From the NCBI GenBank assembly GCA_965649165.1, contig CBFGJT010000008.1:1-59968 (forward strand): DNA of 59,968 nt, read 5' to 3'. The translations under genes and the position numbers were made by a program. The DNA comes from a candidate division WOR-3 bacterium. GTDB lineage: Bacteria > Hydrothermota > Tepidihabitantia > Tepidihabitantales > Tepidihabitantaceae. Positions 1 to 59,968 of the stretch are shown in pieces (within the stretch, counting starts at the first letter, position 1; every line of letters begins with the position of its first letter). A model generated the notes under the pieces. That model ran no database searches. It was given only the letters and a program-made list of their open reading frames with translations, and was not told the origin of the DNA.

Positions 1-95
1 CCCCACCGTCCGGTCGTTTCCGGGTTTTACGCTGGCAGATAGGAACAAGCGGTGAAAATTGTCCCTGCTTTTCGGAGTCTAATATTATGGGATAT

Positions 96-124
96 TTGAT
101 TATTAACAATAATTTGGATATAAT
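96..124 (+). promoter_or_regulatory. sigma70-type promoter, leaderless (TTGATT-17-TATAAT, 8 nt before ATG 133)
   Basis: -35 at 96-101 and -10 at 119-124; no SD before the ATG. Confidence 0.7.
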
Positions 125-132
125 ATATTCTT

Positions 133-405
133 ATGGCGCTGAGGCAGGTTTATAAGGCAGAAAATGAGCTGATGGCAAATACCATTAAGGACCTCCTGGA
201 GGCAAGCGGGATTCCGGCGCTGGTGCATTCGTTTCAGATTCCGGCTTATGACGGTATCGCCCAGGTGATGCGGCCCGCCTGGGGTGAGGTGCTGGTTGCC
301 GAGGAAAATCTGAAGCAGGCACAGGAGATTATCGAAGGGTTTCTCAGCGGACAGCCGGTTGAGGATGCACCAGGTGCTGACCAGTCTGATGATGACACCA
401 GGTAG
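133..405 (+). CDS. DUF2007-like putative signal-transducing protein
   Basis: 90 aa; pattern VYxAxNxxxAxxIKxLLEASGIP...EVLVxEExxxxAxEII is typical of DUF2007. Confidence 0.7.
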   Translation: MALRQVYKAENELMANTIKDLLEASGIPALVHSFQIPAYDGIAQVMRPAWGEVLVAEENLKQAQEIIEGFLSGQPVEDAPGADQSDDDTR

Positions 406-622
406 TTTTTCTACACTGGGCAGATTTTTGATCCTTGTCGGTTTACTGCTGATTTTTTTCGGTGCTGGGCTGATACTGCTTCCGAGACTGGGCTTTTTCC
501 GTTTGCCCGGTGACATCGTGATTGAGCGCCGGAATCTGGTGGTCTATATTCCCGTCGTCTCCTCAATTGTGCTCTCGCTCATTCTGACCCTGATTTTCAA
601 CCTGGTGTTGCGGCGCTGGTGA
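389..622 (+). CDS. DUF2905 family small membrane protein
   Basis: GRFLILxG...RLPGDIVIERxNxxxYIPVVSSIVLSLILT signature; start moved to ATG 389 (or 392). Confidence 0.8.
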   Translation: MMTPGSFSTLGRFLILVGLLLIFFGAGLILLPRLGFFRLPGDIVIERRNLVVYIPVVSSIVLSLILTLIFNLVLRRW

Positions 623-656
623 CAATTTTAATTGCAACTAAAGGAGTGCAGTTCTT

Positions 657-3293
657 ATGAGCAAACTGGTCTATCTTTTTGGCCCGAAGCGGACCGATGG
701 TTCGGGGAAGATGAAGGCGGTTCTGGGCGGCAAGGGCGCCAACCTCGCCGAGATGGCAAAGCTGGGTCTACCGGTGCCACCCGGATTTACCATTGCCACC
801 ACCGTCTGTGTTCATTATCTGAAGCACAGACGAATCCCGCGAGGGCTGAAGCAGGAGCTTTCCCGGGGATTGAATTACATTGAGCAGAGCACCGGCAAGC
901 GGTTCGGGGATTTAGAAAATCCGCTGCTCGTCTCAGTCCGGTCCGGTGCCCGGGCGTCAATGCCCGGGATGATGGATACGGTGCTGAATCTGGGGCTGAA
1001 TGATGCAGCGGTTGAGGGACTGGCACGGATAACGGGCAACCGGCGGTTTGCCCTTGATGCCTATCGTCGGCTGATTGAGATGTTTGGCGATGTGGTGATG
1101 AAGACCGGCAGAGAGGAGTTTGAGGCGGAGCTGCACCAGGCACGAAAACAGCAGGGGGTAAAGAGCGATGCTGAGCTGGGTGAGGCAGCGCTGGAGTCGG
1201 TGGTGCAGCGATTCAAGGAGATTTTCCGAAAGAAAACCGGTCAGAATTTTCCTCAGGAGCCCGAGCGCCAGCTCTGGCTGGCGATTGAGGCGGTGCTCCA
1301 ATCCTGGAACAACCCGCGCGCCTGTGAGTACCGCAGGATCTACAAAATCCCGGATGACTGGGGAACCGCGGTCAATGTCCAAGCGATGGTTTTCGGTAAT
1401 CTCGGTGCGAACTCGGCAACCGGTGTGCTCTTTACCCGTGATCCGGCAACCGGTGAGAAGCGGCTTTACTGTGAATACCTGCCCAATGCCCAGGGCGAGG
1501 ATATCGTTGCCGGAATCAGAACCCCACTCCCGGCAGAAACCCTTAGGCAGGAACTGCCCGATGTCTATGATCAGCTGGAGAAAATCAGCCGGAAGCTGGA
1601 ATGGCATTACCGGGAGATGATGGATGTGGAGTGGACCCTGGAGGCGGGCAGGCTCTACATTCTGCAGTGCCGGGTCGGCAAGCGTTCACCACAGGCCGAG
1701 GTGAAGATTGCGGTGGACATGGCGAAGGAACGGCTGATCTCCCGGACTGAGGCGGTGCGCCGGATTGATCCGGAGAAGCTTACCACCCTGCTCCATCAGC
1801 GGATCGCGCCCGGAGCGCAGTTTGCCGTTGCGGCACGAGGCATTGCGGCATCACCCGGTGCGGCAAGCGGCGAAATTGTGCTCAGCGCTCCCAAAGCGGT
1901 GGAGTGGGCTCAGGCGGGCCGGCGGGTGATCCTCGTCCGGCATCAGACCTCGGCCGATGATGTTGCCGGCATGGCCAAGGCGGACGGGATTCTCACCGCT
2001 GCCGGTGGCACCACTTCCCATGCGGCGGTGGTGGCGCGGGGCATGGGCAAGCCGGCGGTGGTTGGATGCGGTGACCTGCACATTGACTATGAGATGGGCA
2101 CGGTCCGGCTTGGCGACCAGCTGCTGAAGGAGGGCGATATTCTAACCATTGACGGTTCAGCCGGCAGTGTGATCATCGGCAGGGTGCCGATGGAACCGCC
2201 GCAGCTGACTCCGGAGCTGGAGACGCTGCTCGGCTGGGCGGACGGTCTCCGGCGTCTGAAGGTGCGGACCAATGCCGATACCCCAGCCGATGCGCAGAAG
2301 GCACGGGAGTTTGGGGCAGAAGGAATCGGCCTGTGCCGGACCGAGCATATGTTCTTTGCCCCAGACCGGGTCGGGGTGATGCAGGAGATGATCCTTGCTG
2401 AGGATGAGGCGGGCAGGAGGCGGGCGCTCGAAAAGCTCCTGCCGATGCAGCGTCAGGACTTTGTTGAGATCTTCCGGGTGATGGACGGCCTGCCGGTGAC
2501 GATCCGAACCCTGGACCCGCCGCTCCATGAGTTTTTGCCGGTTGAGGAGAGAAAGATCGCACAGCTGGCAGAACGGCTCGGGATCACCGTCGAGCGGGTG
2601 AAGGCAACGGTTGAGAAGCTCGAGGAGGCAAACCCGATGCTTGGCTTCCGCGGGTGCCGGCTGGGCATCATCTATCCGGAGATCACCGAGATGCAGGCAC
2701 GGGCGATCTTTGAAGCCGCCTGTCAGGTGAAAAAGGAGGGGGTGAAGGTCCTGCCGGAAATTATGATTCCGCTTGTCGGCGATGTTGAGGAGCTGAAGCG
2801 CCAGCGGGCGCTGATTGAGCAGGTGGCGGACCGGGTGTTTGCCGAAACCGGAATAAAAGTGAAATACACCCTCGGGACGATGATTGAGGTACCGCGGGCG
2901 GCACTGCTGGCCGATGAGATCGCAACCGTCGCCGACTTCTTCTCATTCGGCACCAACGACTTGACTCAGCTTACCTATGCCTGGTCAAGGGATGACTACG
3001 GCAAGTTCTTTTCCGGCTATCAGCAGCTTGGGATCGTCAGCTTCAATCCGTTTGACACTCTTGACACCAGAGGGGTCGGGCTGCTAATGAGGTGGTGCAG
3101 CCGAAACGGCCGGCGGGTGAACCGGAAACTGAAGCTCGGCATCTGCGGTGAGCATGGCGGCGATCCCCAGACGATTGGCTTCTGTCACGAAATCGGTTTG
3201 GATTATGTGAGCTGTTCACCGTTCCGGGTGCCGGTTGCCCGGCTGGTGGCGGCACAGGCGGCGCTCGGCAAAACGGAAAGAAAGGATGTGTAA
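657..3293 (+). CDS. ppdK: pyruvate, phosphate dikinase
   Basis: 878 aa; LGGKGANLAEM, SVRSGARASMPGMMDT, GGTTSHAAVVARG (phospho-His), FSFGTNDLTQ, GICGEHGG; SD AAGGAG. Confidence 0.97.
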   Translation: MSKLVYLFGPKRTDGSGKMKAVLGGKGANLAEMAKLGLPVPPGFTIATTVCVHYLKHRRIPRGLKQELSRGLNYIEQSTGKRFGDLENPLLVSVRSGARASMPGMMDTVLNLGLNDAAVEGLARITGNRRFALDAYRRLIEMFGDVVMKTGREEFEAELHQARKQQGVKSDAELGEAALESVVQRFKEIFRKKTGQNFPQEPERQLWLAIEAVLQSWNNPRACEYRRIYKIPDDWGTAVNVQAMVFGNLGANSATGVLFTRDPATGEKRLYCEYLPNAQGEDIVAGIRTPLPAETLRQELPDVYDQLEKISRKLEWHYREMMDVEWTLEAGRLYILQCRVGKRSPQAEVKIAVDMAKERLISRTEAVRRIDPEKLTTLLHQRIAPGAQFAVAARGIAASPGAASGEIVLSAPKAVEWAQAGRRVILVRHQTSADDVAGMAKADGILTAAGGTTSHAAVVARGMGKPAVVGCGDLHIDYEMGTVRLGDQLLKEGDILTIDGSAGSVIIGRVPMEPPQLTPELETLLGWADGLRRLKVRTNADTPADAQKAREFGAEGIGLCRTEHMFFAPDRVGVMQEMILAEDEAGRRRALEKLLPMQRQDFVEIFRVMDGLPVTIRTLDPPLHEFLPVEERKIAQLAERLGITVERVKATVEKLEEANPMLGFRGCRLGIIYPEITEMQARAIFEAACQVKKEGVKVLPEIMIPLVGDVEELKRQRALIEQVADRVFAETGIKVKYTLGTMIEVPRAALLADEIATVADFFSFGTNDLTQLTYAWSRDDYGKFFSGYQQLGIVSFNPFDTLDTRGVGLLMRWCSRNGRRVNRKLKLGICGEHGGDPQTIGFCHEIGLDYVSCSPFRVPVARLVAAQAALGKTERKDV

Positions 3294-4946
3294 ATGGACA
3301 ACTTCATTCAAAGCCTGAACCGGCTCCTGGAGACCCATCCTGATGTCCGGCGCAATCCGGAGCGCACCGAACTGATCAGCGAGGCGGTGGCACGCCGGGA
3401 GGCGATCGTGCTTAAAACCGGGACTCTTGCCACCTGGACCCCGTCCGACTCCACCGGCAGGAGCCCGCAGGATACGGTGACGGTGCTCCGTCCGGAATCA
3501 GAGGGCAACATTGACTGGACCTCACCCAACAATCTGCCGATCACGCCTGAGACCTTCCGGATGATCTGCGCGGATGTACTGGCACGGCTGACAGCCAAGC
3601 CCCGGCTCTATGCGCTGGAGCGGTGTTTGGGCTGGGATCCCTCCTATGCCCTGCCGCTGCAGTTTGTTTCGGACCGGGCACTGCACAGCCTGTTTGTCGA
3701 CAACATGTTCTGTCCGGTACCGGCCGAGATCAGAAAATCGGTGTTTGCCGACCGGCCGTTCACTCTCGTCGTTTTGCCCTATGACCGGCTCGATCCCCAG
3801 CGCTATGAGGGCAGGCTGCGCAGACTGCCGGGCACGAATCGGACGAGCACGATGGTGATCGCAATTGACTATGACCAGCGGTTAGGGGTGGTGTTCGGCT
3901 CGGCATATTGCGGTTCAATCAAGAAGCTGATGTTCACGGTAATGAACTACCTTCTGCCCGAGCAGGGGATTCTGCCGCTGCACTGCTCGGCGAATGAAGG
4001 GGAAAAGGGTGATATCACCCTGTTTCTGGGCCTTTCCGGCACCGGCAAGACCACCCTGTCCACCGATCCGCGGCGCCGACTGCTGGGCGATGACGAACAT
4101 GGCTGGTCCGACTCCGGGATTGCTAACTTCGAGAACGGCTGTTATGCTAAGCTGATTAACCTGGACCCGAATAAGGAGCCGGAGATCTATCACGCCTGTT
4201 TCCATACCGCCGACTATTTGGAGCATGGTGCAATTGTTGAGAATGCGATGGTCTATCCGGACGGCTCGTTTGACTTGAGCGATGCCCGGTTAACCGAAAA
4301 TTCCCGCGGCTCCTACCCGCTGACCTTTCTCACCAATATCAAGACCCCGCCGGTCGGCAGCCATCCGCAGACGATCATCTTCCTCACCGCGGACGCCAAC
4401 GGCGTCCTGCCACCGGTGGCTAAACTCAGCCGGGAGCAGGCGATGTTCTGGTTTCTACTCGGCTACACCTCAAAACTGGCTGGCACCGAGACTGGAATCA
4501 TTCAACCCAAAAGCACCTACTCCCGCTTCTTCGGTCAGCCGTTCATGCCCCGAAACCCAGATGTCTACGCCCGGCTGCTCGGTGAAAAACTGGAACGGCA
4601 CAGGACCCGGGTTTATCTCGTCAATACCGGCTGGACCGGTGGACCCTATGGTAAGGGGCAGCGGATCGACCTCCGGCTCACCCGCGAGATCGTGCAGGCG
4701 GTGATCGAGGGCAGTCTCGATGCGGCGGATTACGAAATTGAACCGATCTTCCAGCTGGCAATCCCGAAATCCTGTCCCAATGTCCCGGACAGCACCATCC
4801 TGAATCCGAGGAACACCTGGCAGGACAAAGCCGCCTACGAGGAGCGGGCAAGAAAGCTTGCCGGCGAATTCCTGACCGTATTTCAGCACAACTACGGCAA
4901 CAAGGGGATCGATCCAGCGATCGCCCGCACCTGTCCGGGCAAGTAG
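3294..4946 (+). CDS. pckA: phosphoenolpyruvate carboxykinase (ATP)
   Basis: TGRSP, LHCSAN, GLSGTGKTTLS P-loop, GDDEHGW, NFENGCYAK, YLVNTGWTGG; ATG directly follows the ppdK stop. Confidence 0.95.
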   Translation: MDNFIQSLNRLLETHPDVRRNPERTELISEAVARREAIVLKTGTLATWTPSDSTGRSPQDTVTVLRPESEGNIDWTSPNNLPITPETFRMICADVLARLTAKPRLYALERCLGWDPSYALPLQFVSDRALHSLFVDNMFCPVPAEIRKSVFADRPFTLVVLPYDRLDPQRYEGRLRRLPGTNRTSTMVIAIDYDQRLGVVFGSAYCGSIKKLMFTVMNYLLPEQGILPLHCSANEGEKGDITLFLGLSGTGKTTLSTDPRRRLLGDDEHGWSDSGIANFENGCYAKLINLDPNKEPEIYHACFHTADYLEHGAIVENAMVYPDGSFDLSDARLTENSRGSYPLTFLTNIKTPPVGSHPQTIIFLTADANGVLPPVAKLSREQAMFWFLLGYTSKLAGTETGIIQPKSTYSRFFGQPFMPRNPDVYARLLGEKLERHRTRVYLVNTGWTGGPYGKGQRIDLRLTREIVQAVIEGSLDAADYEIEPIFQLAIPKSCPNVPDSTILNPRNTWQDKAAYEERARKLAGEFLTVFQHNYGNKGIDPAIARTCPGK

Positions 4947-4948
4947 TT

Positions 4949-5758
4949 TCAGTGCCGCGGTTTCGTCCGGCGCTTGGGTGAAAAGATCAGGGCCAGGGCA
5001 AAGATTAGGCTGGCGCTGCAGATGATGGCGGCACCGCTCGGGAGATCAAGCAGCCATGATAATACCAGACCGGTCAGACTGGCAAGTAGGGCAAAACCGG
5101 TGGAGAGCAGATACATAGTAGTGAGCCGGTAGGTGAGCTGATAGGCCGCCGAAGCCGGACTGACCACCAGGCTGAAGATCAGAAGACCGCCGATCGTGTT
5201 CAAGTTGAGGGTCACGGTCAGGGCACAGAGCACGAGCAGCGCGAAGAAGACCGCCCGTTCCGGAACCCCGACCGCCCGGGCGAGCTCCCGGTTGAACAGC
5301 ACCGCCCGGATCTCCTTGTTCAGCAAAACCAAAAACATACCGATAGCCAGCGTGTTCAAGCCGAGCAGAATAAGATCGGCGCCGCTGACAAGCAGAATAT
5401 TGCCCCAGATGAACCGCAGCGCCTCGGTGCGCGGACCGCGGAGTAGACCGATACCCAGAAATGCCAGACCGAGCATGAGGGAAAAGATCACGCCCAGCGA
5501 AACTCCGGGCTCCAGGTCGGCACGTTCCGCCACCGGTCCGATGAGCAGCGCCGCGCCTCCGGCAAAGAGTAGTGCAGTCAGGAGCGGGTTGATTCCCAAT
5601 AGCAGTCCGCAGACCGCACCGGCAAATGCGGCATGGGACATCGCCACACCGACAAAAGGGATGTTCAGTAGTACCACCCAGACTCCAACAATACCGCAGG
5701 CGATACTGCCGAAAACCGCTGCCAACAGAGGTTTGATGAGGAGCTGGAGTTCAGTCAT
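4949..5758 (-). CDS. metal ABC transporter permease (ZnuB/MntB-like, ABC-3 family)
   Basis: hydrophobic; AMSHAAFAG, IWGNILLV, FNRELARAVG, GGLLIFSLVVSP, PSGAAII; start MTELQLL at 5758. Confidence 0.9.
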   Translation of the reverse strand: MTELQLLIKPLLAAVFGSIACGIVGVWVVLLNIPFVGVAMSHAAFAGAVCGLLLGINPLLTALLFAGGAALLIGPVAERADLEPGVSLGVIFSLMLGLAFLGIGLLRGPRTEALRFIWGNILLVSGADLILLGLNTLAIGMFLVLLNKEIRAVLFNRELARAVGVPERAVFFALLVLCALTVTLNLNTIGGLLIFSLVVSPASAAYQLTYRLTTMYLLSTGFALLASLTGLVLSWLLDLPSGAAIICSASLIFALALIFSPKRRTKPRH

Positions 5759-6479
5759 TAAAAATGCTCTCCAGCCGTTCCGGCGCCAGTCCGCTTGCCC
5801 GTTCTCCCTGCCAGACAATCCGGCCCGCCTTCATCAGTACCACGTTTCTGCAGGCAGCTGGTAGCTGTTCAACCTGATGGGTCACCATCACGACCGTCAG
5901 CCGGTACCGATGATAAATCTCCTCGATCAAACTCAGAATCTCATTCACCGAGCGCCGGTCAAGACTGGCGGTCGGCTCATCGAGTAGGAGGATTTTCGGC
6001 TCCTGAAGTAGGGCGCAGGCCAGCGCCACCTTCTGCCGTTCACCACCAGAAACCTGTCCGACCGGCCGGTGGTTCAAGTGCTCAATCCGGAAGTAGCGCA
6101 TCAGTTCAGCTGCCCGCTGCCGGTCCGCTCGTGCCGGACGGTGGAGAATTCCGAGCCGACCGTAGATTCCGAGCAGGACCGCTTCTTGACAGTCAAACGG
6201 TAGGCGCGGGTCAAGGGCAAGGCCCTGGGGGACATAGCCGATCCGGCAGCGCCACTGCCTGAGGTTCCGGGAATTCAACTGCTCTCCAAAGAGGCGGACG
6301 GTGCCGGAATGTATTCTGCCCAGGCCGTTGACTACGGTCAGCAGGGTGGTCTTGCCAGCACCGTTCGGACCCAGGATGCCGACAAACTCACCAGGGTTGA
6401 TCTGCAATGAGATGCTGCGCAGGGCGGTGTGTTCAAAATAGCTTACCGTGACATTGCTGATCTCAATCGCGGGCGTCAC
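5751..6479 (-). CDS. metal ABC transporter ATP-binding protein (ZnuC-like)
   Basis: GPNGAGKTT, IGYVPQ, SGGERQ, LLLDEP, VTH. Confidence 0.92.
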   Translation of the reverse strand: MTPAIEISNVTVSYFEHTALRSISLQINPGEFVGILGPNGAGKTTLLTVVNGLGRIHSGTVRLFGEQLNSRNLRQWRCRIGYVPQGLALDPRLPFDCQEAVLLGIYGRLGILHRPARADRQRAAELMRYFRIEHLNHRPVGQVSGGERQKVALACALLQEPKILLLDEPTASLDRRSVNEILSLIEEIYHRYRLTVVMVTHQVEQLPAACRNVVLMKAGRIVWQGERASGLAPERLESIFND

Positions 6480-7294
6480 TTGATAACCTCAGCCAGCCGG
6501 CGGGTATTGTCGGACAGAGTTTGAAAATAGGAGCCTTCAAGCGGAAAGTTGCTCAGCGTCACATGCCCGATTCCGGCAGCACGGGCAAGCTCCCGGCCCG
6601 TATCCGGTCCGGACTGCAGATTGTCCACAATCAACCCGACTCCGGAATCAACAATCACCCGCGCCAGTCTTGAAAGCTCGCGGGCGGTCCAGTCTTCAGC
6701 CCGGCTATAGGTGCCAACCACCCGAAACCCGAGCCAGACGAGGAAGGGCGCCTGATGCTCCGCGGCGAGAACCCGGGGTAGGTTTCTGCCGGCAAACTCC
6801 GCCTGTATCTGTTTGCTCACCGAATCAATCTTCTGGAGATAGCGAGTCGCATTCTGCTGATAAACCAGGCTGTCATCCGGATCGATCTCAATCAGGAGTT
6901 GCAGGATCTCGCCCACCGCCTGCCGGTGAATATCCGGAATCATCCAGTTGCCGGTGGTTTTAAGTGTAACGATGCGTGCCCCTGGATTCCGGAGCTGCTC
7001 CTTCAGTTTTGCAAACCACCCCTCCCAGCCGTGATTGAGGATGAGCTGGGCTTCATTTGCCGCCACCAGTGCTGAAGGCTGAATGTCAAAATGGCCCGGG
7101 CAGAAGCCAGGTGGAGCAAGAGCAGTCACATTCACCCGCTCGCCACCGACCACATTCACAATGGTACTGATGAGGCTGGTGGTGGCAACAACCTTAATCC
7201 TTGCCGGTGCCTTGTGTCGGCAGCCGGGAACCACTACCAGCACAACGAAGAAACCGAAAAGCAGCTGCCTGAGAAAACGACTTTTAATCCCCAT
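6476..7294 (-). CDS. metal ABC transporter substrate-binding lipoprotein (cluster A-I/TroA-like, atypical ligands)
   Basis: lipobox-like VVPGC; KVVATTS...VGGERVNV; CPGH in place of DPH; operon context. Confidence 0.85.
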   Translation of the reverse strand: MGIKSRFLRQLLFGFFVVLVVVPGCRHKAPARIKVVATTSLISTIVNVVGGERVNVTALAPPGFCPGHFDIQPSALVAANEAQLILNHGWEGWFAKLKEQLRNPGARIVTLKTTGNWMIPDIHRQAVGEILQLLIEIDPDDSLVYQQNATRYLQKIDSVSKQIQAEFAGRNLPRVLAAEHQAPFLVWLGFRVVGTYSRAEDWTARELSRLARVIVDSGVGLIVDNLQSGPDTGRELARAAGIGHVTLSNFPLEGSYFQTLSDNTRRLAEVIK

Positions 7295-9128
7295 AATCTA
7301 CTCCGACCGTGAACGCCCGGCCCGGCATCAGATAGAGTCCAGCGGCAGTACCAGGTAGATCGGCATAAATCTGATACTGGCGGTTGAAGATGTTCTCTAC
7401 CGCCGCAAACAACCGCAACCCCTTAAGCAGCCGATAACCAGCACGGAGATCTGCGGTCCAGTAGGCGGGGATGGGTTGACGGCTGGAGTCAGCAGCAAAG
7501 TAGTTGCCGACATAATGAAAGCCGGCGTTAGCTTCAAACCGGGAGCGGTTGAAGCCGAGAATGAAGTCCAGCTTGGTCTCAGCGCGGCCCCGGGTGTGAA
7601 CACCAAAATCGCTAAAGGTGCCCGCACACCGGAGCACAAACGGCGCAAACCGGATGCTTAAGGCGGTCTCAAGTCCCTTGAAACGGAAATCGCCATGATT
7701 TTGATATCTTCTCGGTGGCGGCGGTATCGGGTTGGGCATCAGTTCAATCAGATTCTCGCCCCGGAGGACATAACCGCTGACATCGATCTCCGCCCATTTA
7801 CCCAGCTGCTGATTGACTCCGGCCTCGTAGTTCCAGGCGATCTCCGGTTTGAGCTCGGGATTGCTGGGCGGGAAGATGTGAGTGTAGTTCAGAGGCGGAT
7901 AGCGGAAGCCTCGGTTGATACTTAGTCGGAGCCGGGTAGTGTTGACCGGACTGATGACTATGCCCGCCTTCGGTGCCAGCACGCTGCCACTGATGTTGTC
8001 TAGGGCGAATCGCAATCCGGCATTGACCGTTACCGGTCCGAACCGCTGCTCATCCTGCGCAAACAGGTCAAGCTGATTACGGGACCAAGAGGGCCTGCTG
8101 GTATCGGACCTGAGCCAGGTACCGCCCAGATTTCTGACTTCCAGTCCGGCCTGAATCAGATTTCTGCCAGTGAGCTGACGATGGAGATGGACAAGACCGC
8201 CGTTTGTGTAATCGGTGGAATGCCAGCCGTCCCGGGGATCAAAGATGTGTTCGCCGAAAAGGCGGTAAAGTTTCACCAGACCCTGACCCAGACCGGTTCG
8301 GAAACTGCTGGTCAGGTCCAAACCGCCGCGGTCATAACGGTTCCAACCGGTTGCCACCAGTGTTTCAGGGTCGGTGACCCGCTTCGGTTCGTGCTTGACA
8401 CCGGTGAAGTATTTACCGGTGAAATCGAGTTCCAATGTCGAGGAGATGCGCCAGCCGGCGCGGAGGTTTAAGTCATTGCCGTTGTAGTGGGAATTGGGTA
8501 GATGGCCATCGGAGATTGCCTTATCAAAGGAGATAAGAAAGTTAACCGGCCGCTGGCGCGTGCCCACGCTCAACCGGAGCTGACCAGTATTGAAGGAGCC
8601 GTAGGAAAGCCGACCGCTAATGTCGAGTGGCTGCTGAGCCTGGCGAGTGATGATGTTGATCACTCCGCCTAGCGCATCTGAGCCGTAAAGCGCCGAAAGC
8701 GGACCGCGGACCAGTTCAATCCGCTCCACATTATTGAGCGGCAGCGAATGGGTAATCGTGCAGGAAAAGAGACTCATCTTCTCAGGCCGACCGTCAACCA
8801 GCACCGCCACCTGTGTGCCCCGAGCACCAAGACCACGGATGTCAATATCCGTCCGACCGAACTGACCGGTGCGGTGAATGAAGACGCCGGGCAGAAAGGC
8901 AAGGGCATCGGTTGCGGTTCGGGCAAGCGAGCGCCGGAGTTCCTCAGCGGTGAGGACACTGACCGCCGCTGCCACATCCCGGCGGTGATGCCGGAGCCGT
9001 TCTGCAGTTACCACCACATCCGGCAGCTGGAGTACTACCGAATCGCTGTGATTCCAGGGCGGACCCGCCCACACAATCGCAACACTGAAAACAAACAGGT
9101 TCAGGGCTAAAAGCATTTTGCCGTTCAT
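7284..9128 (-). CDS. TonB-dependent outer-membrane receptor (probable Ni/Co or metal complex)
   Basis: signal peptide, TonB box-like VVVTA, plug IDIRG...VLVDG...ERIELVRGPLSALYGSDALGGVINIIT, C-terminal VENIFN...PGRAFTVGVDY. Confidence 0.92.
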   Translation of the reverse strand: MNGKMLLALNLFVFSVAIVWAGPPWNHSDSVVLQLPDVVVTAERLRHHRRDVAAAVSVLTAEELRRSLARTATDALAFLPGVFIHRTGQFGRTDIDIRGLGARGTQVAVLVDGRPEKMSLFSCTITHSLPLNNVERIELVRGPLSALYGSDALGGVINIITRQAQQPLDISGRLSYGSFNTGQLRLSVGTRQRPVNFLISFDKAISDGHLPNSHYNGNDLNLRAGWRISSTLELDFTGKYFTGVKHEPKRVTDPETLVATGWNRYDRGGLDLTSSFRTGLGQGLVKLYRLFGEHIFDPRDGWHSTDYTNGGLVHLHRQLTGRNLIQAGLEVRNLGGTWLRSDTSRPSWSRNQLDLFAQDEQRFGPVTVNAGLRFALDNISGSVLAPKAGIVISPVNTTRLRLSINRGFRYPPLNYTHIFPPSNPELKPEIAWNYEAGVNQQLGKWAEIDVSGYVLRGENLIELMPNPIPPPPRRYQNHGDFRFKGLETALSIRFAPFVLRCAGTFSDFGVHTRGRAETKLDFILGFNRSRFEANAGFHYVGNYFAADSSRQPIPAYWTADLRAGYRLLKGLRLFAAVENIFNRQYQIYADLPGTAAGLYLMPGRAFTVGVDYGD

Positions 9129-9571
9129 CAGTCTGCCTCACTTGGTTTAATTTGATCCAGTAGGATCATACTTACCTTTCCCTGTTCCACCCCTTTGAGC
9201 GCGCTCAGCCGATCCGCAAGGATCTGAATCCGGCGCACCGGACCGCGCAAAAGCAGCACCTCAAGACAGTGGTGCGGGTCAAGATGGATATGAAGGGAAG
9301 ATATGATTTCGGTATAATGCTCATGGCCGAGCCGGGTGAGCCGCCGTATTACATCCCGGCGTTTATGATCATAGATTAGTGCCAGCGCTGCTACTGCCGC
9401 GCCGTTGCCTTGCCGCAGACGCCGTTCGGCAAGCCAGCGCCGGGCCAAATCACGCAGCGCCTCGGAGCGGCAGTTGTAGCCGGCGCGCCGGATCTCCTCG
9501 TTAAATTGCTGAAAGAGGTCAGCCTCAAACGAAACTCCGAACCGCGCAACCTTTGCCTTTGTCCTATCCAT
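9128..9571 (-). CDS. nikR: nickel-responsive transcriptional regulator
   Basis: RHH strand RFGVS, RSEALRDL, YDH, HEH and HIHLDPHHCLEV Ni ligands. Confidence 0.93.
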   Translation of the reverse strand: MDRTKAKVARFGVSFEADLFQQFNEEIRRAGYNCRSEALRDLARRWLAERRLRQGNGAAVAALALIYDHKRRDVIRRLTRLGHEHYTEIISSLHIHLDPHHCLEVLLLRGPVRRIQILADRLSALKGVEQGKVSMILLDQIKPSEAD

Positions 9572-9845
9572 GCCGCCGCAACCTCGCTACCAGAATGATA
9601 ATCAACCAGGCGATTACGACCGGCCCGGTCATGATCACCCCCAGGAGCAAGCCATTGGTGATCAAACCGTGGGTCTTTGCCTCTAAAAAGGGGCCACCTT
9701 CATAACCCATGATGTGGTCGACAAGAATCATCAGTGTACCTCCCCAAAACATTAGACTCAGAGACTTAAGCCCGTAGCGCCAATTGACGAACCGCCCGAG
9801 ACCGGTGATAAGCAAAGCGCCGAGCGCGATCGGTATCAGCCACAT
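9564..9845 (-). CDS. small (about 3 TM) membrane protein of unknown function, paralog of 9836-10168
   Basis: 93 aa hydrophobic; LSLMFWGGTLMILVDH...GPFLEA; overlaps both neighbours. Confidence 0.75.
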   Translation of the reverse strand: MWLIPIALGALLITGLGRFVNWRYGLKSLSLMFWGGTLMILVDHIMGYEGGPFLEAKTHGLITNGLLLGVIMTGPVVIAWLIIILVARLRRHG

Positions 9846-10168
9846 TGGTCCCTCCGCGCCGACTGACGATCCACCGCCTGGTTCAGTGTCAGCATCAGCA
9901 GCCAGATGAGAATAATAACCACTGTCATCGTCCCGCCAACCGTTACCATCTCCCGCAACATCTGAACGGTTTCAGTCGGTGAACGCATTGCCGTCAAAAA
10001 CGGAGGATAGGGGACGACCTCGCCGTGACTCACATGTTCAACCGCCAGCATTAATGAACCACCAAAAAGCATGCTGCTCAACCATTCCGGATGACTCGCC
10101 GCGGGTAGACGCCGACGGACCACAGTAGTGACCACGCCAGCTGCGGCTGGAACAAGAAAACAAGCCAT
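9836..10168 (-). CDS. small (about 3 TM) membrane protein of unknown function, first gene of the nikR operon
   Basis: 110 aa; MACFLVP N-terminus, LSSMLFGGSLMLAVEH...PPFLTA; SD GGAGG at 10174-10178. Confidence 0.8.
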   Translation of the reverse strand: MACFLVPAAAGVVTTVVRRRLPAASHPEWLSSMLFGGSLMLAVEHVSHGEVVPYPPFLTAMRSPTETVQMLREMVTVGGTMTVVIILIWLLMLTLNQAVDRQSARRDQCG

Positions 10169-10179
10169 TGTTACCTCCA

Positions 10180-10206
10180 GTGTTAATTTTTTTAAAAAAG
10201 TAACAA
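10180..10206. promoter_or_regulatory. putative NikR operator GTGTTAA-N13-GTAACAA
   Basis: imperfect palindrome with a T7A6 spacer; resembles the GTGTTAC-N13/14-GTAACAC motif proposed for deltaproteobacterial NikR; overlaps the -10 box. Confidence 0.75.
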
Positions 10207-10224
10207 TAAAAATTTTTAAGTCAA
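10197..10224 (-). promoter_or_regulatory. sigma70 promoter of the nikR/metal-uptake operon (TTGACT-16-TACTTT, extended TG)
   Basis: -35 at 10224-10219 and -10 at 10202-10197 on the minus strand. Confidence 0.65.
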
Positions 10225-10243
10225 GTTCGGCGGCCGACCTTGA

Positions 10244-12049
10244 TCAGGCGCGGAGATGCAGGTACCGGTAGATTGTCTCGGCCAGGTTTGCACCCATCCC
10301 TGGAACTTGGGCGATCTCGCTCACACTGGCACCGCGTAGCCGGGCGAGGGAACCGAAATGCCGGAGCAACGCCTGGCGCCGCGCCGGACCGATCCCCGGA
10401 ATCGCATCCAGCTCCGACTCCAGTAGCTTCCTGCCCCGCAGTTTGCGGTGGAGAGTTATTGCGAACCGGTGCGACTCATCCCGGATCCGCTTCAGCAGTT
10501 TGAGCGCGGGCGAAGTCACCGGAATTGAAATCTCCCGACCGTCAAGGTAATACAAGGTGTCAGTCCGCTTTGCCAGTCCCAGGATCGGAATTTCCCGATC
10601 AAACTGATGGTAGGCGCGCAGCGCGGCTGAAAGCTGACCTTTACCGCCGTCCACCAGCACCAGATCCGGCAGCGGCAGACCCTTTTCCAGTAGTCCCTGT
10701 ACCCGCCGCGCCAGCACCTCCTCAATCATAGCAAAGTCGTTCGGACCACTGACCGTCCGGATCCTGAACCGGCGATACTGGTTCTTGACCGGTCGGTCAT
10801 CCCGGAACACCACCACCGAGCCGACCGCATTCGTGCCCTGAGTATTGGATATGTCCACACCTTCAATCACCCGGGGTGGTGAGGGCAAATTAAGAATTGC
10901 TGCCAGCTCCTCATTGGCTTTCGAAATCCGCCGCGCCGGCGGCACCAGCTCCACCAGCGTCTTCTCCGCATTCCGTTGTGCCAGCTCCCGCAGTCTGAGC
11001 CTGGCACCCCGCTCCGGAACGACAATTCGCACCCGCCTGCCAGCCCGTCCGCTCAGCACCTGCTCATACAGCTCAGCACTGGGTACGGCTGCCGGCAGAA
11101 CGATCTCCTCCGGTAGATCCGCGGTATGGGCGAACACCGAGCGCAGCACCCCTTCCAGAATTTCCGCGTCACTGACCGTCTCATCCGCGGACAGCGGATA
11201 CTGCTCGCGGGCAACAATCCTGCCCTCCCGGACCCGGAATACTACCGCCACTGCTGCCCTCTTCCCCTTTGCCAGTCCGACCACATCCCGACTTGTCCGG
11301 TCCGGTGCGACCACCTCCTGATGCCGGACAATCTCACGCAGTGCCAAAAGCTGGTCGCGCAGAATTGCCGCCTGCTCGTAGCGCTGGGCCTTTGCCTCCT
11401 GCCACATCCGCTTCTCCAGTTCCTCAATCAGCCCCTCGGACCTGCCAGCGAGGAATTTGATCACATCCCGGACTAGCTGGCGGTAGCGCTCAGAACTAAT
11501 ACTGCCGGTGCAGGGGCCAAGGCAGCGTCTCACCTGAAAATTGAGGCAGGGCGGTCGGGGTTCGGGCTCGGGCAGTTCCCGCCTGCAGGTCCGCAGCTTG
11601 AAGATCCGGCGCACCGCCTGCAGTGCCCGGCGGAGCTCGCGCGCACTCGTATAAGGTCCGAAGAGCACCGAGCCATCAGGCTTGATATTTCGGGTGATGA
11701 AGATCCGGGGAAAGGGCTCATGAATTGTGATCTTAAGATAGGGATACTTCTTGTCATCCCGGAGTCGGACATTATAGCGCGGCTTTTTGATCTTGATCAG
11801 GCTCTCTTCGAGCAGCAGCGCCTCAGTCTCGGAACGGGTGACAATCGTCTCTACCGTCTCAACCCGTGCCACCAGCGCTGCCAGCCGCGGATCAGACTGG
11901 GGCTGAGTATAGGCACGCAGCCGGTCGCGCAGACTCCGCGCCTTGCCGATATAGAGGACCTTACCGCTGCGGTCCTTGAGCAGATAGACACCGGGTTCAG
12001 CCGGCGCTGCCTGCACTTCAGCGATAAACTGCGAATCAGCAGCGGCCAT
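10244..12049 (-). CDS. uvrC: excinuclease ABC subunit C
   Basis: GIY-YIG (PGVY...LYIGKA), KKYPYLKIT, Cys cluster, IEGVDIS, LVDGGKGQL, RIRDESHRFA, HhH tail. Confidence 0.97.
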   Translation of the reverse strand: MAAADSQFIAEVQAAPAEPGVYLLKDRSGKVLYIGKARSLRDRLRAYTQPQSDPRLAALVARVETVETIVTRSETEALLLEESLIKIKKPRYNVRLRDDKKYPYLKITIHEPFPRIFITRNIKPDGSVLFGPYTSARELRRALQAVRRIFKLRTCRRELPEPEPRPPCLNFQVRRCLGPCTGSISSERYRQLVRDVIKFLAGRSEGLIEELEKRMWQEAKAQRYEQAAILRDQLLALREIVRHQEVVAPDRTSRDVVGLAKGKRAAVAVVFRVREGRIVAREQYPLSADETVSDAEILEGVLRSVFAHTADLPEEIVLPAAVPSAELYEQVLSGRAGRRVRIVVPERGARLRLRELAQRNAEKTLVELVPPARRISKANEELAAILNLPSPPRVIEGVDISNTQGTNAVGSVVVFRDDRPVKNQYRRFRIRTVSGPNDFAMIEEVLARRVQGLLEKGLPLPDLVLVDGGKGQLSAALRAYHQFDREIPILGLAKRTDTLYYLDGREISIPVTSPALKLLKRIRDESHRFAITLHRKLRGRKLLESELDAIPGIGPARRQALLRHFGSLARLRGASVSEIAQVPGMGANLAETIYRYLHLRA

Positions 12050-12073
12050 AAAATTTATTCAGAATGAGAAGGT

Positions 12074-13531
12074 TCAACCCTTGACGACACCCAGCGGCCG
12101 CATCCGGGCGACCTTGCGGGCGATGCCGGCGCGGTGGCACACCTCAACCACCTGATCCACATCCTTGTAGGCGTCCGGCACCTCCTCGTTCAACACCTCC
12201 CGGCTTGCCGCCATCACCACAATCCCCTTTGTCCGCAGTTCCGCGGCAACATTCCGGCGTTTGGTCACCTCCAGTGCCTTGGTCCGGGACCAGACCCTGC
12301 CCGCACCGTGACAGGCAGAGCCGAAGGTCTGCTGCATGGCGGTTTCGGTGCCAAGCAGCAGATAGGAGCTGGTGCCCATGTCACCAGGAATCAGCACCGG
12401 CTGACCCAGGTGCCGGTACTTTGCCGGCAGTGCGGGATGGCCGGGTGCGAATGCCCGGGTCGCACCTTTCCGGTGGACACACACCTTAACCCGCTTGCCG
12501 TTGATCTCATGCTCCTCAATCTTGGCGATGTTGTGAGCGACATCATAAACCTGGGTCATGCCCAGTCGCTCAATCGGCAGGCCGAGAACCTGAGTAAACG
12601 CCTCCCGGACCCAGTGGGTGATTGCCTGCCGGTTTGCCCAGGCATAATTGGCGGCCGCAACCATGGCGCCGAAATACCGTTTCCCCTCAGGCGAATCCAG
12701 CGGTGCGCATGCCAGCTGCCGGTCCACCAGTGTAATCCCGTATTTTCTTGCAGCGGCAACCAGCGACTTCACATTGTCATCACAGATCTGATAGCCCAGA
12801 CCTCGGGAGCCGGTATGAATCATCACCGTAATCTGGCCCTGATGGATACCCAGCGCCTCAGCCGCCTTCTGGTCATAGACTTCAACCACCTCCTGGATCT
12901 CCAGGAAGTGATTGCCCGCACCCAGTGTACCCAGCTGGGGCATACCCCGCTCCAGCGCCCGCTGCGAAACCCCGGTAAGGTCCGCGCCCGCCATCGCGCC
13001 ATGCTCCTCAGTATACTCCAGGTCTTCAGGCGTGCCGTAACCCTGCTCCACCGCCCAGCGTGCACCCCGGGTCAGTACCTGCGCCACCGTATCCTTGGAG
13101 ATCCGGATCTTGCCGGTTGAACCGACGCCGGAAGGCACATTGTGAAAGATCGCCCGCACCAGTTTCTCCAGGAGTTCGGGCTTCAGGTCCTTCCTTTCCA
13201 GATTGGTGCGCAAGAGCCGCACTCCGCAGTTGATGTCATAGCCGACACCACCGGGGGAAATAATTCCGTTTGAGACCTCAAACGCCGCCACCCCGCCGAT
13301 CGCAAACCCGTAACCCCAGTGGATGTCGGGCATTGCCAATGAACAGCAGACAATCCCAGGCAGGGTAGCAACATTGGCAACCTGCTCCGGCGCCATGTCC
13401 GCCTTCACGGTTTCAATCATCCGGTCATCCGCATAGATGATGCCGTCAACCCGCATCTCCGGCTTGTAGGACCTCGGGATCCGGAACCGGGTCTCGTCAA
13501 GTTTCTCCAGTGGTCCGTTCCAGCCTGCCAT
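12074..13531 (-). CDS. rtcB: RtcB RNA 3'-phosphate/5'-OH ligase (long, archaeal/eukaryote-like type)
   Basis: 485 aa from ATG 13531; MPDIHWGYG, GYDINCGVR, GAGNHF, HTGSRG, HNIAK, HRKGAT, HGAGR. Confidence 0.95.
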   Translation of the reverse strand: MAGWNGPLEKLDETRFRIPRSYKPEMRVDGIIYADDRMIETVKADMAPEQVANVATLPGIVCCSLAMPDIHWGYGFAIGGVAAFEVSNGIISPGGVGYDINCGVRLLRTNLERKDLKPELLEKLVRAIFHNVPSGVGSTGKIRISKDTVAQVLTRGARWAVEQGYGTPEDLEYTEEHGAMAGADLTGVSQRALERGMPQLGTLGAGNHFLEIQEVVEVYDQKAAEALGIHQGQITVMIHTGSRGLGYQICDDNVKSLVAAARKYGITLVDRQLACAPLDSPEGKRYFGAMVAAANYAWANRQAITHWVREAFTQVLGLPIERLGMTQVYDVAHNIAKIEEHEINGKRVKVCVHRKGATRAFAPGHPALPAKYRHLGQPVLIPGDMGTSSYLLLGTETAMQQTFGSACHGAGRVWSRTKALEVTKRRNVAAELRTKGIVVMAASREVLNEEVPDAYKDVDQVVEVCHRAGIARKVARMRPLGVVKG

Positions 13532-13538
13532 ATATTTA

Positions 13539-13567
13539 ATTATAATTCCCAAAGCTCGGCAGGTCAA
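13539..13567 (-). promoter_or_regulatory. leaderless promoter of rtcB (TTGACC-17-TATAAT, 7 nt before ATG)
   Basis: near-consensus boxes; no SD. Confidence 0.8.
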
Positions 13568-13812
13568 CAGCAAAGACAAGATCCCGCTGTCCGGGCACCA
13601 CCCGTCAAAAGCGCCAGCTATGCCAACAACCGTGGGGGAAACTGCCCAGGGGGGAGGGTTTTTCAGGGTGCAATTCAGCAAGTTATTGAATAATTATTAG
13701 ATAAAAAGACGGGTCAATCCTGCATTAGTCTAAATTACTTTTTTTCAGCAGGAGAGCGGATTAGTGCCCTTCTGTGTTCAATCTGTGAAATTTTGCATTG
13801 TGAAAAGGGGCT

Positions 13813-13883
13813 ACTCGACTCGGCTACGCCTCGCTCGGCATGGCAAAGAGTGGCAAACTCATTTTGACCAAAGCCCGAAGGGC
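13813..13883. repeat. REP-like palindromic element (single copy in window)
   Basis: CTCGACTCGGCTACGCCTCGCTCGG followed by hairpins GAGT-GGCAA-ACTC and GCCC-GAA-GGGC; resembles CTTCGACT...CGCTCAG-type REPs from memory. Confidence 0.35.
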
Positions 13884-13976
13884 GGAGGAAGGAAATCGCT
13901 CATCAGCCGCCGGATTCCCTGCGGGTGTTCTGGTGATGCTTGACCGGTTCTGGCCGCTGATTATGCTGGGATTGAG

Positions 13977-14411
13977 GTGAGGTCGCTTGCCCAGTTTTAC
14001 CAGGAGCGGGTGCTTTCGTTTCCACAGCGGCAGCGGCGCCGGCTGCCCGGGGTAAAGCCAGGAGGTGAAATCAGAGTTGAGCCAGGGCTGTTCGGCTGGC
14101 GGGTGATTGCGGACCGGCACATCCTGTCCTGCCGTTCCGAGGCCGAAGCGCAGTTTATTCGGTTCGGGCTGGAACTCGGACTGGAGGAGATCGAAGTGCC
14201 GGTGGATGACGGTTATCTCCTGGAGATCCTGCCGGAGCTGGCGGAGCTAAAGGCGGAAATTGATGCGGTGATGAACCGCTACCTTGACAAGGTCAGCAGT
14301 CGCAAGGTGGGGACTCGGGTCCGGCAGCGGGTTTACTCCCGGCTGCTTTGGAAGGATCGTGATGCACCGCGCTGTCGCAGGGGCAGAAAGGGCCGTTATC
14401 CGCAGGACTGA
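13977..14411 (+). CDS. hypothetical protein
   Basis: 144 aa filling the gap before alaS; preceded by TTGACC-16-TATGCT (13940-13967); helical CRSEAEAQFIR...VPVDDGYLLEILPEL. Confidence 0.7.
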   Translation: MRSLAQFYQERVLSFPQRQRRRLPGVKPGGEIRVEPGLFGWRVIADRHILSCRSEAEAQFIRFGLELGLEEIEVPVDDGYLLEILPELAELKAEIDAVMNRYLDKVSSRKVGTRVRQRVYSRLLWKDRDAPRCRRGRKGRYPQD

Positions 14412-14420
14412 GGGAATTAC

Positions 14421-14449
14421 TTGAAGAAAATCACAATTCTTGGTAAAAT
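14421..14449 (+). promoter_or_regulatory. leaderless promoter of alaS (TTGAAG-17-TAAAAT, extended TG, 8 nt before ATG 14458)
   Basis: boxes read directly from sequence; no SD. Confidence 0.7.
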
Positions 14450-14457
14450 CGCTTAAT

Positions 14458-17046
14458 ATGAATCATCGGGAGCTGCGCCGGACCTTTCTTGAGTTTTATG
14501 CGGAGCGGGGGCACAAGATTGTGCCCAGCTCGTCGCTGATTCCGCGTGATGACCCGACGCTGCTTTTTACCAGCGCGGGGATGGTGCAGTTCAAGGCGCT
14601 GTGGGCGGGTGCGGTGGAGCTGCCCTACCGGCGGGCATGTTCAATCCAGAAGTGTCTGCGGGCATCGGATCTGGAGCAGGTGGGCAGGACTCCGCGGCAC
14701 TGCACCTTCTTTGAGATGTTGGGTAACTTTTCATTCGGCGACTATTTCAAGGCGGAGGCGATTCCCTGGGCCTGGGAGTATCTGACCCGGGTGGTGAAGC
14801 TGGATCCGGCGCGGCTGTATGTCTCGGTCTATCGCGAGGATGATGAGGCTTACGAGGTGTGGCATAAAGTTGTGGGTCTGCCCGAGACCCGGATTTACCG
14901 GCTGGGTGAGAAGGATAACTTTTGGGGTCCGGCCGGCGGGACTGGGGCGTGTGGACCCTGCTCCGAGATTTACTGTGATCTGGGACCGGAATTCGGGTGT
15001 GGCAGAGAGAGCTGTGGTCCGGGGTGCGACTGTGACCGGTTCAGCGAGATCTACAATATCGTCTTTCCCCAGTTCAACCAGCTGCCCGATGGCACCAGGG
15101 TGCCGCTCAAGAATCGGGGGATTGATACTGGTATGGGGCTGGAGCGGCTGGCGATGGTCTCGCAGGGAAAGAAGAGCATCTTTGAGACCGATCTATTCAG
15201 TCCGGTTGTCCGGGCGACTGAGGAGATTCTCGGGCTGGAACTGAGCCTTGACAACCGCCAGTTGTTCTATGTTGCTGCGGATCACAGCCGGGCGCTGACC
15301 TTTGCGATCGCCGACGGGGCAATTCCTTCCAACGAGGGCCGGGGCTATATCCTGCGTAACATTCTGCGTCGGGCACTGCTCTTTGCCCATCGGCACAATG
15401 TCCAGGAGCCGTTTCTCTACCGGGTTTCGAGTGCGGTGGTGGAGCTGATGCGGCAGTTCTATCCTGAGCTCGGGGCAAAGCGGGAGCAGGCAGCCTTGAT
15501 CATCCGGGCCGAGGAGGAGCGGTTTCTGCGCACGCTTGATGCCGGGTTGGAGCTGTGGGCGGAGGTGGTGGATCGGTACCGCAGCACCGGTGTGATTCCC
15601 GGTACGGAGCTTTTCCGGCTCCATGACACCTACGGCTTTCACATTGAGCTGGTGGCCGAGCTTGCCCGGGATGCCGGGCTGGAGCTGGACCGTGCCGGCT
15701 TTGAGCAGGCGATGCAGGAGCAGCGGGAGCGGAGCCGGAAGGCAAGCTTCATCGCTGCTGGACAGGAGGCGGCACCGGTTGCCGGCTCCGGACCGCTGGA
15801 GTGTGAGTTTGTCGGTTATGATGAGGATGAGACCGAGACCGAGCTGGTGAGTCTAAGCCGGCTGGATGACGGTAGTTATGAGCTGGTGCTCAAGAAAAGC
15901 CCGTTCTATGCGGAGAAGGGCGGGCAGGTGGGTGACACCGGTAGGGTGGTCGGCGAAGGTTTTGAGTTTGAGATTCTGGACAGTTATTACCGGCACGGAA
16001 TCCGGCTGGTGCGGGCAAAGCTGAAGTCCGGAGAGCCGAAGCCCGGGCGGGTATTCGCTGCCATTGACAAGGAGCGGCGCCGGGAGATAGAGCGGGCACA
16101 CACCGCGACTCATCTGCTCCATGCTGCCCTGCGCCGGATTGTCGGTGATTATGTCAAGCAGGAGGGGTCACTCGTTGAGCCGGGCCGGCTCCGGTTTGAC
16201 TTTTCCGCCTTTGAACCGCTCAAGTCGGAACAGCTGACTGCGGTGGAACGGCTGGTCTATGAGCAGGTGATTGCGGACATCCGGGTGGAAAGGCTGGTGG
16301 ATGTGCCGCTGGAGGAGGCGCAGCGGATGGGCGCGCTGGCATTTTTCGGCGAGGAGTATGGTGAGCGGGTGAATGTGCTCAAAATCGGCGATTTTTCCAT
16401 CGAGCTATGCGGTGGCACCCATCTGCGTCGGACCGGTGAGATCGGGATGTTCCGGATCACTGCTGAGACCGGAGTGGCGGCAGGCATCCGCCGAATCGAG
16501 GCGCTCGTCGGCCGACAGGCGTTTGAGCGGGTCGGAGCGGAGCGGGCAACGCTGGACAGGCTGGCGGAGGAGCTGGGGGTGGGTGAGGCCGGGCTGGTGA
16601 AGCGGGTGCAGGCACTGAATGAGGAGCTGAAACGGTTGAGCAACCGGGTCCGCCAGCTTTCCGCTCAACTGGCACGCCAGGAGGCGGACCGGCTAGTGGC
16701 AAAAGCTGAACAGGCAGGACCGGTCCGACTGGTGGTCGGTTATTATCCGTTCTTTGAGGTTGATGAGCTGCGGGTGATCGCAGACCGAGTGCGGGAGGTA
16801 CTGACCGGCAGTTATGCTGGGCTGCTGACCGGGGCGGTGAGCGGGCCCAGGTTGAGATATGTGGTTTTTGTCAGTCCGGAACTGCAGACAAGACTGCCCG
16901 CCGGAAAGCTGGCAAAGCTGGTTGGTCAGGCGTTGGGCGGTGGTGGTGGCGGCAGACAGGACATTGCCGAAGGGGGCGGTGCGGTTGATCGGTTGAGTGC
17001 GGGCGAGCAGGCCTTTCGCCTGGTGCTGACTGAACTTCCAAGTTAA
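14458..17046 (+). CDS. alaS: alanine--tRNA ligase
   Basis: DPTLLFTSAGM, HCTFFEMLGNFSFGDYFK, IDTGMGLER, editing HTATHLLH and CGGTH, C-terminal GGGGGR. Confidence 0.98.
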   Translation: MNHRELRRTFLEFYAERGHKIVPSSSLIPRDDPTLLFTSAGMVQFKALWAGAVELPYRRACSIQKCLRASDLEQVGRTPRHCTFFEMLGNFSFGDYFKAEAIPWAWEYLTRVVKLDPARLYVSVYREDDEAYEVWHKVVGLPETRIYRLGEKDNFWGPAGGTGACGPCSEIYCDLGPEFGCGRESCGPGCDCDRFSEIYNIVFPQFNQLPDGTRVPLKNRGIDTGMGLERLAMVSQGKKSIFETDLFSPVVRATEEILGLELSLDNRQLFYVAADHSRALTFAIADGAIPSNEGRGYILRNILRRALLFAHRHNVQEPFLYRVSSAVVELMRQFYPELGAKREQAALIIRAEEERFLRTLDAGLELWAEVVDRYRSTGVIPGTELFRLHDTYGFHIELVAELARDAGLELDRAGFEQAMQEQRERSRKASFIAAGQEAAPVAGSGPLECEFVGYDEDETETELVSLSRLDDGSYELVLKKSPFYAEKGGQVGDTGRVVGEGFEFEILDSYYRHGIRLVRAKLKSGEPKPGRVFAAIDKERRREIERAHTATHLLHAALRRIVGDYVKQEGSLVEPGRLRFDFSAFEPLKSEQLTAVERLVYEQVIADIRVERLVDVPLEEAQRMGALAFFGEEYGERVNVLKIGDFSIELCGGTHLRRTGEIGMFRITAETGVAAGIRRIEALVGRQAFERVGAERATLDRLAEELGVGEAGLVKRVQALNEELKRLSNRVRQLSAQLARQEADRLVAKAEQAGPVRLVVGYYPFFEVDELRVIADRVREVLTGSYAGLLTGAVSGPRLRYVVFVSPELQTRLPAGKLAKLVGQALGGGGGGRQDIAEGGGAVDRLSAGEQAFRLVLTELPS

Positions 17047-18143
17047 ATTCCTGATTCGGGCGGCAGAGCCGTCCGCTGCAGAATCTTCCGGACAAGATCC
17101 AGTCGCTCTAGTGTATCCTCCTGATATTCGGGCAGGAGGTCGTAATTTCTGGTCATATACTTGGGCCAGGAGTAGCGCTCCTGGGTCATGAAGTCCAGCG
17201 CCGAAACTGTGTCCTCATCCTTCAGGAAGTGACAGATCTGCCTTTCCACCTCCGGATAGATCGGCAGATAGCAGGAAAGGGTCATCGCATAGCGATCCAG
17301 AGTTACCGGCCTGCCTTCACTTACCAGTACCGCGAGCCGGAGCTGGCGGGGTGTGAACCGTTTTTTGCGGAGCATGCCGAGCAGGTATCGTGCCTCTGCG
17401 GGGGTCAGGTCGGTGTCGGTGCTAACAGTTTTAAAGAACTGGTCAATCAGCAGTTCACCCGCACGGGTCCCGGAAAGAAACCAGAGGCGCCCAACCGCAG
17501 CTTTTATGAAATTCAGGGCGTTACGGCAGCGGTCCAGGTCATCGTATTTTAGGTAATTCCGCTGACGGACAAATTTGAGCGCCTGCTCCGGATCAGTGAG
17601 CAGGACACCGCCGACCCGGAGCGGGCCGAGAAAACGGGTCAGCACCCGGAAAAGCATCCGGAAGGTGTCAAAGTCCAGGGCAACATACCGGTGAATTTTG
17701 ATGCCGAGCAGGTGTTCCAGAGTCTGACGCAGCAGGGGCACGCCACCCAGGGCAAGGGTATGGGTCAGTTTTTCCATCCGGTTGAAATCGGTCCGGTCCG
17801 CGGCAACGGTGATCCCCGGAACTTCAACCAGCAAATCCCGGGGAATGGAGATAAGACTGACCCGGTTCAATTCAAAGTTTATATGGGCAATGATGACAAT
17901 ATCCGAATGGGCGGTCTTTTCGCGGGCGATCCGAGTAATACCGCCCCGGTCCTGAGCCGGATTAAGCGCCCGGGCATCGCTGCCGACCAGGAGGATGTTG
18001 AAGCTGTTGCCGGTCTCATTCAAGAGCGATACGGGCTTACTGGTACTGCGGGGGGAAAGGATAAAGATTACTGCGCTCATGATAGCCAGCATCAGGATAC
18101 CGGTAAGTAGGAGAATCAGCCAGTCGGTTTTTCCCCGCGCCAT
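17043..18143 (-). CDS. LytR/CpsA/Psr (LCP) family protein
   Basis: N-terminal TM; NILLVGSD, HSDIVII, SIPRDL, ALKFVRQR, DDLDR. Confidence 0.8.
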   Translation of the reverse strand: MARGKTDWLILLLTGILMLAIMSAVIFILSPRSTSKPVSLLNETGNSFNILLVGSDARALNPAQDRGGITRIAREKTAHSDIVIIAHINFELNRVSLISIPRDLLVEVPGITVAADRTDFNRMEKLTHTLALGGVPLLRQTLEHLLGIKIHRYVALDFDTFRMLFRVLTRFLGPLRVGGVLLTDPEQALKFVRQRNYLKYDDLDRCRNALNFIKAAVGRLWFLSGTRAGELLIDQFFKTVSTDTDLTPAEARYLLGMLRKKRFTPRQLRLAVLVSEGRPVTLDRYAMTLSCYLPIYPEVERQICHFLKDEDTVSALDFMTQERYSWPKYMTRNYDLLPEYQEDTLERLDLVRKILQRTALPPESGI

Positions 18144-18147
18144 TGTC

Positions 18148-19425
18148 CTAATCGGTGAGCTTGAGCCGGAGCGGATAGCCGGTGAAGCGGAACTGGTCGC
18201 GGATCAGGTTGAGGACATAGCGCTGATAACGGCTCTTGACCATCTCCGGTCTGCTGACCCGGAGCCGGAATACCGGTGGCCGGATGCCGGTCTGGGAAAG
18301 CCCGAGCACAAAACAGCCGGGTGCGGGCGGATTTTCCTTCAGCTGGGCAAAAATGGTCTCGCGCAGAAACCGGCTGCTGATCCGCATCGCCCCGGAATGA
18401 TAAACCGCCTTTGCCTGCCGGACTGCATCCCAGACCCCTTTGCCGCGGATCGCACAGGTGTAGACGAGCGGAGCATAGCTGACAAACTCCAGGTTGCGGG
18501 TGATATACTCCTCAACCTTCTTTTTCAGTTCTTTCGGAATTAGGTCGGTCTTGTTGGCAACGATCACCAGCCCCTTGTCTCGGTCGGTCACGAGATTGAT
18601 GATCCGTTTGTCCTGCGCGGTCGGACCTTCGGTGGCGTCAATGACCACGAGTGCGATGTCACAGCGATTGATGGCGTCAATTGCCCGCTGCACCGAATAG
18701 TATTCAACCGGCTGGTCAATTTTTGTCCGGCGCCGGATGCCGGCGGTGTCTACGATTCGGAAGGTTTCGCCCTCGTATTCAAATGTCTCTTCAATTACAT
18801 CACGGGTGGTGCCAGGTATCGGGGTAACGATTGCCCGTTCTCTGTCCAGAAGCTGATTGAGAATTGTTGACTTGCCGACATTGGGTCGGCCCAGGATCGC
18901 CAGGGCAAGACCAATCGGAGCGGATAATTTTACCGCTGGCAGTTCGGCGATGACCGTATCCAGCAGCTCGTCAACACCAATGCCATGCTCGGCGGAGATC
19001 GTAAACACCCTTTCCGCGCCCAGCCGGTAGAATTCTGTTTCATCAAACTGCCGGCGCCGGTCACACTTGTTGACCGCAAGCAGAAACTTTCTGCCCTGTT
19101 CCCGGAGCCGGCTGGCGAGCTCCTCGTCCAGTGGCAGGAGTCCGGTGGTGCCGTCAACTACCAGGATGATTACCGCCGCCTCCTTAAGTGCTATTTCCAC
19201 CTGACGGGTAATCTCCTGCTGAATCTGTTCGCCGGCATCCGGGACATAACCGCCGGTGTCAATCACCAGAAACTCCCGGTCCTGCCAGCTGGCGGTCCGG
19301 ATCAGCCGGTCGCGGGTGATATTCGGTTCGCTAAGGGTGATCGCAACCCGGCCGCCCACAATCCGGTTGAACAGCGTGGACTTGCCCACATTGGGCCGGC
19401 CGACAATTGCTACCGCCGGAGTCAT
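18148..19425 (-). CDS. der: ribosome biogenesis GTPase Der (EngA)
   Basis: two GRPNVGKS G1 motifs, DTGG/DTAG, NKCD/NKTD, KH-like tail; promoter TTGACT-16-TAGTCT 9 nt upstream. Confidence 0.96.
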   Translation of the reverse strand: MTPAVAIVGRPNVGKSTLFNRIVGGRVAITLSEPNITRDRLIRTASWQDREFLVIDTGGYVPDAGEQIQQEITRQVEIALKEAAVIILVVDGTTGLLPLDEELASRLREQGRKFLLAVNKCDRRRQFDETEFYRLGAERVFTISAEHGIGVDELLDTVIAELPAVKLSAPIGLALAILGRPNVGKSTILNQLLDRERAIVTPIPGTTRDVIEETFEYEGETFRIVDTAGIRRRTKIDQPVEYYSVQRAIDAINRCDIALVVIDATEGPTAQDKRIINLVTDRDKGLVIVANKTDLIPKELKKKVEEYITRNLEFVSYAPLVYTCAIRGKGVWDAVRQAKAVYHSGAMRISSRFLRETIFAQLKENPPAPGCFVLGLSQTGIRPPVFRLRVSRPEMVKSRYQRYVLNLIRDQFRFTGYPLRLKLTD

Positions 19426-19516
19426 GGGATATAGAGACTAACCACTGCCGGAAATGAGTCAAGCGTAATTGATGCAACGGACAAAAAGAGACGACTGAAT
19501 CTGCCGGCGAGTGTGT

Positions 19517-19798
19517 TTAGTGCCTAATTAGAATGAGCAGGATCACTGCTGCGGCACCGAGAAAGAGCACGACGCCGATGCCGATCCAGAAGAAGCTCTG
19601 ACTGCGGACCTCCTCATACCGCTCCGCAACCTCTGCCATCTTATCTGGATCCTGAGGCGGCCGGAGCTTGTCCTCAACGATTTCGCCGGTAAACTGCAAC
19701 CCGCAGGCAGGACAGGATTTGTGCGGCCGGGTCATCAGTTTGCCACATTCAGGACAGAAGTGGTATTTGCCCCGTTTGATCAGTGGTGCCTGAGCCAC
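19517..19798 (-). CDS. zinc-ribbon protein with C-terminal membrane anchor
   Basis: CPECG...CPACG, C-terminal TM; TTGACA-17-TATTTT 6 nt before GTG. Confidence 0.75.
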   Translation of the reverse strand: MAQAPLIKRGKYHFCPECGKLMTRPHKSCPACGLQFTGEIVEDKLRPPQDPDKMAEVAERYEEVRSQSFFWIGIGVVLFLGAAAVILLILIRH

Positions 19799-19995
19799 AT
19801 CTTAAAAATAGAGATATTAAAGCTGGCTGTCAAGAAATACGCGCCGGTTTTTGAAGGAAAACCGGGGTTTTCTGCCTGCTGTTTTCGCTTGACAGGAGGA
19901 AGTTTTTGCTCACAATGCTTATAATGTCTGCACGAGCAGACAGCAGGAAGACGATGGTTTTCAAACCGCCCGTAACGGGCAGAAAGGAGCAGTAA

Positions 19996-20277
19996 ATGCC
20001 GCGTGGACAAGTATTGATGAACCGCACCGTGAAGTTGACGGAGGCGATGCAGCCGGTCTTCGGCCCGGGAAAGACGATCAAGGTCCGGGATATCAACAAA
20101 AAGCTCTGGGCTTACATCAAGAAGAATAAGCTGATGACTGGCGATGGTCCGCTGATGAAGCGGAGCGTCAAACTGACACCAGAACTCCAAGCGATCATGG
20201 GCAAGAAAGCCTCGGTCAAGGTCGGTGAAATGATGAAGCTTTTGTGGAAATACATTAACGCCAATAATCTGTTTTAA
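19996..20277 (+). CDS. small basic SWIB/MDM2-like protein made of two tandem half-SWIB repeats
   Basis: two 40-aa repeats each ending KxLWxYIxxNxL; SD AAGGAG; upstream TTGACA at 19889-19894. Confidence 0.85.
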   Translation: MPRGQVLMNRTVKLTEAMQPVFGPGKTIKVRDINKKLWAYIKKNKLMTGDGPLMKRSVKLTPELQAIMGKKASVKVGEMMKLLWKYINANNLF

Positions 20278-20302
20278 TCTTTAAATTCACCCAGAGCAGG
20301 CA

Positions 20303-20339
20303 AGGCAGACCCCCGGCAGTCCGGGGGTTCGGCCTTTTT
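20303..20339 (+). terminator. intrinsic terminator after the SWIB-like gene
   Basis: GACCCCCGG-CAGT-CCGGGGGTT stem (20308-20329) followed by CGGCCTTTTT. Confidence 0.65.
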
Positions 20340-20428
20340 ATTAGCCAGACCTGAGCGAGGTTAATAAGTCTATTTTTTTGATAAACTTAAAATAACGGTG
20401 CTGTCTGGGTATTGGTTATTTTTTCTGC

Positions 20429-20457
20429 TTGACAGGTGAGACTGGATTTGTTAATAT
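20429..20457 (+). promoter_or_regulatory. rRNA promoter directly upstream of 23S (TTGACA-17-TAATAT, extended TG)
   Basis: consensus -35; AT-rich upstream tract; about 65 nt before the 23S 5' end. Confidence 0.8.
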
Positions 20458-20484
20458 ATAGTTAGCCAAAATTTTTGAATATTT

Positions 20485-20496
20485 TGCTCTTTGACA
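20485..20496 (+). promoter_or_regulatory. rrn antitermination boxA (TGCTCTTTGACA)
   Basis: one mismatch to the TGCTCTTTAACA consensus; lies between the promoter and 23S. Confidence 0.8.
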
Positions 20497-20523
20497 ATTT
20501 GGAGAAGAGGCAGGCTGATATTC

Positions 20524-23539
<3,016 letters not shown>

Positions 23540-23578
23540 TCAGTCTGCTTCTTCTCCTTAAAATCTGGTCTGTAAGAT

Positions 23579-23696
23579 TCCCGGCGGTGATACCGGAGGG
23601 GAAACACCTCTTCCCATACCGAACAGAGCCGTTAAGCCCTCCAGGGCCGATGGTACTGCGCTGGCAACGGCGTGGGAGAGTAGGTCGCTGCCGGGT
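23579..23696 (+). rRNA. rrf: 5S rRNA
   Basis: CCCGGCGGTGATA...CCCATACCGAAC...GCCGATGGTACTG...GGGAGAGTAGGTCGCTGCCGGG followed by a T-tract. Confidence 0.96.
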
Positions 23697-23750
23697 TTTT
23701 TATTCCTTTTTCTGTTTGACCCGTTATCAATCGCGGGTAAATTTCCTGTG

Positions 23751-24926
23751 ATGCGGTTACCTTTCCCACTTGCAGTGCTATTAATAATAATGATAGCCGC
23801 CGGCTGTTATCAGCCGGCAATTGTTTATCAGCGGTATCACCAGCCGGAGCGTGCCTCTGAGCCAATTGTGGTGCGGGTCCGGCTGACAGTACCTAAGGAG
23901 CGGGTGTGCATTACTGCCGAGCAGGGTTTGCAGGTCAGGATTGACGGGCGTACCTGGAGGGTTGATTCTGTGCTGGTTACCTTGCGACCGGACGGTTTTC
24001 GGCTCGCTGGAGGAAATCTGCCACCGCAGTTATTACGGGACACGGTCATAATTACCAGCAGTTCAGGGTTAGTACGAGTCGACTCCCGGAGTTATCGTGG
24101 TGCGGTCAGGGTGTTTTATCTGGAAGATTCGAGTCGGACAGTGGTGGTCAACCGTTTGCCTCTGGATGAGTATCTTTACAGTGTTGTTCCGTGTGAAATC
24201 GGTCCGGTAAAACCTGAAACCTACGAGGCAGTCAAGGCGCAGGCGGTGGCGGCGCGGAGTTTTACCTTGAGCCGGCTGGGTAGGCGTAAAGGGCTCGGTT
24301 ATGACCTCTATGACAGCTACTTCCGGGATCAGGAGTACAGAGGTGCGGGTGCGGAGCTGGCGCTGGCAACTCGTGCGGTTGATGAGACGCGGGGGGAAGT
24401 GCTAGAGTATCAGGGTGAAGTGGTGGAGGCACTTTATCATGGCAATTGTGGCGGGGTAACTGCTGATGGCACCAATCCATGTCTGATCAGTGTCCGGGAC
24501 AGTCCGGGCGCCGGCGGGCGTCCGTTCTGCAGCTGGAGTGGAAACTTTTCTTGGCGGATGTCAATCGGGCTTGACAGCATTGAACGTGCCCTTGCCCGTC
24601 TAACCGGTAGTTCAGGCAGAATCAGGGTGAAGGGTGTTCGGCTGATAAGGGCTAAAGAATCATGCCGAGTCCAGAAACTTTATTTTAAAACTTGCCAGGG
24701 AGAGCTGACAGTAAATGGGACTGACTTCCGTCTGGCGCTCGGTCTCAAGTCCACCTTTTTTGAACTCAGAATCAGCCGTGGAAGAGCGATTTTTGAAGGC
24801 AGAGGCTGGGGGCATGGGGTCGGGATGTGTCAGGATGGAGCGGTCGGTATGTCAAGGCTGGGGTATGATTACCGGCAGATATTGAAGCATTATTATCCAC
24901 GGCTGAAACTTGGCAGATTGTACTGA
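23751..24926 (+). CDS. SpoIID/LytB domain lipoprotein (lytic transglycosylase-like)
   Basis: lipobox IAAGC; YLYSVVPCE, KAQAVAARSF, GRGWGHGVGMCQDGA, ILKHYY; TTGACC-16-TAAATT 7 nt before ATG 23751 (GTG 23748 is the alternative). Confidence 0.92.
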   Translation: MRLPFPLAVLLIIMIAAGCYQPAIVYQRYHQPERASEPIVVRVRLTVPKERVCITAEQGLQVRIDGRTWRVDSVLVTLRPDGFRLAGGNLPPQLLRDTVIITSSSGLVRVDSRSYRGAVRVFYLEDSSRTVVVNRLPLDEYLYSVVPCEIGPVKPETYEAVKAQAVAARSFTLSRLGRRKGLGYDLYDSYFRDQEYRGAGAELALATRAVDETRGEVLEYQGEVVEALYHGNCGGVTADGTNPCLISVRDSPGAGGRPFCSWSGNFSWRMSIGLDSIERALARLTGSSGRIRVKGVRLIRAKESCRVQKLYFKTCQGELTVNGTDFRLALGLKSTFFELRISRGRAIFEGRGWGHGVGMCQDGAVGMSRLGYDYRQILKHYYPRLKLGRLY

Positions 24927-25520
24927 TCAGGTCTGGTGTTCTTCTTCGGTAATTTCCTTTTCTTCCGGGACATCGGTGATAAAAACGGCAGCAGCGACAA
25001 CAGTTGTCCACAGACCATTCTTGTTGCCGATGGCGGTCTGGGTGATGTTCTGGGTGCGAACAATCTCCCGGGCGATTTTCCAGATCTCCTTGCGCTTGTC
25101 GTAGCTCAGATCCGGATCAAAGGGCACACCGAGCGTGGTGGCAAGCATCTGTGCCGCCAGATCTTCGGCGTAATCGCCGGCACGGTCCTCCCGTTCACCA
25201 AAGGAGTGGTACTCGGACAGGTAACCGTAGCGGGAAGGATCTTTAGGGATGGCGATGCCCACCGAGGCGGAAATCAGCCGGTGGGGTTCATTTGTCGCGT
25301 TGTCGCTCATAACTACAAAAAGAACCTGACCGGGCTTTAAAAGATTAAGTCCGCGCTGGCGGGAGATGATCCGGCAGTAGGGCGGGAAAATTGAAGACAC
25401 CCGCACCAGATTGTAAGGTGCGATGCCGGCGTCGCGCAGTGCCGCCTCAAAACTGGCAAGCCGTTCCCGGTGGATACCGACCCCTTTGGTAAGAAAGACA
25501 TAGCGGGGCAGGATGACCAT
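24927..25520 (-). CDS. pdaD: pyruvoyl-dependent arginine decarboxylase
   Basis: SFEAALRDAGIAPYNLVRVSSIFPP (Ser-Ser self-cleavage site), YGYLSEYH, WTTVVAAAV; SD AGGAGG. Confidence 0.9.
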   Translation of the reverse strand: MVILPRYVFLTKGVGIHRERLASFEAALRDAGIAPYNLVRVSSIFPPYCRIISRQRGLNLLKPGQVLFVVMSDNATNEPHRLISASVGIAIPKDPSRYGYLSEYHSFGEREDRAGDYAEDLAAQMLATTLGVPFDPDLSYDKRKEIWKIAREIVRTQNITQTAIGNKNGLWTTVVAAAVFITDVPEEKEITEEEHQT

Positions 25521-25543
25521 TTTCCCTCCTTAAATATAAAAAG

Positions 25544-25616
25544 TGGAGCAGACCAGATTTGAACTGGCGACCTCCAGAGTGCGATTCTGGCGCTCTCCCA
25601 GCTGAGCTACTGCCCC
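25544..25616 (-). tRNA. tRNA-Ala (anticodon CGC), CCA not encoded
   Basis: GGGGCAG acceptor stem with G3:U70, anticodon arm CCAGA-ATCGCAC-TCTGG, TTCAAAT T-loop; discriminator A followed by CTT. Confidence 0.96.
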
Positions 25617-25733
25617 ACAGTTTTGAGGTGCCGGCTTCAAAGCCGTAACCTCCCAAGGTAATTATAATTCACCGGTTAGAATTGTAAATCTCTGCTGACC
25701 GCTGTCAAGCGGATAGTTGAGACTGCAGACCAG

Positions 25734-25761
25734 TTGACAGAATTGCGCTCCATAGTATAAT
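25734..25761 (+). promoter_or_regulatory. sigma70 promoter TTGACA-16-TATAAT for 25801 gene (divergent from the tRNA)
   Basis: perfect consensus boxes; SD GGAGG before ATG 25801. Confidence 0.75.
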
Positions 25762-25800
25762 AAGGTGCGGTGGTCTGCTAATAGCCCAAAGGAGGTGTCC

Positions 25801-27132
25801 ATGGGGACGGGCAGGGTGCTGGTAAGCAGCGTTCTGCTGTTAGGTGTGGCGGCCGGACAGTTTGAGTTCGGCGTTGTCTGCTCCACAAACAGCCGTTTCG
25901 CAACCGGGCCCAGCAACAGTCACAAACTGGCTTACCGCGGTGAAATGCTTTATCTGGACCGGGATACGATTACGCTCGTTTTCCAGTCGCGGGAGAGTAT
26001 CTATTACTGTTTGTCCGGGAACGGTTCAGTTCAGCCCTGGAGCCGTCCGGTTTACCTTTATCCCGGTAAGGATCCGGGAATCACCTGGGGTGGTGATGGC
26101 GACCGGCATCTGGTCTGGGTGATGCGGGACACAGGAACGGGCGTCTTCAATATTTATTACCGGAATCTGGAATTCCGGATGCTGCCGGTACATGTAAGTG
26201 CCAGCGAAACTGACTGCGGTCATCCGGATGTCTATGCGGACAGCAACGGAGTCGCCCATGTTGTCTGGGAGGAAGGTGCGGATCAACCGCAGATCTGGTA
26301 TCGCACTGTCAATGAGAACGGCGTGATCAGCGGGCGGTTTCGCGTTTCATCGGACAGCACTGCTCAGTGCCGGTTTCCGGCGATCGAATGCTTCCAGGAC
26401 ACTATTTATGTCATCTGGCAGGAGTTTTGTCCGTCACAGCCTCTGCCCTACCGGATTCTTCAACGGCGACAGGTGAATGGCACCTGGCTGCCGGTGCAGA
26501 TTTTGATGCAGAATGCCGAACCGCTAGCACATCCGAGCTTGGATTTTGCGCTTGGAGAGCGGTTTTCCGCATGCTGGGAGGTCTGTTCGGGGGGGGATTA
26601 TGATGCCCATTTTGCCGGAGGTAACGGCGGTGGTTATCATACTTACGGTATGTCAACTGTGCCGGTGGTGGCAACGGTGGGCACGATCTGGTCCTACCTT
26701 TTCTGGCAGGAGGATTCAGCCGCCTATCAGGACATCTACTATCATCTCTACTATTTTATGACCGGCTGGACGCGGGGCACGGTGCGCCGGCTATTTGGCA
26801 TCAATGAACCGCTTCATGCTCCCAGCTGTCTGGCTGCGCTTGCGGTATGGACTCAGGGTGATACCTCACCCTACAAAGTGATGTGGGGGTTTTTCGGCTA
26901 TCCGGTCGGAATTGAGGAGGCGGAACTGAGGCTGACCCGCAGACAGTTTTCAAGGGTTGTCAATGATGGTTCGATTCTTTTCATTCCCCAGCCGGGTGGG
27001 GTTGTTCTTGATATCAGCGGGCGCCGGATGCTTGACCTGAAGCCCGGATTCAATGATCTGAGCCGGCTGCGGCGCGGTGTCTATTTTGTGCGCTCCGGTG
27101 CACAACCGCAGCGGATGATTCAGGTGCGCTGA
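25801..27132 (+). CDS. secreted beta-propeller/BNR-like repeat protein with T9SS-type-A-like C-terminal domain
   Basis: signal peptide; repeats HLVW...IYYR, HVVW...IWYR, YVIWQ; tail LDISGRRMLDLKPGFNDLSRLRRGVYFVR. Confidence 0.75.
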   Translation: MGTGRVLVSSVLLLGVAAGQFEFGVVCSTNSRFATGPSNSHKLAYRGEMLYLDRDTITLVFQSRESIYYCLSGNGSVQPWSRPVYLYPGKDPGITWGGDGDRHLVWVMRDTGTGVFNIYYRNLEFRMLPVHVSASETDCGHPDVYADSNGVAHVVWEEGADQPQIWYRTVNENGVISGRFRVSSDSTAQCRFPAIECFQDTIYVIWQEFCPSQPLPYRILQRRQVNGTWLPVQILMQNAEPLAHPSLDFALGERFSACWEVCSGGDYDAHFAGGNGGGYHTYGMSTVPVVATVGTIWSYLFWQEDSAAYQDIYYHLYYFMTGWTRGTVRRLFGINEPLHAPSCLAALAVWTQGDTSPYKVMWGFFGYPVGIEEAELRLTRRQFSRVVNDGSILFIPQPGGVVLDISGRRMLDLKPGFNDLSRLRRGVYFVRSGAQPQRMIQVR

Positions 27133-28730
27133 AGGAAGAGATTATCCTCAGAAAGAAGGCCGCTCTCCTATTACTTGCTGGTATCCAGCTGGTATTTGGC
27201 TGGTATGCGACGCGGGTTGAATTTCAGCACCTTTGCTGGTCACCTGACAGTCGCCGTCTGGCTTTTACCGCCCGTTACTGTGACGAAGGAAGTGATGTTG
27301 AAGGGATGGAGAGTGAGAATCTGGTGGCGGTGGTGTGGGTTGACAGTGAGCTGCCGGTGCGAATTTTGACACCATCGGTGATTAACAGGGTGATACCGGA
27401 TCGCTCGGGTGACCAGCTGGCACTGGTGACCAGCTGGGGGGTATTTACACTCAATTTTTGCGACGGATCGGTGCGGCAGCTGTTACTCGTGGAAAGTCCG
27501 GGCGACCGCAGGAACTACATTGCAGACGGTGTCTGGTCTGATTCCGGCACCAGGTTAGCGCTGACCGTATTTGACTACAGCAGCAACCGGTGTCAGCTTC
27601 GGGAGTTGGAGATCAGCAGGGGCAATATCCAACTGCGGGCGCGGGGCTTGGCGGATGCGGACCGGCTTGCGGTGCTTTATTATGAAGGAGACAGCGCGCT
27701 GATTGTTGCTGAAAGAGCACTGGTTGATTCCAGTGCACCGTTCAGCTTCTGGCGGCTGGTGCCGGGCAGAGTCGGGAAAGTGCCGCTGACTGCAGAGCAG
27801 ATCAGGTCCGGGGCATTTCCTCTGATGAGCTACAGCGTGCCGGCTGATGGTGTGATTGAGCTGGAAAGTCTGGGGATGCCAGTGCGCCGGCTGAAACTGC
27901 AGTCAGGCGGTAAGATTGAAAGCGTTAAGTTTGCCCCTGATTTCCGGCATATCGCCTATGTACATTCTGATGGCTCAAGACGGTCACTCTGGCTGGTGAA
28001 AACCGATGGCAGTGAAAACCGGCAGCTGCCAGTTGCGGGACCTTATGTCTGGCAGACAGACGGCAGCGGACTGATAATCGCCCATCAGGACAGTATCGTT
28101 CAGGTTGCGCTTGACGGCAGGGTTAGATATCTTTTCTCGCTTACCGGGTTTACGGTTACTGCAATTGTCCCGGCACCGGAGGGCAGTCGGCTGCTTGTGG
28201 AACTGAAGCAGGCTGATACCGATCTTGTGGCAATTGTCGAGCCGGATTCGGCTCATTTCCGGATTGTCGGCAATGGATATCAGTCCCGATGGCTGAATGA
28301 CTATCGGGCATGCTTCCGCACTGCGACCGGGTTTGGCAGGTATGATTTGTCCTCCGGGGATCTGCGGATAGTGAATTTGATCACTAGCGGCTTTGCGCCG
28401 GAATGGCTTGATGATACCACCATTATTTTTGCCGCCGGCACCGGTATCTATCGGACCCTGGGCACGGAACTTAAAGTCCAATATCCGGAGCAGCGGCAAT
28501 GGTGGTGTGTCAATGTCAATACCGGCAGGATGTGGCAATTTCTGGGTGAGTTCAGCGGTATTTCACCATCAGGGGATCGTGCGGGTCCGATTACTTCGCC
28601 GGACCGCAGGCTGAAGGTGTGGATTGGTGATGCTGGACAGAGAAACGGACCTAATCGTCCGGCGGTCTACGTTAGCGATGTCGAGGGCAGCGGAGAGCGG
28701 ATTGTTGCTGGTCCCTGGACCAACTACTGA
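27129..28730 (+). CDS. TolB-like (PD40) beta-propeller secreted protein; true start upstream of 27306 and non-canonical
   Basis: frame open from 27057; upstream of ATG 27306 it encodes a signal-peptide-like RKKAALLLLAGIQLVFG and WSPDSRRLAF; further FAPDFRHIAY, SPDRR motifs; start (CTG 27129, ATT 27141 or ATC 27144) uncertain. Confidence 0.65.
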   Translation: MKEEIILRKKAALLLLAGIQLVFGWYATRVEFQHLCWSPDSRRLAFTARYCDEGSDVEGMESENLVAVVWVDSELPVRILTPSVINRVIPDRSGDQLALVTSWGVFTLNFCDGSVRQLLLVESPGDRRNYIADGVWSDSGTRLALTVFDYSSNRCQLRELEISRGNIQLRARGLADADRLAVLYYEGDSALIVAERALVDSSAPFSFWRLVPGRVGKVPLTAEQIRSGAFPLMSYSVPADGVIELESLGMPVRRLKLQSGGKIESVKFAPDFRHIAYVHSDGSRRSLWLVKTDGSENRQLPVAGPYVWQTDGSGLIIAHQDSIVQVALDGRVRYLFSLTGFTVTAIVPAPEGSRLLVELKQADTDLVAIVEPDSAHFRIVGNGYQSRWLNDYRACFRTATGFGRYDLSSGDLRIVNLITSGFAPEWLDDTTIIFAAGTGIYRTLGTELKVQYPEQRQWWCVNVNTGRMWQFLGEFSGISPSGDRAGPITSPDRRLKVWIGDAGQRNGPNRPAVYVSDVEGSGERIVAGPWTNY

Positions 28731-29776
28731 ACTGCGCCGATGAGCAGCCGGGCAGCGGTTTCAGCACCGTTGATCGAAATTTTCCCCCAGCCCGCCTGTG
28801 CCATTTCTGTAAGTTTGCCGGACTGGTGCAGGGCATTGATGATTGAGCCCAATTTCTGCGGTTGAGACAGCGGCAGGCACACCTTTTGTGCTGCGGCAAA
28901 GCTGAAGTTCTGGGGGGCAAAAGGTCCGACATGCGGCAGCAGGGCAAACATCGGCAGGCCCAATCCCAGCGCCCAGTTGGTTCGCTCGTGTGCTGCCGCC
29001 ACCATCAGGTCAATTTCGGGGAAAAGCTCAGCGGTTTTTTCATTTTCCTCCGTCCGGGAGGAGAATACCATGGTATTGAGAATTCCGGGGGCAAATCTGC
29101 CCTCGGTGCCGGCAAAGATTAGCACCCGGTGTCCGGTATCAAGACAGGAGCGGGCAGCAACGCTGATCGCCCTCATATGGGGGCGGGGATAGGCGCCAGA
29201 GGTAAAGAAGGCGACGGTCAAGGGTATGTCTGAATGTAGCCGGTCAAGCCGCCTCTCGTAAGCGGTTTTCGCAACCGGCAGCAGTTGCGGTTCGATGATC
29301 AGTCCGGTGACCGCCACTTTTTCTCTGCTGATGCCCAGCGACTCAAAACACCGGGCGGTATACTCCAGGGGGACAAGAATCTGTTCCACTTCAGCGATTA
29401 CCGCGCTTTCTGGAGCGGCAATTTCGCCGTGGAGATAGGCAACCCGGCAGACCGGTCCCAGAAGCCGGGCAAGGAGTGGATGGTCAACAAGTACGATTCC
29501 GGGGAAATTGCGGAATTCTTTCCTCATTTTAGGATCAAGTAATGATGATACCAATGCTGAAACCGTTCCGGACCGCCGGAGCCGGTTGTAAATTCTGGTC
29601 AGTGGTCCGCCTCTGCCGCCAAGCCGGTAAAGCTGTCTGACCCGCCGCCAGCTCCATCCGGAAGCTGTCTGTCGAGGTGCAGCCGGCAGAAATGAAAGTA
29701 CGGCGTCGAGGTAGTTCGGGTGCCCGCGTCCGATTCCGGCGGAAAAGGCAACAAGCCGGTGGTTCGGCCGATTCAC
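28724..29776 (-). CDS. putative GT-B fold glycosyltransferase-like protein
   Basis: SAGIGRGH N-terminal motif as in MGDG synthase/UgtP-like enzymes, VAVTGLIIEP, C-terminal NGAETAA; TTGACT-16-TAACCT 7 nt before GTG. Confidence 0.55.
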   Translation of the reverse strand: MNRPNHRLVAFSAGIGRGHPNYLDAVLSFLPAAPRQTASGWSWRRVRQLYRLGGRGGPLTRIYNRLRRSGTVSALVSSLLDPKMRKEFRNFPGIVLVDHPLLARLLGPVCRVAYLHGEIAAPESAVIAEVEQILVPLEYTARCFESLGISREKVAVTGLIIEPQLLPVAKTAYERRLDRLHSDIPLTVAFFTSGAYPRPHMRAISVAARSCLDTGHRVLIFAGTEGRFAPGILNTMVFSSRTEENEKTAELFPEIDLMVAAAHERTNWALGLGLPMFALLPHVGPFAPQNFSFAAAQKVCLPLSQPQKLGSIINALHQSGKLTEMAQAGWGKISINGAETAARLLIGAVQ

Positions 29777-29884
29777 TAAATTCAGGTTAAGAGAAGATTA
29801 AGGCCAGTCAATCAAATGGCAGGCTCAATTCCGGCGGAATTGCAGTTCTTTACTGTTGTTCAATTTCGCTGATAATTTAGCTCT

Positions 29885-31678
29885 ATGTTTCATGGCGAGT
29901 TCATGCTGCCCGAGGGGGAGGAGCGGGCACAGGGCCGGGCAATTGATTACCTACGCCGGCTCTGGCCCTTCTTTTCCCCATATCTGGGCAGGGTTGTGGC
30001 TGCGGGTCTGCTGCTGCTGGTCTCAAGCGGGCTTTCACTGCTTGGTCCGGTGCTTTTGAAGCGGGCGATTGATGTCAATCTCGCCCATGGTGATCTGCGC
30101 GGGCTGGCAGTTACCTCGCTTTTATATCTGGTGGTTCAGGCAGGTATCTTTGTTGCCACCTACTATCAGCTCGTATGGCTAACGCAGGTGGGTGAGCAAG
30201 GGGCCGCAGATTTAAAAAAGCGGCTGTTTGAGCACATTCTGAAACTGCCAATATCCTTCTTTGACCAGAATCCGAGCGGAAGGCTCATTTCCCGGGTTGA
30301 GAGCGATACCGAGGCATTGAAGATGCTTTTCACCCGGACTTCGGTGGTGCTGCTCCAAAGCGGGCTGATGCTTGTGGGGATGAGCGTAATCATGGGTATT
30401 ACCAGCTGGCGGCTTTATCTTTTGGTGGCGATGCTTCTGCCGCCATTTGTGCTTGCCTTTTACTTCTTTCAGAAGAAGGTCCGGCCGGTTTATCTTGAGG
30501 TCCGGCGCCGGGTGGCCGATATCAACAGTCTGGTAGTGGAGGCGCTGCGCGGACTGCCGGTGGTTCAGGTTTTTAATCAGGAGGGGAGTTTCGCTGTCCG
30601 GATGGACCAGCTGAACCGGCAGAAGTTTGCCAGTGAGCTCAAGGCATCATATCTCTGGTATGCGGTCTGGTTTCTGGTTGATTTCGGTGAGCTCATCGGG
30701 GTTGGGCTGGTGCTGGCGATCGGCGGTATGTGGGCACGCAGTGGCGGTCTCAGCGTCGGCACGCTTGTGCTTTTTATCTCCTACATCAGCCGGCTGTTTG
30801 CACCGCTGCGGGCGATTTCAGATCAGATTAACATCATGCAGCGGGCGTTTGCCTCAGCGGAGCGGGCACTGAAGATTCTGGATCAGCAGTCCGAGCCCGC
30901 CGGCAGAATAACGGGTCAAATCAGGTTCAACCGGGCGATTGAGTTTCAGGGGGTGTGGTTTGCCTATGAAGGCGAAGAGTATGTGCTCCGTGATATAAAC
31001 CTCCGTATTGACAGGGGAGAGAAGGTGGCACTGGTCGGCGAGACCGGTGGCGGCAAGAGTTCACTCATCGGGTTGATCTTAAAATTTTACCATCCACAGC
31101 GAGGGAGAATCCTGTTTGATGGTTGTGATCTCAATGAGATTGACAATGATACGCTGCGCCGACTGACCGGTTTTGTGCCCCAGGAGGTGGTTTTGTTTCC
31201 GGGCACGGTGCTGGACAATTTGCGGTTGTTTGACGGCGGGATAACGCCGGAGCAAGTGATTCGGGCGGCAGAGCGGGTGCGGATTGATGAATCGATTCGG
31301 CGGTTTGCTCAGGGGTATGAGACCTCGGTCACAGAAGCTGGTGCCAATCTCTCGCTGGGCGAGCGGCAGCTGCTGGCATTTGCCCGCGCGCTGGTGCGCG
31401 ATCCGCAGATTCTGATTCTGGATGAGGCGACATCTGCAATTGATCCTCAGACCGAAAGGAGGATTCAGGAAGGTATGCAGGAGCTGCTTGCCGGCAGGAC
31501 GGCGATTATCATCGCTCACCGGCTGGCAACGATTCAGCTTGTGGACCGGGTGGTGGTGGTGCACAAGGGCAGGATTGCAGAGCAGGGCACGCATGAGGCG
31601 CTGCTGAGAAAAGAAGGTATCTATGCCCGGCTTTTCCGGCTGCAGTTTGTCGAACAGGCGGCGGGTAGCAATGATTAG
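29885..31678 (+). CDS. heterodimeric ABC exporter subunit (TMD+NBD)
   Basis: 6-TM domain, GETGGGKSS, LSLGERQ, ILDEATS, IAHRL. Confidence 0.92.
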   Translation: MFHGEFMLPEGEERAQGRAIDYLRRLWPFFSPYLGRVVAAGLLLLVSSGLSLLGPVLLKRAIDVNLAHGDLRGLAVTSLLYLVVQAGIFVATYYQLVWLTQVGEQGAADLKKRLFEHILKLPISFFDQNPSGRLISRVESDTEALKMLFTRTSVVLLQSGLMLVGMSVIMGITSWRLYLLVAMLLPPFVLAFYFFQKKVRPVYLEVRRRVADINSLVVEALRGLPVVQVFNQEGSFAVRMDQLNRQKFASELKASYLWYAVWFLVDFGELIGVGLVLAIGGMWARSGGLSVGTLVLFISYISRLFAPLRAISDQINIMQRAFASAERALKILDQQSEPAGRITGQIRFNRAIEFQGVWFAYEGEEYVLRDINLRIDRGEKVALVGETGGGKSSLIGLILKFYHPQRGRILFDGCDLNEIDNDTLRRLTGFVPQEVVLFPGTVLDNLRLFDGGITPEQVIRAAERVRIDESIRRFAQGYETSVTEAGANLSLGERQLLAFARALVRDPQILILDEATSAIDPQTERRIQEGMQELLAGRTAIIIAHRLATIQLVDRVVVVHKGRIAEQGTHEALLRKEGIYARLFRLQFVEQAAGSND

Positions 31679-33419
31679 GAGCAAGGCAGGCGGGCTGCAG
31701 GTGATTTATGACTTCTGGCGCCGTAACATTCCACTGGCAGTGCTGCTCGTGGTGCTGACCGTCTTTGCCAGCGCGGTGGCGGTTGCTTTCCCCTATCTGC
31801 TCCGGCTGATCATTGATGGTATCAGAGCGGAGATCACGAACCGGCGCCTGGTGAATTATGTACTGCTGCTTTCCGGCTTCGGGCTGGCGCGGGCAATGGC
31901 CGATGTCCTGCTGCCGTTTCTCCGGGGCAGAACGAATGAAAAGTTTCAGTGGGAGGTGCGCAGCGGCGTGTTCAGCCGGCTGCTCTATTTTGACCACCGG
32001 TTTACGAACCGGTTTCCGAGTGGTGATGTGATGGAACGACTCGACCATGATCTGCAGGAGCTTTCCTGGTTTGCCTGTTCCGGCATCTTCCGGTTTACTG
32101 CCGGTGCAATGCTTGCCCTGTTCACGGTGGTGATGCTTCTGCGCATGAACCGGTTTCTGACGCTAGTGACAATTGTGCCGGTGACTCTCGGAGTGGTGGG
32201 CTGGCTCCGGTTCGGTCCGAAAATCTACAGCCTGTTTATGCAGTGGCGGGTGCAGATTGCGGATATTAATAACCAGCTGCAGTCGGCTTTTACCGGTATC
32301 CGGTTGATCAAGGCGTTCGTCACTGCAGGCGGGTTGGCAGACCGGTTCGCAGAGACGCTCAATCGTCGGGTTGGGTTGGCAGTGCGCGAAACCCGGTTTG
32401 AAGCCCAGCTGCAGGTTCTGTATATGGCAATTGTCGAACTGGCACTGCTGCTGGTGTTGTGGGTAGGTGGCGGACTGGTGATCGGCAGGCGGCTGACTCT
32501 TGGTGAGTTTGTTGCTTTCAATGTCTATCAGCTGATGCTTCTGCCAACGATGTTTGACATTGGCAATCTGTTTGTCTCCGGGAGAAGGGCGAGCGGGGCA
32601 GGAGCACGGATTAGTGAACTGGTGCGCGAGGATTTCAGTATCAGTCGCCGGGGTGCGGATCTCAAACCGGTGCCGGGTGAACTCCGGCTGGAGCGGGTGA
32701 CCTTTAGTTACAACCAAGCGCCGGTGCTCAAAAATGTGTCAATGGTTATCCCTGCCGGCCGGAAGGTCGGTATTGCCGGCACCGTCGGTTCGGGCAAGAG
32801 CACCCTGCTACGACTGATACTGCGCCTGACGGACCCTCAGGCGGGCACGGTGAAATTAAATGGCACCGACATCCGGGAACTGAGTCTGATTGCCTATCGT
32901 CAGCTGTTCGGATATGCACCGCAGGAGCCGGTTCTGTTTTCGGACACATTGAGAAACAACATTCTGTTCGGACGCAAGGCGGATGATGCGCGGCTCCATG
33001 AGCTGTTAAGACTGGTTCAGCTCGAGAATGATGTCCGTGAGTTTGTCCAGGGTCTGGACGAGCCGTTAGGGGAACGGGGCACCGGTCTTTCCGGTGGTCA
33101 GAAGGCGCGGGTGGCGCTGGCACGGGCATTGCTGATGCAGCCGGAGATAATCATTCTTGATGACGCCACTGCCGGGCTGGATGCGGATACCGAACAGGAG
33201 TTCTTTGCCCGGCTTTTTACTGCACTTCCCGGCAGGACATTTATTATCGTTTCCCACCGGCTCAAGGTGCTTTCCGCCTGCGATTACATCTATGTCCTGG
33301 ACCGGGGTGAAATCAGCGAGCAGGGCACACCAGCGGAGCTGCTGGCAAAATCAGGGCTTTATTACCGACTTTATGAGCGCCAGCTCCTCAGGGAAGAGCT
33401 GGAACAGCTTGACAGTTAG
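31671..33419 (+). CDS. heterodimeric ABC exporter subunit with degenerate site
   Basis: start MIRSK at 31671; GTVGSGKST, LSGGQK, ILDDAT (E to D degenerate Walker B), VSHRL. Confidence 0.9.
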   Translation: MIRSKAGGLQVIYDFWRRNIPLAVLLVVLTVFASAVAVAFPYLLRLIIDGIRAEITNRRLVNYVLLLSGFGLARAMADVLLPFLRGRTNEKFQWEVRSGVFSRLLYFDHRFTNRFPSGDVMERLDHDLQELSWFACSGIFRFTAGAMLALFTVVMLLRMNRFLTLVTIVPVTLGVVGWLRFGPKIYSLFMQWRVQIADINNQLQSAFTGIRLIKAFVTAGGLADRFAETLNRRVGLAVRETRFEAQLQVLYMAIVELALLLVLWVGGGLVIGRRLTLGEFVAFNVYQLMLLPTMFDIGNLFVSGRRASGAGARISELVREDFSISRRGADLKPVPGELRLERVTFSYNQAPVLKNVSMVIPAGRKVGIAGTVGSGKSTLLRLILRLTDPQAGTVKLNGTDIRELSLIAYRQLFGYAPQEPVLFSDTLRNNILFGRKADDARLHELLRLVQLENDVREFVQGLDEPLGERGTGLSGGQKARVALARALLMQPEIIILDDATAGLDADTEQEFFARLFTALPGRTFIIVSHRLKVLSACDYIYVLDRGEISEQGTPAELLAKSGLYYRLYERQLLREELEQLDS

Positions 33420-33428
33420 ATTACTGCT

Positions 33429-34598
33429 TCAGATCCGGCTGTGCTGGAAGAATTCCCGTTTCAGCTGCTCCAGCAGTTCTGCCCGGCGGTGATAGAGCCG
33501 GTGGAGCTTGCGCGGTTTGTGCCTTGCCAGTGCATAATGAGTGAAGAGGGGCAGTGCCACGGTGGCGTCCAGATAGCAGACAATCGCATCCGGCAGCCGG
33601 TTCGGATCCACCTTGCCCCAGGAGACCGCTTCGTGCGGGGTTGCCCCGGAAAGGCCGCCGGTATCAGGCCGGGCATCAGTGAACTGGATAAAGTAGTCCT
33701 GGCCGACATCAGGGAGCATCAGGATTTCCTGAATTTGGGGTTCAGTCTGGAGCATGAAATTCTTCGGTGAACCGCCGCCGACAAGCACGACCCCGGACTC
33801 GCCTCCGGAACGCTTGGCATAGAGTACATAGGAGGTGGTCTCATTGACATCAATTGACGGGTTGATCCGCAGTTTCAGCCCTTTGAGCTCCAGTCCGGCG
33901 ATGTTCATCCCTATCGTCGAGTCGCCGGGAGAACTGGTGTGGACCGGGACGCCATAGCGGTAGGCGGCGGCAAGGATTGATACATCCCTGAGTCCGTTTT
34001 TTTCTTCGTATTCAGCAGCATATCTACCCAGATAGTGATAGAACTCGGCGGTGCCCATTTCCTTCTGGAACTCGGGCTGGAGGAGAATCTTGCGCAGGAT
34101 TTCGTCGGTGGCACAGAGACAGTCGGTATACGCAAGAAAGATGTCATAAATCCGGACGACATCGTTTTTGCGCAGATCGGCGTCATTGACTGCGGGGGAG
34201 CCGGCATAGAGCGGGAAGTTAAAGACAAAGTGCAGATCGTGATACATATTGGCGCCGGTGGCAACAATCCAGTCGATAAATCCGGCTTTGATCAGCGGAA
34301 CAATGCAGGAACAGCCGAGTCCGGCGGGTGTAAGGGCACCGGCAAGTGACATCCCGATGATCGTCCTCGGTTTGAGCATCTTCTGGACAAACAGCTGACA
34401 TGCCTGACGCAGCCGGGCGGAGTTGTAGGCAAGGAATGTTTCTTCAATCAGATAGACCGCAGACTCCCTGCCGGTAATGCCTTTAGGCAGAATTCGCTTG
34501 CCGGAGAGATAGAGATGCTTGCGCGGGGTGCGCCGTTTGCGTAGCCAGTCTGGCAAATCACTGAGATCAGGACGGTAACGGTAATTTTTCTTATTCAT
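33429..34598 (-). CDS. deoxyhypusine synthase-like protein (probable homospermidine synthase, SpeY-type)
   Basis: start MNKKN at 34598 with SD AGGAGG; [48 protein letters not shown]. Confidence 0.88.
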
Positions 34599-34608
34599 TA
34601 TCCCCCTC

Positions 34609-35754
34609 CTAAGCGACAAAAACGGTCTTTGCGGGTGGAATGCCGTTGAAATGGGTTGCATGGGCGATGGAATAGGCACCGATATTCTGGGCATAAACCA
34701 GATCACCCAGCTCCAGCTCTGGCAGCTCCTCGGCGGTGGAGATGATGTCCAATGAGTCGCAGGTCGGTCCGGCAAGGGTGGTGAGCTGGGTCGGTCCTTT
34801 CTTAATGGTGGCAAACTGATATTTACAATGGTCGAATACGGTGCCGGAAAGTGCGCCATAAACACCGTCATCAAGATAATACCAGTGCTTGTTGTTGCGG
34901 ATTGACTTGCCGATCACCGACATCAGCAGAAAGCCCGATGGCCCGACAATCGCCCTGCCCGGTTCGGCAATGATTCGGATATCATCCGGGAACAGCCGAG
35001 AAAGCTCCATATTGAGTGCCGGTGCGATCTCGACAAACCAGTCGGGGTCAGAGTCAAAATGCCGGATCGGAAATCCCCCACCGATGTCTACCAGTTTCAG
35101 ATTCAGCCCCTTGTTTTCTGCCTCGGTAAGGATCATCCGGGTGAGCTCCAGCGCGTCAAGGTAGTTATTGCCCTGCAGACACTGCGAGCCGACATGGAAG
35201 GAGATGCCGGTAGGTTCCAGTCCCAGTTTCCTTGCCTTGAGCAGAAGGGGGATGGCATCAGCAGGTTCGGCACCGAACTTGAGCGACAGCTCCACCACCG
35301 AGCCGACATTGGGCACTTTGGTTCTGACTACCACCTGAGCCTGAGGTGCGTGGCGGGCAATCTTGTTCAGCTCGTATTCGGAGTCAAAGGTCATCAGCCG
35401 GACATTGCGCCGGATGGCATATTTAATCGCTTCCGGGCGTTTGACCGTATTGGCGAAGATCACCCGTTTCGGATCCGCGCCCGCAGCAAGCACCAATTCA
35501 ATTTCCGGTTCCGATGCAACATCAAATCCGCACCTCGCCTGGGCAAGGGTTTTGATCACTTCGGGGTTCGGGTTTGCCTTGACCGCATAGAACGGCTCAA
35601 CCCGGGGCAGGAGGTTGCGGAACTTTGCCAGCTGGGCTAAAAGCAGGGTGCGGCTGATGATAAAGAGTGGAGTGCCGTGCTTTTTTGCAAGCCGGGGGAA
35701 TGAGGCACGTAGTCTCCGCAGATAACCGTTCTGACTTTTAAAATTTGTGTTCAC
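34609..35754 (-). CDS. ornithine/lysine decarboxylase (fold-type III PLP)
   Basis: [45 protein letters not shown]. Confidence 0.92.
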
Positions 35755-35790
35755 ACCTCAATTATTGCCGGCCAGATTTGCGGGTCAAGA

Positions 35791-36795
35791 TTAAACACCA
35801 GCCGGCATGAGCACCGCGGCGCCATTGATTCGGCTGTGCTTGACCGCAAGCAGGGCATCGTTTGCCTGCTCAAGGAGAAAGGTGGTGACGGTGGTCTGGA
35901 GCGGAATTTTTTCTGCCAGCTGAAGCAGTTTAGTCACATCCTGTCTGGTGCTATTGGCAACCGAGACCAGCGCCCGCTCGTGATAGATCAGCTCGTAATC
36001 CAGCACCGGTATTGGGCTCATATGGATGCCGGCAAGGGCAAGGGTTGCGCCCCGCTCCAGCCGGGCAAGCGCCTTCGGTACCAGTTCGCCGGCAGGCGCA
36101 AAAATTACCCCGGTATTCAGGGGGAAAGGTGGTTGTTCGTCGGCACTGCCGACCCAGTCGGCGCCCAGTTCTCGGGCGTGCTGCTGATGAAGCGGACTGC
36201 GGGTGAAGACTGCAACCAGACAGTTCCAGTATTTAAGAATCTGCAGGCAGATGTGGGCAGAGGCGCCAAAGCCCCAGAGCCCGACCCGGTCGCCGGGCTG
36301 GATCTGCGCCCGCTTCAGACCCCGGTAACCGATCACACCCGCACAGAGCAGTGGTGCGAGATTGGGCACCGGCAGGTTTTCGGGCAGGGGATAGCAGAAA
36401 CCGGCACGGACGAGAGTAAACTCGGCATAGCCGCCGTCGGTATGAAAACCGGTAAACCGGATGTTTTCGCACAGATTTTCCCGGTCCTTACGGCAGTATT
36501 TACAGGTTCCGCAAACACCGGCAAGCCAGGGGACGCCGACCAGTGTGCCGACCGCGGGTGCGTTGACATTTGTGCCCAGCTGGTCAACAATGCCGACAAT
36601 CTCGTGCCCGACGATGAGTGGCAGGCGCGGAACCTGTATGTCCCCTTCAATCTCATGGATATCGGTATGGCAGACACCGCAGGCAAGGACCCGGAGCCGC
36701 AGCTCATTCGGTCCGGGTTCAGGGATCGGCAGTTCGGTCAGTTGGAGAGGATGCGATTCCACCGGTGCGGTTGCGTTCAGCACCATTGCCTTCAT
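35791..36795 (-). CDS. zinc-dependent alcohol dehydrogenase family protein
   Basis: start MKAMVL at 36795; CGVCHTD, GHEIVG, CGTCKYC...C, LLCAGVIGY, GFGASAH; TTGTAT-17-TAAATT 7 nt upstream. Confidence 0.92.
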   Translation of the reverse strand: MKAMVLNATAPVESHPLQLTELPIPEPGPNELRLRVLACGVCHTDIHEIEGDIQVPRLPLIVGHEIVGIVDQLGTNVNAPAVGTLVGVPWLAGVCGTCKYCRKDRENLCENIRFTGFHTDGGYAEFTLVRAGFCYPLPENLPVPNLAPLLCAGVIGYRGLKRAQIQPGDRVGLWGFGASAHICLQILKYWNCLVAVFTRSPLHQQHARELGADWVGSADEQPPFPLNTGVIFAPAGELVPKALARLERGATLALAGIHMSPIPVLDYELIYHERALVSVANSTRQDVTKLLQLAEKIPLQTTVTTFLLEQANDALLAVKHSRINGAAVLMPAGV

Positions 36796-36909
36796 CGGTG
36801 ATAATTTAATCCGGCGCCGTAAAAAATACAAGTAGGACAGAATCTGCGGGCGTTGACTGTTGCCCGAAGTGGAGGTAATTTTATTCAGAGAAACTGAAAG
36901 GAGCTGAGT

Positions 36910-37263
36910 ATGGAGAAGCCCAGGGTTGCCATCTTTGCCTTTAATTCCGATCCGGTGGTGTTTGCCCACTGTCTGCTCAACGGGCTGGAAATGCAGGTGC
37001 AGGGCTGGGAGGTGAAGGTTATAATTGAAGGGGATGCAACCAAGCAGGTTTCGCTTCTGCGCAATGAGACCAAACCCTTTGCCCTGCTCTGGCAGAAGGC
37101 AAAAAATGCGGGCATTATTGATTGTGTCTGTGAAGCCTGCGCGCGCAAGAACACGGTTGTGCCTGCGGTCCGGGAGCAGGGGCTGAAACTGTGCAATGAG
37201 CTCGAGGGCCATCCGAGCATTGCCCGTTACATTGAGCAGGGCTATCAGGTGCTGATCTTCTGA
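36910..37263 (+). CDS. DsrE/DsrF-like small cytoplasmic protein
   Basis: FAHCLLNG, VIIEG, VCEACA, GHPSI...YIEQGYQV; SD AAGGAG; promoter TTGACT-17-TAATTT at 36853-36881. Confidence 0.75.
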   Translation: MEKPRVAIFAFNSDPVVFAHCLLNGLEMQVQGWEVKVIIEGDATKQVSLLRNETKPFALLWQKAKNAGIIDCVCEACARKNTVVPAVREQGLKLCNELEGHPSIARYIEQGYQVLIF

Positions 37264-37916
37264 TGGTGGATAACCCCTTTGACCTGCTCGCAGCAAAATA
37301 CGACCACTGGTATGATGAAGAGGGCAGGGAGGCGTTTGCAATTGAGCTGGCAGCACTGAGGCGGGTGGTGGCGGACCTACCCAAGCCCTGGCTTGAAGTT
37401 GGGGTGGGCACGGGCCGGTTTGCGCAGGCGCTCGGCATTCCGCTCGGGGTTGACCCGTCCCGGGAGATGCTCAAACTGGCTGAAAGGCGGGGAATTAGGA
37501 CGGTGCAGGCAGGGGCAGAAAGCCTGCCGTTTACTGATGGTGAGTTCGGCACCGTATTCCTTCTGACCACCTGGGAGTTTCTGTCTGATCCCGAACAGGC
37601 ACTGGCAGAAATTGGCCGTGTGCTCCAACCCGATGGCATGCTGGTGAACGCCTATCTGGATAAGGACGGAAAATGGGGAAAGGTCTACATGAACAAGGCG
37701 AGGCAGGGGCACCCGCTTTTCAGTAAGGCGCGGTTCAACAGTTATGATGAGGTTATCCGGATCACCCGGAAGTGCGGTTTTGAAATTGTCCGCACCGTCT
37801 CTGCCCTGTTTTCCGGACCGGATGAGGATACAACCGGTGATGAACCTAGAGACGGGTTTCACTACGGCGCCAGCTTTGTGGTTGTTGTTGGCAGAAAACG
37901 GTCAAAAACGGTTTAA
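37263..37916 (+). CDS. class I SAM-dependent methyltransferase
   Basis: YDHWY, LEVGVGTGRFA, GVDPS, AESLPF, RVLQPDG. Confidence 0.9.
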   Translation: MVDNPFDLLAAKYDHWYDEEGREAFAIELAALRRVVADLPKPWLEVGVGTGRFAQALGIPLGVDPSREMLKLAERRGIRTVQAGAESLPFTDGEFGTVFLLTTWEFLSDPEQALAEIGRVLQPDGMLVNAYLDKDGKWGKVYMNKARQGHPLFSKARFNSYDEVIRITRKCGFEIVRTVSALFSGPDEDTTGDEPRDGFHYGASFVVVVGRKRSKTV

Positions 37917-38091
37917 TGTACCCTACCGGGAACTGCCCAGGGACTGGACCCATCACAATATTTTGTGTTAATTAATATTTTATATCAATATATTGAGATT
38001 TAACGGAAAAACTGGCGTCTCACTGCGAGGATAGGAAGGGTAATTACCGAAATAATCTTGACTTGTAAATCGGCACTGGTATTTTAAGCCG

Positions 38092-38925
38092 GTGCTGGGA
38101 TTGATTTTATTAATGCTGTTGGTTAACAATCCTTCTGATCCCTGCCGGTTATGGCAGACGCTTGTGACCGATGAGGTAACCTATGCAACCGGTAGTGTGA
38201 CACGGGATGATGTCAATAATCTTTATGGCAAGTCGGATAATGTAATCAAGGTGGAGCATATTGTCTGGCTGGGAAATCCACCAGCAGAAACTACCCGCTG
38301 CGGCTGGGTAAGATTTAATACCAGTCCGCTTCCGCCGAATGCGGTGATTACCAGGGCCCGGTTCCGTTACCATGTGTTCTACTGGGAGATGCTTTTTAAT
38401 TTTCAGCTCCGGACGCTCGGGCTGGATCCGGTAACCGCATCCGCACGCACTCTCTATGACTCGCTGAGCACGGGCAGGGTCTGCGCTGATGTGCCGATGG
38501 GCCGACTCTGGGATACGATTGAGCTGAATGATACCGCAGTTGCGCATATCAATCGGTCCGTGCGCCAGGGCTGGGTGGCTTTCGGACTCTGGGGCTATGG
38601 CTGGTCAAATGTGGTAACCAAGCGCGCCTGGATTATCGGCTGGAACAGTAGTCCCCGTTCCGAAGCCCCGGAGTTGGATGTAGAATATACCGTAACCGGT
38701 TGTGGGGAACAGGAGCAGTCCCGAGTCTCTGCTTTGGACCTGAAGCCGGTGTTCGCAGCGCATAACAATTTCCGGTTTGACGATGATGCACCGGTTTTTG
38801 ATGTATCGGGCAGAAGGGTTGGTCCTAACCGATTGGGGCAAACAGGGGCGCTTAATCCTGGCGTCTATCTGGTTATGCCGAGAAGGGGACATCTGCAGAG
38901 CAAGCGTCGGGTAATTCTGTACTGA
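38092..38925 (+). CDS. secreted protein (DNRLRE-like beta-sandwich) with short T9SS-like C-terminal tail
   Basis: signal peptide; GWVRFNTSPLPPNAVITRA, PELDVEY, FDVSGRRV...PGVYLV; TTGACT-16-TATTTT 6 nt before GTG. Confidence 0.65.
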   Translation: MLGLILLMLLVNNPSDPCRLWQTLVTDEVTYATGSVTRDDVNNLYGKSDNVIKVEHIVWLGNPPAETTRCGWVRFNTSPLPPNAVITRARFRYHVFYWEMLFNFQLRTLGLDPVTASARTLYDSLSTGRVCADVPMGRLWDTIELNDTAVAHINRSVRQGWVAFGLWGYGWSNVVTKRAWIIGWNSSPRSEAPELDVEYTVTGCGEQEQSRVSALDLKPVFAAHNNFRFDDDAPVFDVSGRRVGPNRLGQTGALNPGVYLVMPRRGHLQSKRRVILY

Positions 38926-38937
38926 TTTAAATACCGT

Positions 38938-39897
38938 TCAGCGCCGGATCCGACGCAATGCCGCTTCGTGTTCCTGCGGGGTGCGGGAGAAGATGTGGGT
39001 GCCGTCGCCGCGTGCGACAAAGAAGAGGTAGTTGTGTTCAGCCGGGTGCAGGACCGCACGCAGTGCCAGTTTTCCGGGATTGCAGATCGGTCCGGGCGGC
39101 AGGCCCGGGTGGAGATAGGTGTTATAGGGTGAGTCAATTTTCAGGTCCTCATTGGAAAGCCGTTCCTTAGGCTGGGGCAGGATGAACTGGACCGTGGCAC
39201 AGGACTGTAGCGGGATATGGCGCCGGAGCCGGTTGAGGAAGACACCGGCGATTACCGGAAACTCCTCCGGCACCCGCGCCTCCCTTTCAACAATTGATGC
39301 CAGTATGACCACCTGTGGTTCGGTCAGGGGGGTCCGGCTTTCCCGGCGGAGTGATTCATAGGTGGCGCGAAACTGGTGGACGAGTCGGCGGACGAGGTGA
39401 CCGGGGTCAGAGCCGGTCTGGAATTCGTAGGTCTCGGGAAAGAGCCAGCCTTCGGCAGTGGCAAGGGGAATGTCAAGAGAGCGTAGCAGTGTGGTGTCGG
39501 TACAGGCGGCAAGGAAGGAGTCTGCCGGGCAGATGCCGTTTTCGGCGAGGATTTTCGCAATCTGGCGGGTGGTTGCGCCTTCCGGAATGGTGACGAAAAG
39601 GAATGCCGGGGTTTCACGCGCGAGCATCTTAAGCACCAGTTTCGGATCGGAGTTGGGAATGAACCGGTAACGGCCGGGCTGGATGCGCTGGTCATAACGG
39701 TCAAGCCGGGCAATGAGCTGGAAGATGAGGGCGGAACTGATGATGCCTTTTTCCTTGAGGGCAGTGGTAATTTCCAGAATTGACATCCCGGGTCTGATGA
39801 TTACCTCCCGTTTCGGTCCGGTGTAGTCGGGCGGAGCCGGTTCGGAGCAGAAAAGGCAGAGGGAGAGCAGGGTACAGAGCAGGAAACGGATTGTCAT
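38938..39897 (-). CDS. mltG: endolytic transglycosylase MltG
   Basis: VTIPEG, EGWLFPETY, LASIVERE, NRL, SPYNTYLHPGLPPGPICNPG, YLFFVA. Confidence 0.95.
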   Translation of the reverse strand: MTIRFLLCTLLSLCLFCSEPAPPDYTGPKREVIIRPGMSILEITTALKEKGIISSALIFQLIARLDRYDQRIQPGRYRFIPNSDPKLVLKMLARETPAFLFVTIPEGATTRQIAKILAENGICPADSFLAACTDTTLLRSLDIPLATAEGWLFPETYEFQTGSDPGHLVRRLVHQFRATYESLRRESRTPLTEPQVVILASIVEREARVPEEFPVIAGVFLNRLRRHIPLQSCATVQFILPQPKERLSNEDLKIDSPYNTYLHPGLPPGPICNPGKLALRAVLHPAEHNYLFFVARGDGTHIFSRTPQEHEAALRRIRR

Positions 39898-40349
39898 TCC
39901 TTGACTCCGGTTGCCTTGCGGCAGCTCCGGATCCAGTTGAGATAGTCCTCAAGGATGACGGTGGCGGCGATGCGGTCAAGCGGTGATTCGGTGCCCAAAT
40001 GCTGCCGGAACGGAATGCCGTGGACCTCGGCGTAAATCTGCTGGGCATAGCGGGTGGAAAGGCGTTCGTCAAACAGTTCGACCGGCAGATGGAGCTGTCG
40101 GGCAATGCGGGAGGCGAACTGGCGGATTTTTTCGCTGCGGGTGCTCGGTTTGCCGGAAAGGCTTAGGGGTAGACCGATGACGATCAGGTCGATTTCATAC
40201 TGACGGATTAGCCGGCTGACCGCAGCGATCAGTTCTTCGTCGGTCTTATGGGTGATTGTCGTCAAACTCTGGGCGATGGTACGGGTCTCGTCCGAGATGG
40301 CAACACCGGTGCGCCTTTCACCGTAATCAAGGCAGAGGATCCGGGCCAT
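39894..40349 (-). CDS. ruvX: Holliday junction resolvase-like / pre-16S rRNA nuclease YqgF
   Basis: start MARILCLDYGERRTGVAISD at 40349; VIGLP, DERLST, DRIAATVILEDY; TGGACA-17-TAAACT 7 nt upstream. Confidence 0.93.
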   Translation of the reverse strand: MARILCLDYGERRTGVAISDETRTIAQSLTTITHKTDEELIAAVSRLIRQYEIDLIVIGLPLSLSGKPSTRSEKIRQFASRIARQLHLPVELFDERLSTRYAQQIYAEVHGIPFRQHLGTESPLDRIAATVILEDYLNWIRSCRKATGVKE

Positions 40350-40441
40350 TGGTAAAAGTTTAACCCAGAACCCGGTTTTTGTCCAGTGATGAAAGGCAAT
40401 GTTTTTGACTTTGATCCCGGTTCGGATATATTTAGCCCGAT

Positions 40442-41917
40442 ATGGACGAAGCAAGGTTACCGGATGATTTTGAACCGTCTTTACAGCAGCGGGAGATCCG
40501 GCTGCAGAAGCTGAATCAGCTGCGAGCAGGTGGTGTTCTGCCCTATGCCTATCACTACCGGCGGACGCATCTAAGTCAGGAAGTGATCGGCAGTTTTGAT
40601 GAGTTGAACGGGAAAGAGGTGCGGGTTGCCGGCAGGCTGATGTCCTGGCGCCGGCACGGCAAGACCCGGTTTGCACATATTCTGGATGGCGCCGGCCGGC
40701 TCCAGCTCTACTTCCGGCAGGATGTGCTGGGAGCGGAAAATTACGAGCGGCTGGAGCTGGTGGACATCGGTGATATCATCGGCGTGGCAGGGGAGGTTTT
40801 CCGCACGAAGACCGGTGAGGTGACTGTCAATGTCCAGGAATGGACACTGCTGAGCAAGGCGCTCCTGCCCCTGCCGGAGAAGTTTCACGGGCTGCGGGAT
40901 GTGGAGCAGCGCTACCGGCAGCGGTATGTGGATCTGATTGTCAATGATGATTCCCGGCGGGTGTTTGAACTGCGTTCCCGGCTCATCCGGTTGATCCGGC
41001 AGTTTCTTGATGAACGGGGCTTTATTGAGGTAGAGACGCCGGTGCTCCAGCCGATCTACGGCGGGGCAGCGGCACGGCCGTTTGTTACCTATTACAATGT
41101 CCTGGAGCAGGAGATGTTTCTGCGGATCTCGGATGAGCTGTATCTCAAGCGGCTGATCGTGGGTGGTCTGGAGCGGGTATATGAAATCGGCAAGGATTTC
41201 CGGAATGAGGGGCTGGACCGGACCCATAATCCGGAGTTTACCCAGCTGGAACTCTATCAGGCGTATGCCGATTATCATGATATGATGGCGCTGGTCGAGG
41301 AGTTGTTCCGGTTTCTGGCGCAGAGCATTTACGGCACAACTGAAATTGAGTATTGCGGCCAGAGGCTGGATTTTGAGCGACCGTGGCAGCGGGTGCGGTT
41401 TGTTGAGGCGCTTTGGGAAAAGCTCGGGGTGGATCCGCTGGGGCTCACTGATGACCAGCTGCGGGCGGCGGCGCAGGCGGCCGGGGTTGAGGTCAAGCCC
41501 GGGACCGCACGGGCGAAACTGCTGGACAAGCTGTTCAGTGAACTGGTTCAGGATAAACTCGTTGCACCCACTTTCGTGCTTGATCACCCTAAGGAGACTA
41601 CACCACTCGCCAAGCCGCACCGGCAGGACCCCCGGCTGGTGGAGCGGTTTGAGCCGGTGGTCGGCGGAATGGAAATCGGCAATGCGTTCAGTGAGCTGAA
41701 CGATCCACTGGAACAGCGGGAGCGGTTTGTTGAGGGGGTGAAGCGGAATGAGGAGTTTGCCACCGTGGACGATGACTACTGCACCGCACTAGAATACGGT
41801 CTGCCGCCCACCGGTGGCTTGGGGATTGGAATTGACCGGCTGGTGATGCTGTTTGCCAATCAGGACTCAATCCGGGATGTGATTCTTTTCCCTCAGTTAA
41901 AGAAGATAAGCGGATGA
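40442..41917 (+). CDS. lysS: lysine--tRNA ligase (class II)
   Basis: RYRQRYVDLI, YGGAAARPF, FRNEG, HNPEFT, YGLPPTGGLGIGIDRL; TTGACT-16-TATATT 9 nt upstream. Confidence 0.98.
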   Translation: MDEARLPDDFEPSLQQREIRLQKLNQLRAGGVLPYAYHYRRTHLSQEVIGSFDELNGKEVRVAGRLMSWRRHGKTRFAHILDGAGRLQLYFRQDVLGAENYERLELVDIGDIIGVAGEVFRTKTGEVTVNVQEWTLLSKALLPLPEKFHGLRDVEQRYRQRYVDLIVNDDSRRVFELRSRLIRLIRQFLDERGFIEVETPVLQPIYGGAAARPFVTYYNVLEQEMFLRISDELYLKRLIVGGLERVYEIGKDFRNEGLDRTHNPEFTQLELYQAYADYHDMMALVEELFRFLAQSIYGTTEIEYCGQRLDFERPWQRVRFVEALWEKLGVDPLGLTDDQLRAAAQAAGVEVKPGTARAKLLDKLFSELVQDKLVAPTFVLDHPKETTPLAKPHRQDPRLVERFEPVVGGMEIGNAFSELNDPLEQRERFVEGVKRNEEFATVDDDYCTALEYGLPPTGGLGIGIDRLVMLFANQDSIRDVILFPQLKKISG

Positions 41918-43140
41918 TTTTCGGCTTTGAGTTTTTTGTTGCGCGGCGCTATCTCCGGGGCCGGAGCCGCCATCTGCTTTCCGGTCCGAGTGCGATCGCA
42001 ATGGGCGGTGTGTTTGTTGGGGTAGCGGCGATCATCATTGTCCTTTCGGTGGAAAATGGATTTCATAAGGAGCTCCGGGACCGGATTCTGGGCGCATCAC
42101 CTCATATCACCGTTTCCCAGTTCGGTTACCAGCCGGTACTCTATCAGGGTGAACAGGATTCACTTCTCCGCAAAATCCGGCAGGTGCCGGGTGTTGTTGA
42201 AGTGGCCCCGTTTATCTATACGAAGATTCTGATCCGTGCCGGGTCGCTGGTTGAGGGCGGTGTGGTCAAGGGGGTGGAGCCGGAGCTGGAAAGGAAAATG
42301 ACCCAGCTTGCGGGCAGTGTGATTGAGGGGGAATTTGTGCTGGATTCCGCCGACGCGGTGATCGGTAGCGAGCTGGCGCGGAGCCTGGGTGTTTTTGTCG
42401 GCGATGAGATTGTGCTTTTTACACCGGCGGCCGGTACGGCAACACCGGTAGGTTATCTACCCCGGACCAGGACCTTCCGGGTGCGGGGGATTTTTGATGC
42501 CGGGATGTATGAATACAATGCCAGTTTTGTGTTTGTCGGTTTGCGGGATTTGCAGCAGTTTCTGGGGTTGCGGGGGATGGTGAGCGGATATGAGGTGCGG
42601 TGTTCTGAACCGCTGGATGCGAGCCGGGTTGCGAGCCGGATTGCCCGTGCTCTGGGGGTGCCATTCCGGGCAACCGACTGGATTGCCCAGAACAAGAATC
42701 TGTTTACCGCATTGCGGCTGGAGAAGGTGGTGACATTCATTGTGTTGGTGCTGATTGTGCTCGTGGCGGCGTTCAACATCGTCGGGATGCTGACGATGAT
42801 GGTCATGCGCAAGACCCGGGAGATCGGAATTCTGAAGACGATTGGTGCCGGCTCGCCGAGCATTACTCGGATTTTCATGCTGGTCGGGCTGATGATCGGT
42901 GTCCTGGGAACTGCGGGGGGTGCGATCTTCGGGTTTCTGGTATCCTGGCTGCTGAACCGATACCGGTTTGTAAATCTGCCCGGAGATGTTTATTTCATCA
43001 AAAATCTGCCGGTGCAGATGCAGTGGCAGGATTTTGCCATTGTCTGCGCCTCGGCGTTGGTGATTACCTTTGTAGCAACATTCTATCCTGCATACCGAGC
43101 GGCAAGATTGCAACCAGTTGAGGCGATCCGCTATGAATGA
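41914..43140 (+). CDS. lolE: lipoprotein-releasing ABC transporter permease (LolC/E)
   Basis: FVARRYL, VLSVENGF, VAAFNI, REIGILKTIGA, YPAYRAARLQPVEAIRYE. Confidence 0.9.
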   Translation: MIFGFEFFVARRYLRGRSRHLLSGPSAIAMGGVFVGVAAIIIVLSVENGFHKELRDRILGASPHITVSQFGYQPVLYQGEQDSLLRKIRQVPGVVEVAPFIYTKILIRAGSLVEGGVVKGVEPELERKMTQLAGSVIEGEFVLDSADAVIGSELARSLGVFVGDEIVLFTPAAGTATPVGYLPRTRTFRVRGIFDAGMYEYNASFVFVGLRDLQQFLGLRGMVSGYEVRCSEPLDASRVASRIARALGVPFRATDWIAQNKNLFTALRLEKVVTFIVLVLIVLVAAFNIVGMLTMMVMRKTREIGILKTIGAGSPSITRIFMLVGLMIGVLGTAGGAIFGFLVSWLLNRYRFVNLPGDVYFIKNLPVQMQWQDFAIVCASALVITFVATFYPAYRAARLQPVEAIRYE

Positions 43141-43819
43141 AAAGGAAGGCGCTGCACCGGTGCTGATTGCTGAGGATATCTGGCGGAGTTTTCAGACCGG
43201 TCCAGAGCGACTGGAGGTGCTCAAGGGGGTGAATCTGATCGTGGCACCGGGGGAGCTGGTGGCGATTGTCGGACCATCAGGTTCGGGCAAGTCAACGCTT
43301 TTGCATATTCTGGGCGGGCTGGATCGGCCAGACCGTGGCCGGGTGGTGCTTGATTCCTGCGATATTTTCCAGTATCCTGAAGATAGGTTGCCGGAGTTCA
43401 GAAGCAGGAAGGTCGGTTTTGTGTTTCAGTTTCACCATCTGCTGAACGAGTTTACCGTTCTGGAGAATGTGGCGATACCGCTGCTCGTTGCCGGAGTTGA
43501 GAAAAAACGGGCGCTGGCACAAGCTGAGGCGATCCTAGAGGAGATCGGCTTTGTTACCCGGTGGCAGCACAAGCCGGTAGAGCTCTCCGGCGGCGAGCGG
43601 GCGCTGGTGGCGGTCGCCCGGGCGCTGGCAAATTCACCGGCAATCGTGTTTGCCGATGAGCCGACCGGCAACCTGGACAGCCGGTCAACCGAGATGCTCG
43701 TTGAACTGCTGGTCCGGCTGTGCCATAACGGCAGGACGATGCTGGTCGTCACCCATAATGAGCGTGTGGCAGGACGGGCAGACCGAAAACTGGAACTGAA
43801 GGACGGGAGGCTGGTTTAG
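43133..43819 (+). CDS. lolD: lipoprotein-releasing ABC transporter ATP-binding protein
   Basis: GPSGSGKST, GFVFQFHHLL, LSGGE, ADEPTGNLD, VVTHN. Confidence 0.92.
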   Translation: MNEKEGAAPVLIAEDIWRSFQTGPERLEVLKGVNLIVAPGELVAIVGPSGSGKSTLLHILGGLDRPDRGRVVLDSCDIFQYPEDRLPEFRSRKVGFVFQFHHLLNEFTVLENVAIPLLVAGVEKKRALAQAEAILEEIGFVTRWQHKPVELSGGERALVAVARALANSPAIVFADEPTGNLDSRSTEMLVELLVRLCHNGRTMLVVTHNERVAGRADRKLELKDGRLV

Positions 43820-43842
43820 CGGTGGCTGAAGGAGGCAAGGCG

Positions 43843-44340
43843 GTGAAGATCTGCGATCTTTGCGGCAAGCGGGAGGCGTCACTGAGCGTCCGGCAGCTGG
43901 ATAAGGATGGCCGAGCGACCGAGCTTGCAATCTGTGTGGAGTGTGCTAAGAAGCGGGGTTTTACCAACGTGGAGGATTTGAAGAAGAACGCAGCCGAAAT
44001 TCTGGCAGAACTGAAGGCCAAGGTCGGGGAGCAGGACGAGACGAAGGTATGTCCCCGCTGCAGGCTCAGTTATGCCGATTTCAAGAAATCGGGCCGACTC
44101 GGCTGTGCAGAATGTTACCGGACTTTTGCCGAGCTGTTACAGCCACTGGTGCGCCGTCTGCACGGCTCGGTGCAGCATGTGGGCAAGAGAAGACAGAAGG
44201 GAAGAAAGCGGGCGCAGGAGCGGCTGGAGGTGGCACGGCTGCGGGCAGAGCTGGAGCAGGCAATTCAGGATGAGGATTATGAGCGGGCGGCGGTATTGCG
44301 TGACCGGTTGAAACGGGCAGAAGAAGATGGTGCATTATGA
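43843..44340 (+). CDS. mcsA: McsA (activator of protein arginine kinase; CxxC + UVR domain)
   Basis: four CxxC motifs, GRLGCAECY, EDYERAAVLRD; GTG 43843 after GGAGG. Confidence 0.88.
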   Translation: MKICDLCGKREASLSVRQLDKDGRATELAICVECAKKRGFTNVEDLKKNAAEILAELKAKVGEQDETKVCPRCRLSYADFKKSGRLGCAECYRTFAELLQPLVRRLHGSVQHVGKRRQKGRKRAQERLEVARLRAELEQAIQDEDYERAAVLRDRLKRAEEDGAL

Positions 44341-45380
44341 ATCTGGTGCCGGAAAAAGTTGGGGCATGGCTGAGTGATACCGGACCGGAGGGAGATGTGG
44401 TGATCTCGACTCGGGTCCGGTTTGCCCGAAATATCGAGGATGTACCTTTTCCGGGGAGGATGAAGGCAAGTGAGGCGGAACTGGTGCTGGATACGGTAAA
44501 CTGGGCACTTGAGGAAAGCGGATATCTGAAGGAGGGCAAGTTTTTTGAGCCGGGGATGCTGGGGCAGGATGAGGGTCTTTATTTTGTAGAACGGCATCTG
44601 GCATCACCCGATTTTATTGCCAGCAGAAACCCGCGGGGGCTGTTTGTCTCTACTGATGAGCGGTTGAGTGTAATGATTAACGAAGAGGACCACCTGCGGT
44701 TTCAGGCGTTGGCTGCAGGGCTGGATTTTGCCACTGCCTTCAAGCTGGCGGCTGATCTGGATGAAAGGCTGGAAAGCCAACTGGAATATGCATTTTCTGA
44801 GCAGTTCGGATTTCTGACCGCCTGCCCCACTAATTTGGGAACCGGTATGAGAGTTTCGGTGTTCCTGCATCTCCCGGCATTGGTGCTGACGCGCGAAATT
44901 GAAAAGGTGCTGCGCGGGGCATATGCGGTCGGACTGCTGGTGCGCGGGATTTACGGCGAGGGCAGTGAGACCCGGGGTAATCTGTTTCAGATTTCCAATC
45001 AGCGGACCCTCGGGCAGTCGGAATCGGAGATCATTGAGGTGCTGACCAGTGTGAGCCGGCAGATCATTGACTACGAGCGGAAGGCGCGTGAATATCTGAT
45101 GCATAACCTGCGAGTGGAGATTGAGGACAAGGTGTTCCGGTCGCTTGGCATTCTGCGCGGGGCACGCATCATTTCGTCGGATGAGGCGACCAATCTGCTG
45201 GCGACCGTGCGGTTCGGGGTGATCCTGGGTATCATCAATGAGCTGAAGGTGAGCGAGGTTTCCCAGCTGCTGGTGCTCATCCGGCCGGCAAATCTGCAGG
45301 TGATTATCGGTGAGAAGCTGACCCCGGCAGAGCGGGATGAACGTCGGGCAACATTTATCCGCCAGAAACTAGTGAGGTGA
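44337..45380 (+). CDS. mcsB: protein arginine kinase McsB
   Basis: STRVRFARN, MINEEDHLR, TACPTNLGTGMR, RGIYGEGS, QISNQ. Confidence 0.93.
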   Translation: MNLVPEKVGAWLSDTGPEGDVVISTRVRFARNIEDVPFPGRMKASEAELVLDTVNWALEESGYLKEGKFFEPGMLGQDEGLYFVERHLASPDFIASRNPRGLFVSTDERLSVMINEEDHLRFQALAAGLDFATAFKLAADLDERLESQLEYAFSEQFGFLTACPTNLGTGMRVSVFLHLPALVLTREIEKVLRGAYAVGLLVRGIYGEGSETRGNLFQISNQRTLGQSESEIIEVLTSVSRQIIDYERKAREYLMHNLRVEIEDKVFRSLGILRGARIISSDEATNLLATVRFGVILGIINELKVSEVSQLLVLIRPANLQVIIGEKLTPAERDERRATFIRQKLVR

Positions 45381-46774
45381 AGGTGCTACTGGATAACGAG
45401 AAACAGGCGAGATTGCAGCAGCTGCCCGCAGTGGAAAGGCTATTTAATGATGAACGGGTCCGGCAAGCGGCGGGAACGCTTCATCCCCGGCTCATTAAGC
45501 GGATCATCCGCGATTATCTCCATGAGGTGCGCGGCGAAATCATCAACGGCCGGGACACGCAGTTCAGTTTTGAGGAACTGGAACTCCGACTGCTGGTTGC
45601 CCGCAAGCCTACCCTTACTCGGGCGATCAACGGGCTGGGAATAGTCCTGCACACTGGGCTGGGAAGGGCACCGCTGCCTAAGGTGGCGCAGGCGGCCCTG
45701 ATTGATGTCAGTGAGCATTTTTCAGCCCTGGAGATCAATCTGGTCGATGGCCGGCGCGGCAGCCGGTATCAGCACATCGAACCGCTGCTCTGTGAACTGA
45801 CCGGTGCAGAGGGGGCACTGGTGGTGAACAACAACTGCGCAGCGACAATGCTCATTCTCGCCACGATTGCCAAAGGCAGGGAGGTGATTGTCTCCCGCGG
45901 GCAGCTAATCGAAATCGGAGGTTCGTTCCGGATTCCGGATGTAATGCTGCAGAGCGGCTGCCGGATGGTAGAGGTAGGGACGACTAACCGCACTCATCTT
46001 CGGGATTATGAAAATGCGATTACTGCGGAGACCGGAGCGATCCTAAGGGTTCATACTTCCAATTACCGGATCATCGGTTTCACCAATGAGGTGCCGCTGG
46101 AGGAGTTGGTGGCACTAGGTAGGAAGTACTCAATTCCGGTAATTGACGATCTGGGATCCGGAGCGCTGCTTGACCTTTCTAGGTACGGATTGCCCAAGGA
46201 ACCGGTAGTGAGCGAGTCAATCGCTACCGGCGCGGATGTAGTCTGCTTTTCCGGGGACAAGCTGATTGGTGCCGGTCAGGCAGGGATCATTGTCGGGAAA
46301 AGGGAGCTGATTTCCAAGATGAAGAAACATCCGCTGACCCGGGCGTTGCGCTGTGACAAGTTGACTTATGCGGTTCTGGAGCGGACACTGGAGCTGTTTC
46401 TTGATGAGGAACGGGTGGTGTGTGAACATCCACTATTCCAAATTCTGCTCAAGTCGCCAAGCGAGATGCAGGAGCAGGCGCAACAGCTGCTTAACGCGGT
46501 GCAGCAGCGGCTGGCAGGCCGGGCGCGGTTTGAGATCAAACCGACCCAGGCCGAGGTGGGCGGCGGTTCGCTCGCAACCGAAAGTCTGGAGTCAGTCGCA
46601 GTGGCGGTCAGGCCGGTTAATATCAGCGTGGATGAGCTAGCACGACGGATGCGGCTGTTCCGACCGCCGGTTTTCGGACGGGTGGTGCAGGATGAGTATC
46701 TGCTTGACTTCCGCACCATTCGCGCCGATGAGATTGCAGTTGTTGCCGCGGCATTGATTCAGACACTGGCTTAG
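45377..46774 (+). CDS. selA: L-seryl-tRNA(Sec) selenium transferase
   Basis: HTGLGRAP, VVNNN, SRGQLIEIGGSFRIPDVM, EVGTTNRT, DLGSG, FSGDKLIG, VGGGS. Confidence 0.95.
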   Translation: MKVLLDNEKQARLQQLPAVERLFNDERVRQAAGTLHPRLIKRIIRDYLHEVRGEIINGRDTQFSFEELELRLLVARKPTLTRAINGLGIVLHTGLGRAPLPKVAQAALIDVSEHFSALEINLVDGRRGSRYQHIEPLLCELTGAEGALVVNNNCAATMLILATIAKGREVIVSRGQLIEIGGSFRIPDVMLQSGCRMVEVGTTNRTHLRDYENAITAETGAILRVHTSNYRIIGFTNEVPLEELVALGRKYSIPVIDDLGSGALLDLSRYGLPKEPVVSESIATGADVVCFSGDKLIGAGQAGIIVGKRELISKMKKHPLTRALRCDKLTYAVLERTLELFLDEERVVCEHPLFQILLKSPSEMQEQAQQLLNAVQQRLAGRARFEIKPTQAEVGGGSLATESLESVAVAVRPVNISVDELARRMRLFRPPVFGRVVQDEYLLDFRTIRADEIAVVAAALIQTLA

Positions 46775-46872
46775 TCGCAGTCAGTGGTCTGGCCGGCAGT
46801 GTTATGGCATTGTGCCGGTTTTCAGCAACGAGTGCGGTTTGACAGCAGTTTATCGTTGAATACACTGATTAA

Positions 46873-47499
46873 GTGGCAGTAAAAAAGAATATCGCGGTGT
46901 TGGCATCGGGCCGGGGGACCAATTTTGAGGCGCTTGCCCGTGCCTGCCAGCATCCAGATTTTCCCGCTGAACTGAAAATCCTGGTGGTAAATGTACGCGC
47001 TGCACCGGTGCTTGCCCGGGCGGAGAGCCACGGGGTTACGACAGCAGTGGTGGACCACCGTCAGTTCAGAAAGCGAAAAGATTTCGAAGCTGAGGTAATC
47101 AGAGTGCTTGAGCCTTACGGGATCGATCTGGTCTGTCTGGCAGGTTTCAACCGGATTCTTACCGGCTATTTTCTTGAACGGTTTCCCATGCGGATTATGA
47201 ACATCCATCCCTCACTGCTGCCGGCATTTGCCGGACTGCAGGGGCTGGAGGTGCACCGGGCGGTGATTGAATATGGTGTCAAGGTCACCGGCTGCACCGT
47301 TCACTTTGTTACCAACGAACTGGATGCGGGTCCGATAATCGTTCAGCGGGCGATTCCGGTGCGTGATGAAGATACGCCGGAATCGCTGGCGGTGCGGGTG
47401 CTGGTTGAGGAGCATCAGGCGTATCCTCTGGCGGTCCGGCTGTTCTGCGAAGGCCGGCTTATGCTGGCTGGCAGGCGGGTGCTCGTTCGCGCTCAATGA
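46873..47499 (+). CDS. purN: phosphoribosylglycinamide formyltransferase
   Basis: ASGRGTNF, LAGF, NIHPSLLP, GCTVHFV, DAGPII, EH; TTGACA-16-TACACT 6 nt before GTG. Confidence 0.95.
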   Translation: MAVKKNIAVLASGRGTNFEALARACQHPDFPAELKILVVNVRAAPVLARAESHGVTTAVVDHRQFRKRKDFEAEVIRVLEPYGIDLVCLAGFNRILTGYFLERFPMRIMNIHPSLLPAFAGLQGLEVHRAVIEYGVKVTGCTVHFVTNELDAGPIIVQRAIPVRDEDTPESLAVRVLVEEHQAYPLAVRLFCEGRLMLAGRRVLVRAQ

Positions 47500-48533
47500 A
47501 CGGCCGGCTACGGGTGGCACTGGCGGGCTGTGGTGTTCAAGCTCAGGTGGCACTTCTTCCGGCACTGAAATCCCATCCGGCGATTGACCTGGTTGCGCTG
47601 TGTGACTCTGATATCCGCAAACTCCATACTCTCTGTGCCCGTTATAATATTAAGCGGTATTACACCGACTTTGACCGGCTGAAGGATGAGCCGGATATCA
47701 ATGCGATTGTGATTGCAACCCCGAATTATCTTCACGCCCCGATGACCATTGCTGCTCTTGAAAGCGGGAAGGATGTGCTGTGCGAAATGCCGCTGGGAAT
47801 GAATGCGGCTGAGGTCCGGGAGATGGTGGCAACCGCCCGGCGGGAGCGGCGCCGTCTGATGCCCTGTCTGGTTACGCGCTTGCGCATCGATGTTCAGACA
47901 GTCCACGAATATGTGCTGCGCGGCGACCTAGGTCAGCTGTATTATGGGAAGACCGGTTGGCTGCGGGGCAGACAGCAGTGGGCACCGATGAGCTGGCAGA
48001 GGGACTGGAATTTTGCCGGCGGCGGCGCATTTCTCAATCTGGGGAGTGCACTTCTGGATTCCGCCCTCTGGCTGGTGGCGCCGGCAAAACCGGTTTCAGT
48101 TATTGGTGTCGCAGGCTCGCATCGCAAAACCCATCAGCGCGGACAGCAGGTTGTTGAGGATACCGCATTTGCCCTGCTGCGGTTTGATTCGGGATTAGTC
48201 ATGACCCTGGAGTTAGGCTGGAGTCTGCTTCTGGAGCGGGATTTTGTCTATTGTAATCTTTTTGGCACTCAGGGAGCAGCAGTTATAGACCCGCTGACGA
48301 TAACCCGCGAGATCCATGGCCGGCTGGTCAATGTTACACCGCCGGTGACAACTCGTGCCCCGGTGCGCCGGGCTTATGAGCTGCTGATAAAAAACTGGGT
48401 GGAGTCGTTGCTGAATGATGTACCGCCTGAAATGGCGGTCGGTGATGCGCTCCTGATCAATCAGATTGCGGATGCATTCTATCGGTCTAATGCGACTGGT
48501 GCCGAGGTGCGGCTGGAATCCGAGACCAGTTAG
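47496..48533 (+). CDS. Gfo/Idh/MocA family oxidoreductase
   Basis: Rossmann GCG, ATPNYLH, GKDVLCEMP (usual EKP altered), GGGA, VEDTA. Confidence 0.85.
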   Translation: MNGRLRVALAGCGVQAQVALLPALKSHPAIDLVALCDSDIRKLHTLCARYNIKRYYTDFDRLKDEPDINAIVIATPNYLHAPMTIAALESGKDVLCEMPLGMNAAEVREMVATARRERRRLMPCLVTRLRIDVQTVHEYVLRGDLGQLYYGKTGWLRGRQQWAPMSWQRDWNFAGGGAFLNLGSALLDSALWLVAPAKPVSVIGVAGSHRKTHQRGQQVVEDTAFALLRFDSGLVMTLELGWSLLLERDFVYCNLFGTQGAAVIDPLTITREIHGRLVNVTPPVTTRAPVRRAYELLIKNWVESLLNDVPPEMAVGDALLINQIADAFYRSNATGAEVRLESETS

Positions 48534-48568
48534 GTTTGAATTGAGCGGTCAACCGCCTTTGCAGGCAG

Positions 48569-50083
48569 ATGCCGGTCCGCGTTTCTAACTGGCTGCGTCT
48601 CGGTCTGCTCTTTTTCGCCGGAGCGGGTCTGGGGCTGGCGTTTGCCCCCTTTTCGTTCCGATTTCTTGCTTTTTTTGCCCTGGTGCCACTTTTCTGGGTG
48701 CTCGAACGTTCCCGCCGGTCATTCTTATGGGGATGGCTTTTCGGTTTTTTTGCCGCAATGTTCCATCTGTGGTGGCTGTGGTTTCTGGTGGTGCCGGTAG
48801 AACCGGTGACCCGGTTTCTCCTGAACATCGGTGTGGTTCTGCTTTTTGGTTATCTTGGGCTCTACTGGGGGGTAGTGGGAGTTGTGAGCCGACGGTTCGG
48901 TCTCTGGAGCGCACCGCTCGTGGTGGCGGTGCTGGAGTTTCTGAAAAGTAGAGGGCAGATCGGATTTCCTTGGGATTTTCTGGGTTATACGATGACATCC
49001 TGGCCGGTTTTCATTCAGATAGCCTCGGTCGGCGGGGTTTATCTGGTTTCGTTATGGGTGGTGCTGGTGAATCTGTTGATCTACGGGCTGCTTTTCCGTT
49101 CCCAGCGGCGGCGATATCTTGCCGGGCTCGTGGCAGTTTTTCTCATTGTGGCCGGTTTCGGGCTGGTCCGGATGCGCCCCTGCCGCCACTGGTTTAATGT
49201 GGCAGTTATTCAGCCGAATGTGTCACCGTTCGACAAGGGAGATCTGAATTCGCGGCAGAGAATTCAGGAGGACCTTTTCCGGCTGAGCCGGCAGGCAGCA
49301 GAAGAGAAGCCGGCACTGTTAATTTTCCCGGAGACAGCAACGCTGGTTGACATTACCCATTCCACTGAGATGGGTCCGATGCTGCAGCAGCTGGTAGACT
49401 CTCTCGATCTGGAGATTTTTACCGGCACACCGGTTTATGATGACACGCACCGTTCCTGGCACAACGGGGCGGTGCTGGTCCAGCCCGGGCAGCCGATTAC
49501 TCAGCGGTATTATAAACTCCGGCTAGTGCCTTTTTCGGAAAAGATTCCCTACAGCGATGAATTGCCGGTAATCCGGAAGCTGATTGGTACCGCAGATATG
49601 GGTAACTGGGATCGTGGCTGGGAATATACGGTCTTCCAATCCCGGATCGGTTTGCTTTCCGGGCTGATCTGTTATGAGGCGATCTTTCCGGACTTGGCAC
49701 GTGAGTTTGTGCACCGGGGGGCAAGGCTGCTCGTGGTGGTAACAAACGATGGCTGGTTTGGCAGGTTACCCGGTGCCTATCAGCATGCCGAACTGGCAAT
49801 AATGCGCACGGTAGAGAATGGAGTGCCGATGGTGCGCTCGGCAAATAACGGCATTTCGTTCATTGTTGATCCGTATGGCCGGATGCTGAAGCAGACCCGG
49901 CTGTTTGAGCAGACGGTGCTTTCCGGCACTGTGCCGCAGCCGCTCAGTCCGACCGTTTACCGGATTCTTGGGGACCGGGTGATGTTTTTTTATTTGTTGG
50001 CACTGATTTTAGGGATTTTCGTCCGGCGTCGGTTCAGCGCAGATCTACGCCTAAGGCGATGGGCCGGGTACAGGTTTCGTTAG
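48569..50083 (+). CDS. lnt: apolipoprotein N-acyltransferase
   Basis: GFPW, QPN, FPE, KLRLVPFSE, ICYE, TNDGWF, RSANNGIS. Confidence 0.93.
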   Translation: MPVRVSNWLRLGLLFFAGAGLGLAFAPFSFRFLAFFALVPLFWVLERSRRSFLWGWLFGFFAAMFHLWWLWFLVVPVEPVTRFLLNIGVVLLFGYLGLYWGVVGVVSRRFGLWSAPLVVAVLEFLKSRGQIGFPWDFLGYTMTSWPVFIQIASVGGVYLVSLWVVLVNLLIYGLLFRSQRRRYLAGLVAVFLIVAGFGLVRMRPCRHWFNVAVIQPNVSPFDKGDLNSRQRIQEDLFRLSRQAAEEKPALLIFPETATLVDITHSTEMGPMLQQLVDSLDLEIFTGTPVYDDTHRSWHNGAVLVQPGQPITQRYYKLRLVPFSEKIPYSDELPVIRKLIGTADMGNWDRGWEYTVFQSRIGLLSGLICYEAIFPDLAREFVHRGARLLVVVTNDGWFGRLPGAYQHAELAIMRTVENGVPMVRSANNGISFIVDPYGRMLKQTRLFEQTVLSGTVPQPLSPTVYRILGDRVMFFYLLALILGIFVRRRFSADLRLRRWAGYRFR

Positions 50084-51674
50084 TGCCGTTGCTGGTGGCA
50101 GCGCGGATATTTACCAGATAGATCCCGGCGGGCAGAGGACGGAGTCGGTCATCAGTGCCGTCCCATTTGAGGTCATAATAACCACCAGGCGCATCTCTTA
50201 ACAACTGGCGCACCCGGCTGCCTCTGAGGTCGTAAATTTCTACTGTCAGCCGGTAACCGGTGCGCGGTGAGTTAAACTGCAAGGTCAGATACTGACCGTC
50301 TTCGGCCACAAACGGGTTGGGAAAGATGGTGTCAATAGTCAGTTTTTCTGCCGGTTCAAAGGCAGCGGTTGTGTCGATGATGTCAGTGGCAAACCGGGGC
50401 AGGAGCTGATAGCCGGTATTATATGGTTCTTCGGGGTCATACTGGCCCACAATGCCGGTAATCCGCAGACGTCTGCCGGTGGTGAGCCAGTTTACTGGAA
50501 TCCCGGTGTTATCACCGATTCGGATTGCGATTGCCGGAGTTCCGTTTTTGATCGTCAGGTTCCAGCCGGAGCCGGAGCGTACTGGCGCCGCAACAACATC
50601 TCCCACTACTGTTAGCAGGTCGCTTTCCATCGCTTCTGTGAGCGGGGTATTAAAGGGAAGGATGCGGGGCTGGACGGGTTGAGGCAGATTATCAGTGACC
50701 CAGATGGCGCCATCGGCAATTTCTGTCAGTCCGTTGTATTCAGTGACCCTACCGATGACAGTAAATTCAGCACCCAGCGAATCAAGGTAGGGGGACTGCT
50801 CAGCGGTAGTAGCACAGTTGTAGATGTTGATGCCTCGGGTCTGATCCTGAACATAAAGACTGGTGTTAGTGCCGGTGGTAAACACCCGTGCCGGACCGGT
50901 GAGCCGGCCCTGAACCCGGACCCACTGATTGAGAAGTCGGGGGGTGACCCCATCCGGGCCAGGCGACTGGACCTGAGCGATGGTAAAAAGAGGGATACTT
51001 TCCGCAGAGCGGGAGAAGTCGGTGCGGAACCGGGGCAGCAACTGATAGCCAGTGAGCGGCTGAGCGGTATCACCGGTGTACTGACTTTTGATGGCGATGA
51101 GGGTGAATGTGTCCGGATAGCATATGAAGCCGGGTATAGGGGTTTCAGTATCGATCCGGACCTGAGTGGTGCCGGTCGAGTCCTCAAGGACATAATTGGT
51201 GCCGCCCTGAAGGAAAAGGCTACTGATGCGGACACCGGAGAGCTTCACCAGTTCACCTTCATAAAGTTCGCGGTTGATTTCGCTGCAGGTGAGCGGTCTC
51301 GGTTCAGGGAGGGGGCGGTTTTTCGCCAGAACGGTGATGGTGGCGTTGGTGAGCTCGGTTTTGCCCCGGTACCAGTCGATCCGTCCGTTTACGAGCACGC
51401 TGTCTCCAAGATCGGCGTTCTGGAATGTAAAGCTGAAGACATTGATGCCGGCGCTGGTGTCCTGAAGGTAGATGTCAGTGTAACGGGTATCAAAAAGGGA
51501 GTCGGGTGCGGTGACAATACCGGTGAGAGTGACTTCCTGTCCACGGCGGTCGGGCTTGCCGTTGCCATCCGCATCTTCAATTGCCCAGCGAATTGGTACC
51601 GGCTGGGCGTAAATTGCGAGGGTCATCAAAACCGTACTGATCAAGTTTAATCTGACGATTTGACGGTGGATCAT
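50034..51674 (-). CDS. secreted protein with internally duplicated OB-fold pairs and C-terminal FlgD-Ig/T9SS-like domain
   Basis: repeats YLQDTSAGINVF/YVQDQTRGINIY and GYQLLPRFRTD/GYQLLPRFATD; tail FPNPF...IYDLRG...WDGTD...AGIYLV. Confidence 0.7.
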   Translation of the reverse strand: MIHRQIVRLNLISTVLMTLAIYAQPVPIRWAIEDADGNGKPDRRGQEVTLTGIVTAPDSLFDTRYTDIYLQDTSAGINVFSFTFQNADLGDSVLVNGRIDWYRGKTELTNATITVLAKNRPLPEPRPLTCSEINRELYEGELVKLSGVRISSLFLQGGTNYVLEDSTGTTQVRIDTETPIPGFICYPDTFTLIAIKSQYTGDTAQPLTGYQLLPRFRTDFSRSAESIPLFTIAQVQSPGPDGVTPRLLNQWVRVQGRLTGPARVFTTGTNTSLYVQDQTRGINIYNCATTAEQSPYLDSLGAEFTVIGRVTEYNGLTEIADGAIWVTDNLPQPVQPRILPFNTPLTEAMESDLLTVVGDVVAAPVRSGSGWNLTIKNGTPAIAIRIGDNTGIPVNWLTTGRRLRITGIVGQYDPEEPYNTGYQLLPRFATDIIDTTAAFEPAEKLTIDTIFPNPFVAEDGQYLTLQFNSPRTGYRLTVEIYDLRGSRVRQLLRDAPGGYYDLKWDGTDDRLRPLPAGIYLVNIRAATSNGTNETCTRPIALGVDLR

Positions 51675-52927
51675 TTTCTGTTTGCCCTGGTGATCTGCCG
51701 GGCAGCTTCGTCAAGTACTGTCTGGGCATCAGTTCCGGTGCGAATAATTCTCTCCAGGGCGTCTCCGAGAATCCTTCTGCCGGCAAACCAGAATTCAGTT
51801 TTTGGTTCAAATGCGAGGTAGTCCAGCTGTTTCAGGGCAAGTTCCAGCCCGGGAAGTTCAGCTATTAATTTCCGGTATTCGGGGTGCGCAAGCGCACTGC
51901 GTCGAACCGGCACATAACCGGTCCGCACCGCCCATTTTGCCTGCTGTTCTGGCTCAACAAACCATTTGACAAACCTCCAGGCGGCGGCAAGCTGTTTCGG
52001 GGTTCCGGTGCGGAAGATGCCGATGTTGGTGCCATAGCCGATTACTGCGGGTCGGCCTTCAACAGGCAGGGGCGCGATACCGAGCTGGAAGGTCAGGTTC
52101 GGCTTGAGAAAGGCGTAGGAGACCGAGGTGGACTGAATGCAGGCGATCCTGCCGGCAAGAAAGTCGTTCTGAGGTTCGTAGCCGGCACCATAGTAGACAC
52201 TGGAGTCTTCATTGACCAGTGCAGCCAGAAATTGGGCAGCACGCACTCCGGCTTGGGAGTTAAACTCCGGCATGCCGGTGCTTTCATTGAGAAACCTGCC
52301 ACCCTGCTGAAGGAGTAGAGTGCCGAAAATTCCTTCGTTGACAATGCCGGCACCGCCGTATCTCCCGGTTTCGCGGTTGGTCAGACGCTTGAGCATGACT
52401 TGGAGTTCAGTCCAGGTTTGGGGAAATTGTTCATAGCCGGCCTTTCTGAGCTGCTCAATATTGTAGAAAAATACCGGGATCGATTTATTGAAGGGTAGAG
52501 TGACCAGCCGGTCGTTCCAGGTGTTGTTCTCAATGAATGCAGGGAAAAAATCGGCGAGCTCCTCGGGTGTTAGACCGTCAGAGGTATGGATGAATGAATC
52601 GATTAAAACCAGTTTGTTCAGTGCATAGAACTGGCTCGTCCAGGATTCATACATCTGAGCTAGATTGGGCGGGGCGTTGACCTGAACAGCACCCATCAGC
52701 TTCTGGGAGAGGCTAGAGTAGTTTGCCATCGATACCGGTTGAATGTCAATTTCCTGATGCTGAGTTTCAAATTCCTGAATCATTGCCTCGAGCGCACCCC
52801 CCAGCGGTCCGCCCATCGCATGCCAGAAGGTTACAATAATCTTCCTGTTCGCGGAAGGCTTCTTCTGGCTGTCACCACACCCAGTTATGAAAATAAAAGC
52901 AAATACGAGCATGAGGTAGCGGTCCAT
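51671..52927 (-). CDS. ABC solute-binding lipoprotein (UgpB/sugar-phosphate family 1), orphan
   Basis: lipobox ITGC, FWHAMGG, LPFNKS, FFYN, AAWRFVKW, TGYVP; start ATG 52927 lies 7 nt after TTGACT-16-TAAAAT. Confidence 0.88.
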   Translation of the reverse strand: MDRYLMLVFAFIFITGCGDSQKKPSANRKIIVTFWHAMGGPLGGALEAMIQEFETQHQEIDIQPVSMANYSSLSQKLMGAVQVNAPPNLAQMYESWTSQFYALNKLVLIDSFIHTSDGLTPEELADFFPAFIENNTWNDRLVTLPFNKSIPVFFYNIEQLRKAGYEQFPQTWTELQVMLKRLTNRETGRYGGAGIVNEGIFGTLLLQQGGRFLNESTGMPEFNSQAGVRAAQFLAALVNEDSSVYYGAGYEPQNDFLAGRIACIQSTSVSYAFLKPNLTFQLGIAPLPVEGRPAVIGYGTNIGIFRTGTPKQLAAAWRFVKWFVEPEQQAKWAVRTGYVPVRRSALAHPEYRKLIAELPGLELALKQLDYLAFEPKTEFWFAGRRILGDALERIIRTGTDAQTVLDEAARQITRANRK

Positions 52928-53252
52928 CAGCACAATTTTATTTGCCCCGGTGTATCAGTCAAATCATACCGAATGAACGTACACGAGATAAGCAGGAGTT
53001 TTTCCTGAGACTGGGTTCACGGAAGTACTGGCGAAGCGGTTAAGCGTATCGTTATGGCAGATAGCGGTACATGACCGGAAATGTCCAATCTTCCGAACAC
53101 AACATTTCAAGCAATTGAGATTAAAAGTGTTAAGCATACCGTTTAGCTTGAGATGCTAAAAAGCACTGCAGGCAGGCTCTAATTTTAGAATGTAAAAAAC
53201 TATCAGCAGGGAGAAAGTTCTGCGATTAAGGCAAATTGTGTTCTCTTAATTC

Positions 53253-53280
53253 TTGACCCTGTTTCTGTTCTCCGTATAAT
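53253..53280 (+). promoter_or_regulatory. leaderless promoter of trpS (TTGACC-16-TATAAT, 7 nt before ATG)
   Basis: near-consensus boxes; no SD. Confidence 0.8.
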
Positions 53281-53287
53281 CGGATAA

Positions 53288-54292
53288 ATGGAAAGAAAAC
53301 GGATTCTCACTGGCGACCGTCCCACCGGTCCGTTGCATCTGGGGCATTATGTGGGCTCGGTTGTCAACCGGGTGCAACTTCAGGACCAGTATGATACCTT
53401 CATTATCATTGCCGATGTTCAGGCACTGACCACCAATTTTGATCAGCCGGAGCGGTTGCGTCAGGATGTGCTGAATGTAGCAATGGATAATATTGCCTGC
53501 GGCGTTGATCCTGAGAAGGTGACTATTTTTGTTCAGTCCATGGTGCCGGCAATTGCGGAACTGACTGTTATCTTTGCCAACCTGGTTACCGTGCAGCAGC
53601 TTTTACATAATCCGACAATCAAGACCGAGGCGCGGCAGTATAATTTTGAGGAATCCATGCCCTACGGGTTTCTGGGGTATCCGGTGAGTCAGGCCGCAGA
53701 TATTCTGTTCTGCCGGGCACACCTGGTGCCGGTTGGAGAGGATCAGGCACCGCATATTGAGCTGACCAGAAAGATTGCGCGCAAGTTCAATGCAATCTAT
53801 GCACCGGTATTTCCCGAGCCGGAGCAGATTCTCAATCCCCGGCTAATCGGACTGGATGGTAATGCGAAGATGTCCAAAAGTCTAGGTAATGCAATTTATC
53901 TTTCGGATACCCCGGCTGAGGTGAAGCGGAAGGTGGGAACGGCGGTGACCGATCCGGCACGGATTCACCCGACCGATCCGGGTCATCCGGAGGTGTGTGT
54001 TGTTTATGCCTATCATCAGACATTTAATCGAGATGAAGTGTCTGAGATTGAAGCACGATGCCGGGCAGGAAAGATCGGCTGTGTCCCGTGTAAAGGGCGT
54101 TTGACCGAGGTGCTGATCCGGTTTCTGGAGCCGATCCGGGAGCGCCGGGTAGAACTGGAGAAAAATCCGGATCTGGTCTGGGGTATCCTGCAGAAAGGAA
54201 CCGCTCGTGCCCGGGCTGAAGGTGAGAGGACAATGGCGTTAGTCCGGGAGGCGGTGAAGATTGACTATTTTCTGATTCCGGAAAGAGACTGA
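53288..54292 (+). CDS. trpS: tryptophan--tRNA ligase
   Basis: TGDRPTGPLHLGH, YPVSQAADI, VPVGEDQ, KMSKS. Confidence 0.97.
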   Translation: MERKRILTGDRPTGPLHLGHYVGSVVNRVQLQDQYDTFIIIADVQALTTNFDQPERLRQDVLNVAMDNIACGVDPEKVTIFVQSMVPAIAELTVIFANLVTVQQLLHNPTIKTEARQYNFEESMPYGFLGYPVSQAADILFCRAHLVPVGEDQAPHIELTRKIARKFNAIYAPVFPEPEQILNPRLIGLDGNAKMSKSLGNAIYLSDTPAEVKRKVGTAVTDPARIHPTDPGHPEVCVVYAYHQTFNRDEVSEIEARCRAGKIGCVPCKGRLTEVLIRFLEPIRERRVELEKNPDLVWGILQKGTARARAEGERTMALVREAVKIDYFLIPERD

Positions 54293-54298
54293 TAAAAG

Positions 54299-54976
54299 GT
54301 GGTTAAGAGCGGAGAGCCCGGCTACGGAATTATCTTAGCCTCAGGCCGGGGCAGGAGATTCGGGGGGTTGAAGCAGTTCGCACTGCTTCGGGGACAGCCG
54401 CTGATTTATTACAGCCTGCAAGCGTTTGAGCGTTGTGCGGCAATCCGAGGGTATGTCGTAGTTACCAATCCGAGTAAAATCAAGCAGGTCCGGAAAATGG
54501 TAGCGGGGCTGCGGTTAAGAAAAGTAATGGATGTGGTTTGTGGGGGGGGAGAGCGGATGGACTCGGTGATACTAGGGTTGGCAGTGCTACCGGAGGATGG
54601 ATATGTGGCGGTTCATGATGCGGCACGGCCGTTGATTACTGTTCCAATGCTGACGCTGGGGTTGAAAGCGGTGCGTAAGACCGGTGCGGTTGCCTTTGGT
54701 TTGCCAATAACCGACACTATTAAAGAGGTGATAGAAGGCAGGATTGTACGCACCGTTGACCGTTCCGGTCTGGTAGCAATTCAGACACCCCAGTTCTTTG
54801 ATCTGGGGATTTTGCGCCAGGGATATGCAAAAGGCAGAAATCAGGGAATGCTGATAACTGATGACTGTCAGGCGGTGGAACTGTTGGGACTTTCTCCTGC
54901 TGTGATCATCAACACCAGGCCGAATCTGAAGGTGACTTACCCTGAGGACTTGCGACTGTGTGAAGTACTGTTATGA
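54299..54976 (+). CDS. ispD: 2-C-methyl-D-erythritol 4-phosphate cytidylyltransferase
   Basis: ASGRGRRFG, KQF, GGGERMDSV, VHDAARP, QTPQ, TDD, NLKVTYPED. Confidence 0.93.
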   Translation: MVKSGEPGYGIILASGRGRRFGGLKQFALLRGQPLIYYSLQAFERCAAIRGYVVVTNPSKIKQVRKMVAGLRLRKVMDVVCGGGERMDSVILGLAVLPEDGYVAVHDAARPLITVPMLTLGLKAVRKTGAVAFGLPITDTIKEVIEGRIVRTVDRSGLVAIQTPQFFDLGILRQGYAKGRNQGMLITDDCQAVELLGLSPAVIINTRPNLKVTYPEDLRLCEVLL

Positions 54977-56133
54977 AAAAAGCAAAAATTGCGGTTTTCG
55001 GTTCTACCGGTTCGGTGGGGAGGTCTTCGCTGGCAGTAATTGAACACCTTTCGGATCGGTTTCAACTGACAGCGATTGCTGCCCATCAGTCAGTGGCGGA
55101 AATCTGCCTTCAGGCGGAGCGGTATCAGCCCAAGTTTATACTGCTAAGTGATGTGCAGGCGGCCGAACGGGTAGAATCAAGGTTGGGGAGGCGTTTCCAC
55201 GTGCTGGGTGGTATGCAAGCGCTGGAACAGTTTGCGGGCAGTGATGAAATCGATACGCTGGTGATGGCTATGTCCGGCACCGGAGGGCTTGGTGCGGTGC
55301 TGGCGGCATTGCGTCAGGGTAAGAGGGTGGCTCTGGCAAACAAGGAGTTACTAGTTGTTTATGGTGAACCGTTGATGAGAGTTTCCCAGCGTTGTCACGG
55401 CACGGTGCTGCCCGTTGACTCCGAACTGGCTGGTATTCATCAGTGTCTTGAGGGTCGAGACATTTCTGAGGTCCGCCGTGTTATCCTCACCGCTTCGGGC
55501 GGGCCGTTCCGCCGGACCGGACCGCCGGCAGATGCTAGGGTGCGGCAGGTGCTGCGTCACCCGGTTTGGAAAATGGGCAAGAAAATTACTGTTGATTCGG
55601 CGACGCTGATGAACAAGGGGCTGGAAGTGATTGAGACCGTCCGGCTTTTCGGGTTCAGTCCGGACCAGGTGAAAGCGGTAATTCACCCGGAATCAGTAGT
55701 GCATGCTCTGGTTGAATTCAGGGACGGTTCATTTCTGGCTCAGCTGTCAGTGCCGGATATGCGACTGCCAATTCAATATTGCCTGACATGGCCGGAACGG
55801 CAGGGTTCGCTTGTCCAGTTTCTGGATATTGAACAGGGGATGAAACTGCACTTTATGCCGGTTGATCAGGTGCGATTTCCCTGCGTTCAGCTGGCATACC
55901 GGGCACTGGCTGCCGGCAGCGGCGGAACCTGTGCGCTTAATGCTGCCAATGATGTTGCGGTAGAAGCGTTTCTCCAGGGGCAGATTGCCTTCGGGGAAAT
56001 CCCAGGTATAATCAGACAGACATTAGCGCAGTTTACTGGCGAGAAAAAAAGAAAGCGGTTTTCTTTCTCCCTACTGCAGCAGCTGGAGCGGCGGGCAGGA
56101 GAGTTCGCCCGCAAACTGATCGGAATTAACTGA
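54973..56133 (+). CDS. dxr: 1-deoxy-D-xylulose 5-phosphate reductoisomerase
   Basis: GSTGSVG, LANKE, LPVDSE, LTASGGPF, HPVWKMGKKITVDSATLMNKGLE, PDMRLPI. Confidence 0.96.
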   Translation: MKKAKIAVFGSTGSVGRSSLAVIEHLSDRFQLTAIAAHQSVAEICLQAERYQPKFILLSDVQAAERVESRLGRRFHVLGGMQALEQFAGSDEIDTLVMAMSGTGGLGAVLAALRQGKRVALANKELLVVYGEPLMRVSQRCHGTVLPVDSELAGIHQCLEGRDISEVRRVILTASGGPFRRTGPPADARVRQVLRHPVWKMGKKITVDSATLMNKGLEVIETVRLFGFSPDQVKAVIHPESVVHALVEFRDGSFLAQLSVPDMRLPIQYCLTWPERQGSLVQFLDIEQGMKLHFMPVDQVRFPCVQLAYRALAAGSGGTCALNAANDVAVEAFLQGQIAFGEIPGIIRQTLAQFTGEKKRKRFSFSLLQQLERRAGEFARKLIGIN

Positions 56134-56143
56134 AAGGAAGGAG

Positions 56144-57412
56144 ATGTTTACATCCCTGAGTACGCTCGGACTGGTGGCGATTTTTATCGGCGTACTGATT
56201 ACTATTCATGAATTCGGGCATCTAATCGTAGCCAAGCTGGTTCGGATTCCGGTTGACTCGTTTTCCATTGGTTTCGGTCCGGTAATACTGAAGAGGCGTA
56301 TCGGTGAAACTGAGTACCGGCTTTCACTCGTGCCACTCGGTGGATACATTAAAATGATTGGTGAGGATAATCCGGCGCAGGGAGGATTTAGCAGTAAGCC
56401 GGTCGGAGTCCGGGTAGCGGTGGTTGCTGCCGGTCCATTCTTCAATCTTATGCTGGGCTTTGTTCTGATTGTAGCTATGTATCTCATTTTCGGAGTTACT
56501 TCAGTCTCACCGCTGGTAACCCCTTTACCTGGCAGCGGAGCGGAGGTGGCAGGGTTGCAGGCAGGGGACCGGATACTTGCAGTTGCCGATGATACTGTTC
56601 CGGATTTTGAAACCTTGCAGCAGCTCCTGATGAAGCATCGGGGGGAAGAGGTTGCAGTCACGGCTCGACGGGGGGACAACAGGTTGGTTTTCCAGTATCT
56701 GGTTCCCGAAACACTGGAACTGGAGCCGTTCATTCCACCGGTGATTGACCGGGTGCGCGCCGGGAGTCCGGCGGCAAGACTCGGGCTTCGTCCTGGCGAC
56801 CGTATACTGACGGTCGGGGGGAATGAGGTTCAGAGCTGGGAACAGTTTGTCAGTGTGGTTCGCGAGCATGGCGCGGTGCCGATTGAACTTCGGTGGCAGC
56901 GGGGAGAATCTCTGTATGTCGATTCAATCGTTCCGGTGCTGGAGCAGGATCAGCTGACTCGGGAACGGTTTGGCCAGATCGGGGTCTGGGTGCGTCTGCC
57001 CCGCAGGACGATGTCGCTGCCGCAGGCTGTGTGGGACGGGGCAAGGCGTACCGGCTACATAACGGTTCAGACCTTCGTAATCATTTACAAGGTGATTACC
57101 CGGAAGATATCCTCTCGGGCGATTGGTGGACCGATCATGGTTGCCAAGATTGCCTGGGAAGGAGCGAGCTGGGGATGGGAGTATTTTCTGGCGCTCTGGG
57201 CGCTGCTCTCCATCAATCTGTTTGTTGTCAATATGTTGCCGGTGCCGGTGCTCGATGGGGGACGGATTCTGCTGGATGTTGTTGCCGGTATTCGGCGTCG
57301 GCCGTTTTCCGACCGGGAACTCACTTGGGCGAACAGCTTCGGCTGGGCTGTGATTGGGATACTTGTGGCGCTTACGCTGCTTAATGATCTCAGACGGCTG
57401 CTTTTCAAGTGA
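56144..57412 (+). CDS. rseP: RIP metalloprotease RseP
   Basis: HEFGH, PLGGYIKM, AGPFFN, two PDZ domains, GPI, NMLPVPVLDGG. Confidence 0.95.
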   Translation: MFTSLSTLGLVAIFIGVLITIHEFGHLIVAKLVRIPVDSFSIGFGPVILKRRIGETEYRLSLVPLGGYIKMIGEDNPAQGGFSSKPVGVRVAVVAAGPFFNLMLGFVLIVAMYLIFGVTSVSPLVTPLPGSGAEVAGLQAGDRILAVADDTVPDFETLQQLLMKHRGEEVAVTARRGDNRLVFQYLVPETLELEPFIPPVIDRVRAGSPAARLGLRPGDRILTVGGNEVQSWEQFVSVVREHGAVPIELRWQRGESLYVDSIVPVLEQDQLTRERFGQIGVWVRLPRRTMSLPQAVWDGARRTGYITVQTFVIIYKVITRKISSRAIGGPIMVAKIAWEGASWGWEYFLALWALLSINLFVVNMLPVPVLDGGRILLDVVAGIRRRPFSDRELTWANSFGWAVIGILVALTLLNDLRRLLFK

Positions 57413-58629
57413 GAATTCTTGGCGTGGCGGCTGCCCCGGAGCCGCAGCAGTTTATCGAGGGGTTCCCGCCTCGGGGTGCCCGTCTTTTTCTGTGTCCGGA
57501 CCTGGAAATCTGCCGTCTGGCAGCGCTGACTCCGGATGATGAGTTTGACTACCAAGATGAACGGCTGCAGGTAATAACCACCAGCGATTACGAGCTGGTG
57601 GTGGTGCGGGTGGATTTTAATTGTGAAAATTCGGCTCGGGTACTGACGGAGCGTTTCTTTGAGGCGCAGGTACCGGTGGTGCTTTTCGGACCCCAGGTGA
57701 CTGCCTGGGGAGATAATCCGCCGGGTTGGGTGCGGTTCCGTGTCTGTGGTGATATCGTGCTCGTCTGGGACCGTATCCGTGAAGATGCCCGGCAGGGTCG
57801 GCTGCTTCCCTGTTACTCTGCTCCCCATCAGCTGCACTATGTCGTTCCTAAACTGATATTCCCCAAGCCCCGTATGATGAACGTTAACTATCAGGTAGTA
57901 CAGTTTGTGCGCGGTTGTGCCTGTCCCGATCGTTTCCGACCGGTGTGTCCGGAATTTCTTTATTATGGTGAACAGGTAGCATTCCGGCAGAAGGATGAAA
58001 TTATCGGCGAAGTTCTGGCACTACCGAAAAAACACATCCGGCTGCTGGACGAAGATATCGCACGGTATCCTGAATACTACTACGCGCTATTTCGTATCCT
58101 CTGGCGATTTCGTCGCCACTGGACTGTTAATGCCAGCAGCCGGCTTTTTGAATATCCCCAGCTGGTCCGGATGCTGGCTAAAGCCGGCGTGAAAATTATT
58201 TACCTCAATGAAAGTTTCCTTGATCCCTGGCTGGAGGAAGCACTGAAAAGTCCGACATTGGCAAAGCGACTCTACCGCCAGGTAAAGTTTCTTCATGCGC
58301 GGCGCATTCTTGTGGGCGCACGGATTACGCTGCCTGACTCAGGTGTGGACTACCGCCGCATTGCCGGACTTCTCGTTAGGACCGACCTGGATTTCATTGA
58401 AGCCCGTTTTGTCGACCAGAACTGCCGGCTCGTACCGGTGAGATATCATCCGATGGTTCAGACCGACGAACCTGCCTGGATTAAAAGCCGGTTTTATGCC
58501 TTAGATTCACTGTTGGACCGCTTTGTCCGTCGTCCTCGCCGAGTCGGCTTTTATTCAACTATCTGGTACCTGATACCCTACAGTCTGGCTTACCGTCAGA
58601 ATTTTCTCGAAGGTCTGGACCGCCCCTAA
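57409..58629 (+). CDS. divergent B12-binding/radical-SAM-like protein lacking canonical CxxxCxxC
   Basis: LAALTP, VVLFGP, QFVRGC, LLDED, LAKAG layout of class-B radical SAM proteins, but the Cys motif is CACx7C. Confidence 0.6.
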   Translation: MRILGVAAAPEPQQFIEGFPPRGARLFLCPDLEICRLAALTPDDEFDYQDERLQVITTSDYELVVVRVDFNCENSARVLTERFFEAQVPVVLFGPQVTAWGDNPPGWVRFRVCGDIVLVWDRIREDARQGRLLPCYSAPHQLHYVVPKLIFPKPRMMNVNYQVVQFVRGCACPDRFRPVCPEFLYYGEQVAFRQKDEIIGEVLALPKKHIRLLDEDIARYPEYYYALFRILWRFRRHWTVNASSRLFEYPQLVRMLAKAGVKIIYLNESFLDPWLEEALKSPTLAKRLYRQVKFLHARRILVGARITLPDSGVDYRRIAGLLVRTDLDFIEARFVDQNCRLVPVRYHPMVQTDEPAWIKSRFYALDSLLDRFVRRPRRVGFYSTIWYLIPYSLAYRQNFLEGLDRP

Positions 58630-58639
58630 GCTGTCGACT

Positions 58640-58879
58640 TTAAAGGACCGGTTCTACCTGCTGTACTTCCGGAATCAGTTCCTTGAGCGTTTTTTCCACC
58701 CCTGCTGCCAGAGTCAAACTGGAAAATGGACAATGGGCGCAGGCACCTGTTAGGCGAACTCGCACAACACCATTATCTTCAATACTTACTAGTTCAATAC
58801 TCCCGCCATCAAGTGCAAGAGACGGTTTGATTTTCTGTTCAATAACCTGTTTAATCCGCTGCCGGGTTTCTTCGGTCAT
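58640..58879 (-). CDS. NifU C-terminal (Nfu) domain Fe-S carrier protein
   Basis: start MTEET at 58879; IKPSLALDGGSIEL, LTGACAHCP, TLAAGVE. Confidence 0.9.
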   Translation of the reverse strand: MTEETRQRIKQVIEQKIKPSLALDGGSIELVSIEDNGVVRVRLTGACAHCPFSSLTLAAGVEKTLKELIPEVQQVEPVL

Positions 58880-59933
58880 GGTTTTTCCCCTTTCGGTCAA
58901 ATTCCAGTAGGGGAGATGGTCTGGTAATTGGACCGCCAATCCGCCACTGGATAAGTTCCTCCTCAGCGCACGGTCGTGCCTTATAAATTTTCCCGTTAGC
59001 AGCCACTTTGACCAGTTGCTTCTCCGGATGGTCACAGTACCGGGCGCAGATCCGTGCTGCCAGCTCAATTTCTTTCTTTACCGGTTTTGTCCCCCGCAGA
59101 ATACACACCGGACCTACTGTTTCTACCGGTTTCAAAATCAGCTGGTCGGAATCGTTCAGGCTTTCTAGAATCCGGTTTTCTTCCTCATTCCGGCCGACAA
59201 TCAGCTTTGAGTTTCCAGGAAGGCGAAAATGGCGGCCGTAATTCAGCAGCCGGATATCAGTCAGAGTTTGAAATTCGTTTCTGTCAATAGCATCCCGGCA
59301 CCGGACGGCAAAATTGGTGTCGGTCAAGAGACAGCCACCTCCTGGAATGGGATAGTCAACGATTCCGAATTCGCGCGCCAACCGGATCTGCCGGCGCCGA
59401 TTCCGGCCGTGAAAGTCCAGCAGCCGTTCCCGGCGAATCAGTCCGGACAGTTCCGGGATTGTCGGTTCCAGCAGTTTTGCCGAGAGCGGACGCAGGATTC
59501 TACCTTCAAGCCCGGTGAGTTTTTCCAGCAATTTCAGGGAACGTTTGCTCTGAGAAAAGGGGCGCTGGCCCAGTACCTCACCGGTGAAAACGAAGTCAGC
59601 GCGGATTTCCTGCATCAGCAGCTTTGCCTGCTTCAGCATATATGCCATGCAGTCAATGCATGGGGCCATTTTGACAATGTAGCCGTGTTGAGGGTTGCGC
59701 ACGATTTCCAGATAATCTGCACCGGCATCAAAGGTCACGAGGGATACTCCCAGCAGTTTTGCCTGATTCTGCAACTGATCGTCAGTTGGGGTTCGGCTTG
59801 GAATCGCAAACGGCAGTTTGAAATGCAACGCCACGGCAGCTATTCCTTGTTCGGCGATGAGTTTGAATGCCAGGATGCTGTCCAGACTGCCGGCAAAAAG
59901 CCCTACCGCCTTGGAATTGCGGCTGTTAATCAT
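58851..59933 (-). CDS. ThiI/MnmA-like PP-loop tRNA thiolation protein with DUF814-like C-terminus
   Basis: AGSLDS PP-loop variant, PCIDC, TGEVLGQRP, LRPLSAK, GGGCLLTD, GRHFR, VGRNEEEN. Confidence 0.8.
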   Translation of the reverse strand: MINSRNSKAVGLFAGSLDSILAFKLIAEQGIAAVALHFKLPFAIPSRTPTDDQLQNQAKLLGVSLVTFDAGADYLEIVRNPQHGYIVKMAPCIDCMAYMLKQAKLLMQEIRADFVFTGEVLGQRPFSQSKRSLKLLEKLTGLEGRILRPLSAKLLEPTIPELSGLIRRERLLDFHGRNRRRQIRLAREFGIVDYPIPGGGCLLTDTNFAVRCRDAIDRNEFQTLTDIRLLNYGRHFRLPGNSKLIVGRNEEENRILESLNDSDQLILKPVETVGPVCILRGTKPVKKEIELAARICARYCDHPEKQLVKVAANGKIYKARPCAEEELIQWRIGGPITRPSPLLEFDRKGKNHDRRNPAAD

Positions 59934-59968
59934 AGCAGACCCTCTTTCCTAGTACTTATATTATAATA

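Follow-up and report, generated by a model that had tools for sequence, protein, structure and literature searches.

Among the described nickel and cobalt transporters, NikM/CbiM is a single protein of seven helices which binds metal through an N-terminal Met-His ligand, and the NiCoT permeases consist of eight helices with the signature HX4DH in helix 2. Transporters made from two three-helix units are represented by the SemiSWEET dimers and the MPC1/MPC2 heterodimer. In the nickel hook of Ni-superoxide dismutase, a processed N-terminus provides a free amine beside a Cys thiolate. The nickel importer families surveyed so far are NikABCDE, Nik/CbiMNQO, NiCoT, HupE/UreJ and UreH, with just three families in archaea (PMC2667541; PMC11247825), and NiCoT (HoxN, NixA) and HupE/UreJ are listed as secondary nickel transporters (PMC11247825; PMC2667541). 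For the nickel-responsive repressor NikR, PMC545781 gives the consensus GTGTTAC-[N13/14]-GTAACAC, or the same half-sites in reversed order. Most of the hydrogenase-bearing Thermoplasmatota, DPANN and Patescibacteria genomes examined here contained none of the specific importers tested. The nickel source of these abundant uncultured organisms is a gap, which bears on H2 metabolism and on nickel-pincer (Lar) enzymes. The window analyzed here, i.e. the whole stretch of 59,968 nucleotides from a candidate division WOR-3 bacterium (contig CBFGJT010000008.1), harbors a pair of small membrane proteins, OrfA and OrfB, whose family is probably a so far undescribed importer of nickel in many uncultured archaea and bacteria.

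An earlier note on this DNA had described seven overlapping minus-strand genes, and all ORFs were recovered in the claimed order at the positions given in Table 1. From orfA through the ATPase gene, successive genes overlap by 10, 8, 1, 11 and 4 nt. The permease ORF stays open up to a TTG codon at 5818, so that its overlap with the ATPase gene amounts to 8 nt if counted from the ATG at 5758 and to 68 nt if counted from the TTG. The nikR product matched NikR_C with 97.8 bits (cut-off 22, 4.3e-28) and the NCBIfam NikR equivalog NF003381 with 147.5 bits (cut-off 105), and the RHH_1 match of 17.5 bits was slightly below the cut-off of 20.5. Its translation contains three His and one Cys in the arrangement H-x10-H-x-H-x5-C, read as HEHYTEIISSLHIHLDPHHC, which we take to be the ligands of the high-affinity site (E. 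coli numbering). The region is best explained as an operon for nickel acquisition that is repressed by NikR in a WOR-3-like bacterium.

Table 1. Genes and regulatory sites of the orfA-to-permease region (positions in the window)
Feature	Position	Strand	Remarks
orfA	9836-10168	-	110 aa, three-helix membrane protein of an unnamed family
orfB	9564-9845	-	93 aa, paralog of OrfA
nikR	9128-9571	-	nickel-responsive ribbon-helix-helix repressor (NikR_C, NF003381)
TonB-dependent outer-membrane receptor	7284-9128	-	Plug and TonB barrel matches
cluster A-I (ZnuA/MntC-type) binding protein	6476-7294	-	ZnuA match; altered metal-site motif
ABC transporter ATPase	5751-6479	-	ABC_tran 8.7e-37, 127.2 bits
ABC-3 family permease	4949-5758 (ATG) or 4949-5818 (TTG, listed ORF)	-	ABC-3 1.1e-48, 166.5 bits
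NikR-type operator	10180-10206		12/14 against the signal in PMC545781; inverted repeat
perfect 8-nt inverted repeat ATTGTTAC-N25-GTAACAAT	10167-10207		repeat search

The palindrome which had been noticed ahead of orfA was found to have arms at 10181-10192 and 10194-10205 that are 92% complementary. On the coding strand, the putative operator reads TTGTTAC-N13-TTAACAC and ends 11 nt ahead of the orfA ATG. It agrees with the signal of PMC545781 in 12 of 14 positions. The outer repeat supplies a third GTAAC-type half-site overlapping the orfA start codon, which is possibly a second NikR contact. A sigma-70 scan did not detect a promoter in the 10169-10243 spacer upstream of orfA. A look-up of sequencing runs containing the region listed neither a run nor an RNA data set. 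By eye, TTGACT is visible upstream of the NikR box, and TTGAC is kept at the equivalent place in the orthologous loci L001, L002, L003 and L015. The loci L002, L003 and L015 have orthologous boxes, placed as in the window. In 78 loci, NikR-type boxes were sought in either orientation given in PMC545781, with a minimum score of 11/14. In 43 loci, such boxes were found upstream of the pair at a distance of no more than 133 nt, at a density of 4.72 per kb vs. 0.088 per kb elsewhere (54-fold), and scores of at least 12/14 were obtained in 30 loci with a 246-fold enrichment. Fourteen box-positive loci have no adjacent nikR; eight of them belong to genomes that were searched, and six of these eight have nikR elsewhere. 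The patescibacterial loci contain neither nikR nor a NikR box. NikR control of the operon, as proposed in the earlier note, agrees with the presence of both the nikR gene and the NikR-type palindrome and with the recurrence of this linkage across loci. A point against nickel import is that the box of loci with divergent nikR and orfBA may be there solely for nikR to regulate itself.

OrfA and OrfB are proteins of about 100 residues, as had been stated, and for OrfA three helices (residues 5-20, 27-47 and 64-109) were predicted by AF2 (pLDDT 88.7). The translations also confirmed the MAC start of OrfA, PFLxA in both proteins and 9 of 16 identical residues in the stretches that had been compared. 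This similarity is beyond chance, with 29% identity over 91 residues in BLASTP (E 4e-6) and a profile-profile value of 97.9% in hhalign (E 4.6e-13). Neither protein matched a Pfam or NCBIfam family; there was no CbiM match at E up to 1 and no match to NicO (PF03824) or HupE_UreJ (PF04955). A sequence profile search of the PDB with the family alignment A2 gave no matches at E up to 10. Foldseek searches of the PDB, which are weak for models as small as these, gave no matches at E up to 0.001, neither with the OrfA model (best 2.4) nor with the model of a natural fusion (best 0.79), and a protein atlas search returned unnamed clusters only, mostly archaeal. In the profile and fold comparisons which the earlier note had suggested, OrfA and OrfB match no characterised family, and its impression that the pair is unlike the described Ni/Co transporter families is borne out. 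In the literature, no description of the OrfA/OrfB family was found; the family may be mentioned in the supplementary tables of some comparative-genomics study, and the paper by Rodionov et al. 2006 is reportedly of this kind.

A search with OrfA gave 611 relatives, and relatives are encoded by 458 species genomes. The family has 491 clusters at 50% identity, all unnamed. Most carriers are archaea and Patescibacteria, lineages which to our knowledge lack an outer membrane. For the neighborhood survey, 80 loci were kept. A separate orfB adjoins orfA in 76 of them, and the gene order, determined for 78 loci, is AB in 45, BA in 30 and A only in three. Moreover, natural A-B fusions were found in nine clusters. 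In each, the OrfB part is devoid of its first helix, as required by a parallel topology with the N-terminus outside and the C-terminus inside. One fusion was predicted as a single five-helix chain (pLDDT 80.0, pTM 0.70), the model being built on nine sequences only. Prediction of an OrfA+OrfB complex with the alignments A2 and A3 yielded a score of 0.14 (mark, 0.32), which speaks neither for nor against a complex. From adjacency and fusions it is very probable that OrfA and OrfB act together, in line with the original proposal.

The family alignments revealed invariant residues in OrfA (M1 A2 C3, E44 H45 H48 E50 and P56 F57 L58 T59 A60) and in OrfB (M1 W2 G35 M39 D43 L68 W80), where H44 is present in at least 90% of the sequences. 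The pair had been thought of as a Met/His/Cys module. Conserved Cys and His residues fit this description, which has to be extended by the invariant Glu residues (E44, E50) and by D43 of OrfB. An M-[A/G]-C start was detected in 197 of 241 family members carrying the core motif. In at least 14 of the remaining members, the start was called too far upstream and MACF is found internally. With Ala or Gly at position 2, the initiator Met is predicted to be removed, which would leave a free amine beside the Cys. The MAC N-terminus was also considered as a lipoprotein signal and rejected, as there is no signal peptide or lipobox before the Cys. The mean number of Lys and Arg residues in the two subunits is 4.0/3.0 in loop 1, 2.8/3.7 in the tails and 0.6/0.4 in loop 2, where 3.2/3.4 acidic residues are located. 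From this charge pattern we infer that OrfA and OrfB are parallel with an N-out/C-in topology. An antiparallel dual-topology pair was rejected, the charge bias being alike in both subunits.

We regard it as fairly probable that OrfAB is a heteromeric permease which imports Ni(II) on its own and whose outward-facing site is composed of OrfA M-A-C, EHxxHxE and the OrfB Asp. Both subunits would adopt an N-out/C-in orientation in the membrane and pack in parallel to a six-helix bundle. Three conserved elements would meet on the outer face and capture nickel where the two subunits join: the OrfA N-terminus M-A-C-F, with its amine free beside the Cys after Met removal; E44-H45-x-x-H48-x-E50, located where helix 2 ends on the outer side, with the PPFLTAM loop after it; and Asp43(-His44) of OrfB at the equivalent position. 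From there, Ni(II) would move inward without an ATPase. At plentiful nickel, Ni-NikR bound to the operator beside the ribosome-binding site would turn the genes off. The TonB-dependent receptor would allow passage through the outer membrane, and the atypical ZnuABC-type importer may serve as a second inner-membrane route. Two points speak against import by the pair. A second inner-membrane route looks redundant because the operon already has a complete ABC importer, and there is no precedent for such a small bundle moving a divalent cation, since no solved transporter fold is similar.

A survey of gene neighborhoods had been suggested as a check on metal linkage, and this linkage was indeed seen. 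nikR lies within the locus in 34 of 80 cases, and neighbors at a distance of up to 5 kb include hypF (11 loci), larC (seven), larB and a larE-type PP-loop gene (six each) and hypA (five). The tallies of carrier genomes cover 50 of the 80 loci. Loci with longer flanks were preferred, so that the choice is non-random, and the genomes are incomplete. A [NiFe]-hydrogenase is encoded by 47 of these 50 genomes and missing in three, LarC is present in 22 and CbiM/NikM in four. NiCoT (above cut-off) and HupE/UreJ (PF04955) were found in none of the 50; importers of the NikABCDE type, which cannot be split from Opp/Dpp systems by Pfam, may be present in addition. The genome from which the window derives (76% complete) possesses HypA and a hydrogenase with the motifs RICGICSNSH and DPCYCCTER, and CbiM, NiCoT and LarC were not found in it. 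In a sample of 300 Patescibacteria genomes, hydrogenase occurred in all five OrfA-positive genomes vs. 56 of the 295 others (Fisher p = 3e-4); the five genomes are not phylogenetically independent. Among the 62 hydrogenase-positive Patescibacteria, NiCoT was absent throughout and 46 had neither OrfA nor CbiM nor NiCoT. Because the lack of a known importer is so common there, it is weak evidence. OrfA and CbiM overlapped in none of the 62 genomes, 0.97 being expected (P = 0.33, not significant). The apparent link of the patescibacterial pair to nickel is hydrogenase co-occurrence only, which argues against import.

The association with hydrogenase in the carriers and in Patescibacteria, together with the neighboring hypF and hypA, could also be explained by a membrane factor specific to the assembly or anchoring of [NiFe]-hydrogenase, without a role in general nickel supply. 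This is very improbable, since larB, larC and larE belong to a second, unrelated nickel cofactor, the pair is in the genomes checked mostly apart from the hydrogenase structural genes (the exception is G063, at ~8 kb) and NikR control fits supply better than assembly. It is also conceivable, if improbable, that OrfAB imports another metal (cobalt, iron, zinc) or a broad range of metals and that the nickel link is partial. Nickel and cobalt transporters are often related (PMC2667541), the patescibacterial loci are not controlled by NikR and the operon of the window includes a Zn/Mn-type ABC system. On the other hand, more than half of the scanned loci have NikR operators, the neighbors comprise hyp and lar but no cobalamin genes, and a search of 12 loci without nikR (138 kb in total) detected no cobalamin or other riboswitch.

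Furthermore, the pair might handle nickel without importing it. It could export nickel or act as an overflow valve, sense nickel at the membrane, or be a membrane store or chaperone for HypA/LarC. The nickel linkage would be identical, maturation genes adjoin the pair, and a protein which binds or senses nickel could also be this small and have these conserved ligands. Exporters, however, are normally nickel-induced via other regulators. The operators are located at the ribosome-binding site or promoter, as is described for repressed uptake genes in PMC545781, the predicted topology places the conserved ligands on the outside and a signalling output domain is absent. Hence, we consider a function other than import unlikely, and the sensor and 'metal-stripping' roles mentioned in the earlier note are less likely than import.

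Of the remaining operon products, the TonB receptor revealed Plug (1.3e-24, 87.2 bits) and barrel (7.5e-35, 122.1 bits) matches, and no substrate-specific NCBIfam equivalog reached its cut-off. The binding protein matched ZnuA (2.2e-29, 103.2 bits), and 4949-7294 has the make-up of a cluster A-I metal ABC importer, with a ZnuA-fold protein, an ABC-3 permease and an ABC ATPase. In an alignment to 5hx7 and 5jg7, CPGH of the binding protein aligned to DPHE of MntA, and the second His motif of SitA fell into a gap, so that the canonical His ligands are lacking. CPGH is kept in L003 and L015, and L045 has CPAS. ExbB/ExbD-type energisers were considered as an identity for the pair and rejected on account of the wrong size and helix number and of the occurrence of the pair in organisms without an outer membrane.

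Joint action of the pair with the TonB receptor and the importer of the ZnuABC type, as proposed in the earlier note, would apply to the closest relatives of the window only. TonB receptor and ZnuA/ABC-3 genes were each found in three of 80 loci, receptor orthologs solely in L003, L015 and L060, and an ABC ATPase in nine of 80. Since these genes are rare and most carriers lack an outer membrane, OrfAB is, as far as synteny indicates, an autonomous module which is combined here with two other uptake systems. It may be argued that OrfAB is an accessory or substrate-capture subunit that needs the ABC-3 importer or another energiser, as an ECF S-component needs EcfT/EcfA. Both proteins together (~200 aa, six helices) have the size of an S-component, for N-terminal metal binding NikM/CbiM is a precedent, and ZnuABC-type genes are part of the operon of the pair in the window, L003 and L015 and adjoin the pair in L045, which belongs to another phylum. 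We rate this as rather unlikely in view of the low numbers above, of EcfT/CbiQ in only five of 50 carrier genomes, and of the lack of a CbiM match and of a significant S-component fold match (BioY 4dve in the search with the fusion model, E 2.4, TM 0.30). The few EcfT/CbiQ and ABC ATPase genes suggest that an OrfAB permease would need no ATPase, and the ZnuABC-type genes beside the pair here and in L045 make it conceivable that OrfAB has an accessory role in diderms.

More tentatively, and with chances slightly short of even, OrfAB may define a minimal, ATPase-free class of metal transporters which uses an amine-Cys ligand and interface Glu/His/Asp residues and is the main nickel entry in hydrogenase-bearing Thermoplasmatota, DPANN archaea, Patescibacteria, Omnitrophota and WOR-3. 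If so, a two-subunit importer of ~200 aa would be smaller than any other nickel transporter we know of, the family could be used as a marker of nickel use in genome annotation, and it would offer a very small model for studying the selection and movement of transition metals by membrane proteins. Nickel uptake under NikR control is a familiar functional category; the novelty lies in the protein family and the architecture.

Like E. coli nikABCDE-nikR and the delta-proteobacterial nik(MN)QO and nikKMLQO operons, the locus has a repressor gene beside uptake genes, and it shares with them the operator half-sites and spacing and the logic of an uptake shutdown at plentiful nickel (PMC545781). By contrast, its OrfA/OrfB membrane part is neither of the Opp-type ABC nor of the ECF kind, and most carriers have no EcfT. 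With H. pylori (FrpB4/FecA3, NixA, NiuBDE), the operon as read here has in common a receptor, an ABC importer and a permease under NikR (PMC7840056; PMC5140060; PMC11247825). Unlike in H. pylori, all parts are united in one operon, the permease would be the unnamed pair, and the ABC system belongs to cluster A-I (ZnuABC type) and deviates in its binding-site motif. Similar to NikM/CbiM, the extreme N-terminus of OrfA is invariant and predicted on the outer face, with an amine that is probably metal-binding, but OrfA starts with M-A-C instead of M-H, there are two three-helix subunits, and most carriers lack T or A components. The presumed ATPase-independent nickel uptake resembles that of NiCoT (HoxN, NixA) and HupE/UreJ. 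An acidic residue and a His inside a transmembrane helix (EH in OrfA, DH in OrfB) also recall NiCoT, although OrfA and OrfB have ~100 aa and three helices each, compared to eight or six helices in one chain. As in SemiSWEET and MPC1/MPC2, the translocation path would be built from two small three-helix subunits, which are paralogs in the case of OrfA and OrfB, whereas no similarity in sequence or fold was detected in searches that are weak for small models, and the substrate would be a metal ion. Finally, the processed N-terminus of OrfA would offer an amine and a Cys thiolate to nickel like the hook of Ni-superoxide dismutase, which differs in being an enzyme active site of another sequence, while removal of the OrfA Met is a prediction.

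The ORFs, their Pfam and NCBIfam assignments and a palindrome in the 75-nt spacer ahead of orfA confirmed the observation of the earlier note that the OrfA/OrfB pair belongs to a seven-gene NikR-linked operon, in which each ORF overlaps the next head to tail (see table). For OrfA and OrfB themselves, both databases returned noise only (Tricorn_C1 with E 0.2; BPSS1780 with 17.9 bits, cut-off 90). By eye, the same-strand gene upstream of the operon was identified as uvrC and the converging gene downstream as pckA-like. In the genome (1.37 Mb, 30 contigs), HypA is encoded, as is a large subunit of hydrogenase containing the two nickel-binding motifs; CbiM, NiCoT and LarC were not found in this 76% complete assembly.

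Features of the operon, of NikR-type sites in the window and of two related loci (L045, L060)
DNA	Feature	Position	Strand	Remarks
Window	Operon, seven ORFs	4949-10168	-	
Window	orfA	9836-10168	-	110 aa; Pfam/NCBIfam family none
Window	orfB	9564-9845	-	93 aa; Pfam/NCBIfam family none
Window	nikR	9128-9571	-	Pfam and NCBIfam; NCBIfam equivalog 147.5 bits, cut-off 105
Window	TonB-dependent receptor	7284-9128	-	Pfam/NCBIfam
Window	ZnuA-type binding protein	6476-7294	-	Pfam/NCBIfam
Window	ABC ATPase	5751-6479	-	Pfam/NCBIfam
Window	ABC-3 permease	4949-5758	-	Pfam/NCBIfam; ORF open up to 5818
Window	Third GTAAC-type half-site	10167-10174		Overlaps orfA start codon
Window	Second arm of inverted repeat	10200-10207		
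Window	Site with 11/14 matches	56687-56714		GTTTTCC-N14-GAAACAC
L045	ZnuA-type, ATPase and ABC-3 genes	5329-8631		Directly upstream of orfA-orfB
L060	NikR box, 13/14	133-159		
L060	ORF	226-924		232 aa; no Pfam match

Judging from their sequences, OrfA and OrfB are paralogs within a large unnamed family. BLASTP aligned them with 29% identity (E 4e-6), and profiles of 35 orthologs each matched in hhalign with a probability of 97.9% (E 4.6e-13). A word-indexed search yielded 611 relatives of OrfA, and the 120 listed among these are 'hypothetical' or unnamed and lack a precomputed Pfam domain. With an exhaustive profile search, 491 clusters at 50% identity were obtained at E up to 0.001 and 306 at E up to 1e-10. 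No published description of the family was found in open-access text without supplements, and such a family is absent from the accessible parts of two comparative nickel surveys (PMC2667541, PMC11247825). For so small a protein, the conservation of OrfA in the alignment is extreme: M1 A2 C3, W29, G36 G37, E44 H45 H48 E50, P56 F57 L58 T59 A60, E73, G78, M81 and W89 are invariant. In OrfB this applies to M1 W2, G35, M39, D43, L68 and W80; H44 is conserved in at least 90%. An M-[A/G]-C start is present in 197 of 241 family members carrying the core motif, and at least 14 of the others have an internal MACF behind an over-long start call. Since the extreme N-terminus of OrfA is invariant, it is likely that the N-terminus itself is functional. 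One OrfA subfamily (clusters P0126, P0128, P0144, P0172 and others) possesses a Lys/Glu-rich insertion of 20-45 residues in loop 1, between helices 1 and 2, and keeps the MACF start and EHxWHGE.

The earlier note had the pair working with the TonB receptor and a ZnuABC-type importer, a dependence which the distribution of these genes does not support. Relatives of OrfA were present in 458 species genomes when one genome per species was scanned, and 80 loci were kept, according to the record titles from Thermoplasmatota, DPANN archaea, Patescibacteria, Omnitrophota, Atribacter and WOR-3-like bacteria. By tblastn with the seven proteins of the window, the receptor was matched in 3/80 loci (L003, L015, L060), ZnuA and ABC-3 each in 3/80 (L003, L015, L045), the ABC ATPase in 9/80 and NikR in 34/80. 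OrfB was matched in 79/80; three of these matches were OrfA self-matches, leaving a separate orfB in 76 loci, and one locus (L047) is cut by a contig end. The gene order was AB in 45, BA in 30 and A-only in 3 of 78 loci. Because receptor, ZnuA and ABC-3 matches are confined to few loci and both gene orders occur, the seven-gene operon is peculiar to close relatives of the window; the conserved unit is the two-gene pair, an autonomous module. The rare occurrence of ABC partners in the 80 loci and of ECF partners in 50 carrier genomes weakens the case for an accessory or S-component-like role of OrfA/OrfB, though such a role is possible for diderm bacteria since the pair adjoins genes of the ZnuABC type in the window, L003, L015 and L045, which represent two phyla. 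L045 (Planctomycetaceae) is a second, independent association of this kind; its locus has no nikR, and NikR_C matches lie elsewhere in the genome.

Some loci deviate from the common arrangement. No separate orfB was detected by tblastn beside orfA in L018, L059 and L063. The L018 protein reads IIDHVISGE where the EHxxHGE motif is expected; it may be a homomeric form or have a partner too divergent for detection. In the WOR-3-like locus L060, a NikR box is followed by an ORF directly preceding orfA-orfB-nikR-receptor. Its product is hydrophobic at the N-terminus, rich in Gly and aromatic residues and ends in Phe, so that it resembles a small barrel protein of the outer membrane. L010 and L017, from the same Thermoplasmata assembly, each contain a nikR/orfB/orfA unit, preceded in both by almost the same sequence; either the module itself is duplicated or the duplication arose in assembly.

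The palindrome ahead of the orfA gene of the window reads TTGTTAC-N13-TTAACAC on the coding strand, and its end lies 11 nt from the ATG. It matches the NikR signal GTGTTAC-[N13/14]-GTAACAC at 12 of 14 positions, a consensus that is delta-proteobacterial and for which both half-site orders are reported in the accessible part of PMC545781. Allowing both orders, 43 of 78 evaluable loci contained a box of at least 11/14 in the 133 nt that precede the pair's first gene. The density of such boxes was 4.72/kb upstream of the pair versus 0.088/kb in the remainder of the loci (54-fold); boxes of at least 12/14 occurred in 30 of the 78 loci with 246-fold enrichment. The order GTGTTAC-N13-GTAACAC is used in bacterial and some DPANN loci, while Thermoplasmatota loci have the reversed order, often with the box directly on the GAGGTG ribosome-binding site. 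Perfect boxes (14/14) were identified upstream of orfA in L056 and, in L032, 23 nt upstream of the locus' own nikR and not upstream of the pair. Fourteen box-positive loci lack nikR; the genomes of eight of these were searched and six contained nikR elsewhere. In the window, a third half-site and a second arm 25 nt away match perfectly over 8 nt as an inverted repeat; this half-site may provide another contact for NikR or play a part in translation. The sole other site of the window reaching 11/14 is, with this score, probably due to chance.

The linkage to metal genes considered in the earlier note was borne out by a neighbour survey without prior bias, in which all ORFs within 5 kb (785) were clustered and cluster representatives scanned with Pfam. 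Recurrent nickel-related clusters were NikR (31 loci), HypF (11), LarC (Ni_insertion, 7), LarB (AIRC, 6), a LarE-type PP-loop protein (6) and HypA (5), besides an amino-acid permease (8), an Mrp/NUBPL ATPase (7) and deoxyhypusine synthase (5). Of the 80 carrier genomes, 50 were searched for their content: the [NiFe]-hydrogenase large subunit was encoded in 47/50, NikR in 33/50, LarC in 22/50, EcfT/CbiQ in 5/50 and CbiM/NikM in 4/50, NiCoT above the cut-off and HupE/UreJ in 0/50 each. As a within-phylum control, an even sample of Patescibacteria (300 genomes, seed genome left out) showed hydrogenase in 5/5 OrfA-positive versus 56/295 OrfA-negative genomes (one-sided Fisher p = 3e-4, which is optimistic since related genomes are not independent). 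Among 62 hydrogenase-positive Patescibacteria, 46 gave no OrfA, CbiM or NiCoT match. The pair is very probably part of the nickel (NikR) regulon. Three findings speak against its handling another metal: the NikR operators, the neighbouring hyp and lar genes, and a riboswitch search of 12 loci without nikR that found none. The lar neighbours also oppose a hydrogenase-specific factor.

Both proteins have a basic loop 1 and a basic C-tail (mean K+R 4.0 and 2.8 in OrfA, 3.0 and 3.7 in OrfB), separated by an acidic loop 2 (K+R 0.6 and 0.4; D+E 3.2 and 3.4, respectively). Since basic loops lie on the cytoplasmic side according to the positive-inside rule, this like distribution predicts an N-out/C-in topology for both. 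Natural fusions were identified in nine separate clusters (P0122, P0131, P0144, P0172, P0173, P0198, P0212, P0218, P0232), the majority within the insertion subfamily. Each consists of OrfA followed by an OrfB part deprived of its first helix, so that OrfB helices 2 and 3 keep their orientation after the three-helix OrfA. The fusions retain C3, E44, H45, E50, the PF-TA loop and the Asp of the B part; the His after this Asp is variable. AlphaFold2 predicted three helices for OrfA (pLDDT 88.7) and five long helices for the fusion P0131 (pLDDT 80.0, pTM 0.70, from 9 sequences only). Fusions and charge pattern indicate that OrfA and OrfB act together and are oriented in parallel. The suggestion of the earlier note that they form an undescribed kind of heteromeric pair handling metal is supported. 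In the PDB, neither a sequence relative of the proteins nor a fold relative of the OrfA and fusion models was found.

The evidence fits a NikR-repressed nickel importer consisting of OrfA and OrfB alone. We consider a function of the pair in nickel import likely on these grounds and lean, somewhat less firmly, towards a self-sufficient permease. The conserved polar residues would all be located at or near the predicted outer face: the OrfA N-terminus, EHxxHxE where helix 2 ends on the outside, the loop PPFLTAM and the Asp of OrfB, which corresponds in position to Glu44 of OrfA. Position 2 of OrfA is always Ala or Gly, residues which favour cleavage of the initiator Met by methionine aminopeptidase; this would leave a free amine adjoining Cys. 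OrfB, starting with M-W, should retain its Met. Transport might be driven by the membrane potential or a cytoplasmic sink. Nickel export, sensing or storage would agree with the nickel link as well but fits less well, since the operators are placed as on repressed uptake genes and the ligands are predicted to face outward. For nickel import in the window, the receptor would take nickel, as such or chelated, through the outer membrane, with the ABC system as a second route across the inner one.

The binding protein of this ABC system departs from MntA and SitA at both of their canonical motifs. In the alignment, it has CPGH at the metal-ligand motif DPHE of MntA (5hx7), and the second His motif seen in SitA is absent. 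CPGHFD is kept in the L003 and L015 orthologs, and L045 has CPASFD. Since L003 and L015 share the variant, the system may not be of the zinc/manganese type, and its metal may be a different one from Zn, Mn and Fe.

With regard to known nickel systems, OrfA and OrfB gave no matches to NikM/CbiM, NiCoT or HupE/UreJ and belong to none of these families. The predicted processed N-terminus of OrfA recalls the amine plus adjacent thiolate that binds nickel in the Ni-SOD hook, and NikM/CbiM likewise coordinate metal by their N-terminal amine, as proposed here for OrfA. The operon of the window shares its regulatory logic and its operator with known NikR regulons. Its proposed reading is similar to nickel acquisition in H. 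pylori, for which the accessible parts of PMC7840056, PMC5140060 and PMC11247825 describe a permease that coexists under NikR with a receptor and an ABC importer.
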